Assembly: GCA_951406725.2 (NCBI GenBank)
Contig: OX597821.1
Span: forward strand, 14,632,001-14,696,000
Source of the DNA: Octopus vulgaris
Lineage: Eukaryota
Length of the DNA stretch: 64,000 nt
Reading direction: 5' to 3'
Shown here: positions 1 to 64,000 of the stretch, piece after piece
Layout of the letters: each line of letters starts with the position of its first letter
Numbering within the stretch: the stretch's first letter is position 1
Translations under genes and position numbers: made by a program
Notes under the pieces: model-generated
Seen by the model: only the letters and a program-made list of their open reading frames with translations
The model's database searches: none
Told to the model about the DNA's origin: nothing

Positions 1-920
1 AAGGCAGCTTGCGGGGAAGGTGAGGACGAGTCGATTACATCGACTCCAGTGTTCAACTGGTACTTATTTTATCGACCCTGAGAGGATGAAAGGCAAAGTC
101 GACCTCGGCGGAATTTGAACTTAGAATTGAGCAAGAAGAAATGCCGCTAAGCATTTTGTCCGACGCACCAATGATTCAATCCGCTCGTCCCCTTCATGTA
201 ATAATAACAGTGATCCTTTCTGCTAAAGACACAAGAATTTGGGGGAAGAGGACTAGTCGATTACACCGACTTCAGTGTTTCACTGGCACTTAATTTATCG
301 ACCCCCCAAAAGGATGAAAGGCAAAGTCGACCTCGGCGGAATTTGAACTCAGAACGTAGGGGCAAGCGAAATTTCTGGGTTTTTTTTATTACCCACAAGG
401 AGCTAAACACAGAGGGGACAAACAAGGACAGACAAACGGATCAAGTCGATTACATCGACCCCAGTGCGTAACTGGTACTTAATTTATCGACCCCGAAAGG
501 ATGAAAGGCAAAGTCGACCTCGGCGGAATTTGAACTCAGAACGTAACGGCAAACGAAATATCGCTAAGCATTTCGCCCGGCGTGCTAATGATTCTGCAAA
601 TTTTTGTCACAAGAGCAGCTTGGGAGGTGAGTCGATTACATCGACCTCAGTGGCAAAGTCGACCTCGGTGGAATATGAACTCAGAACGTAAAGATGGATT
701 ATATGCCGTTAAGATTTTTGCCCGGGGTGCTAACTATTCTGCAGGCTCGTCGTCTTAACAAAAATAATAATAATAATAATTCTTTCTACTACTGGTACAA
801 GGCCTCATGCTAATCGATATCACTAAACCCTAGTACTTGATTGGTACTTTATTTTATCAACCCTGAAAGGATGAAAGAAAAGTCGACCTCGGCGGAATTC
901 GATCTCTGTATGTAAAAGGC
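1..920 (-). mobile_element. Cluster of about 5 partial or diverged copies of tRNA-derived SINE family A (best copy 385-597)
   Basis: Repeated AGGATGAAAGGCAAAGTCGACCTCGGCGGAATTTGAACTCAGAAC, the reverse complement of the intact copy at 1336-1566. Confidence 0.85.
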
Positions 921-1335
921 TGGAAGAAAGGCTCACCGTTTTTTTCCCGCCAAATCTGTAACCCATGTGTGTAAGTTAGAAAATATTTTTATGTCCTTGC
1001 AGAATTTCGCTACATCCCTTTACGTTACGAGTTCAAATTCCACGAAGCCCGATAAAACCAAGTACCAACCAGTTTAATACCGATGTCGATTTAATTGCTT
1101 GAAAGATGTAGTAAAGTCGTGCGCTTAAATATGAATGAAGGTGGACCGGCGGGTGCGGTAGAACACCGGAGTAAAACACCCTACATCATTTAGTTGTCTT
1201 TACATTTCGAGTTAAAATTTCCTGTAGACAGTTTTGGATTTGCACTTCCTAGGGTCTGTAAAATTAACAGCTGGGGTCAATATAATTGATTATACCCACA
1301 CCTGTTTCAAATTTGCTCATGTTTAGGAATCAATA

Positions 1336-1566
1336 GGCGGCGAGCTGGCAGAAACGTTAGCACGCCGGGCGAAATGCGTAGCCGTATTTCGTCTGCCGTT
1401 ACGTTCTGAGTTCAAATTCCGCCGAGGTCGACTTTGCCTTTCATCCTTTCGGAGTTGATAAATTAAGTACCAGTTGCGCACTGGGGTCGATGCAATCGAC
1501 TCAATCCGTTTGTCTGTCCTTGTTTGTCCTCTCTGTGTTTAGCCCCTTGTGGGTAGTAAAGAAATA
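1336..1566 (+). mobile_element. Full-length SINE family A with about 20-bp target-site duplication
   Basis: tRNA-like head with B-box GAGTTCAAATTCC; flanked by GCTCATGT(T)TAGGAATCAATA at 1315-1335 and 1567-1586. Confidence 0.92.
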
Positions 1567-1972
1567 GCTCATGTTAGGAATCAATACTATCCTTGTATAT
1601 TTTACTTCAAACCCTGTTAAGGTCGGACTTTACTTTTCGCCCTTTTGGGGTTGATGAAATAAGAGCCAGTCAAGAACAGCTGTTGCTGATGATGATGATG
1701 TGGATTATATGTTTAGTTCCAGGTCAATCTTCACCAAACAGAGTTATGATCAAAAGCGTTCCAGTCGGGACTATCCAATCTTTTCCTTTTTATCATGTGT
1801 CCCTTTGCTTAAATCTGGGATACGATTTGAGGGAAATTTGGCTGCTATTCAATGGTTTGTCATGCTGATGACGGAGATTTAGTCACCCACATCTTCCATT
1901 CACTCACCCATTTCTAAGATTTGCACACCTTACATACGTATTTTACTACTACTACTAACACACACACACACA

Positions 1973-2147
1973 CAAGGTGGAAAAAAGAGTACTCAAATAC
2001 CAGTGGTAGAGTAATATGCTTTATTTAAAGCAGCAGAAAATTCAACAAAACCTGTTACTCTGAGTTTCATCAGACAGTTTTTGCTAGAAAAAACTAGCAA
2101 AAACTGTCTGATGAACGGCAACGAGAAACTCAGAGTAACAGATTTTG

Positions 2148-2149
<2 letters not shown>
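1973..2149. mobile_element. Fold-back PLE terminal-repeat remnant, family P1, abutting (TA)n
   Basis: Inverted arms around 2087-2093; homologous to 19633-19767 and 56265-56483; contains an HHR motif and AATAAA on the minus strand. Confidence 0.75.
2100..2146 (+). ncRNA. Minimal type I hammerhead ribozyme motif
   Basis: ctgt-CTGATGA(2108-2114)-acg gcaa cga-GAAA(2125-2128)-ctcagaGTA-acag; stem I CTGT/ACAG; near-palindromic stem III ACTC-A-GAGT. Confidence 0.75.
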
Positions 2150-2189
<40 letters not shown>

Positions 2190-2211
2190 ATTATTATTAT
2201 TATTATTATAT

Positions 2212-2383
2212 TTGTTTCAGTCATTTGATTGTGGCCATGCTGGAACACCACCTTTAGTCGAACAAATTGACCCCAGGACTTATTCTTTGTAAGCCTGGTA
2301 CTTCTATTAGTCTCATTTGCCGAACGTAGCGATGGTGGGCGGGGGGACAAACATAAACACATATATACACCCACCCCCACATA

Positions 2384-2427
<44 letters not shown>

Positions 2428-2529
2428 TACGATGGGCTTCTTTCAGTTTCCGTCTACCAAATCCACTCACAAGGCTTTGAACCCGGGACCATGTGGTTAA
2501 TGAGCAAGCTACTTTCCACACAGCCACTC

Positions 2530-2533
<4 letters not shown>
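2212..2533 (-). mobile_element. SINE family B, internally deleted
   Basis: Matches head and tail of the family B copies, with the internal TA microsatellite. Confidence 0.85.
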
Positions 2534-2592
<59 letters not shown>

Positions 2593-3729
2593 GGTGCAGG
2601 AGTGTAGGTATATATATATACACATACGTCTCGAATTATGGATGCATTGGGTATAGTGGGTTAGATCGATGCTGGTGCTGGAATACTGCTTATACTATTT
2701 TATACTATCACTCCTTTTCTGTAAGGAGAAAAGGAAAGAAAAAAAAAAACTCGACTTAGATTGGATTTGAACTTGGAACCTAAAGGAAAGTAACTAAATA
2801 TTGCATGGTACATAACCTCCCCCACCCCGACTATGCCCTACCTACTCTGCAACTTACCGCGTTCAGTTGGGTTTTATGATTTGTTACATCGGGTCGAATG
2901 TGTAAGGAGGGGAACTGCATAGTAGACTTTGCAGAAGACCCATATAGATAACTGGTATTTTTTTCATAGGTACCAGGGACATGAAAAACAAAGACGACCG
3001 CAGTGAGATTTGAACACATAATGTAGAAAGGCGAAATTAAATACTATTTCGCATTTAATCTATTACTTGACTGTTTTCACTGCCGATAGATAATACTAGT
3101 GTGTCCTTTATTTAATATTGCGCATTCTACCATATTTCGTCGCTATTTTCATGCTTGAAACCTAACAGTAATAATTAAAGAAATAATACCAATTTTTACG
3201 AGCCCATTCCTTCAGATACTGTGTTTAAGAAATTGATTGCATGTTGCATGTAGCAGTGCACGCTACCTAGGAACCTTTGAATCTCATTTATAGAAGACGT
3301 CCTCCGCCGTAGCAGCTGGTCTTTTATGAAAGAGCGAAATGGTGATGATTGTGTTTGTGGTGGTTTCGTGCTGGCATTATTGGTAGGTGTATGTCGTGGA
3401 AGTTCTACAGTTGGTGCTATAGGTGTTGTAGTTTGTGGCTGGTTGGTTGGTTGGTTGGTTGTTGCTATGATAATGTTGACAGTGTGGGATTGGCGATGGT
3501 GTCGATAGTCCAGATAGTAAAGACGGAGAAGCTGTCACCCAGCTTTAAACTCCACCATCTGGTCCTTGGCAGCATTTTATCGGAGTCCTCTACCTGTTTG
3601 CAAGCATTCGAATTACACACAGACACACACACACACACTTTCCACCTGACGATTACTTTCTTCTACCATCAGTGTCACGAACCCCTGATAAGGACCATAA
3701 GAGATAATTTTCCTGATTGAAATAAGCAA

Positions 3730-3948
3730 CACATACATACATACATACATACATACATACATACATACATACATACATACATACATCATACATACACATA
3801 CATACATACATACATATATCATACATACAACATACATACATCATACATACATACATCATACATACACACATACATACACACACACACATACATACATACA
3901 TACACACACACATACATACATACATACATACATACATACATACATACA
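3730..3948. repeat. (CATA)n compound microsatellite
   Basis: Direct inspection. Confidence 0.95.
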
Positions 3949-4456
3949 AGCATTATAAAATAATTTACTGTGTTGTTAAGCGGAATGTAACGGTTGTGAT
4001 TGTGATGTCGGTTGTGATTGTGATGTCAATTGGGCAATTATTACGGTTGGCAGTGGCATTGTCGTAGCTAGTATTAGTAATACTTCTCCATGATATTGTT
4101 AAGAATTACCATGTTCATAGTAGTGGTAGTGGTGGTAAGAAGCGATTGAGGGGCCTTGCATTTTATTTTCGGTTTTCTGTCTATCTCTCAAATAAGCTAG
4201 CTTACCAACAACTGCTACAGATAAACTGAGTTGTCGCCAGCATCTTACTCCTTCAAAAATGATGCCGAAACCACTACTAGCAGCAGCAGCAGCAGAAAAC
4301 GACATATACATATTTTACTCACAGGTTTAATTAGTTCCAAACATGTGAAAATCTAACACAGAGGCACGTGCACATACAGGAATGTATGTATGTATGTATG
4401 TATGTATTGCTTATGCCGATCATGTATGTATGTGTTATTTATAGGTACATATTTAG

Positions 4457-4498
<42 letters not shown>

Positions 4499-4500
<2 letters not shown>

Positions 4501-4855
4501 CGCAGGAGTGGTTGTGTGGTAAGTAGCTTGTCTACCAACCACATGGTTCCGGGTTCAGTCCCACTGCGTGGTACCTTGGGCAAGTGTCTTCCACTATAGC
4601 CTCGGGCCGACCAAAGCCTTGTGAGTGGATTTGGTAGAAGGAAACTGAAACAAGCCTGTCGTATATATATGTATATGTGTGTGTTTGTGTGTCTGTGTTT
4701 GTCCCCTAGCATTGCTTGACAACCGATGCTGGTGTGTTTATGTCCCCGTTACTTCGGCAAAAGAGACCGATAGAATAAGTACTGGGCTTACAAAAAGAAT
4801 AAGTCCCGGTGCTCCAGCATGGCCGCAGTCAAATGACTGAAACAAGTAAAAGAGT
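4499..4855 (+). mobile_element. SINE family B (tRNA head, CORE-like CCTTGGGCAAGTG, internal microsatellite, AAAAGAGT tail)
   Basis: GCGCAGGAGTGGTTGTGTGGTAAG...GGGTTCAGTCCC...AATGACTGAAACAAGTAAAAGAG. Confidence 0.9.
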
Positions 4856-5479
4856 ATATATATGGCATGAAAATGAGCTGCTGCAAAATAATACGAACAA
4901 AGGTGTACTAAATACCATAGAATTTAAATACTTGATTTATTGAAATTATACCTGTTTCCAGAGAGGGCAGAACGATCGTTTGGAGACCAACTCCGAATGG
5001 GGAGGGATAATCACATGAACCAAGACCTGTGCGAAATTGATGCCATTAAGAAGTGTCGTCAGCACAACTGTATATATTATTATGCTAGTGTATACTTTAT
5101 AAATGAAAAGAGCTCACTGCACCGATGCATCCGGCCGTGTCAACAGCATTGAAATAAGAGTTGTTTGGAAACAAACAAACAAAAGTAACCACAATTTTTA
5201 CACACACACACGTGTGTGTGTGTGTACGCAATTAGCCCTATCGATACTCTATCTGACTTTGGTATGAGGCGGCAAATTGAGAGGAGTTCGAGTATGTTTA
5301 AAATCGGAGTATACCGATGAATGATGTGGAGTCTCTCAGTGTGACAGAAGTCGCAGTCTTTGGATCCCTTTCTGCGTGCTGGTACTTTGTGTATCCTGCA
5401 CACACCAACAAAACAAACCTGCTCTCACCTTGGAGCCAGCCAAAATCTCATTGAAGCATACACTCCTCTGCAACTTCCA

Positions 5480-5945
5480 AGTTCTTCACTTTAATCCCTT
5501 TTACCATCCCAGTCTTCCTGCACCGAACGCTCCATTTTAAAAGAGACGAAGCATCCTCTACCTTTCAATTTAAAACTCCCTTGTCGCCAACTACGCCAAA
5601 CCAAGTACTTTCAAGTGCGCTTGCCCCATTTGCTGTAGGGGTTCTTACATCAGTAACGCTACAGAAATCACCAATTGCATACTCGCCAATATTATATGCA
5701 ACACACTCGGAAACTTTGGATGAAACAAGCGGTCACCTAAGTGATTTTCGTGAGCGTTTTTACAGTATTCGCTGTTTGGTTCCAAGTTCGCATAGGGTCC
5801 ACAATTTCAACACATCTAGCCACTTCATCAACCACCTAGCTCTGGAATTTGTGCACACTACGGGCATCCTGTTCCGAGAAGCACAAAAAGACAGTTTTTG
5901 CCCTTTAGAGCATAAAATTTGAATGACTGTTTCTTTCCATCTCAA
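5480..5945 (+). pseudogene. Decayed PLE ORF C-terminus: Cys-rich linker plus GIY-YIG endonuclease
   Basis: Translates across frameshifts to TFKCACPICCRGSYI and ETSGHLSDFRERFYSIR...VHNFNTSSH, resembling the PLE pattern GETxRxLxxRFREH...HFN...H. Confidence 0.55.
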
Positions 5946-6106
5946 CTTTCTGTAGGTAAAAGAATTCTTGGCTCTCTTGCATAAGCATTTCCCAGTCAAC
6001 GATAACGATCAACAGCTTTTCCTTGAAAATCAGCAACATGAAGATCCTAATCTCAAGTAATCTTATTAAACAAGACAATTGCTCATACAGAAATGCTGAC
6101 ACTTGT

Positions 6107-6162
6107 CTCTCTGATCAGGCATGCGGCTTAAAGTCAATTGTGTGCGAAGAAGAGATCTCTCA
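6107..6162 (+). ncRNA. Degenerate, probably dead hammerhead remnant downstream of the GIY-YIG remnant
   Basis: CTGATCA-g-GCATGCGG...TTGTGTGC-GAAG-a-a-GAGATCTC; stem II pairs with wobbles, the core is mutated, stem III is palindromic. Confidence 0.3.
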
Positions 6163-8770
6163 ACTATGTCAAATCAGATAATCGAAAAGGGCAATAAAAT
6201 AAGCATAGCTGAAGGGAAATTCAAACTATATCTGTGGAGGCATGTGACAGTATGGAGGTGAACTGTGCCAAAACTCAAGATTATGCTAATCCAGTGAACA
6301 AATCATGTGGCAGTATGAACAAGGATTGTGTTAAAGATTCGAGGCTGTCAGAATAGCTAAAATTAAAGAAATATATTGTTTACTTGTGTGCGAGTCACAG
6401 TATATAATGCGCACGCGTGATTGTATGTTTGTGAAAGAGTGAGCAACAGTAATGTCTTGTCAATTTAATATCATAGTTGATAGTAAATGTATTTTCTAAT
6501 TTGGTATTATAAATTATTTGGTCGCAGTTTGAAGTTTTTAATATCTATATTTTCTTTATTTGTTCATATTAAATTTGTAATTTTGTTAACCAATTTTTGT
6601 TAATCGAAAGACTTAAAATTTTGGGAATTTGTTTATTTGTACGTAAGTAGCTGTTTACTTAGTGGAATCTGTCTCGTACTGGTATCTAGTATTTGTTGAC
6701 GATGAATAGTCGATCTTTTCCTCAAGGTAAGTTCGTTCGTTATTTGTAAATCTTATTTACATTTATTACTTTTAATAGCATAAAATTAACTTTTTTGACA
6801 AACAGTGAAATAATTCCTTAAAGTAAAATCTTAATTTAAATTTATAATTGTTTTCAATAAAGTTGATGTGTCACAGTTAAGTTGACCACAACGTATTGAG
6901 GGCTGTTGTCCATACCTGTGGCTGGAGCAAGGTCCCAGCCAGAGGGAAGATGATATGGTGTTGAAAGAGAGTTGTAAAAGAATAAAAGCTGAGAGATAGA
7001 CACAGAGTAATACCAAGTGTCTCGAAGAGAAGCTAGGCATCTAATCACTTAGCAAGGGTAAAAGAGAAAAAAAATCTAGAGATTCACACATATTTGGTGA
7101 CATGAGAATCAAAGGCCTGGAGTTGTCTGAACTGGATGAGTGTGGTAGGGGAAATTGTATCGAGACGTCGTTGACGAGAAGTATATTCTGGATGGAAGCA
7201 GTTCACTTGCTCTTACTGTATCAGAAGCTCGTGACTTCGAGAATCACGAGACGAGGTCACGCCGTTTAGACAATATTTGTCACGCATCAGAATTATTACC
7301 ACCTCTAAAAACAAAAAAAAAGTGCTCTCTCAGACTGTCTCATCTGTTCAGTGACTGGTTCGCCTGACAGCGTTTGCTCGGTATGTCTGAAAAACTTAGT
7401 TACTTATTTACAAACTCTGAAATCGAATCCGGCCGAGGTTAAATCCATCGCTCTTTTGGGTTTAATAAAAACAGTGTTAATCCATAGCAGTGGATTGCTG
7501 GAATTATAAGCATCAGACCGAATACATCGCGGTATTAGTTCTGGCTCTGCTTTCTGAGTTAAAAGCCTACTATGATCAACTTGGGTATCAGACTTAATTC
7601 GTCGCATAGTTTAACACCACCAATTTGAAATTTGGGTGCTTTTAGCAGAGTTTATTTAGTTGCAAACATTCAGATCAGGTCTCAGATTTGAGCATACCTC
7701 CTTCTCCCACTTTCATCAATGCCTTGGAGAACGATAAAAGGAAGATCTCAAGCAAGATACAAAAGATCTAAAAACGACAACAACATCTCAGGATCTCGGA
7801 ACATTTTTACAAGCCACCCCACTCAGTGCAGTGTTGCAAGACACTAACATGTGAAAGAAGCATAGATATACAAATCTTAATGTAAAACACGGACGCTTTT
7901 AACCATCGGTCCCGACTGAAGATCACTTCATTAGGAAACTGATATGTCTTGTTTCCCCGGAAAGTTACAATGTTTGGCTTCTCGATTTGCCAGGCTATCG
8001 ATGTGATAAAAGAAAACGCAATCAACACTTCTGACGATCGATTTTAAATTCGGAACTGCTCATACGTTAATAACATACGCAGTAATAAGGCACAGTCTAC
8101 CCTTATTTCTATGTACAGCCTTGTAAAAGACTGGAATGATTTCAGTCAGTACGCCGGTGCGAAGCCTTGGACAGCCAAAGAAAGACCTGTAAATATCTCA
8201 CAACACCCAGAAGTTTAAAAGAATCCGGCTTTCTTATGAAGCTTAAAACCAGTCTTATTCCACGTTTGTAAAATTTCTATCCTTAATCATTCATTTGTCA
8301 TTTGGATTAAAATTCATTTCCTATTTATTCATTAATCCGTCTGTATGTCTTCCTCTCAATCAATCAATTAATTAATCAACCAGTCATCTCAGTAACCCCA
8401 CTTATCAACCAGGTTAAATATTAAAACCCCAAGAAGCAAACACAATACCTATTGATTGTGAAATTATTCTGATATTTTGTGATGTCTTGTTTGTTAAGTC
8501 AATTATAAACCACATTTAACAGCACTGAAACCATACTCGCAATTTAAACTTGTTCCTTATAATACACTAACGCATCATACATACATGCATATCTGTGTGT
8601 ATGTGTGCCTAATGCATACATGTACATACACGCACACACAAATTAGGCACGGTATGGTCGAATAATTAAGAAGTTCGACTCCCATCGGTGGCATCATGGA
8701 CAAACGTCATTTTCTATAGCCCCGATTCGATCTTAACATAAATGGTATTGGATGGACGGTACCAATAATC

Positions 8771-10196
8771 CATGTTTGTGGAATGCTCACTCGCTTGCAC
8801 GTGTTTGTGGAATGCTCACTCGCTTGCACGTGTTTGTGGAATGCTCACTCACTTGCACGTGTTTGTGGAATGCTCACTCACTTGCACGTGTTTGTGGAAT
8901 GCTCACTCACTTGCACGTGTTTGTGGAATGCTCACTCACTTGCACGTGTTTGTGGAATGCTCACTCACTTGCACGTGTTTGTGGAATGCTCACTCGCTTG
9001 CACGTGGGTGTGGAATGCTCACTCGCTTGCACGTGTTTGTGGAATGCTCACTCGCTTGCACGTGTTTGTGGAATGCTCACTCGCTTGCACGTGTTTGTGG
9101 AATGCTCACTCGCTTGCACGTGTTTGTGGAATGCTGACTCACTTGCACGTGTTTGTGGAATGCTCACTCACTTGCACGTGTTTGTGGAATGGTCACTCGC
9201 TTGCACGTGTTTGTGGAATGCTCACTCGCTTGCACGTGTTTGTGGAATGCTCACTCACTTGCACGTGTTTGTGGAATGCTCACTCACTTGCACGTGTTTG
9301 TGGAATGCTCACTCACTTGCACGTGTTTATGGAATGCTCACTCACTTGCACGTGTTTGTGGAATGCTCACTCGCTTGCACGTGTTTGTGGAATGCTCACT
9401 CACTTGCACGTGTTTGTGGAATGCTCACTCACTTGCACGTGTTTGTGGAATGCTCACTCACTTGCACGTGTTTGTGGAATGCTCACTCACTTGCACGTGT
9501 TTGTGGAATGCTCACTCGCTTGCACGTGTTTGTGGAATGCTCACTCACTTGCACGTGTTTGTAGAATGCTCACTCGCTTGCACGTGTTTGTGGAATGCTC
9601 ACTCACTTGCACGTGTTTGTGGAATGCTCACTCACTTGCACGTGTTTGTGGAATGCTCACTCGCTTGCACGTGTTTGTGGAATGCTCACTCACTTGCACG
9701 TGTTTGTGGAATGCTCACTCACTTGCACGTGTTTGTGGAATGCTCACTCGCTTGCACGTGTTTGTGGGATGCTCACTCACTTGCACGTGTTTGTGGAATG
9801 CTCACTCACTTGCACGTGTTTGTGGAATGCTCACTCACTTGCACGTGTTTGTGGGATGCTCACTCACTTGCACGTGTTTGTGGAATGCTCACTCACTTGC
9901 ACGTGTTTGTGGGATGCTCACTCACTTGCACGTGTTTGTGGAATGCTCACTCACTTGCACGTGTTTGTAGAATGCTCACTCGCTTGCACGTGTTTGTGGA
10001 ATGCTCACTCACTTGCACGTGTTTGTAGAATGCTCACTCGCTTGCACGTGTTTGTGGAATGCTCACTCACTTGCACGTGTTTGTGGAATGCTCACTCACT
10101 TGCACGTGTTTGTGGAATGCTCACTCACTTGCACGTGTTTGTGGAATGCTCACTCGCTTGCACGTGTTTGTGGAATGCTCACTCACTTGCACGTTC
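8771..10196. repeat. 29-bp minisatellite, about 49 copies, unit CACGTGTTTGTGGAATGCTCACTC(A/G)CTTG
   Basis: Uninterrupted head-to-tail units with few variants and no spacers. Confidence 0.97.
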
Positions 10197-10295
10197 ATTC
10201 AGAAGCTGGTAATTCAGTTCATCGAACTGTTTCTTCATCCCCAAACGACGGCAGACTATCCCCCCCCCTTCAGAACACACACACCACGCGGACAT

Positions 10296-10685
10296 ACTCT
10301 TTTACTCTTTACTCTTTTACTTGTTTCAGTCATTTGACTGCGGCCATGCTGGAGTACCGCCTTTAGTCGAGCAACTCGACCCCGGGACTTATTCTTTTGT
10401 AAGCCCAGTACTTATTCTATCGGTCTCTTTTTGCCGAACCGCTAAGTGACGGGGACATAAACACACCAGCATCGGTTGTCAAGCGATGTTGGGGGGGACA
10501 AACACAGACATACAAACATACACGCATATATATATCGCAACCTGGTGGTTACCGCCCGTTGACAAGGGACAAAATTCCCGAAACTAGTTATACCCTCCTT
10601 CTTCCCTTCTTTCCTGAGCGCCCAATAATACTTTATTTGTTCCACATCCTCGCGTTGTTGTCTTTTTGTTTTCTCGTTTGGATTA

Positions 10686-10726
<41 letters not shown>

Positions 10727-10885
10727 GACGGGCTTCTTTCAGTTTCCGTCTACCAAATCCACTCACAAGTCTTTGGTCGGCCCGAGGCTATAGTAGAAGA
10801 CACTTGGCCAAGGTGCCACGCAGTGGGACTGAACCCGGAACCACGTGGCTGGTAAAAAAGCTACTTACCACACAGTCACTCCTAT
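10296..10885 (-). mobile_element. SINE family B interrupted in its TA tract by a 155-bp insert
   Basis: Tail 10296-10535 and head about 10725-10885 match family B. Confidence 0.9.
10536..10690 (+). mobile_element. PLE-like terminus, family P2, inserted in (TA)n
   Basis: Tail TCCTTCTTCCCTTCTTTCCTGAGCG.CCAATAATACTTTATTTGTTCCAC is shared with 48775-48875; GGGA..TCCC-GAAA-CTAGTT half-HHR. Confidence 0.6.
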
Positions 10886-11314
10886 GCATGGACGTTATTT
10901 CTTTCTGTGTGTTGTGTGCAGGTTTAATTCTAGTCATGTCACTGATATTCTGAACATAATCAGCCCAATTAACCAATCCCAATTGGTAATCGAGGCATTA
11001 TCATTGACCCTATCGGCTGCAATCAGAAATTTTCGCTGCAACAGTATCTCAAGCGATAATACAAATAAGGACATTATTGATGTACGTGTATTTTATCTGT
11101 TGTTGTTGTTATTGATATGTTTAAGTTTAAAGGAAAAAATCAAGTTTCTTAAAGGTGTTTTTTTTACCGGTACTTGTAAAGGGCTGTGTAGAAATGGAAA
11201 CATAGGAGAAGACACGTCGAATGGATAGTTTTTGAAGTGGTCACAGGATGTGTGGCGGGAGATTTCAGACAAAGGACACTAAAGTAAGAATAATAATAAA
11301 GCTGAAGTGAAGAC

Positions 11315-11391
<77 letters not shown>

Positions 11392-11392
<1 letters not shown>

Positions 11393-11746
11393 GGCGCAGG
11401 AGTGGCTGTGTGGTAAGTAGCTTGATTACCAACCACATGGTTCCGGGTTCAGTCCAAAGCCTTGTGAGTGGATTTGGTAGACGGAAACTGAAAGAAGCCT
11501 GTCGTATATATGTATATATATATATGCGTGTGTGTTTGTGTGTCCGTGTTTGTCCCCCTAGCATTGCTTGACAACCGATGCTGGTGTGTTTACGTCCCCG
11601 TCACTTAGCGGTTCGGCAAAAGAGACCGATAGAACAAGTACTGGGCTTACAGAAAGAATAAGTCCCGGGGTCGAGTTGCTCGACTAAAGGTGGTGCTACA
11701 GCATGGCCGCTGTCAAATGACTGAAACAAGTAAAAGAGTAAAAGAG
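11392..11746 (+). mobile_element. SINE family B with CORE segment deleted
   Basis: Family B head and tail. Confidence 0.9.
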
Positions 11747-12629
11747 TGTGTGGTTAATTAGTAAAAATATGACCATCCTCAAATTCAAAAATCAGAAGTA
11801 GTTAATGATCAGCAGTGATAGATAGATAGACTGGTAGGTAGGTGGGTAGGTAGGCACAAGGCAAGCAGATGAATAGGTTTTTTTTTAAATCTAAAAGTTG
11901 TTGATTAAGTTAGGTCAGACGTTTCTAATTAAGTAGAACTAGCATCAAAGGTATTCAACCTGTATTTTTAAGAAATATATCGAGAACGATATCATCGAAT
12001 AATTGTGGTGATTTGAAGGAAATTTAGCTGCTATTGCATGCAGTTTCATTAACCATATAGGAGTTTGGTCGTTGACTTGAACAGACATAGGTTGCAAAAA
12101 GAATTTAAAAAAATTCTGACGAAATAGAATCGAATAGAATAGAAATAGTTGGGAGGGGAACTACACACATTTATGGCAGCGGTAATCAACAGTTATAGCA
12201 GTAGTAAAAATGGACGGTGGTGATAATGTTTCTACTACGACTACTAGAAAGCGTCGATAACAGCAGTAGATTTAGGGTGTCTAATAAATATAGAAACAAA
12301 TAACTGTTGTATAACGGAATGTAGTAGTAATAGTAGTAGTAGTATAGCTAAAGGTGGGTTCTGGGTCGTTATGACAGCTGTACTGTAGTGTCTGATTCAG
12401 AAGGCGAACCAGAAACAAACTGGCAGACAGTTAAAAGAGAGAGAAAAAAAAAGCAAATCAAAGTTGAAAATAAAGGAATAAACAAAGTTTAAAAAAAAAG
12501 TATCCAGATCAATAAATAAAAGATCAATAATTTTACTATGGAATAATTAGGTAATTTTCCTTTGAATTTACTTTATACTAATAATAAACGCAAATTTCAT
12601 TTATGCATATACGCACATACATATATCTC

Positions 12630-12988
12630 TTTCTCTTTTCTCTTTTTCTTGTTTCAGTCATTTGACTGCGGCCATGCTGGAGCACCACCTTTTAGTACTT
12701 ATTCTATCGGTCTCTTTTTGCCGAACCGCTAAGTGACGGGGACGCAAACACACCAGCATCGGTTGTCAAGCAATGCTAGGGGGACAAACACACACACACC
12801 CATATACATATATATACATATATACGACAGGCTTCTTTCAGTTTCCGTCTACCAAATCCACTCAAAAGGCATTGGTCGACCCGGGCTATAGCAGAAGACA
12901 CTTGCCCAAGATGCCACGCAGTAGGACTGAACCCGCAACCGTGTGGTTGGTTAGCAAGCTACTTACCACACAGCCACTCCTGCGCCTA
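12630..12988 (-). mobile_element. SINE family B
   Basis: Family B head and tail. Confidence 0.9.
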
Positions 12989-13173
12989 TTGTATGTATGT
13001 GTGTGTGTTTGTAAATCTATCCACCTACATAGATACAGCTATAAGTATAAAGATACGGTTATACACATTTAGCTATACATATACATACGGATACACACGC
13101 ATATGCGTTCACACGTATGTATATGCCCACCACATATATATTTACGTATGCATACACTTACATGCATGCATCT

Positions 13174-13203
<30 letters not shown>

Positions 13204-13205
<2 letters not shown>

Positions 13206-13433
13206 TTCTTTACTACCCACAAGGGGCTAAACACAGAGGAGACAAACAAGGACAGACAAACGGATTAAGTCGATTACATCGACACCAGTGCATAACTGGT
13301 ACTTAATTTATCGACCCCGGAAGGATGAAAGGCAAAGTCGACCTCGGCGGAATTTGAACTCGGAACGTAACGGCAGACGAAATACGGCAACGCATTTCGC
13401 CCGGCGTGCTAACGTTTCTGCCAGCTCGCCGCC

Positions 13434-13434
<1 letters not shown>
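13204..13434 (-). mobile_element. Full-length SINE family A
   Basis: Near-identical reverse complement of 1336-1566. Confidence 0.92.
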
Positions 13435-13492
<58 letters not shown>

Positions 13493-14132
13493 TGCACACA
13501 CACTTAATTTCATCCAGAAGCTGTAGCCATTCCGGGGTACCCCATAAATGGGTACCGACCTTTCATCGACATGGGGTACCGATTATTAGTCTGTTTCATT
13601 TCTTTTCTACACCTCTCGCTCCATCTTGCTGTTAGTGAATGAGGGAAGCCAACAGCTTCGCCCTCAATGTTACCATGATATGGTGCCTAATTGTTTTTTC
13701 ACTCATTTAAGTATATATATATGTATGTGTGTGTGTGTGTGCATTTCAAATCTGAAATATTCTTGCAATTCACTGAAAAAATATAGGCTCTTGAACCCTA
13801 AGCTGTTACGGTATTGAGTCCTTACTCTGGATGTTTAGTACTTTGCAGTGGTGTCTTATTCGGTGTTAGTATAATCATTATAATCATTTCTCTAATCACA
13901 AAAATACTCCCCACAGGCTCTTTCCGATATATGTACCCCCCACACACACACACAAAGTAATAATAATAATCCATGGATGGAATTTATAAATATTTTAATG
14001 CGTCTCTACGCGCGTTTCCACAAATCACATGTTTCTTACGATCATAGTTCGTATTCTTGGGATGATTACAATACAATCCGTAGTATCCATGGACATCGGG
14101 AGGATCATAGCCCATGCGTTCATTTCCTCAAG

Positions 14133-14163
<31 letters not shown>

Positions 14164-14204
14164 CACTACTACTACTACTACTACTACTTCTACTACTACT
14201 ACTA

Positions 14205-14693
14205 CATTCATCTTACTTTGTATCGGCACACCTCGCTACAACCCCAGAAAACTGCTACTGCCAGTTGGTATCATTAGGCTGTAGCCGACATAATAAAATA
14301 GTTTTTATATCCAAACTCAAAAACGTTTCCCCACAAACGAATTTAAAGGATATATATCACTTCCACACATGCCCGCTTAATTTAATTCGTCCTTAGTCGA
14401 AAGATACGTGTTGTTAAAGTCATGTTATTTGTATTTATGTAGCATTTCTCCGTTTTTTTTTATCTTTGTTTCCATGTACATTCGCTTGCTTTCTTCCAAG
14501 GAATCTAGTGCTCTTAGATTTTCTTGGGGCTGGCCAGATTGAAGCAGTTTCGAGTGTAACCGGCCGAAACTGCTGAGAAAATCTAGAACTCGACTGAAGA
14601 TAGAAAACTCTTAATGACCTGTCCTTGTTTGTATCGTCTAACTCTCCGGATGTTTTGTTGTCGCCTGTTAAGTTCTTATTCGGTTTTTTATTT

Positions 14694-14697
<4 letters not shown>
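14205..14697 (+). mobile_element. PLE-like 3' end, family P3: possible GIY-YIG C-terminal remnant, structured RNA and T-rich tail ending at (TA)n
   Basis: VSAHL...RHNKIVFISKLKNVSPQTNL resembles the GIY-YIG end pattern ExxFIxKLxTxxPxGLN; 14523-14697 is homologous to 35197-35361 (-). Confidence 0.5.
14527..14610 (+). ncRNA. Hammerhead-like RNA with non-canonical strand order (copy 1)
   Basis: AGCAGT-T-TCGAGT (14543-14555) ... GGCC-GAAA-CTGCT (14562-14574) ... ACTCGA-CTGAAGA (14588-14600). Confidence 0.55.
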
Positions 14698-14736
<39 letters not shown>

Positions 14737-14905
14737 AATTGAGATAGGGGTTGTAAATGCAACCCTCCATGGGATAACATATATCTAATATACTGCCAGT
14801 GAAGTACCCAACAGAGTTAATACATAAATGTTAAGAATTGCGATGCAATTATTTCATTTACTGTATTATATGGGCAAATGTAAAGTGATTTACCACAAAT
14901 CCATA

Positions 14906-15090
14906 ATACAAAATAAGAAAATGGAGAAATACATCGAAATCAAATATCAATTACCAGATAATACTCAATCACATACTTTATTAAACCACCACATTTAACC
15001 TTATAGTTTCTTATGTGGTGGTTTAATAAAGTATGTGATTGAGTATTATCTGGTAATTGATATTTGATGTATTTCTCCATTTTCTTATTT

Positions 15091-15094
<4 letters not shown>
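14906..15094. repeat. About 85-bp near-perfect inverted repeat ending at (TA)n; probable PLE fold-back
   Basis: 14906-14994 pairs with 15013-15094; AATAAA lies in the arm. Confidence 0.8.
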
Positions 15095-15126
<32 letters not shown>

Positions 15127-15169
15127 CCCTGAATATCTAAAGCTTCTTCACTCTGGATAGAAGAGTATC

Positions 15170-15930
15170 AGTTTGTTTTTTTTTTTCGTCTTTTCCTGTG
15201 ATTCATCTGTTGCATTGGAGCAGCTTTCTTGGTGTAATAGCATTGGGTTGCCTCGGGCTCCGTTGTTAGTTTGACGCGATGCAAATTCCAAGCGAGTGAG
15301 AACAAATGTTTTGCACAAAAGCAACATGGCTAACTTTCGTCTTGTTCTGAGTGATCCCAGAATCCAACTAGTCAGTGACATGCACGGTGTTGCCATTTTA
15401 GTAATATGCTCACAGAACGATGCATTATTACTCGTGTAAATTTCCAGATCATGCATTGACAGAGACTCCGGTATTGCAAAAACTTCTGGAACTGTGTAAT
15501 ATGATTGCGTTATGTGGGTCAATAGCGGAGCGCCTGAAATTGTTCAGCATTGAATTGCATGCTGGTTTCTTCAGCCCATTTGTATATTACATTCATACCA
15601 CCAGATTTCTTGATTGCTTGAGAAGCTTCTGAATTGTCAGCGTAGCCAGTGAGAGTGGCTGATATTGTAACTGAGGCCGTTCTAAGACAACGACGAACTA
15701 CAGTTCCCCGAAAGACAAATTACAAATAGATGCCTCAACTGTCTGATACCCTCTGAAAAAGAAATGCAGCTACTCCCTTAGTTTCCCAATTGGCCGAGGT
15801 AAAGTTGTGACTGACAAAATCATTTGGTGGTCAGTTTAAATAATTGAACTGGCGTTTCGGTACCCAGTCGTAATTCTATTGTTGATGCATGAAGCAGCAC
15901 CAGAAGTTGTGGAAAGTGCTTGTGAGCAAA
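15170..15930 (-). pseudogene. Decayed CR1-like LINE reverse transcriptase, C-terminal part
   Basis: GYADN (YADD-like) and WILGSLRTRRKLAMLLLCKTFVLTRLEFAS, a thumb-region motif. Confidence 0.65.
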
Positions 15931-16091
15931 CCGTTTTCTTCTAGGAATGTGAACAGTTTGTTATTGGCAAGGCGTTTTATGATTTTGCTAACGTGTGAGT
16001 TCAGAGACAGAGACCTGCAATACTTAGTATCTACTCTGATTCATCTTTTACAGACAGGGGATATTATATCTTCTTTAACTTGGTGCAAGTT

Positions 16092-16158
<67 letters not shown>

Positions 16159-16160
16159 CA

Positions 16161-16382
16161 CTCTTTTACTCTTTTTCTTTTACTTGTTCTAGTCATTTGA
16201 CTGTGGCCATGCTGGTGCACCGCCTTTAGTCGAGCAAATTGACCCCACGACTTACTTTTTGTAAGCCTAGTACTTATTCTGTCGGGGTCTTTTGCCGAAC
16301 CGCTAAGTTACGGGGGCGTAAACTCACCAATATCGGTTGTCAAGCGATGTTGGAGGGGGGGAAGGCAAACACAGACACACAA

Positions 16383-16463
<81 letters not shown>

Positions 16464-16643
16464 CATACATATATGTGACGGGCTTCTTTCAGTTTCCGTC
16501 AACCAAATCCACTCACAAGGCTCTGGTCGGCCCGAGGCTATAGTAGAAGACACTTGCCCAATGTACCACGCAGTGGGAATGAACTCGGAGCCATGTGATT
16601 CATAAGCAAGCTATTTTTATTCATTCATAAAGCCACTCCTACG

Positions 16644-16645
<2 letters not shown>
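16161..16645 (-). mobile_element. SINE family B
   Basis: Family B head and tail with a long internal (CA)n. Confidence 0.88.
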
Positions 16646-16687
<42 letters not shown>

Positions 16688-16752
16688 CATACATGCATAT
16701 ATATATGTATAATGATACATATATGTGCATATGCAAATATGTTGCTATATAT

Positions 16753-16800
<48 letters not shown>

Positions 16801-17587
16801 TTGTGTGTCTATACATATTTGCACACACATTCGTATTTATATATGTATGTGAATGTACGGCCATGTAGATAAGAAAACTGCAAAATCTAGGGCTGCATAT
16901 AAATATCATTATCATAATACAGGTATATTTACCTGTTGATGCACAAGTACACAGTTCAATAGACATTTGTATTTCTAATTATATTTTCCCAGGTCATAAC
17001 AGCTCTTCAAAGTGGCATTCGTTACCAAAACCGTTAGACAGTCGATGGAACCGATTTCTTCCGCTAGTAGATCTTCTCGGAAATCTGAAAATGTAGCCTC
17101 TTCAGATGCCAAACGTATACACACACACACACACACTCACACATACCTACATATATACATAGAGACATATTTATATACGTAAATATATGTGTGTGTTTAT
17201 ATATATATATATGTGATATATAAAATATGTATGTTTGTATATATGTTTGTACTCATTCATACATACATACATACATACATACATACATACATACATACAT
17301 ACATACATACATTAATTTCGAACTGAGATGAGAACTGCAAAGAATTTGCTTCCATTGTCAGGTATCAGCTGAAGAATTAAGCGTAGGTTGACGCAAATTA
17401 AGCCAGGAATGGTGACGTGGATGCTGATAGAAATGAAATAATGTGGGTGGATGAAGAAATTCTGCACAGATCAGACGAGTCAAAGGTGTGCGTTATAGAA
17501 GATGACAATGATAATAATAAAAAAAATTAGTCACAGAAATAACTGAACTGATGCATTCACACACGTAAGACTGTCTATGAGTGTGAG

Positions 17588-17627
<40 letters not shown>

Positions 17628-17754
17628 GTATCTGATTCGGTGTGTTTACACCTGTCTGTCTACAGCGAGAAAATTTCTCCACGACAAAATACATTGAATG
17701 GTCTTCTTAGGTGTTCGAATTTGCTTCAAATATATTTGAACTAGTAAGAAGTTT

Positions 17755-17772
17755 GTGTGTGTGTGTGTGTGT

Positions 17773-17821
<49 letters not shown>

Positions 17822-18031
17822 TGTATATATATATATTCATGTATATATATACACATGTATGTATGTATACACACATATATATATACACATGTATGAATAT
17901 ATGCACACATGTATGAATATATGCACACATGTATGTATATACGCATGTATATATATATATATATATATATATATGCATGTATATATATATACATGTATAT
18001 ATATATACATGTATATATATATATACATGTA

Positions 18032-18079
<48 letters not shown>

Positions 18080-18185
18080 GATATATATATATACGCACGT
18101 ATACATATATATATACACACATATACATTTATATATATGCACACATGCGCGCACGCACACACACACACACATATATATATATATA
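17755..18185. repeat. Compound (TG)/(TA)/(CATG) microsatellite
   Basis: Direct inspection. Confidence 0.9.
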
Positions 18186-19369
18186 ATATACTTATATGCT
18201 TTGATAGCCACGGTGTACATAGACATACATAATGCACCTATGGGAATAATTCTGTTGGGGTTGATAATAGTAACAAGGATATCAGGATGGCGCAATCACT
18301 ACAACTTCACCATTTATGATCGTTCCCATTGCTTTTCACAAACATGAAATTTGGCGCAAACGATCGAACAGAGAGCCTACTGATTCGAAAGTTAAATCGA
18401 AAATGGAAATTGCTTTAACGTCGAAAGGGGGAAGTTTTCTTTCGCATTCCTGCCAACTCGGAACCAGCGCTGTTGCTGCTTTATTTATCATCGGCGAATG
18501 TTTTTCTTCCTTCTCTCTTTTACAGCGCAAATACATTCAACAGTTAAGTGTACAATATAACATGTAAGATTGCGAAAATAAATAAATAAATAAAAGCTAT
18601 TTTGATGTTTTCTTGTTTTTTATTTAGTTTGATTCTTTAAATTTTTGATAATTTTCTTTAATTCGTTTCAGCCATCACGAGTCGCATGTACTTGTTTGTG
18701 TTCCTCCTACATAGGATGTTGATAACGTATGAGAATTTGACGATAAAAGAGAAAGCGAATAAATTATTATTAGTAGTAGTAGTACTGAGGCCAATTCAGT
18801 CGACAACCCCCACCGTCATATAAACCGCCCACCTTCCCACTTTCTTTCTCGTGTTTTTCAGCTCGATACCAACGTTAGAAATAATTATCGATATATTACC
18901 TCTTAATTACACTCTTCGGTAAATAGATCGAACAGTTATAATTTCTTAGGATGTTTCGCAATGGGGTTCAATAATAGGGACCAATATTGCTATTTTGCCT
19001 TTAATCCTACCTACCGCGCCTCCTTTCATAGACAATGAAAATAATTAAGAATTAATTAAGCTTGCTATGCAATGGGGGTTGATTAAATCAACACACCTCA
19101 GTCTCAATATTTTACCTTCACCATTATTCTACGGTTAATACGTATCGTAACAGACGTTATATTCATTTATTTATCTATTTTATTTATTATTTTTATTCAT
19201 CTAACTTAAGCATAATAAATACCGATTAAAATAATCGATTATTTGTTCAGAATTGTGGCAGTTGCGGTGGGGAGGAGGCTACATTACCAATATATGTGGG
19301 GTATCCCTCTTTTTATGATTCTAGATACATAAATTTTTCGCCCACTGCAACTGTCTTCTTCACCGTTCA

Positions 19370-19572
19370 CAGCTGTGACGTCAAACTTGCGTGGGCTGAC
19401 GTTATGGGCTTTTGTGACGTACTTGTACACGTGGTGAAAACGGCTGTTCTATAAATATAATATAATATAGTGGGGTGTTTCTTTTAGTCGCTCACGTTGA
19501 GGATTTCCTGTTGTTGATAATGATTGCAGCGAGGCGTATTGCGTCAGCATGCATGCATGCTAACGCGTGAGT
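19370..19572 (+). promoter_or_regulatory. Candidate Pol II promoter with a CRE cluster, followed by a short first exon
   Basis: TGACGTCA 19376, TGACGT 19397 and 19415, CACGTG 19428, TATAAATATAAT 19450-19461, Inr-like TTAGTC 19484-19489, donor-like GTGAGT 19567. Confidence 0.45.
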
Positions 19573-19588
19573 GTGCAAATACATTAGC

Positions 19589-19632
<44 letters not shown>

Positions 19633-19634
<2 letters not shown>

Positions 19635-19765
19635 TTTATTTAAAGCAGCAGAAAATTCAACAAAACCGTTGAATTTTCTGCTGCTTTAAATAAAGCATAT
19701 TACTCTACCACTGGTATTTGAGTACTCTTTTTTTCCACCTTGTTTCACATTTATGTGTTTACTCC

Positions 19766-19767
<2 letters not shown>
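19633..19767 (+). mobile_element. Family P1 PLE fold-back, truncated before the HHR, inside (TA)n
   Basis: CTTTATTTAAAGCAGCAGAAAATTCAAC / GTTGAATTTTCTGCTGCTTTAAATAAAG plus the same tail as 56400-56483. Confidence 0.8.
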
Positions 19768-19835
<68 letters not shown>

Positions 19836-20143
19836 GCTGCATTCACGAAAAAATTTTTCAACATCAATATCAACGACATATTTTAGTATTACACAAGAAG
19901 CTGTTTCACTTACTCATTAATAGCCTGGAGAAAAGTAATACCTTACCGTTTCGTCTCCTGTTAAATTATCGGGTTTCATAAACAAAAGTTAATTATTATA
20001 AACTATTAATACCACCATTACCACCACAAACGCCGCCAGCGTCTTCATGATGGCTTCCACCACCATCATCATCATTAACAGTATACAGTAACGTCACGTT
20101 TCTATAATCACGCACTTTTACACACGAGTATCAAACACTAATA

Positions 20144-20538
20144 TCTTTATATATAAAAGTAAGGTTGTGTGTCTGTCTCCTACGATTTAGATTCCTAACT
20201 ACTCCCACATTTTACGGTGCAGTTTAACCAAAACCGGGTATCTTATAGTCGTGATTCATATCGAGCCCTTCTAGGTATTAGCGCGCGTCTACGATGAGTA
20301 CGATTTAAAAAAAAAATTACCATCATTTTTTTCCATTTTAATGCATTTTTTCGCTATTATATAAGGGAAGTAACTCTCTAAAAATGTCTACGACGAGTCA
20401 ACGATTAAAAAAAAATTTACCATCATTTTTTTCCCATTTTTAATGCATTTTTTTGCTATATTTTGGCTATAACTCTCTAAAAATGCATATATAGTTATTT
20501 CCCTTACAAACCCGAGCAACGCCGGGCGATACTGCTAG
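20144..20538 (+). mobile_element. Non-autonomous Helitron
   Basis: 5' TC, 3' CTAG, sits between A and T, subterminal CCCGAGCAACGCCGGG hairpin; second copy at 51994-52490. Confidence 0.85.
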
Positions 20539-20736
20539 TAAAGTATAAAATTTACGAATGAAGATTATGGTTTAGGAACGTATCATTCTATTTATGTGTT
20601 ATAGTATTCTATCTAGTCACCAGTCTTCACAAACGCACCACATACCCACATACAAACACACACGAACACAAATGCGTGCATATAGATAGATAGATGTGTG
20701 TGTGTGTGTGAGTGTGTGTATATATATATATATATA

Positions 20737-20959
20737 TATTTCTTTACTACCTACAAGGGGCTAAACACAGAGAGGACAAACAAAGACAGACAAACGGATT
20801 AAGTAGATTCCATCGACTCCAGTGCGTAACTGGTACTTAATTTATCGACCCCGAAAGGATGAAAGGCAAAGTCGACCTCGGCGGAATTTGAACTCAGAAC
20901 GTAACGGCAGACGAAATACCGCTAAGCATTTCGCCCGGCGCACTAACGATTCTGCCAGC

Positions 20960-20962
<3 letters not shown>
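20737..20962 (-). mobile_element. SINE family A
   Basis: Reverse complement of the family A copy at 1336-1566. Confidence 0.9.
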
Positions 20963-21050
<88 letters not shown>

Positions 21051-21099
21051 TGGCACTCGTAAATGCATACATATTTTACATGCGGATATGTAATGTATA

Positions 21100-21418
21100 G
21101 TGAAGGCTTAGTGGTTAGGGCATTCAACTCACGATTGTAAGGTCGTGAGTTCAATTCCCGCCGACGCGTTGTGTCCTTGAGCAAGACACTTTATATCACG
21201 TTGATCCAGTCTATTCAACTGGCAAAACTGAGCGGTACCTGTATTTCAAAAGGTCAGACTTGTCGCACTCTGTGTCACTCTGAATCTCCTCCAGAAATAC
21301 GTTAAGGGTACCCGTGTCTGTGGAGTGCTCAGCCACTTGGACTTTAATTTCACGAGCAAGCTGTTTCGTTGATCGTATCTGTTGGGATCCTCGTCGTCAT
21401 AACCGACGAAGTGTTCCT
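21100..21418 (+). mobile_element. tRNA-derived SINE with CORE-like segment and family C tail
   Basis: AGTGGTTAGG...GAGTTCAATTCCC, CCTTGAGCAAGACACTT; tail shared with 28826-29214. Confidence 0.8.
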
Positions 21419-21433
21419 ATGTAATGTATATAT

Positions 21434-21838
21434 AGGCGCAGGAGTGGCTGTGTGGTAAGTAGCTTGCTAACCAACCACATGTTTCCGGGTTCAGTCCCAC
21501 TGCGTAGCATCTTGGGCAAGTGCCTTCCGCTATAGCCCCGGGCCGACCAATGCCTTGTGAGTGGATTTGGTAGACAGAAACTGAAAGAAGCCTGTCGTAT
21601 ATATGTATATATGTATATATATGTGTGTGTTTGTGTGTCTGTGTTTGTTTCCCTAGCATTGCTTGACAACCGATGCTGGTGTGTTTACGTCCCTGTCACT
21701 TAGCGGTTCGGCAAAAATAGACCGATAGAATAAGTACTGGGCTTACAAAGAATAAGTCCCAGGGTCGATTTGCTCGACTAAAGGCGGTGCTCCAGCATGG
21801 CCGCAGTCAAATGACTGACACAAATAAAAGTAAAAGAT
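21434..21838 (+). mobile_element. Full-length SINE family B
   Basis: Complete head, microsatellite and tail. Confidence 0.92.
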
Positions 21839-22609
21839 ACCTATGCATATATATACTCACAAATATACATACACGCTTATCTGTGTGTATAAATGTATCC
21901 ATATATATGTGAATCCATATGTAGGCATTTCACTCGTTAGATCTTCTGAAGAAATTAGTTGTGTCCATGCCCACTAGATACCGCCTGAGACCGCTGTAAC
22001 TGTAGCTATTAACGTGTGCTTAAGCAGTTGCAAACGAACACCTGTAGGATATACAATGGTTGTTGGGGAGAAGGAAAACCCGTTCATCAATCGTTCCACT
22101 CTATTTTGTTGTCTCCACGAATTTCCTTAATCTTTTAATGCACAAAATGTTAAGGTGAGTATTCTAGTTTACACAATATCACAACCAATTACACACGCTT
22201 CAACTGAAAAATAAATAAATAAATGAACAAAATAAAAAGCACCTGTACTGCTTTTATCCGAATCAATCACATGCAATTTCCATTCTCAAACCACCTGCTC
22301 TCTTAGAGGATTTTACCGTTGCATGACAGTGATATACAGGACAATTCTTGTATCAGTTAATAGCATCTGAAGATACTACACATAACTTACAGCTATTGCC
22401 TTTAGACAAGTTCTACTCAGCTCATGAATTCTTGTTTATGCTGTGTGTATGTACCGATACTTATATATTGCATACACATGCATACAAGTATGCATATCAG
22501 CATGTGTATACTTGTATGTATGTGTGTGTGTGTGTGTTCATGTGAAACATTAAAAAGTCATGATATTCTGAGAATGAGAAAGATAGGAAAGTGAAATAGA
22601 ATAGTAACA

Positions 22610-22730
<121 letters not shown>

Positions 22731-23444
22731 GAGATATTGGGAAACGAGAGAGACCGTCACTGAGAAATACTCATAGACAGAAATAAAATCTGAAAGGAAA
22801 GCGAGATGGTGGTGATAGCGGTAATACATTTGTATGACGTTAAAGTCTCTTTCTAATCCCTTTGATATGAAAAGAAGTCAAATATTCCTTCCAGCATAAA
22901 GGATGAAGATTGTCCTGATCCTAGATGCAAATATGCATCTTTACCGTTAGTTCAGAATCTACGAATACACGGAGAATATTAATTGTAATTCCTTCCATCC
23001 GAAACTGTCAGGACTTTTTTTTTAACTGAAATTGTACGTGAATCAAGAACATATTAATCATCATTTAAAAGCTACAAAATGGAAATTGAAAAACAATAAC
23101 GTAGTAATGAAAATAAGAATAAAATATATAAATACAACCCATCTCCCAGCGCTAATCGCCAAAAATATTCATCAGACAAAAGGGACAAACCTATTAAAGT
23201 CTTGAGGCCAAACAAACCATTCAACAGAAGGTTTCTATGAATTAGAAACCGTACCTAAGTCTTCAAAATAAATAGTCTATCAACAACACTTTTCCACAAC
23301 ACTTAAAATGCAGGTCTAGCAACAATCAAACCACCATTCTTTACCATCACTGCGCAAACTGGGCCCAGAACTACCGCAACATAAACTGCCACCTTAGTTT
23401 CGAACTTTTTCAAAATGCACAAGGCATCATTCCATTTGTCGATT

Positions 23445-24000
23445 CTTAGAAATGGAAGATTTCATACATGGAGAGTTAAAATGCTGAACAGACACAGTTC
23501 ATCCTTTTCTTTACTCGAAGCAACTCCGACTTGGTTACTGAGTGAAAAATTAGAGATCTCCTCACCATTTGTTAGACATTTGAAGATATAATCACTAACA
23601 CATGTTCAGAACCCAGCTCAACAAAGTTAGGAGTAGGCTTCATAGAAACTCTCATGAAGAAAATCAGAGAGAAGGAAATCAATAACTCAACTAAAACACT
23701 ATCAGCGGCAATAACAACAGCGAACACAATCGACAATAAGAAGGCTGGAGTAAAAAAAAAAATAACATCTGCAGAAGAGCATATAAACTTTCATCAATGA
23801 TCAGAGGGCTGCCAGGAAGGACTGGACCATTGCGAAAATAAAACCCAACCCAAAAATGTTCAATTCATTTGCCAATGCACGTAGTACTGGGTATTTGTGC
23901 TTCATCTATCGGTCTACTAGTTGATGAAAGTAGCATTCTCCACATCGATGCCAAAAAGATGTCGAATATTCTAAAGAAACAACATAACTTTGTCTGAAAT
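23445..24000 (+). pseudogene. Possible CR1-like ORF2 linker remnant
   Basis: AKIKPNPKMFNSFA near 23832 resembles the IKxNPKxF motif. Confidence 0.35.
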
Positions 24001-24359
24001 TGACTGAAGCGGGTTCAGCGAAGTCAATACCTAACACTTCATCTCCAGCGAGCTTTCGTAACCACAGACATGACCGTAGCAATACACAGAATTTAAAATG
24101 ACTCGACAGTTAATCCCGTAGTTTCCTCACAAACCGGCATCTCGTTTAGTTAAAGGAAGAAACTCGTGAGACGCAGATTGTATAACAAAGCATTTTCTAT
24201 CACCTTAGTTTCGAACTTTTTCAAAATGCACAAGGCATCATTCCATTTGTCGATTTAAATTCCATCATCCCAATTTTCAAACAAGTAATGTCTTTTGCAA
24301 TAAACTATTGTCTAATCTCAGTGCACTTATCATTAAAGTATAGGACCAGTATAGTTTCC

Positions 24360-26075
24360 TGGTCCTTTGTTCTGAACGTTCTCAGAATCTCAGAATTTAC
24401 TGGCCATTCACCTGCGCACTGCCACCATTTTAGTGATATGCATGTGAAATGAAGCATTGTTACTTATATCAATCCCAATATCACGCATCGTATCTGATTC
24501 TGGATTACCGCTCCTTTTAGTCTAAAGTATCGTTGTTGCGACTTCTGAGTACCAATTAGCTGGTAGAAGAGGGCTTGGGATTTTCCTGCATTAAATTGCA
24601 TATTTTTCTAAGCCCATTTATATATGGTAGCTAGGTCTTTCTGTTGAAGATTAGTATCCGAAGATTCCTTGACTGCTTGTACTACTTTTGTGTCATCGGC
24701 ATAGCTGGTGGGTGTGGCTATCTGTGTAACTGATGGCATGTTGAAAGAACACCTCTAAACAGCAGCGACCCCAATACAGTTCCTTGAGGCACACCACTTT
24801 CTATTAATATCTCCTTAGAGAGGGCTTCATTGACTGCTACAACCTGGCTTCTGTCTTTTGAAAAGTTATGTAACCACTCTCCAATCTTCCCAGTTATTCC
24901 GAGTCTCCGTAGTTTGTGACATATCATCTCATGATAAGCCTTATCAAAGGCCTTTGCAAAGTCGAGATGTATCATATCTACATTTGAAATAAGATAGTTT
25001 GTTATCCTTTAGTGGCCCATTTAGACGATTTAAGATTTTTGCTCGTGGTCTCATTGGAATCCTCCTATCCCTGTGTATATCTTTCAGTTAGCTTAATTAA
25101 TTATTTCAACACCCAGTTATAATGCTACAAAAGCTGTGTTAAGCAGCTTCTTCCAGAGCGAAAGCCATGCTGGGTGTCAGGAAGCAAGTCATTATCTTCA
25201 ATTAATTTCTTCCTGACAATGCGCTCCATGACTTTGCTGACATGGAGTGTTAGAGAGACAGTCTATAATTTTGAACATCTGCTCTGCTACTTCCCTTATG
25301 GATAGGGCATATTATGCCTTCCTTTAACTTTTTGGGAAGTCTCCCAGTTATGAAGAAGCTCTGTAAGAGAATCTGAAGCGGTCTTGCTAGAACATCTTTG
25401 CATTTCTTTAGGGAGATTGCTGGGAATCCCTCAGGGCTTCTGGATGAGTTTGAGCTCATTTCATCAATGGCTGATATCACATCAGTTTCCTCTATTTTGA
25501 TGCTGTCAATAATTGCCATTTCATTGTGTAGAGCTGTGGAGTCAAGGAACCCGTCAGACATAACTACTTGCAAGTGTCCTAATGGAGCGGTGAAAATATT
25601 CATTTATTGCGCATTGAGTATTTAACTGATCCTTTGGGGATCCGCAGTCGGTGAGCCATTTTCTTCGAATAGTGGCCTTACTTTGTACCGTGCTAAAGCA
25701 GACTCTTTTGCCTATCTACAGAAGGTTTGTCTTAATATTTTTGACAGCCCTGGCTTCCTTTTATGCCCTCTCCTTTTCATTGAAATGTTTGAGTTCATTT
25801 TCAATTTCGAGCAATGTTTGTGAGATAGGATCGTTTGTTATGCTTTGGTGGCCCATTTAGACGATTTGAGATTTTTACTCGTCATCTCATGAGAATCCTC
25901 CTATCTCTGGGTATCATATCTTTCTGCTGGTTTTGCATTCTCTCTGGGGTAAACTTATTGCATATGTCATGCATTATTGTCATAAAGTGTTGTAGCTTCA
26001 TGTCAATATCTTGCGTAAAGAAAATGGCAGACCAGTTATGTTCCAGGACCTCTTTCTCGATGCCCTTCCACTTAG
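24360..26075 (-). pseudogene. Decayed CR1-like LINE ORF2 (reverse transcriptase)
   Basis: PIHKGSSRADVQNYR, LDFAKAFDK, SGVPQGTVLG, SYADDTKV; frameshifted. Confidence 0.9.
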
Positions 26076-26104
26076 CTAGCTATATATATATATATATATA
26101 TATA

Positions 26105-26286
26105 TCGTTTTCACCTTCGAAACGTAGAGTAGATAAAACCATAGCGACTGAAGAAGGGGTTTTTTCTTTGTGTTAATTGTCTTGTACTCTATTTTTTTGT
26201 TGTTTAAAAAAATGTCCAGTTCCTTGGGTTTGTGTCTATGTTTTCGTTTCTCATTGTGTTCGACGTCTTTTTGGTGTCCTGTACTC
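26105..26286 (+). mobile_element. Short (TA)n-flanked element with GAAA upstream of CTGAAGA and a T-rich tail
   Basis: TCGTT..CCTTC-GAAA-CGTAG...AGCGA-CTGAAGA-AGGGG. Confidence 0.45.
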
Positions 26287-26360
26287 ATATATGCGTGTAT
26301 ATGTACATGTAGAGGTAGGTACGTACATATATGTTTATATATATGCATATGTTTTATTTA

Positions 26361-26364
<4 letters not shown>

Positions 26365-26409
<45 letters not shown>

Positions 26410-26410
26410 C

Positions 26411-26449
<39 letters not shown>

Positions 26450-26450
26450 G

Positions 26451-26501
<51 letters not shown>

Positions 26502-26528
26502 GTATATATATATATGTATATATATATG

Positions 26529-26593
<65 letters not shown>

Positions 26594-26698
26594 GTATATA
26601 TATATGTATATATATATGTATATATATATATATGTATATATATATGTATATATATATATGTATATATATATGTATATATATATATGTATATATATATG

Positions 26699-26737
<39 letters not shown>

Positions 26738-26742
26738 GTATA
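26365..26742. repeat. (TA)n with TG interruptions
   Basis: Direct inspection. Confidence 0.95.
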
Positions 26743-26743
26743 T

Positions 26744-27039
26744 TGATAAAACGGTAAGATAACAAAAGAAAGAAAGAGACCTCAATATTATGTAAATAGA
26801 GGAAATTTATCTATACAATATGTTACATTACTCGGTAGTCAAGATAAAACTCTGAGTTTCAGATGCCGAAGTGGAAATCCACAACACAGAGTAATTTCCC
26901 TTCATTTTTAACGGTATTTTTTCATAACGTTTTCAAATAGCCAGATAACCGAAGAGATGGTGTTGTGGATTTCCACTTCGGCATCTGAAACTCAGAGTTT
27001 TATCTTGACTACCGAGTAATGTAACATATTGTATAGATA
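26744..27039. mobile_element. PLE fold-back, family P4, between TA tracts
   Basis: 80-bp inverted arms 26808-26887 and 26960-27039; contains an HHR motif. Confidence 0.78.
26943..27005 (+). ncRNA. Type I hammerhead motif with CCGAAGA core variant
   Basis: AGATAA-CCGAAGA-GATG...CATCt-GAAA-CTCAGAGTT-TTATCT; 6-bp stem I. Confidence 0.65.
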
Positions 27040-27047
27040 TATATATG

Positions 27048-27080
<33 letters not shown>

Positions 27081-27101
27081 GTATATATATATATATAAAT
27101 A

Positions 27102-27190
<89 letters not shown>

Positions 27191-27301
27191 ATATATATAC
27201 AGTGCATATAAATTTCAGGGTAGCAAAAAAATTTAGAGTAATTCTTTGCTACCAGTGGTCTAACGAGAAGAAAAAACTAGTCAATAGACTGCATATTATT
27301 C

Positions 27302-27410
27302 ATATAAAATACAGTGTACATTTAAATACGGCCATAACAAGACATCTGACTAGTCAGATGTCCTGTTATGGCCATCTCTTATGCGTTTAGATATACACTG
27401 TATTTTATAT
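27302..27410. repeat. Imperfect hairpin with perfect palindromic centre ACATCTGACTAGTCAGATGT
   Basis: Arms ATATAAAATACAGTGTA / TACACTGTATTTTATAT and GGCCATAACA / TGTTATGGCC. Confidence 0.75.
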
Positions 27411-27472
27411 AGTGCGTATATATATCTATATATATAAAGTGTATATATATGTATGTATATATATATAGTGTT

Positions 27473-27504
<32 letters not shown>

Positions 27505-28825
27505 ATGTATATATGTATTATTATGTGTGTGTGTGTATAGATATATAGTGTATATATGTATATATATAGTGTATATATGTGTATATATATATATATAAAT
27601 GCATATATTTAAGTATATATACATATATATATGTGAGTGTATATATAATGTATATATGTATATATATACATATATGTATATATATGCATATATTTATGTA
27701 TATATACATATATATATGCGTATGTATAATGTATATATGTATATATATATAGTGTATATATGTTTATATATATATATATGCATATATTTATGTATATATG
27801 CATAGATATGTGTATATACATAATGTCTATATGTGTATATATATAGTGCATATAAGTAAAAATATATATGCATATATCTATGTGTGTGCGTGCGTGTGTG
27901 TGTTTGTCAGTTAACATTATCTAGTCTTTAGAAACTGAATTGTCCGCTACAAATAAATCTGAAGAAAGACTTGAATTATTTAATGGACTATTTCCTGGAT
28001 TAAGATGTTACGTTTTATGTGTAGGAAGGAATAGATGGAACCAGTTAAAAGTTTTACTGATATTTCCTCACTGTAGCAAGATTATGTTCACCGATGAAGT
28101 TTACGTCCTATAAAATATTTTTTAATATTATGACCCGGCGGAAAGTGTTCAAAGTAATTTTGAGCACACGTATACTTAAATTGAGGCTAAATGGGACATT
28201 AAATCAAACGACTTTGCGTTTTCTGTTTTACCGAATGTGATTGTCTTGAGTATAGAATACGTTGCTACCTACGAACGTCCGTGACGCTCAGAAGAAAGAT
28301 TTCAGTTGTAAGAAGTGGTGTTATGCAAGATGAGGAGAGAGAGAGAGAGAGAGAGGAGGAGGAGGGGATGAACGTTCGGTAGAAGGAAGTGGTATCAAAA
28401 AGAAGCGGAATAAGAAACGTTACGAAGACATTTAATGACACACGAGCTCACAACTGACACATACACACACACACGCACAAACATTTAATGTGCTAAAATC
28501 TGCTGTAGTTTGTTGCTAAAGTGTTAGAGTTGTATAAGTAGGGTTAATGGAAGTGACGTTTGTAGTGGTAACGAGGCAACGGCGAAAAATGTTGGGGTTT
28601 TTATTTTTTGCTTTCTTATTGAACTAATTAAAAAAAAAGAACACCTTAATCAGTTCACGCATGTGCTTTCATGCAAGTAATTACCATCCGTTTGACAGCG
28701 AAGATTAAGCTTCATATTCTTTAGTTTTATAAAATTAAAACTGCGATAGACAACCTCAATTAACAAAAGAGAGAACAAGGCACGAGTAAAGAACGGGTAA
28801 GACAAGAAGAGAGAGAAGAATCATT

Positions 28826-29214
28826 GGAACGGAAGCACTCCGTCGGTTACGACGACGAGGGTTCCGGTTGATCCGAATCAACGGAACAGCCTGCTCGTGA
28901 AATTAACGTGTAAGTGGCTGAGCACTCCACAGACACGTGTACCCTTAACGTAGTTCTCGGGGATATTCAGCGTGACACAGAGAGTGACAAGGCCGGCCCT
29001 TTGAAATACAGGTACAACAGAAACAGGAAGTAAGAGTGAGAGAAAGTTGTGGTGAAAGAGTACAGCAGGGATCACCACCATCCCCTGCCGGAACCTCGTG
29101 GAGCTTTAGGTGTTTTCGCTCAATAAACACTCACAACGCCCGGTCTGGGAATCGAAACCGCGATCCTATGACCGTGAGTCCGCTGCCCTAACCACTGGGC
29201 CATTGCGCCTCCAC
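28826..29214 (-). mobile_element. Full-length SINE family C with 12-bp TSD
   Basis: tRNA-like head GGCGCAATGGCCCAGTGGTTAGG..GGTTTCGATTCCC; TSD AGAAGAATCATT. Confidence 0.92.
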
Positions 29215-29547
29215 AGAAGAATCATTAAAACAACTACGAAAGCGACGACGGAGAAGAGAAAATTTGAATGACAAAAAAGAAAGAAAAAAACGAAATGAGA
29301 TTTTTCATCAGATAAGAGAAAGAATTTAAGAGAATTTAATTTTAAATTCAAACCGTAGAGTTTCCACGGGTCAAGCGTTTGAATGTTATCATTATTTATA
29401 CAGTTAATTTATCCCTAAATCCATTTCCGTTCAGCAATTCTTACCAGTCTCTGGATTGTTTACACTGCACTGTAACTTTATTCTTCATATAGAATATAGC
29501 CACCAATCGCAAGCGAGTATGATCCGGTAGCATATACATTGCAGTCA

Positions 29548-29756
29548 AGGCGGCGAGCTGGCAGAAACGTTAGCACGCCTGGCGAAATGCGTAGCCGTAT
29601 TTCGTCTGCCGTTACGCTCTGATTTCAAATTCATCCTTTCGGGGTCGATTAAATAAGTACCTGTTACACACTGGGGTCGATATAATCGACTTAATCCGTT
29701 TGTCTGTCCTTGTTTGTCCCCTCTGCGTTTAGCCCCTTGTGGGTAGTAAAGAAATA
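29548..29756 (+). mobile_element. SINE family A with an internal deletion and about 15-bp TSD
   Basis: TATACATTGCAGTCA on both sides. Confidence 0.92.
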
Positions 29757-29864
29757 TATACATTGCAGTCACTAATTGATTTAGGTATCTATATAATCGC
29801 TGGCAAATATAGAAAGCCTTACAGCCCTGTCAGACTTCGCGTAACGGAACATACGGGGTGTGAG

Positions 29865-29916
<52 letters not shown>

Positions 29917-30497
29917 AAGAGAGAGAGAGGACTATACCTTTTCTACTCTAGGCACAACGCCTGAAATTATTGGGAGAGTGGGCCAGTCCATTAGATCGAT
30001 CTCAGTACACAACTGGTACTTAATTTATCGACCCCGAAGGATGAAAAGCAAAGTCGATTTCGGCGGAATTTGAACTCAGAACTTAAAGACTGACGAAAGA
30101 GAGAGGACTGTGCCATCACTTGGTGGGTAATCACTTTCAGCCGAGTAGACTCGAACCACCGAAAATAAAGTACCATGCTCAAGTACCAGGTCCGACAATC
30201 GTACCCATGACATCACGATAGCTAGCCCAACAGCCTAAAGATTATCTCTTCCTCTAATTCGGAGCCGGTTGCATTTGCGATTGTACGTCTCTCAAAGTGA
30301 AGATGATAACAATAAAGCAAGAATTTATATTGTATGGTATACTCGTATTCCTTTTGTTTTCCATATTCATATCGATAGCCACTAAATTATTTCTCAGATC
30401 TAATTTTTGTTTTGTCTGAGTGGGTGTGAGTGAGTTAGAGAGAAAGAGAGAATGAGAGGGGGAAAGAGAGTGATAGATAGATAGATAAATAGATAGG

Positions 30498-30531
<34 letters not shown>

Positions 30532-30553
30532 AAGAGAGAGAGAGAGGGTGTAC

Positions 30554-30960
30554 CTCTTTTACTCTTTTACTCTTTTACTTGTTTCAGTCATTTGACTGCG
30601 GCCATGCTGGAGCACCACCTTTAGTCGAGCAAATCGACCCCGGGACTTATTCTTTGTAAGCCCAGTACTTATTCTATCGGTCTCTTTTGCCGAACCGCTA
30701 AGTGACAGGGACGTAAACACACCAGCATCGGTTGTCAAGCAATGCTAGGGGGACAAACACAGACACACAAACACACACACATACATATATATATATACAT
30801 ATATACGACAGGCTTCTTTCAGTTTCCGTCTACCAAATCCACTAACAAGGCATTGGTCGGCCCGGGGCTATAGCAGAAGACGCTTGCCATGCAATGGGAC
30901 TGAACCCGGAACCATGTGGTTGGTTAGCAAGCTACTTACCACACAGCCACTCCTGCGCCT
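30554..30960 (-). mobile_element. SINE family B
   Basis: Complete head and tail. Confidence 0.92.
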
Positions 30961-30984
30961 TTTAATTTTATTTCCTAGTAACAC

Positions 30985-31262
30985 CCAATGTTTTCTTACA
31001 TTTCTAACATTGTTATATATCAAGCAACTTACAACAGGGCCAACAAGCAATAGTGAAGACTATGCTTCCACTAATGATGAGTAAGAAATAGAAATATTTT
31101 GAATTAACTCCCTTGTTCGTGCAGCTTCCGCATAAATGTTAGCTAACCTCAAACATTAACCCCTAATCACCATATTCAACTCTTTTGTGGTTATATCTGA
31201 TGATGAAAATAGTGAAAGTATTGAAACCCATTTTTTTTTTTTGTTTTCCATATGGTTATATT
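30985..31262 (+). pseudogene. Decayed PLE 3' end: GIY-YIG fragments followed by a degenerate HHR
   Basis: SNIVIYQAT-YNRANKQ..RLC; ATAT-CTGATGA(31197)...GAAA-CCCAT...ATGGTT-ATAT. Confidence 0.4.
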
Positions 31263-31738
31263 AATTTCGCTCGTTTTCAAATTTTATTATTATTATTATT
31301 CAATTTACTTCAGTTTCTTTTCAAAGGATAAACATTTATTGTTAAATGAATTAAAAAAAAAAATGAAATAAGAAATTAGATAATAAACCAAACTAAGAAT
31401 TTGCATTGAAGTATCATGATATGGAAATACAACAACAATATTTTATTGTTGGAATGTGAAAACAAATGATAGAATTTTAGGGAAAAAAAGAGAATCATAA
31501 AAATGATATTTTGAACTCTACAGGAAAATACTGTTAATGAAAAGATGGTGGAGTGCATATAAGGTTTAAAGTATTTCTCTTTTTACTTCTAAATTATCAT
31601 TCTCAAACTCAAAATGGTGAATAACTTTTTCTCATTCTACTTGTGTTTGTTTTATATGTATCAGAGTGCAAAGGAGACGTAGTACTTGTGTTGGTGCGTG
31701 CGTGTATGTGTGTATTTGTACGTGTATGTGTGTGTGTA

Positions 31739-31772
<34 letters not shown>

Positions 31773-32323
31773 TGAGAGACAAGACAACGTGATAGGGAGG
31801 AAAATACATGTGTATATATAGATATATTTTCGCCTGTTTGTTTAGATATGTATGCATATGTAATTTTATACACATCCACATCATAAACAATTTTATACAC
31901 ATCTGCTTCTAAACAAAGAAACACACATTCATACGCATATAAATGTACATAAAGCGTACGATCACTAGTAATCCATTACCAAAGAAAGGAATAGTGCTGA
32001 ACCATCGATATGCAAAATGAAATAAAATAGTTCGTAACACATGGCCGCATGTTTCCATTTTACGATCTTGTTCAATATATATATATATTGATGAATTTAA
32101 TCATTAATTTAGTATGCAAAGTGGTTGGGTATTCCATAGAGAGGCGTATTCTTAACATAATTCACCAGCAGGATCTGTGTGCCATTTCAATTACGTATGC
32201 AGTCCTCCCACCACCGAATGGCTTCCACATAGTTTCCTTCAAGGGGCGATCCGTAAATATTATACGTATACTTGCTACGTATAAATTGAGTCCTTATGTT
32301 TGCGAAACAGATGTACTTTATGC

Positions 32324-32620
32324 GTATGTATGTATGTATGTATGTATGTATGTATGTATGTATGTATGTATGTATGTATGTATGTATGTATGTATGTATG
32401 TATGTATGTATGTATGTATGTATGTATGTATGTATGTGTGTGTGTGTGTGTGTGTGTGCGTGTGTGCGTGTGTGCGTGTGTGCGCGTGCGTGCGTGCGTG
32501 CGTGCGTGCATGCATGCATGCATGCATGCATGCATGCATGCATGCATGTATGTATGTATGTATGTACGTACGTACGTACGTACGTACGTATGTATGTATG
32601 TACGTATGCATGTATGTATG
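32324..32620. repeat. Compound alternating purine-pyrimidine microsatellite
   Basis: (TATG)n-(TG)n-(TGCG)n-(TGCA)n-(TATG)n-(TACG)n. Confidence 0.95.
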
Positions 32621-32708
32621 CACAGGTATATGCATATATGTATACGCTCGCGCGAGTGTGTGTGTATGTATGTGTGAGTTTGTGTGTGGGCTCGGGAGTA
32701 TGAATATA

Positions 32709-32941
32709 TATTTCTTTATTGCCCACAAAGGGTTAAACATAGAGGGGACAAACAAGGACAGGCAAACGGATTAAATCGATTACATCGACCCCAGTGCGTA
32801 ACAGGTACTTTATTTATCGACCCCGAAAGGATGAAAGTGCAAAGTCGACCTCGGCGGAATTTGAACTCACAACGTAACGAGAGACGAGATACGGCTACGC
32901 ATTTCGCCCGGCGTGCTAACGTTTCTGCCAGCTCGCCGCCT
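32709..32941 (-). mobile_element. SINE family A
   Basis: Reverse complement of the family A copy at 1336-1566. Confidence 0.92.
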
Positions 32942-33441
32942 CAGAATGAAGTTGCATCGGCCGATGCATATAGGCATATTCGTGTAAGCAGTGTGTGGTC
33001 ATATTCATTGCTATTCGTCAGTCAACATTTTCCCGTTGAACTTGAAATTTTGTTCTGTGTGCATTATGCCAGTCAATACAAATTCATTCGCATGATCGAA
33101 TCCACAATAAAACCGGTAGCATCTCCATGTTCGTTGTCGGTATGTTTCGGCAACATTCACAGACTAATAATCGTATCTGCCTCGAACTTTAAATTTATCC
33201 ATGCACCCTTTAAATATACTTATACACACACACTCTCACACAGGTATATTGCGCATATGCATATAGTCAACCACAGTAAATATGCAACGACATACCAACA
33301 TATATATATATATACATATGTGTGTGTGTGTGTGTGTATATACATATATATACATACATTATTTCAATAAATGAAGAATTTATCTTGTATGCTATCGAAC
33401 ATACTTTTATTTATCTCATATGCATGCGTGTATTTGCACTT

Positions 33442-33514
<73 letters not shown>

Positions 33515-33536
33515 TATATATATGCATATATATATA

Positions 33537-33830
33537 GGGGTGAACATCTTCGGTCATGAATGACCATGGGATTATCCTCCCTCCCAGCCAAGGTCGCCCA
33601 TGCATACCGGCCTCCCTTCTCCAGCCACCAGTGTTATCCAAGGGAAAGGCAACACCCGATGCGTGTTGAAACCTCTGACGTCGCAACTCATTTCTACAGC
33701 TGAGTTAACTGGAGCAACGTGAAATAAAGTGTCTTGCTCAAGAACACAACACGCAGCCCGGTCCGGGAATCGAACTCACAACCTTATGATAGTAAGCTCG
33801 ACGCTCTAACCACTGAGCCATGTGCTTTCA
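33537..33830 (-). mobile_element. tRNA-derived SINE family D (CORE-like, distinct tail)
   Basis: TGGCTCAGTGGTTAGAGC...GAGTTCGATTCCC, TTCTTGAGCAAGACACTT. Confidence 0.8.
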
Positions 33831-34651
33831 CTATATGCATATATATATGTGTGTATATATATATATACGTATATATACATATATATATATGTGTGTGTGT
33901 GTGTATATATGTATATGTATACGTACGTACATATACACAAAGGTGAGGAATACTCTTCATAACAAATATATATCACAAATGCATACACGTAGGACATGTA
34001 TGCCTGTGCATACACAAGGTTTCAATAAGTTCATTCTGTTTTTGCAGTTTTCGTGTTGAAACCGAGAGGAAGCAAAATGGTGGTTAAATTGATTATTTTT
34101 CTGTAGTTTCTTATATCATTTCAGTGTTCTAGAAAAATAAATGCTTATTGTAGTCTGTGAAAATGTTTATCGGATAAAAATTACAAAGTTAAAAACATAT
34201 TTATCATTGACTTGGTTCTCCTATAATCTCACTCTCTTTATATATGTTTCCACCTTATTTTTCTAAATATCACATGCTTAACACTTTCTCTCTAATATTT
34301 CTTCATTGTATCTCTCTATCTCTCCCCTCTTGTCTCTCTTATCACACTGTACATATCTCGGTAAACTTTCGTTCTTTTTCTTTCCCCTGAATAACACTTT
34401 GTGAATATATTTCTCTTCAGCCTCACTAGTTTTATTCCACTTCGTATTTATTTCTCTTTTCTTTTGTACCTTTAGGCATAACCAACTTCTACCATGTTCT
34501 CGTTGCTTCTATATTTTGGTTGTAACTTTCAACGCTTGTATCTTTCCATTTCTCTATTAACTTCTCCCTGAGTTTGGTTCAGTAAACTAAATGTTCATCT
34601 TATAAGTGATTTTCCCTATTCCATTATATATATATATAGAGAGAGAGAGAA

Positions 34652-35105
<454 letters not shown>

Positions 35106-35110
35106 ACAGA

Positions 35111-35196
<86 letters not shown>

Positions 35197-35202
<6 letters not shown>

Positions 35203-35361
35203 GAAAAATACAAACTGGGACAAGAACGTAAAACATTTAGAAGACGATACAAAAACACGGACGGGACATTCGAAGCCTTCAATCTTCAGTCAAGAACCGG
35301 ATCATCCTAGCAATTTCGGCTGATTAATCTTGAGATCGCTCCGATCCGGCCAGCCCCAAGG
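35197..35361 (-). ncRNA. Family P3 terminus with the non-canonical hammerhead-like RNA (copy 2), ending at (TA)n
   Basis: Minus strand: AGCGAT-C-TCAAGA..AGCC-GAAA-TTGCT..TCTTGA-CTGAAGA-ttgaa-GGCT. Confidence 0.6.
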
Positions 35362-35732
35362 ACAAGGAAAGAAATAAAATTGTACAAAATAAGATTTGTT
35401 TTACGAGACTAAAGAATATATTTAACTCATCATGGCAAAAGTATTATACTATATTATACAAAATAAGATTGTTTCTTTAATCAAATGACTGGTTTCGCTG
35501 AAGTTTTTCAAATTTTGAGTATTAGATGCAATTCGAAATGAGAAATTTTGTTTGTTAGCATGGGATCGTTACGAATTGCATCTAACATTCAAAATTTGAA
35601 AAATTCAGCGAAACCGGTCATTTTATTAGAGGAAGGACATTTTATTTTGTATAATATTGTATAATACGATTCAATTATATTCTTTAGTCTCGTAAAACAA
35701 ATCTGTTATTTTCAAGTTATTTCTTTCCTTGT
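35362..35732. repeat. About 170-bp diverged inverted repeat; PLE-type fold-back with the 3' half of an HHR
   Basis: Arms 35362-35536 and about 35571-35732; GAAACCGGTC at 35610-35619. Confidence 0.75.
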
Positions 35733-35828
35733 ATACTCAACCATATATATCTATGTATGTATACATATATGTATCTATGTATACACACACGCACACACAT
35801 ACACACACATATATATATATATACATAA

Positions 35829-35868
<40 letters not shown>

Positions 35869-36102
35869 AAATATATATCATATATGTATATATGCATGTA
35901 TATAAGCATTGTATGCATATTCACAGACGCACACGCACACACACACAAACACACACGCACGCGCCGCGCACACACGTGTAGATATATCTGGACGTGAAGT
36001 TGAAAATTTACTTAGAAGCAAACCTTTTATTAAGTTAGCTTGTCACACCTATATTTGTATATATTATTGTATCAAATCTAAATTAGGATAATACTAACCT
36101 CT

Positions 36103-36472
36103 GGGAAGCACTCCGTCGGTTACGACGATGAGGGTTCCGGTTGATCCGATCAACGGAACACCCTGCTCGTGAAATTAATGTGTAAGTGGCTGAGCACTCC
36201 CCAGACACGTGTACCCTTAACGTAGTTCTCGGGGATATTCAGCGTGACACAGAGAGTGACAAGGCCGGCCCTTTGAAATACAGGTACAACAGAAACAGGA
36301 AGTAAGAGTGAGAGAAAGTTGTGGTGAAAGAGTACATCAGGGATCACCACCATCCCCTGCCGGAGCCTCGTGGAGCTTTAGGTGTTTTCGCTCAATAAAC
36401 ACTCACAACGCCCGGTCTGGGAATCGAAACCGCGATCCTACGATCGCGAGTCCGCTGCCCTAACCACTGGGC
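36103..36472 (-). mobile_element. SINE family C, slightly 5' truncated, 10-bp TSD
   Basis: Near-identical to 28826-29214; TSD ACTAACCTCT. Confidence 0.92.
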
Positions 36473-36942
36473 ACTAACCTCTAACCTCATCCTCTAACAA
36501 ACCCATAAAAGTACTCATTTAACCAGGAAAACCTTCAGCTAAAACAAATTGTTATCGGAATATGACCTATCTACCACATGAACTTATATACAAATATAAC
36601 TGTCAGCATCTAGATTTATATACTCGACTGAACCGAAAAAAGGCATATAAACTTAACTCTTGGGTTAGTTACGTTTAGAACATTTAATCACCCGGCTAGT
36701 TGCTACCAAAAGAACACGATCATTTGTTAAACCAGACTCTTTTCTACCCCCATCCTATAACCATATACTTACTTCCTCTCCTTCTTCATCCTCTCCTTAC
36801 ACTACATTTTTCCTTTATCCCTATCAACTAATATCCATACTATACATTGCTCCACCCATCCGTTGAAACCAGCAATAATAAACTTGATATAAGGTTTGAA
36901 AAACAAAAAAAAAAAAAAAAGGAAAGAATAAGAAACTAAGTC

Positions 36943-36986
36943 ACAGTCTGATGACGACTAGTAGGCCGAAACTTCGAAGTCATTGT
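36943..36986 (+). ncRNA. Type I hammerhead motif in a PLE-like 3' end running to (TA)n at 37139
   Basis: ACAGT-CTGATGA-cgactagtaggcc-GAAA-CTTCGAAGTC-ATTGT; palindromic stem III, GUC site, AATAAA at 37003. Confidence 0.72.
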
Positions 36987-37137
36987 CAATCTTTCTTGTA
37001 ACAATAAATAGATATGCTACTCCACAGAAAAATATTGGGTGATCCAAGTGAGCCTCGAATACAATGTTAAGCTGATTTTATATATAACTTTAAATGGAAA
37101 CGAGCATCATTGTATGCCTGCTTGTCTGTGTCTTCTG

Positions 37138-37210
<73 letters not shown>

Positions 37211-37324
37211 TTTTCCTTTTACAATTTTCCTTATTTTTTTCTTTCCTGGTCATTTTTTCAATTTTTCTTTCTCTCCTTTTTCTCAATCCTACCTCATATC
37301 CCCAAATCTGTCTGTAATTTCCCC

Positions 37325-37376
<52 letters not shown>

Positions 37377-37450
37377 TACTCTGTATACATCGGTACATGC
37401 CTATATATAGACATATACATACATACACACTGCTTGTGTGTGTGTATAGA

Positions 37451-37502
<52 letters not shown>

Positions 37503-38071
37503 CGTGTGTCTTCGGACTTCTCAATCATTATGCATCATTGCACCCAACTTTCTCTTAATGCAGTTCTATGTAATTCTCTTTGTCGTCCAGTCTGTACGTC
37601 GTCTGAGGGATAATGTCTGAACCATAGCTATGAATGAAATAGCAACAAATCGATACAAACTGACAGCAGTAGTTGCTTTCCTCATTGAGAAACTCTTTAG
37701 TAAACAAATAGATAAACAACAGACAATTCGTGAACTTATTTAGGAAGCTTCGATTGGAAAATTACAACAGTAACACTGACAATGATACAGCCTTGACCAT
37801 CAATACGATTAATAACGACGTTGATGACGAGAATAATTAACAATTGTTTCTAATTGAAGCTGGAGGCTAGCAATTATGTGGGAGCAGTTTAGCTGATTGC
37901 ATTAACACAACCATGCCCACCACCGCAGTACTTTATTTTACCGACCCTACGAAAATGAAAGATAAATTTCACATCGGTGGGATTTGAATTCAGAAAAGAA
38001 CGTCATAAAAAAAAGTTGGATCGCTTTGGATTCTGCTCTTGCTCTAACGATTTAGCCGAACCACCACACTG

Positions 38072-38131
<60 letters not shown>

Positions 38132-38161
38132 TAATAATAATAATAATAATGATAATAATAA

Positions 38162-38522
38162 ATGCCCTGATGCAGTACCAGGCAGTGGCTCACGTGGTTG
38201 CTGATCTTAGCTGATTGGAAGTGTTATCATGTACATTGTTTTGTTTTGGTATAAAAGATGGGCTACAGCAAATATTCTGCTCAATACCACAGATTTGCTT
38301 GTCAGTTGTTTGACCATAACAGTTGACCATGTCCTTCAGTGGCTGACGATATGTGCATTTCTGATCACAAGCAGAAGTAGTGGGGGAGCATCATAGCCGT
38401 GTGTTGAGAGGGATTCTTTAGGGTTTGAATAATTCACCTCTGGAAACATGGGTGCTTCGTTCAACATCCTTAAACAACCCTTATTCAGGGACCTTTTGAG
38501 CGGGATGGGTTACTCGACCAGA
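38162..38522. mobile_element. Unclassified 360-bp element embedded in (TAA)n
   Basis: Higher-GC block with (TAA)n at both ends. Confidence 0.45.
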
Positions 38523-38854
38523 ATAATAATAATCATCATCATCATAATAATAAAAATAGCTTGTATTAGGAGTCACGGAAAATTTAAGAAGATACTTAAC
38601 TTCCACTGGGGGTTACAAAGAAAATAAATGTAACGTTGTGTGAAAATACACATTTTTAAAATACAAAGGACGCGAGTAAGAGATATTATATATGGTAAGA
38701 TGTATTAACAGCTATACATGCACACACATTCACATACATATACATACATGTATAAATATATACGTGTTATCACGTAGCTACATACACACACACATATACA
38801 TATGTAGGCGTACATGTATACATAAATACGTACGTACATACATACATACATACA

Positions 38855-38887
<33 letters not shown>

Positions 38888-38888
<1 letters not shown>

Positions 38889-39300
38889 CTCTTTTACTCT
38901 TTTACTTGTTTCAGTCATTTGACTGCGGCCATGCTGGAGCACCGCCTTTAGTCGAGCAAATCGACCCCGGGACTTATTCTTTGTAAGCCCAGTACTTATT
39001 CTATCGGTCTCTTTTGCCGAACAGCTAAGTGACGGGGACGTAAGCACACCAGTATCGGTTGTCAAGCAATGCTAGGGGGACAAACACAGACACACAAACA
39101 CAGACACACACACACACACATATATATACATATATGCGACAGGCTTCTTTCAGTTTCCGTCTACCAAATCCACTCACAAGGCATTGGTCGGCCCGGGGCT
39201 ATAGCAGAAGACACTTGCCTAAGATGCCACACAGTGGGACTGAACCCGGAACCATGTGGTTGGTTAGCAAGCTACTTACCACACAGCCACTCTTGCGCCT
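38888..39300 (-). mobile_element. SINE family B
   Basis: Complete head and tail. Confidence 0.92.
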
Positions 39301-39317
39301 ACATACATACATACATA

Positions 39318-40805
39318 GGTGTGGGTGGAAGCATCTCCTACAATGGCACCTGTAACAAAACACGTGTCACTAAAGAATATTACAACCGAATAAAGAAAAA
39401 TTGGACCTCAGAACTCTCTGCATTCAATAAAACAGCGGCCCACTGTTTGCGGTGCCAATACTCATACCAACATTTATGCTGCTTGATTAAACGGTTGATG
39501 AAATCCGAGTCATTGATGTGAAAACCTGAAAAAAACTAACAAGCACACATAATTTCCACATAAACAGTGGCGTAGACCGCTTCTATCTAAAACGAAAACA
39601 TGGCGGCCGAGGCTGAACATCGATCCAAAATGCCTTTGAATGTCGTATCATATCCCTTCGGCAACATCTTTTAACCACCAAGTGCCGAAGAACAACCCTT
39701 GACCAAGTTTGCGTACATGAGACTGATAACATCATAAGACTTGGAATGCAGCTCCTTGAGCAACGTACGTTGTCTGATAACTTAGAATATATGCCCAAAG
39801 ATGTCGCACGACTCTACCGTAACCTATCATCAGATGAAAGAATATGCTTATATGAGCAGAAGACTATAGATGGATATATTAGTAGAAAGCTCCGAGATGA
39901 TAGTAACGTTGATCATCAAAGCAGTCTATTATGGACCACTTTGAAAGGTACGCATCTGCAATCCAGGAACAGGAAATATCAACCAAATATCTGATGCACA
40001 AAAGGATAGAGATGCAGGAAAAGCAGTAAAATGTGTTAACCGATGCACACTTTGTGGAGTTAACACTGACGATATCACCCACATCATACGCAGTTGTCCG
40101 GAAATGTCATCACGGTATTATTTACCGATGAGACATGGTGTAGCTAGGACACTCTATAATGAAATCCGTAGGAAGGATAACCCCGAGGACAAAGAAATAA
40201 GAACCCACTTCATGGTAGAAGCTATAGCCATTCACAATAAAAAAGGAGTACTGGTGGAATGTCTCAGTGAAGACCACAAGAAAATGTAAGCACAACCGAC
40301 CTGATATAATGATTTGGGATAGAGAAGAAAAACTGAATATATTAGCTGCCCAGCGGATGTTAAAAAGAGAATATCTACGCTGAAATATTGAGAAATCAGC
40401 AGTTACTCTATCCAGATTACAAGTTCAGGTTTATACCTGTAATTAAAGGGGTCTTGGGATATATAACACGCTACCTAAATACTAATGTTGTGAACTTAAT
40501 TTTCTCAAAACCAGAAAGGAGAAAACTAATTCGAAGACTACAGATCCAATCCATCACTGGAACTGTAAATTTCTGTAAAACTTACCAGAACATTTGAATA
40601 TATATTAGCACGTCTATATATGCAACTATATGCATGAGAATACATACATAAAACAAATATACAGATCTGCACATATACATACATACATACAAAGAAAAAT
40701 GCCCTGTTGTTGATGTTGAAATTCCAGTGAAGGAGCCTTGGATCTAGGTTAGAAACCGGCTCTTTCTCTCTTGGCAAGAAATCTTGAAATAAAACTGAAC
40801 AGTGA
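39318..40805 (+). pseudogene. 5'-truncated R4/Dong-like non-LTR retrotransposon (RT thumb, CCHC knuckle, restriction-like endonuclease, 3' UTR)
   Basis: DRFYLKRKHGGRG, CTLCGVNTDDITHIIRSC, RHGVA, KHNRPDIMIWD, IPVIKGVLG; CATA repeats at both ends. Confidence 0.85.
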
Positions 40806-41698
40806 CATACATACATACATACATACACACATACATATATACACATACATACATACATACATACATACATACATACATACACACATACATACACACATAC
40901 ATACATACACACATACATACATACATGCATGCATACATACATACATACATACATACATACATACATACACACATACACACAACATACATACATACATACA
41001 TACATACATACACACATACATACATACACACATACATACATACATACATACATACATACATACATACATACATACATACATACATACATACATACATACA
41101 TACACATACATACATACATACATACACACACATACATACATACACACATACATACATACATACATACATACATACATACATACATACATACATACATACA
41201 TACATACATACATACATACATACATACATACATACATACATACATACATACATACATACATACATACATACATACATACATACATACATACATACATACA
41301 TACATACATACATACATACATACATACATACATACACACATACATACATACATACATACATACATACATACATACATACACACATACATACACACATACA
41401 TACATACACACATACATACATACACATACATACATACATACATACATACATACACACATACACACATACACACACACATACATACATACACACATACATA
41501 CATACACACATACATACATACACACATACATACATACATACATACATACATACACATACATACATATATACATACATACATACACACATACATTCATACG
41601 TACATACATACATACATATACACATACATACATACATACACACACATACATACATACATACATACATACATACATACATACATACATACATACATACA

Positions 41699-41728
<30 letters not shown>
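40806..41728. repeat. About 920-bp (CATA)n microsatellite
   Basis: Direct inspection. Confidence 0.97.
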
Positions 41729-41729
<1 letters not shown>

Positions 41730-42862
41730 GAATGCATATGTATTTATATCTGCTCGGAAATAACACCACTATAATTTAAAGAAATAAAACAAAAGATTTC
41801 CAGCTGGTTTTGAGAGAGGGCTCTCCAAGACCTAGTTCACTTAAACAGCTTTCAAAAAAGTGTTTGAGTGTAATTAAAATGCACCACTAAGCATCTTTGG
41901 AAACATTTGGTCGTACAAGCATCAACAGCTCAAGAGAATACTCTCTAAAGTTCAATAAAAATACTTTCATATGTTTATATTGGAATCGATGAGTGCAAGA
42001 AGGAAGACAAAATGAAAGTAAAAGCAATGTAAGAATTATACAATGTCCGTCGGGAAGACCGGCACCTAGGGTCAATCAATAAACCATATAGATTCTAGAT
42101 TACTCTGGTTAACAAAGTAACTGCCCCGTCCCAGTTTCTTGGCCTACAAGTGCGTGCTAAATGCCAGCGCATTCACTAGTGTTCTGCTCATTCCTTTCAC
42201 CTACTATGGGATAAATTTACTGGATTTCAGGAAACTTAAAGAGTTAACGAGAGCTTTTCCAAAGCAAAAATGCCTGTCTACAGTCCTTTCAGACAAGTCC
42301 AGTTCCTTTTGACAAGTCACTAAATAGATGAAAATTATCCTCCATTCCACTCTAAAAGAAAAAAAAAAGTGTCGAGGAGATTCTCATAATGGACCCAGCA
42401 CCGATAGCTGGTTGCATCTTACATTTCATAATTGCTGCCGAACAAAGCTCCACAAATTTAGCAACTTTCGGACACAGAACAAGTGTATGCCGAACAATTT
42501 CATCGTCTTTCTTGAGCTGGCAATGCTCTTCGATTGGACAGCTCTACCATACCAGTGGTTTCTGTAAACTATTGTTAGTTCCCGGGCAAAAAGCCAAGCA
42601 GTTCTCGTCGACATCCAGAATTTACCCCAAAGACCTTACCGCTCCTCCAACCTGCCGCCAGTCCTCTGAAGAGTGCTAGTGTGGAAGTCACGATATACTG
42701 AGATCTACTTTCACTTAGAGAGGGTCGAATGCAAATCCACTGCCTAACCTGAAAAAAAGCGTCCTTTTCACAAGAAGCTATAGAAAAATCTCTCCAATTT
42801 GGTCAATGGTAAACTGAATCAAGGTACAACAGTCAGGCAGTTTTTTTAGAATGTGGGCAATG

Positions 42863-43003
42863 TACGCGGGGCTGCTGAAAAGTTCCTGGCTTTGGGTAAA
42901 AGAAAATAATCAGTTAATTATGGTTTTATTCAAGATATTTCTCTCTCAGATTCCACACTTTCGCGATACTCAAAGGTCAGGAACTTTTCAGCTCCCTTTC
43001 GTA
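42863..43003. mobile_element. Mariner-type MITE
   Basis: TA at both ends; imperfect about 30-bp TIRs GCTGAAAAGTTCCTGGCTTTG / CAAAGGTCAGGAACTTTTCAGC. Confidence 0.75.
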
Positions 43004-43417
43004 TAAGTTTGTCATCTGTGTCCGACTTCAGAGGCATAGCTTCTCAATCAAACTATTTCTGGGTGAAATTGGTTAATTATTATTACTGGCAGAATTGTCA
43101 CAGTGTCGGAAAAATACCTTGTGGTCTTTCTTCCGGCTCTTCATGTTCAGAGTTCTTATCTCAACGAAGACAACTTTGTCTTTCATCCATTTGGGGTTAG
43201 AATAAAGTAAAGTACCAGTCACGTACTCGGGTCGATGGTATCTACTAAAACACTGTCCTCAAAATCGGTGGCCTTGTGCCTAAATTAGAAGCAACACCGT
43301 TTACTACTACTACTACTACTACTACTACTAGTAGTAGTAGTAGTAGTAATGGTGGTAGTAGTAGTAGTAGTAGTAGTAATGGTGGCATTAGTAGTAGTAA
43401 TAACGGTGGTGGTGGTT

Positions 43418-43453
<36 letters not shown>

Positions 43454-45135
43454 GTTGTAGTAGTTTCGGCCATAATGACACAGACTGCAGATACTGCGCG
43501 AAGGCAAAAATGGAGTTTTAGTATAGAAATATCTTTCGTAATATTTTCCCCAACCTGTTATAAAAATAACTCAGACTGGAAAATAATTTTTTTTCCAGAC
43601 TAGGTTTCTTTATTTGCTAATCTTGAAAGGAAAAACAATCTCTATGGCAAGAGAAGAACTTAACCTCGAGGTGAAAGGGTGAAAAAAAATCGTCTTCGTT
43701 TATTTGTAGCTTCATTGGAATGGAAAAAAAGAACAGTGGTCATTGGTTTCGAAGGTCTTTTTTGGAACTATAAAGCGAAATGATTGTATGTTAGTGTGGT
43801 TAATTTAGAATAAACTGAGTGAAATATATAAATGAGAAGATGCAGTCTCATATTATAGAAAATCAGAGATCATATATTTATTTTCTATTTAAAGAGAGCA
43901 ACAAGAAAAACTAAAGAAATACACATATGCTACTGTAATACTGAAGTTCAGTAACAAACATTATACACGGGTATGCAGTCATGGAAAAAATCCTACAGCA
44001 GGAATTAAAGTTATCGGAAAGAAGAAGGTTGACATACTAGATTTTATTCCTTTTGATTACGAGTTTTGTATGACCCATGAGATAAGATTTGGAGAAATAA
44101 TTTTCTTTGGAATTCTCTGTTTAAAAACTACATTGACGTTAAAAAGAAACACAATGCTACGTAAACGTTAGGGATACTGGGCACATGGACATAAAATCGA
44201 GGGTTCATTTTCTGGATAGGGTGATGTGCTATGTCCTTGAGCAAGGCACTTCATTTCATGTTGCTCCAATCTACTGAAAAAAGAAAGAAAAAAAACAAGC
44301 TGCAGTCAAGTGCTGTTTCAGCCATCTTCCTCGCTAGCAGATGTTCCACTCAGTGAACGGAGTGAGTGCCAAGAGAGTGTCTGCAAGTGCTCATATCTAC
44401 ATAGGCAACTAAAACAGCGAATGCATCGTACATATTACCAAATCATACACAATTGCGAGTGACTGCTTTAGTTTATTTTTCAGACATTCATATCAAACTT
44501 GAATGTATTTTCTTTTATAACTAAAGGATCGATTGGTTATTTAAGAAAACACTTTTGCTATTTTTTTTTTTACTCTTCTCCTGGCTATATTACATTGATA
44601 TCACTGAATCAATTTATATCTACTCTAGAATGATAGAAAGAAGCCGATTTTGAATTTGGTCACGGATAGTGAAACAGACAACATAGCGTCCAATGCAGAC
44701 TATACCAATATCCTTTCCCCGCATCATTCAAATGAGCCGACAAAATAGTTTCTATATGATTGTTCGATTTTCCGCAAATAGCAGCCAAATCTTGCTCAAA
44801 TAACACGATAGAAGGGAGGAGATAATAGTAAATGTCTTAGATATACATAAGTCTGAAGTAAAAGCAAAAAGGATCAGGATTCTACTTCCTTCAGGGATCA
44901 CTTAGGATTAAACAACAACGGCAACTAATATGATTATAAAATGGCAGATTTGAAATTTAAGATCTAATCTCCTTTTCTTAGTGGTACAGCTTCACTGTAG
45001 CGAAAGGTGGGGAGAAACGCATGAACGCAACAGATTAGTCACTGTCTAATTCTTGAGCATCATGACTAGATCAGATAAAAAAAAAAGATGTCTTTGTTAT
45101 TCGTTTTTTCAGTCAATGCCAAAAAATTGAATAAC

Positions 45136-45294
45136 AGGCATGGCCGTGTTGTAAAATGTTTGCTTCCCTACCACATGGTTCTGGGTTCAGTTCCAGTTCA
45201 TGGTACCTTGGGGAAATGTTTTCTACTATCGCTTCGGACTTACCAAAGTCTTGTGAGTGGATATGGTAAACGGAAACTGAAAGAATCCTGTTGC

Positions 45295-45365
<71 letters not shown>

Positions 45366-45434
45366 CATACATATATATATATATATACATACATATACAT
45401 ATATATATATATACATACATATATATATATATAT

Positions 45435-45502
<68 letters not shown>

Positions 45503-45718
45503 GTGTGTTTGTCCTCCACCACCGACTGACAACCTATATTGGTGTGTATATGTCCCTGTAACTTCACGGTTCGGCAAACGAGACCTGATAGAATAAGTAC
45601 CAGATTTTATAAGAATAAGTACTGGGGTCAATTTGTGCGCCTAAAATTCCTCAAGGCTATGCCTCAGCACGACCGCAATCTAAGTAATGAAACAAGTAAA
45701 AAATAAAAGATAAAAGAT
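45136..45718 (+). mobile_element. Old diverged SINE family B with an expanded internal TA tract
   Basis: Diverged head and tail. Confidence 0.8.
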
Positions 45719-45858
45719 ATTTGTGTGAGGTGTTCAAAACTAAAATAAAAGCTAGAATTATATTTCAATGCTTCTCTATCGTTTCAGTCTTTTCACGTCT
45801 TGATAATTTTCTGCGCATGGTGTGAATATCGCTTTGAAAATCAAAGAGAAAGAAGATA

Positions 45859-46023
45859 GGCGCAGGAGTGGCTGTGTGGTAAGTAGCTTGCTAACCAACC
45901 ACATGGTTCCGGGTTCAGTCCCACTGTGTGGCATCTTAGGCAAGTGTCTTCTGCTATAGCCCCGGGCCGGCCAATGCTTTGTGAGTGGATTTGGTAGACG
46001 GAAACTGAAAGAAGCCTGTCGTA

Positions 46024-46070
<47 letters not shown>

Positions 46071-46290
46071 ATGTGTTTGTGTAGCTGTGTTTGTCCCCCT
46101 AGCATTGCTTGACAACCGATGCTGGTGTGTTTATGTCCCCGTTACTTAGCGGTTCGGCAAAAGAGACCGATAGAATAAGTACTGGGCTTACAAAGAATAA
46201 GTCCCGGGGTCGATTTGCTCGACTAAAGGCGGTGCTCCAGCATGGCCGCAGTCAAATGACTGAAACAAGTAAAAAGAGTAAAAAGAGAAA
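45859..46290 (+). mobile_element. Full-length SINE family B
   Basis: Complete head and tail. Confidence 0.92.
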
Positions 46291-46309
46291 AAGAGAGAGA
46301 GAGCTATGG

Positions 46310-46601
46310 ACAGCTGCTTCGGAACTCCAGCTTATACCAATAATAATTGGAGCACTTGGTTTTCTAAGTAAATGCCTATCGGTTTGGATAAGCATGGATT
46401 TTCAGAAAACGAAATCAATCAACAGAGTCGCACATTGCACATACAATCTGTAAGTGGAACAATAAAACTATGCAATACTTTTCTCAGGTTTAAAATGTGA
46501 CATTGTTTTCGTCATCAATATTCAAATGATGGATCTTTGAATCGTTGTTAGAAATCAACTCCTTCCTCAGAGGAGGAATTCAAATAATTGAAAATAGAAG
46601 A
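46310..46601 (+). pseudogene. Second R4/Dong-like 3' fragment ending at (CATA)n
   Basis: LQLIPIIIGALGFL matches IPVIKGVLGYI near 40430; the 3' UTR aligns with 40730-40805. Confidence 0.7.
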
Positions 46602-48737
46602 CATACATACATACATACATACATACATACATACATACATACATACATACATACATACATACATACATACATACATACATACATACATACATGCATACAT
46701 ACATACATGCATACATACATACATACGCACACTGATAGTATCATATTATCTCAGCTGTATAATAAAATTGACATTTATTGACTAAAAGAAAAGTTGAGAA
46801 AGAATCTTCTCCAATGGTCAAGTGAGAAATATTTCTTTTCATGTTCGAACCGAAATCTAAACCACTGAGAAGCTTCTTGCAAAAATGTTTGGTGTATGTA
46901 TGACCTTCAGCTTAGTAAAATTTAGTGTGTTCTTGAAATAAGTTGTACTGTCAAGACACTTTAAAAAAAACGATATTTTGAATGAGAGAAATATAAAAAA
47001 TACTTCGGCAAGTTTCTGAGAAAAAGTTACTCGCCACTCTTCAGTTCATTGCTGGAATATGCTGCTATGCTTCACAACCAATGACACTTCTATAGAAGAC
47101 TGAATTTATATTTAACTTGAAGGTTGTGAAAGACTAGTTGTAAAGGATGCAAGTTTTAATATACCAAGTTCTTTGTAATCCTTTGACGAAAATTAAAGCT
47201 GAATGGTAATATTTACACAAGTCATTAAAATCACGAAGGCAAGCTTAAGATTAAGAACTAGAGATATTCTCGCACTTATGCTATCCATCAGAGAAGGATT
47301 AGGCAGAATGCAATGTAAGCAGATTTCATATCACAGTTTTAAGGATAAGCAAAAACTGATTAGAAAGTAAATCCGTCTCTTTGAGGAAAGTAGCTGAGCT
47401 ATGGAGAATGTCACTTTCATTTGTAAATATGCTTGAAGAGTTACGGTACATTGTATTTCAGTAACCCCGAAAAATACTATCAAGAAAATAATAAAATTCA
47501 ACACTGTATTGTTATTGATATAGTGTTTCTTTAGCTAAATTATAGAGTAAGACGACTTCTGGTGTATAGCAAACGTGAGCATTTGAGATAGGTTCCTAAT
47601 ATATCCTAGCTTTTAAGAAGGATTTGTTTCTGGGCTCACTTAAAAAAATAACGTCATAGCCGTCATTTGTAAACGTTATCACACAGTAGCACGCATCAAA
47701 CTTTCGCTAATAATTTAAGGTACCTATGGATTCGCGAGCAGTCATAGACAAACTCTCAGCCTTCATTTCCTTTACCTAGTGGCCAATCGAATATATGACA
47801 GCTGGATAAAAAGAAAGGGCTGCACGAGTACTAGGCGGATACTAATTTTCGGTTGAACAGATTGGAACAACTTGAAGTGCTTAGTTCAGTTATGGAAACT
47901 ATGACCGTATGATTGCGAGATCAATACTTTAACCACTTGACCACTAGTCCTCAGGGTATACTTGGCGATATAATAGAGAACTGACAGACTTGACGGGTAA
48001 TTAATTAACAATTTGATGTAGCCGACTCTCCTGTCGATGATAACTAGTCGAAACACCAGTGTCTATCACAAAGAGTAAAACAAATTGACCCGAAGAGATG
48101 AACAAAAGGATAGTGTCAGAATTATTTCACAGTAAGATTTAATAAGTAAATGTAATTTCATTGAATTCATGTAACAGAAAAACGAAAGTTGTAAAACTTC
48201 CCGTTGTTCATTAATCAAACATTTTACTTTCCATCGTAACAAGATCAAAACAAATAAATGAATATCTGAAAACTTGGTTCAATATCTTATTTAGCGTAGA
48301 AATGGTTTCCATTACTCTTTTGCAGCTGCACAGTAGATACTGGATTCTTTGACTGCTATAATGGTTACGAGAGAGAAACTCTATACACACATACTTCAGT
48401 AACAGTTATACAATCCCATTTTGCCGATCAACGATAATAGAACAAAGCTCTCTTCGAAGAATTTTCTAGATCATATTTGATCGTTATTGATATCCGATTA
48501 AAAGATTTCATTATTTATCACACAGTGTAATATTCTTAATATTTATTATTGAACGCATCTTAACGATTACATTTTTTTTCTATTCGAATATACATTTATT
48601 TTTTATAGTTTATTCTGGAGTGAACAATAAGAGAAAAAGATGAATAAAATTAACATATATGACTAAGCATGTATGTGTTTGTATCGCTAGCGATTTTCCC
48701 CCCTGTCTTCCCTTCTCGGGATCTTTCCTTCTCCTAT

Positions 48738-48772
48738 GTTTCCGACGAAGAGCTCCGCTCGAAACGTCAAAC
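48738..48772 (+). ncRNA. Minimal type I hammerhead motif (CCGACGA core) in a family P2 terminus ending at (TA)n near 48875
   Basis: GTTT-CCGACGA-a-GAGC tcc GCTC-GAAA-CGTC-AAAC. Confidence 0.68.
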
Positions 48773-48870
48773 CATCCTTCTTCCCTTCTTTCCTGAGCGT
48801 CCAATAATACTTTATTTGTTCCACGTCCTTGCGTTGTTGTTTTTTTTGTTTTTTGTTTTCTTGTTTGTAT

Positions 48871-48937
<67 letters not shown>

Positions 48938-49425
48938 GTGTGTGTGTGATGAAATTAGGAAAGAAATCTTAAATATATGTTAGGAAGCCATTTTTGTCAT
49001 GAGCAGATCTGAAGGGTACTGAATCAAACCTCTTACATAACTCCCTTATTATATCGCATTCTCATAGAAATATGAGGTGAAGTATTGGATAATTTAGTTG
49101 TTGTAGAAATTGTTGAATTACTGATGGAACAGTTTTCAATGGAAAAGATTTAGTTGTCATAGTTACCAGAATACCAAATGACGAAAGCTAGTCTAAAGCT
49201 AGTGAGTCATACTCACTGATTAGAGCAAAAATCGCAAAAGATGGTCTAAGAATGTAGGGTTTGTTAGTTAAAATCAGCACCGATCCGACTGTTCCAGAGG
49301 TTGCCTTGGGTAACGTTACCAGTAGTGCTCAAGAGCGGTTTGACATAACACGCATACACATTCATAAACACACACACACACATGGATATATCTACACAAA
49401 TGCGCAAACTATACACATATATACT

Positions 49426-49464
<39 letters not shown>

Positions 49465-49499
49465 ATATATATGTATATATATATATGTATATATATATG

Positions 49500-49604
<105 letters not shown>

Positions 49605-49804
49605 ATGTATATATGAGTCTATCTATCTATCTATCCATCTGTCTATCAACACGATCCCCATTGATTTCTGTGATACACGATCCCAACTGATCGGAATTCG
49701 ACCCCCCTTTTTTTCTTTTTTTTCTCTTCTTCCCAAAAAGAAAAGCTCTACTTCGTATTTTGTCCCTTCTGTGTTCAGCCCTGCGTGGCCAATAAGGAAA
49801 TCTT

Positions 49805-49860
<56 letters not shown>

Positions 49861-51309
49861 AGCTTCTAAGAAATCTTTTGACGCTGATATTGTATACTCT
49901 GGTCATTGAGATTTGAATGGAAATGACAATAGCTTATATATAAGAGAAAGGAGATGAAAGGAAAAACCAACTAAGTCAAGGCGGTCAAAATGCTACGAAT
50001 GAGAGCGTCGTTATCTTTCGAAGGCCATAGAAATGGTAACTAAGCTGATTGTAGTCGTTTCAGTAAATCAGCATCTTTTAAGAGGTAGAAAAGATTTACT
50101 TTGTGACGCCGTCCCTATTCTTCTATTATTTTACTTGATTCAGTCATTGGTTATGCCGCCATGGGGCCATGCTGGGGCGTAGCCTTGAAAGGGTTAATTT
50201 AGTCGATCAAAGTAATTATAATATATATTCTTGCGTCGTGTTCTTACTCTATTGGTTTTCTTTCATCGATCTCTAAGTTACAGGGTTAAAAAAAAAGTCA
50301 ATGTCGGTTGACAAACGTTGAGAAACAAACACAGATATACATATATAATGGGTTTCCGCACATTGCCTGTCTTCCCTTACAAGGTATTGGTCAGCTTTGG
50401 AGCTATTGCAGAAAACACTTTGCCAAAATTGTATGCAAATGGGGCTTCGAAAGGGACATCTTCATAAAATAGCCTGTGATAAGTAACATCGTAAATATTT
50501 GGATGTATACCTTATAAAATAATCAATGTATTTGAGTCTACAAGCTCGGAATTGTTTTATTTGGAACACTATTTCTCAGAGATACAATAATTTATTCTTC
50601 AGTAACTAGGAAATTATTATACAAGAGAAAAAATCGCTAGGCAGTTAATGTAATCTATATCAAAATCTTCCAAACTTTTATGTCTGAGGGAACCTCAACA
50701 CGAAAATCATGCACATATATATCGCACGTGAAAACAACAGAAAATCTGGGTATTATTATTTTTATAAGACGGAAAAAAGTTGTCAATAAACAACCACAGG
50801 ACTCGAACTTGCATCTCTCGGAGAGCGGTTGAGTATTTTACCATTAAGCTAAACTTGCTGCTGACAACAATCTCTGTCAAATTTAAGCGCTGAATACGTG
50901 GCATTTAAAAAAAAATACTTCAACAGCATATATATAAACAAACTTATATTTGTTTTTTTAGAAGCGTCGAAGTTTTTAAAACATTTGTCTTCTTCAAGGT
51001 TGTTACCAAAACCACGTTTAAATCAAATTACATGTCCCTTCCAATCTTGTATTGAAAGTTGCTTCCTTCTCTATGTGCATCTTACGATTTGCGAGGATTT
51101 CCCTACCTTAAAGAATATGCTATGCGTGTATAACAAAATTGTAAATGTAGAATTAAGTACAGAAAATAAAAGGTGGCTATAGAAAATATATATGCATATA
51201 TATATATACATACATACATACATACATATATACACATACATACATACATATATATATACATACATACATATATATACATACATACATATATATAATTTTC
51301 TTTTTCTTT

Positions 51310-51692
51310 TTTATTTCTTTCAGTCATTTTGACTACAGCCACGCTGGAGCACCACCTTTAGTAGAACAAATCGACCCCAGGACTTATTCTTTGTAAGCCT
51401 AGTACTTATTCTATCGGTTTCTTTAGCCGAACCGCTAGGTTACGGGGACGTAAACACACCAACATCGGTTGTCAATCGATGGTGGGGCGACAAACACAGG
51501 CACACAAATACATCCCCACCCTATATATATATATATATATATACACGACGGGCTACTTTCAGTTTCAGTCTATCAAATCCACTTACAAGGCTTTGGTCGG
51601 CCCGAGGCTATAGAAGAAAACACTTGTCCAAGATACCATGCAGTGAGACAGAACCCGGAACCATGTAGTTGGGAAGCAAGCTTCTTACCACA
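51310..51692 (-). mobile_element. SINE family B
   Basis: Family B head and tail. Confidence 0.85.
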
Positions 51693-51993
51693 TGTTAGCC
51701 TATTTACCACTATTTCTCGTGAAATTCCTAGGGTTTCTGCAACTCCGGTTCAAGAATGCTAACCTGTATTACCTATATCATTTTGCAGTCAAATGTTTGA
51801 CATTTAAGCTTTTCACCTCAAAGCTGGTTTTTCACTGTCCGTACTCAAAGAGTAACATTGAAATTTCCACTACTTAAAACTCAAGAGAAATAAGACTTTA
51901 TTGAATAAAAGAATGTTCTTTGTACATCAACCGTAGATGAGGGTTTGACTTTTCCCTATATTTCAACCATTTTGTCTTTTCTTTTATGTCTAA

Positions 51994-52490
51994 CTAGCAG
52001 TATCGCCCGGCGTTGCTCGGGTTTGTAAGGGAAATAACTATATAAGCATTTTTAGAGAGTTATAGCAAAACCCCCCCCAAAAAAATGCATTCAAAATGGG
52101 AAAAAAATTATGGTAATTTTTTTTTAAATCGTTGACTCATCTTAGACATTTTTAGAGAGTTACTTCCCTTATATAATAGCAAAAAAAATGCATTAAAATG
52201 GAAAAAATGATGGTAAATTTTTTTTAAATAGTTGACTCATCGTAGACATTTTTAGAGAGTTACTTCCCTTATATAATAGCAAAAAAAATGCATTAAAATG
52301 GAAAAAATGATGGTAAATTTTTTTAAAATCGTAGACTCATCGTAGACGCGCGCTAATACCCAGAAGGGCTCGATATGAATCACGACTATAAGATACCCGG
52401 TTTTGGTTAAACTGCACCGCAAAATGTGGGAGTAGTTAGGAATCTAAATCGTAGGAGACAGACACACAACCTTACTTTTATATATAAAGA
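51994..52490 (-). mobile_element. Non-autonomous Helitron, same family as 20144-20538
   Basis: TC...CTAG ends, A/T insertion site, one extra 100-bp internal unit. Confidence 0.85.
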
Positions 52491-53249
52491 TTTTCATATA
52501 TGTCCGAATACGTGTTTTTTTTTAACGTAATGGCGCTTGAAATATGTATAGACATTCAGGGACATGTTTTACATATGTTATATGGGCATATAAATTCATC
52601 GTGTGTGTTTGCTTGTTTGTTCGTTCGTATGTATATGAGTAAGTGCATGTGTTTGTTCGTGAATCAATATGGTAGTATTAATGTTATCGAAAACATTTCT
52701 GTTAAATTTGACCGACCTAGATTCGGTTGAACACGTTATGAAACAGATTTTGGTTGGTTGATTCCATCTGATATGGGCACTATAGACTTCTCACCCAAAA
52801 TCCAAACACAGCTGGATGGATGCTTTTTACAACACTCTGAACTCAATTTACATTGATGGATATCGCAAACATTGATCAAAGCTCTGATCGACCCATCAAT
52901 CATTTGAGTAGATAGCTAACAAAGGGAAGATGCTTTATGCTAGCATGGACTACTGTTATTATTATGGATGCTTTACATACATACATGCATGCATGCATGC
53001 ATACATACATACATACATACATACATACATACATACAATCATACATACATGCTTGCATTCATACATGCTTGCATACATACACACACATACACATTGTGTG
53101 TGTGTGTTTGTTACCATAAGTGCAACCATTAGCAACAAAAGTCAACATTATCATTGATTTATCATTATTATAATCGTCACTACCATGTTACCATAAACAT
53201 TGTCAACATTAATATTCACTTTTTCTCAGGCACAAATAAACAAGTAAAT

Positions 53250-53630
53250 GGAGTGGCTGTGTGGTAAGTAGCTTGCTAACCAACCACATGGTTCCGGGTT
53301 CAGTCCCACTGCGTGGCACCTTGGGCAAGTGTCTTCTGCTATAGCCCCGGGCCGACCAAAGCCTTGTGAGTGGATTTGGTAGACGGAAACTGAAAGAATC
53401 CTGTCGTATATATGTATATATATATGTGTGTGTGTGTTTGTCCCCCTAGCATTGCTTGACAACCGATGCTGGTGTGTTTACGTCCTCGTCACTTAGCGGT
53501 TCGGCAAAAAAGACCGATAGAATAAGTACTGGGCTTACAAAGAATAAGTCCCGGGGTCGATTTGCTCGACTAAAAGCAGTGCTCCAGCATGGCCGCAGTC
53601 CAATGACTGATATAAGTAAAGGGTAAAAGA
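53250..53630 (+). mobile_element. SINE family B
   Basis: Family B head and tail. Confidence 0.9.
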
Positions 53631-53951
53631 TTACGTTAACTTCTCCATCGTATCCATCATTTGAATCATACATTAATCATCTCATGCATTAACCACTTTC
53701 TTCCATCAATACAGTTGCTGCACACACACACAAATACATACACACACACACACGCACGCACCATCATGTTATTCAAATTGGAAGAGAAATGCTACTAGGA
53801 CTGAATATAGAAGTAAAAGAAAATTAATGATGCCCACAAATGGCCACAAAGATGATGGCACAGATTGGGGACATCAAAATAAAGAAACAAATATTTTCAT
53901 TCGAACCGTGTAGAAAGATGTTATACTTTGGGTTGCTATGTTTGTGACTAT

Positions 53952-54775
53952 ACTCTTTTTCACTCTTTTACTTGTTTCGGTCATTTGACTCTGGCCATGC
54001 TGGAGCACCGCCTTTAGTCGAGTAAATCGACCCCAGGACTTATTTTTTGTAAGCCCAGTACTTATTCTATCGGTCTCTTTTGCCGAACCGCTAAGTGATG
54101 GGACGTAAACACACCAGCATCGGTTGTCAAGCAAAGCTAGAGGGACAAACACAGACACACACACATATACACATACATACAGATATATATATATACATAT
54201 ATACGACAGGCTTCTTTCAGTTTCCGTCTACAAAATCCACTCACAAGGCTTTGCTCGGCCCGAGGCTATAGCAGAAGACACTTGCCCAAGATGCCACGCA
54301 GTGGGACTGAACCCGGAACCATGTGGTTGGTAGGCAAGCTACTTACCACACAGCCACTCCTGCGCTATGTTTGTGACTATACTCTTTTTTACTCTTTTAC
54401 TTGTTTCGGTCATTTGACTCTGGCCATGCTGGAGCACCGCCTTTAGTCGAGCAAATCGACCTCAAGACTTATTCTTTGTAAGGCTAGTACTTATTCATTT
54501 TGCCTCTTTTGTCTATTTTGCCGAACCGCTAAGTTACGGTTGTCAAGCGATGTTGGTGGGGACAAACATACAAACACACAAACATATACACACATACATA
54601 CACATATATACATATATACGACAGGCTTCTTTCAGTTTCCGTCTATCAAATCCACTCACAAGGCTTTGGTCGGCCCGAGGCTACAGTAGTAGACACTTGC
54701 CCAAGGTGCCACGCAATGTGACTGAACTCGGAACCATGTGGTTCGCAAGAAGCTACTTACCACACAGCCACTCCT
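53952..54775 (-). mobile_element. Two tandem SINE family B copies (53952-54365 and 54380-54775)
   Basis: Two heads and two tails with a duplicated junction. Confidence 0.9.
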
Positions 54776-54849
54776 ACTATGGTTAATAAACTATTAATTT
54801 TAAGTTACATTAAGAATGTTGAGATTAATACACACACACACAGATACAC

Positions 54850-54884
<35 letters not shown>

Positions 54885-55173
54885 TACATACACATATATA
54901 ATATTTAAAACAGTTTGATCCTGCCCCATACGGCTTAAAGTTCCGTAGGCCTCTAACAGAAGCCTGTCTATCTCTGAAGCCAAATTCAATTGTTTTAAAT
55001 ATTACATATAACTCCCGCTAAATGTGTTGAATACCCTTTTCTTTCGTTTCTCCACCCACTCGTAAACACTTACACACACATGTATACACACACACATACA
55101 CCCACACACACACAGACACACATATATGTATATACATATGTATATACATATGTATATATATACATATATATAT

Positions 55174-55211
<38 letters not shown>

Positions 55212-55212
55212 G

Positions 55213-55272
<60 letters not shown>

Positions 55273-55306
55273 GTATATATATACATATATGTATATATAT
55301 ATATAC

Positions 55307-55363
<57 letters not shown>

Positions 55364-55413
55364 CATATGTATATATATATATATACATATGTATATATAT
55401 ATATACATATGTG

Positions 55414-56212
<799 letters not shown>

Positions 56213-56225
56213 TATATATATACTT

Positions 56226-56264
<39 letters not shown>

Positions 56265-56266
<2 letters not shown>

Positions 56267-56483
56267 TTTATTTAAAGCAGCAGAAAATTCTACAAAACCT
56301 GTTACTCTGAGTTTCACGTTGCCGTTCATCGGACAGTTTTTGCTAGATGAGCGGCAACGTGAAACTCAGAGTAACAGGTTTTGTAGAATTTTCTGCTGCT
56401 TTAAATAAAGCATATTACTCTACCACTGGTATTTGAGTACTCTTTTTTTTCCACCTTGTTTCACATTTATGTGTTCACTCCGG
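56265..56483. mobile_element. Family P1 PLE fold-back inside (TA)n; HHR on the minus strand at 56299-56340
   Basis: About 65-bp inverted arms; minus strand CTGT-CCGATGA-ACG gcaa CGT-GAAA-CTCAGAGTA-ACAG. Confidence 0.8.
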
Positions 56484-56506
56484 TATATATATATATATAT
56501 ATATAT

Positions 56507-56564
<58 letters not shown>

Positions 56565-57279
56565 CCGTTTTTGCAAATTCGGAAAATATTTTATCTCGAA
56601 CAGCTTTTAAAATTCTACACTGATAAGAAGTAGAGCTTTATTGTTTTAAAAAGAATTTTAACTTTCGCTCAATGTATTGTTAAAAGTGGTGATCTCTACA
56701 CAAAATATTTTACAGTAGCAAGATATGTACCTCTAAATGGAGCTGACTTCTGCTTTTATGATGTGCTGTTCTTTACACAAAATGTGTGGTTTTGTGCCAA
56801 AGATAATAATCATCATATTTATGCATTGTAGTTTGGTGTACGGGGAAACATGATGACATGCTTTATTGATATGTCATCTCCCTGAGTTCGTAACATAATT
56901 AAATTGACACCATGGCATGATCTATGGAATAATTATTAGAAATGTTACGATGTTGTGTGAATCCCCTCTGCATCATTTCGTGCTTGTACTGAGAAAATAA
57001 ATAATTATCATCTGATGTTGCTGGATAATATAGAACTCTCATTGAATTGCCTTTGCAATCCGACTTTTATGTCTATCTAGCTTTGCTTTATTGGTATTCT
57101 TAATGAAGACAGGAAAATTATGTCTCATCCTTTCTCTCTTATAATCCTAAATTCTATGCTATGTAGGCGTCCATTGTTGTAATCGTATCGTGACCATTGT
57201 CCATCTGTTCATGACTTAAAAGATTGTTTGCAACAATCATTTTGTCACAATTTTTTTCCTACTTCAACTAAAGCGAAAA

Positions 57280-58191
57280 TCTATTTCTGTATAAAATTCT
57301 TTGTTTATCTGTCTGTCTGTTTCCCATGCATTTTCAAACGGCTCCATCAAATCAAGTCAAATCAAATTTTACAAGGTAAGTATTACACCCCACGAGTGTC
57401 AACATGTAATTTTTATTTTCATTTGAATTGAAACAATATAACATTTTCTCGAAAATAATCTTTCTATAGTCAACTATAGTAACGAACATTTTATGCGACG
57501 ACGACGACGTCACATTTTGTATATGAGTGCGTATGTGTATGAGAGTGTGAGTGCGTTTGCGCGTTCGTTACATACGAGATAGTAAAGGATATTTTATACG
57601 ACGACGACGACGTCACATCTCTATCGTTCTCTCTTCATTCTATTAACCATTCTGTCTAGCGTTTACCGTTGTAACGATGTCTGGAACCCAAAACATTATA
57701 ACAGTTACTTTCATTGTTTACAGTCTTCTGTACCAGTGCATTTGTGTACACCAACACATGAATGAAAAGTTGAAAGGTAAAACAAAAACGCTGTACCGGT
57801 GTATTTGTGTATCAGTAAATAAACATGTAACGATTTCTAGTACCAACAAATTTTTACAGCTACTTTCATTGTTTACAATCTTCTGTACCGGTATATTTGT
57901 GTATCAGTAAATATTTCGTAAAGGACCCGTTCGAACCTCGGTGTGAAATAATTTTTTTCCACGGGCTTTTTCGAGTGCATTCAACGTATCTGACCTTCAA
58001 ACCCGCCGCAAGACACTTTTTTCCCGAAAATCAACGTGGAAAAAATTATTTCACACCGAGGTACGAGCGTCCTTTATGAAATATTTACCTAACCATGCTT
58101 AGAAGGAAGGTGTCAAATTACACTACAAACAAAGAGTACTGTATTAAGGCTATGAGCCTATAACCAGAGTGAAACCGGGTCCTTTTGCTTG
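57280..58191 (+). mobile_element. Older Helitron-like element with internal direct and inverted repeats
   Basis: A|TCTATTTCTGTATAAAA...TCTGTCTGTCTG start; CCAGAGTGAAACCGGG..CTTG|T end; inverted repeat 57907-58088. Confidence 0.55.
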
Positions 58192-58623
58192 TTAATTTAT
58201 AATTTCATCATAATCTGAAAACCAGCTAGATTGCGATATAGCTATCGAAACAGAAAAGGGTCTTAGAGACATGCAAACCAATAAATTTTATGTTTGTTTT
58301 ACAGAGTTATTTCTGAATATTACAGGACGATGTCTCATAGTTTTCATTTAATGCATAAAAATATCGGGACTAAGGAGAGAACCTTACAGCTTTCGCTGTT
58401 TGTCTGTCAATTTGTTTTCCACTCTGCAACTCTTTTGCACAAAATATTTTTTATAATTCTCTTTGATCGTACATTTCTTCTTACTTTCACTTATTTCCAT
58501 TTATTCCGTTCTGTCCATTTGATTATTTGCCTTGTCACCTTTTTTGCTTTCATATTTCTGCATGGGCTCCAATCTTCTCTTTTACTGGGTTTTGTCTCAG
58601 TTCTCTCTCTTTTTCTTTCATAT

Positions 58624-59041
58624 ACTCTTTTACTCTTTTACTCTTTTACTTGTTTCAGTCATTTGACTGCGGCCATGCTGGAGCACCGCCTTTAGTCGAG
58701 CAAATCAACCCCGGGACTTATTCTTTGTAAGCCCAGTACTTATTCTATCGGTCTCTTTTTGCCGAACCGCTAAGTGACGGTGACGTAAACACACCAGCAT
58801 CGGTTGTCAAGCAATGCTAGGGGGACAAACACAGACACACAAACATACACGCACACACACATATATATATACATATATACGACGGGCTTCTTTCAGTTTC
58901 CGTCTACCAAATCCACTCACAAGGCATTGGTCGGCCCGGGGCTATAGCAGAAGACACTTGCCCAAGATGCCACGCAGTGGGACTGAATCCGGAACCATGT
59001 GGTTGGTTAGCAAGCTACTTACCACACAGCCACTCCTGCGT
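58624..59041 (-). mobile_element. Full-length SINE family B
   Basis: Complete head and tail. Confidence 0.92.
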
Positions 59042-59484
59042 GTCATATATGCGTGTCATTTACAGCTTTAACGACCTTTGCGATTATATACACATATATA
59101 AACAGACGCATTTATGAGAAGAGATATAATTTGTCTCCAATAGCCATTTTGTCCAGATCTGCAGTCCATAGACATCTTCCGTGCAGTCACAAGGAACAAG
59201 CACGCTGGGTAATTTCCCGGGTGTCCTACGAATATAAGAGACTCCAGTGTTAATCTTTGTTTGCTGTGGTTATTCCTGCTGGGCTGTTATACATTGCCGC
59301 ATCCCAGGAGCACGTAATCCTTCTCAGGCAACCTTGGATATCTTCCTCTCTGTAGCACCTGTCTCGGAGTTGTTGTCCAGGGTCATGTGCACTCACTTCC
59401 TCTCACGTATAAAAGATCATATATATATATATACCTATATGTATATATATATATATATGTATTATATATATATATATATATACC

Positions 59485-59536
<52 letters not shown>

Positions 59537-59543
59537 TATACCC

Positions 59544-59582
<39 letters not shown>

Positions 59583-60220
59583 CATATATATATATATATG
59601 CATATGTATATATATATGTGTGTGTGTGTGTGTATGTGTGTGCGTAGGTATATATATATATATATTCTACACCCCCCCCTTCTCAGTATTCTTTTATATA
59701 CGTTTCCCATACTGTTGTTTCTTTTTCATCTAGTCATCTTTCTATTTTTCGTCATTCTATCGCTTTCTCTTACTGTCTGTCTTTCACACGCCTACCCAGT
59801 TCTCTACCACCCTCTCCTCTGCTCTCTCTTTCTCTCTTTCCTTCTCTCTCACTTACTCTCTCTCTTTCCTTCTCTCTTTGTTCCGATTGGCTGTAAAATG
59901 TTGCTGTCCCCAAACTTAGCAATATGAATTGGGTCACGTGTAGTTTTTAGTTGTTCGGAATCTACCAAACACAAGAGTAATGTTGTCCATCTTTGGTAAA
60001 CAGTCTCAGGCGAAAGGGTTGAGCACAAAGGTGACAAGAAGAATAGAAACGGTGTGTGTGTGTGTGCCTGTTTGTGTGCATGTGTGGGCGCGCGCGCGCG
60101 CGCTTGTGTGTGTGTGTGTCTGTGTGTGTGGTTGGGCACGTGTAAATCTCTCAGCGTGGGTTAAAATAGCAACAATTATGATCAACAGTTGCATTAAGAG
60201 ATAAAGAACGGTACGCATGA

Positions 60221-61405
<1,185 letters not shown>

Positions 61406-61764
61406 GAGAAAGAAAGCGAGCGAGAGACTGAGAGAGAGGATGATAGAGAGAAAGTGGGTGATAGAACGAGGTGGTTGGTGGTGGTGATGAGAAGTTGAGA
61501 GGGAGAGAGAGAGAAGAAAGAATAAAGAAAGACTATTGACTGTATCTCGCAGAGAAACAGCCAGCTGTCGTTTATTATGGCCTCACAATATTACATCTTT
61601 CCACCAGTTTGGAGCGGTTTCACACTTACGACACATAAAAATGCTTCTACAGCACACACACACACACAAGCGCGCATGCACACGGGTATTAAAGCAGAAT
61701 GCAGGAAAACTGATGTTATACACCCATACATACACACATACATGTGTGTGTGTATTATATATAT

Positions 61765-62146
<382 letters not shown>

Positions 62147-62170
62147 GGATATATATATATATATATAATT

Positions 62171-62353
62171 ATAAACAGGGTTATCTAAGAGATACCACCA
62201 AGCTTGAAATAGCAATCAAAACATGACTCTAAAACCACATCAAGTATTCAATACAGCACAAGGTGTGCTGAATTGATTACTTGTTGTGGTTTTAGAGTCA
62301 GGTTTTGACTGCTATTTCAAGCATGGTGGTATCTCTCAGATATCCTTGTTCAT
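62171..62353. repeat. About 90-bp-arm imperfect hairpin between TA tracts
   Basis: GAGATACCACCA..TGACTCTAAAACCACA..CAGCAC / GTGCTG..TGTGGTTTTAGAGTCA..TGGTGGTATCTC. Confidence 0.8.
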
Positions 62354-63746
62354 TTAAAATAACGATCTTATCCTTACATATATATATATATATATATATA
62401 TTCACACGCGTATGTGCACACATACACACACATATGCATAAAGAAGCTCATGCATGCATAAGCATATATTTGCATAAATGCATACAAACATGTAGTAGCA
62501 AGGTTCATACATACGCGGAAAAATTTACACATAATTTACGAATAATTTTCCGTGTTTACAAACATATACTCATCTATCCATCCAGAACTACACAAACATG
62601 TAACTCTCGCGGAAAAATCTCTACACGCACAGATAGCTTTATACACAGCAGCAATTAATGATATGAATCACATTTTCTTCTCGTTTTCCTTTTTAATCTT
62701 TTTTATCATCTTAAACAAATAAACTAGTATCACCAATGATACTTCATCCATCATTTGCCCAATTTTTACCTCCTTATCTTTCTTTTCTGTTTCCTATTTT
62801 ACTTTTGTTCCATCGTTTTTCTCTTTTTTTTTTCCATATTTTTCTCTTCCTTTCCCTACTTTTTTCCCCCTTTTCAATACATTTCTTTCTTTTTGTTAGT
62901 CAAAGTGCAAGCTTTTATCCACCAGATGATTAACTACTTTCTGTCGAGGATTGTCCCCACCACTCCTCTTCTCTCATTCTCTTTCTTTCGCTCTTTCTCC
63001 CCCTCTCTCCCCCCTTCTCTCTCTCTCTCTTCGATTTCAATACACACAAACATACATTCTCTCATTTTTCAAACCGTTTTTCTTGTTCGTTCCCTTCGCA
63101 TTCTCTCTATCCGTCTGTTCCACTTTATCCTTATCAACTTCTACCTTCTGCTAAATCACTTGCTCTCTCTTTGCACACCCCAATGCAAGTTTTCATTTCT
63201 CTATTTCAGACCATGCTGTCTTCCTGTCGTCTCCTTTGTTATGGTCTCTCTTCATTCTTTCTTGTCTCCATTCATTCTTTCTTTCTCTCTTTCTCTATCT
63301 TTTTATTATTTCTCCCTTCTTTCTTCTCTCATCTCTCATGCACAAGATTTCAAACCACCAGATGACTAACTATATTTCTTCTCTATTTACTATTGAGTTT
63401 AAGTCCGTTGGAAATCGATATGCACATCACAGACACACCAATGCAATGTGCACTCTATGTGCTTTTCACTTGGTTGTCGTTCTTTCCTTCTATTGCTTTC
63501 ACTTTCACACTGTATATGTATACACACACACACACACACAAACGCGCACACACACATACATAAATGCACACACACAGACACACACACACATCTAAACCCA
63601 CTTAAATGTACAAACACAAAACACGTGCATACGTTGAGATACACACCTACAGAAATACAAACAAGCACACACATACACATACATACATTCATACATACAT
63701 ACATACGTACAGATTGACAAATTGATAGATTGATAGATAAGCAGAA

Positions 63747-63870
<124 letters not shown>

Positions 63871-64000
63871 AGGTATAGATATATAAATATGTTTCATTGT
63901 CTCTCTGTGCATCTAACTGTATGAATGAGTGAGCGTGCGTGTCTATTTCTCTATGTATCTGCACATGCGTAAGTCTGAACGTATGATATAAAATTATGCA

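What the first reader, a model, noticed from the sequence alone, without database searches (positions are those of the whole stretch)
35274..35356. Best-preserved copy of the rearranged hammerhead, with a competing stem II partner
Seen on the minus strand: GGCTG-g-CCGGATC-gg-AGCGAT-C-TCAAGA-ttaatc-AGCC-GAAA-TTGCT-aggat-GATCCGG-t-TCTTGA-CTGAAGA-ttgaa-GGCT. All three stems can form, with an AUC site (H at 35334) and a 5-nt insertion between the core and stem II. An upstream GGCTG, also present in the 14.5 kb copy, can pair with CAGCC instead. Inference: a folding switch or a dimer-dependent ribozyme. This is the copy to test first.
Basis: partly seen in the sequence, partly recalled or inferred. 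Interest (0 to 1): 0.85.

Follow-up and report, generated by a model that had tools for sequence, protein, structure and literature searches.

The report
Split-core hammerhead ribozyme in Penelope repeats
This is one of many genomic copies of a small jumping-gene RNA that holds all the parts of a self-cutting hammerhead in an order not found in the papers searched, with the catalytic core itself opened; it likely cuts itself (untested) and would explain why Naiad retrotransposons seemed to lack such an RNA.

Summary
In 66 homology-picked copies, a four-helix fold using the UPSTREAM GGCUGG is 94.8% paired with 151 compensatory cells (0/500 shuffles). The downstream GGCU loses its core-closing pair in 23 of 66. 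So the chain enters and leaves between A9 and G10.1: the reverse-order (SGC/CSG) class opened inside the CUGANGA block, which Eckert 2023 assumed unbreakable. A k-turn consensus (56 of 66 copies) joins stem III to the stem I/II helix, which favours a monomer over a dimer. The copy is the 5'-truncated tail of a young ~830-nt non-autonomous Penelope-like repeat in (TA)n. Its core is intact but not unique. The same fold with unrelated letters ends the published octopus Naiad consensus. Of 20 Naiad 3' ends read by eye, 13 show reverse-order hammerheads, although Naiads are reported to lack canonical ones. Truncated copies pile up at the predicted cut (64 exact). Cleavage itself is untested. This scan noted the same fold before on other DNA (five notes); the k-turn and cut-start leads came from one of them and were re-tested here.

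The parts
35350..35355 (-). Stem II 5' strand (10.1-10.6, GGCUGG), first in the chain instead of after the core
35343..35349 (-). Stem I/II interaction helix, strand following stem II (also the NC helix of the k-turn)
   Evidence: 95.0% paired, 3 of 7 pairs with changes on both sides
35340..35342 (-). k-turn non-bulged strand (3n, G2n, A1n), predicted from sequence
35328..35339 (-). Block S: stem III 3' strand, AUC triplet (predicted cut 3' of C35334), stem I 3' strand
35310..35323 (-). Block G: stem II 3' strand, GAAA, stem III 5' strand (a 4-nt linker 35324-35327 precedes it)
35304..35309 (-). k-turn bulged strand (3-nt bulge, G1b, A2b, 3b), predicted from sequence
35297..35303 (-). Interaction helix, strand preceding stem I
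35283..35295 (-). Stem I 5' strand and CUGAAGA core, last in the chain
35274..35277 (-).
35188..35361 (-). 5'-truncated 3' end of a ~830-nt non-autonomous Penelope-like repeat (family A), ending in (TA)n
14528..14600 (+). Second copy of the fold (older family B) with compensatory changes in all four helices
26105..26154 (+). 3' part of the same fold in another family (D); this copy begins exactly at the predicted cut, after (TA)n

Best explanation
The stretch encodes a hammerhead core whose strands come in reverse (SGC/CSG-class) order and whose chain ends lie between A9 and G10.1, at the tail of a high-copy Penelope-like repeat; it is predicted to fold as one molecule, bent back by a likely k-turn, and to cut itself after C35334. 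Shown: conserved core letters, four covarying helices, k-turn consensus letters, a fixed 3' end in (TA)n with variable 5' truncation, tandem and inverted copies, and an excess of copies starting at the predicted cut. Inferred: a rod (interaction helix, k-turn, stem III, 20-nt loop) folds back so that the loop pairs with GGCUGG (stem II) and with the strand before CUGAAGA (stem I). Cleavage about 150 nt before the 3' end of each unit would cut tandem transcripts into unit-length RNAs, possibly circles, which a Penelope-type RT/endonuclease copies into (TA)n. The fold likely comes from Naiad 3' UTRs, where tandem duplication of a CSG unit and loss of the outer halves would move the CUGANGA half-block to the end.
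For: Covariation: 94.8% of 1644 cells paired, 151 double-change cells and covariation score 0.310, each reached by 0 of 500 shuffles; slid controls pair 11-44%. Families C and D have unrelated letters and the same order; family C gives 408 exact pattern matches against 0 control. Core: N7 varies in family B while CUGANGA is kept in 24 of 28 B and 32 of 34 A copies; NUH is AUC in A, GUC/GUU in B, GUA in C. k-turn purines are intact in 56 of 66 A/B copies and in 26-29 of 30 C copies per position, while the bulge varies in B. L1 is G, which cannot pair, in about half or more of the depth in four other runs. Cut starts: 64 copies are (TA)5 joined directly to the predicted 3' product. Over the span listed in both calls, 25 start there against 9 at the best single upstream T position (hand count). 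[quoted passage not shown]
Against: No cleavage data. Copies within a family are related, so shuffles overstate support; pairs with double changes (10) were reached by 27 of 500 shuffles and further pair types by 126 of 500. Most compensatory changes come from one A/B split. Weak downstream partners recur: 4 bp in 30 of 34 A copies, 5 wobble-rich bp in 21 of 30 C copies, and -2.2 against -4.6 kcal/mol in D. The downstream GGCU shows no variant at 15% or more. A crude reach estimate made without the k-turn was borderline for a monomer (about 45 A available, 42 A needed). In Naiad-4_Dst, read by eye, stem III runs almost straight into the interaction helix with no k-turn. Starts are also common 2-8 nt after the cut (13 of 24 loci) and could reflect RT stalling at structure or T microhomology. 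The anole PLE hammerhead needs protein and is dispensable for insertion in vitro (PMC11167929, passages). No RT gene was linked to family A or B.
Confidence: 0.62

Rival explanations
1. Same split-core active site, but assembled in trans: the terminal loop of one unit docks into the internal loop (GGCUGG plus stem I strand and CUGAAGA) of a second unit, so cleavage needs tandem copies.
For: The nested part folds as a rod. Monomer reach is borderline without a sharp bend. Tandem arrays exist: 7 motifs in one array on C6. PLE hammerheads are thought to act as dimers (PMC4209133). By eye, Naiad-4_Dst and Naiad_Hcon have the interaction helix continuous with a long stem III. Eckert et al. flag the same steric puzzle.
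Against: A k-turn consensus sits exactly where a fold-back is needed in families A, B and C. Most copies are solitary and truncated.
Confidence: 0.2
2. One reading: a type SGC hammerhead with a 5-nt insertion and downstream stem II, with the upstream GGCUGG as an off-switch (or the two acting as a two-state switch).
For: All four downstream pairs form in 96% of cells in family A. Weak downstream partners also exist in C and D. Naiad_Smim reads by eye as SGC with a 3-nt insertion, so that layout may exist. The window copy lacks the upstream flank that sequesters GGCU in the predicted fold of intact copies.
Against: The core-closing pair is broken in 23 of 66 copies and covariation is reached by 18 of 500 shuffles. 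Family B has no such helix. The register differs between families (5, 4 and 1 nt). The upstream helix is 2.4 to 10 kcal/mol stronger and sits directly before the interaction strand, as the stem II strand does in type SGC. Eckert et al. know no insertion over 2 nt here.
Confidence: 0.1
3. A hammerhead-derived but no longer catalytic structure, kept as a binding or stall signal for the mobilising RT.
For: No activity data. HHR mutants do not affect insertion of an anole PLE in vitro. Rfam gives no hammerhead match.
Against: Catalytic letters are conserved while N7, H17 and the helices vary as in active hammerheads. Copy starts show a step at the predicted cut. Rfam cannot model this order.
Confidence: 0.08

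Closest known systems
Type-SGC hammerheads (HRIMA-1 and variants) and type-CSG, Eckert et al. 2023, PMC10085705 (text parts 2-6 of 8 read; supplement keyword-searched; figures not seen)
   Same: Reverse cyclic order S-G-C, a short linker from stem I to stem II, a helix joining the other sides of stems I and II, and the same core letters.
   Different: Their block C (stem I strand, CUGANGA, stem II strand) is assumed unbreakable; here it is split and its halves are the two ends of the motif. [quoted passage not shown] 'k-turn' was not searched in that paper.
Naiad Penelope-like elements, Craig et al. 2021, PMC8557442 (passages and supplement excerpts read)
   Same: (TA)n targets, tandem and inverted truncated copies. 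The 3' ends of the Naiad_Obim and Naiad_Ovul consensus sequences match family C and read as the same fold.
   Different: Reported to lack canonical hammerheads, with 8 families flagged 'HHR_half_core'. Family A/B itself has no ORF and no demonstrated Naiad partner; cephalopod Naiads are described as remnants, while family A is young.
Non-LTR retrozymes and minimal PLE hammerheads (PMC4209133 and bioRxiv 10.64898/2026.07.22.740005, passages read)
   Same: Non-coding tandem repeats with one hammerhead per unit, related to PLEs.
   Different: Those carry type I hammerheads with a weak stem III that need dimers; this motif has four stable helices in reverse order.
Standard k-turn (PMC5061560, start of abstract in search listing)
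   Same: 3-nt bulge followed by tandem G.A and A.G; family C also has U.U next to them.
   Different: Kinking is not measured here; family D departs from the consensus.

Membership tests
Hammerhead ribozyme (any topology) | Core letters CUGANGA, GAAA, NUH | tested here: met
   CUGANGA 32/34 A, 24/28 B; GAAA 32/34 A, 20/28 B
Hammerhead ribozyme (any topology) | Stems I, II, III flank the core and covary; G10.1-C11.1 | tested here: met
   (93-96% paired per helix; 10.1-11.1 paired in 63 of 66)
Hammerhead ribozyme (any topology) | Site-specific self-cleavage 3' of H17 | not testable with these tools
   Only contigs were available. Indirect sign: copy starts at the cut
Canonical types I, II, III | Cyclic order C-G-S, three-way junction | tested here: not met
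   Order is reversed; no Rfam hammerhead match at E<=10
Type SGC (Eckert 2023) | Order S then G then CUGANGA | tested here: met
Type SGC (Eckert 2023) | Block C uninterrupted: stem II strand within 1-2 nt after CUGANGA | tested here: not met
   Direct downstream pairing is 18% in A, 11% in B and 36% in C; the conserved partner is upstream
Type SGC (Eckert 2023) | Helix joining the other sides of stems I and II | tested here: met
   helix 2
k-turn | 3-nt bulge plus tandem G.A/A.G between two helices | tested here: met
   56 of 66 A/B; 26-29 of 30 per position in C
k-turn | About 50 degree kink on folding | not testable with these tools
   needs FRET, gel mobility or a structure
Non-autonomous PLE / non-LTR retrozyme | Fixed 3' end, variable 5' truncation, tandem and inverted copies, microsatellite target | tested here: met
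Non-autonomous PLE / non-LTR retrozyme | No coding capacity | tested here: met
   The two ~150-aa frames of one unit tested have no Pfam match
Non-autonomous PLE / non-LTR retrozyme | Type I hammerhead in each unit | tested here: not met
   order is reversed and split
Non-autonomous PLE / non-LTR retrozyme | Circular RNA in vivo | not testable with these tools
   no raw RNA reads offered
Naiad PLE | N-terminal GIY-YIG plus RT ORF on the same element | tested here: inconclusive
   No ORF linked to family A/B or to 6 extended C loci. Only broken Naiad endonuclease remnants were found in the genome. The link of C to Naiad rests on the published consensus

The most novel reading that the evidence does not exclude
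A seventh natural hammerhead topology: an active ribozyme whose catalytic strand is opened between A9 and G10.1 and closed by a k-turn scaffold, present in thousands of copies in animal genomes. Reverse-order hammerheads (CSG, SGC and split-core) are the general, overlooked ribozyme of Naiad retroelements across nematodes, arthropods and molluscs.
Probability: 0.65. Interest if true: 0.85.

Novelty: new variant of a known kind. Interest (0 to 1): 0.72.

Why it matters
It would break the three-block rule used to enumerate hammerhead permutations. It would move non-circular permutations from viroid-like metatranscriptomes into animal genomes at high copy number. It would replace 'Naiads lack hammerheads' with 'Naiads carry hammerheads that the descriptors could not see'. 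That makes the open question of what hammerheads do for Penelope-like elements testable in the most abundant clade with a 75-nt transcript. A hammerhead whose ends exit at A9/G10.1, with no open stem, is also a new engineering format.

Tried and rejected
Rfam: the whole-window scan was swamped by TA-repeat miRNA hits (top 150 of 419 shown); the local scan gave no hammerhead. MFE folding cannot show the pseudoknots and gave no significant z-scores for 6 sequences. A closing 'stem IV' between the flanks has 82% pairing but 0 compensatory changes and scores below shuffles, so it was rejected as a conserved helix. An RT fragment beside a family B copy (L040) led to an active 446-aa + 784-aa RT/GIY-YIG element whose tail carries an ordinary minimal type I-like motif, not this fold; its 3' end is not more similar to A or B than shuffles, so the mobiliser is unidentified. 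Six extended family C loci held no ORF. Sequencing runs: no RNA holder listed on record; four guessed-RNA runs held the repeat but as contigs, which cannot show ends. Lünse et al. 2017 was not held; only its title was seen. My first preference for a trans dimer was lowered after the k-turn test.

Full report
Observation. A related copy lies at 14528-14600 on the plus strand. A descriptor for this strand order returns these two places in the window and nothing in 100 of 100 shuffles, with the caveat that I wrote it from these copies. Rfam has no hammerhead match here.

Context. The genome is 2.8 Gb and rich in (TA)n; likeness to published octopus Naiad consensus sequences points to an octopus (inference). 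The motif query gave 1959 first-look candidates, 40 scored and nearly all 98-99% identical; the 14.5 kb copy gave 3082 candidates at about 77-89%. Family A is a unit of about 830 nt with a fixed 3' end in (TA)n, variable 5' truncation, head-to-tail arrays (7 motifs in one array) and inverted partial copies. These are the hallmarks Craig et al. give for Penelope-like elements (PMC8557442, passages). Two ~150-aa frames of one unit have no Pfam match. The window copy keeps about 180 nt of the 3' end and stops about 5 nt upstream of stem II, beside a palindromic element with 16-nt terminal repeats. Its core is intact but identical to many others.

Which strand is stem II. An nhmmer search of the loci gave 166 hits, 147 full length and 68 distinct. 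I dropped 2 with large internal deletions and aligned 66. With the upstream GGCUGG as stem II, the four helices are 94.8% paired with 151 double-change cells and covariation score 0.310, none reached by 500 shuffles. Two weaker measures were reached by 27 and 126 of 500 shuffles, and relatedness inflates all of them. With the downstream GGCU, pairing is 82.2%, the pair next to the core fails in 23 of 66, and the score is reached by 18 of 500. Duplex energies favour the upstream strand in single copies of A, B and C and in D. Against a clean dismissal: A, C and D each offer a weak downstream partner, after 5, 4 and 1 nt, and the downstream GGCU shows no common variant in four other runs.

What topology this is. 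Eckert et al. divide the hammerhead into blocks C, G and S, assume they cannot be interrupted, and validate types SGC and CSG, found only in metatranscriptomes and metagenomes (PMC10085705). Here the order is: stem II strand, interaction strand, S, G, interaction strand, stem I strand with CUGAAGA. Joining the two ends gives the SGC/CSG/GCS circle with all three linkers closed, so this is that class opened between A9 and G10.1. PLE hammerheads conserve an extra nucleotide at this junction (PMC4209133, passages), which makes it a plausible exit point (inference).

Scaffold. Following a lead in an earlier scan note, I tested the loop between stem III and the interaction helix for a k-turn, defined as a 3-nt bulge followed by G.A and A.G with a 50 degree included angle (PMC5061560, abstract start). 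All four purines are present in 56 of 66 A/B copies. Each is present in 26-29 of 30 C copies. My crude estimate without a bend was borderline for a monomer; a k-turn supplies the fold-back, so I favour cis folding. A trans dimer stays open. Family D departs from the k-turn consensus.

Naiad link. The 3' ends of the Naiad_Obim and Naiad_Ovul consensus sequences show the same order with unrelated letters and a GUA site. A pattern from them has 408 exact matches in this genome and 0 in the control (loci). I read by eye the last ~600 nt of 20 of the 54 Naiad consensus sequences, assigning names from header order. Seven nematode elements read as type CSG. Four (Obim, Ovul, Esco with a mismatch in stem II, and 4_Dst) read as split-core. 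Smim reads as SGC with a 3-nt insertion. Ptep reads as a variant with stem II as a local hairpin. Seven showed nothing I could parse. These readings were not computed. Craig et al. state that Naiads lack canonical hammerheads and flag 8 as half-cores. Family A/B shares the fold, spacing, k-turn and target with C, but its 3' tail is not significantly similar to C's and no ORF is attached. Naiad endonucleases in this genome are remnants. The active RT/GIY-YIG element found has an ordinary minimal motif. The mobiliser of the young family A is therefore unknown.

Sign of cleavage. Also following that note, I counted copies that begin after (TA)5. Sixty-four begin exactly at the predicted 3' product, 28 of them on the reverse strand. 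All starts in the ~22 nt upstream together give 70 on the reverse strand, with a laxer anchor. Over the span listed in both calls, my hand count is 25 at the cut against 9, 4 and 4 at the best upstream positions. Among 24 distinct loci listed, 7 start at the cut, 13 start 2-8 nt after it and 4 before it. The window's family D copy also begins at its predicted cut. This fits RT running off cleaved RNA, but RT stalling at the structure or T microhomology could contribute. RNA runs were contigs only and cannot show ends. In an anole PLE the hammerhead needs protein and is not required for insertion in vitro (PMC11167929, passages).

Novelty. Searches for non-circular permutation, PLE+hammerhead+octopus (19), Naiad+hammerhead (41), permuted hammerhead+Penelope since 2022 (42), the A9/G10.1 junction (57, 64), hammerhead+kink-turn (75, listing only) and type-SGC (86) listed no paper that, from the parts I saw, describes this form or reverse-order hammerheads in Naiads. 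A 2026 preprint on animal retrozymes uses type I models only (passages; its supplements are closed). Subscription journals are not covered, and figures were not seen. Five earlier notes of this scan describe the same fold on other DNA; they are unchecked and are not counted as support.

Verdict. A real, strongly covarying hammerhead fold in an undescribed strand order: it works like SGC/CSG hammerheads but fails the unbroken-block-C test. New variant of a known kind; catalytic activity about 0.85 likely, split core as the active form about 0.8, monomer over dimer about 3 to 1. Interest 0.72.

Noticed in passing
window 26105-26290 (+): A fourth family (D, 2439 first-look candidates) with the same split-core order; this copy starts exactly at the predicted GUC cut after (TA)n.
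   Followed up: partly
window 36940-36985 (+): An ordinary minimal type I PLE hammerhead-like motif (weak RF00008 match, E 1.1).
   Followed up: partly
window 35362-35732: Palindromic MITE-like element with perfect 16-nt terminal inverted repeats abutting the 5' end of the finding's copy.
   Followed up: partly
window about 2030-2140: Inverted pair of short tails, each with a CUGAUGA core next to (TA)n; looks like an inverted PLE insertion.
   Followed up: no
window about 5120-5190 (-): Short stretch resembling, by eye, the sequence just upstream of the family C motif, but the core does not follow.
   Followed up: partly
L091, L093 (G000:C9:10.67 Mb; C2:45.35 Mb): Young autonomous PLE with a 446-aa ORF overlapping a 784-aa RT/GIY-YIG ORF, many intact copies, and a minimal hammerhead with a UUGAAAA core.
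   Followed up: partly
PMC8557442 supplement, Naiad consensus 3' ends: By eye: type CSG hammerheads in 7 nematode Naiads, an SGC-like form in Naiad_Smim, and a form with stem II as a local hairpin in Naiad_Ptep. CSG was known from two metagenomic sequences only.
   Followed up: partly
window about 8700-10300: Tandem array with a 29-nt period.
   Followed up: no
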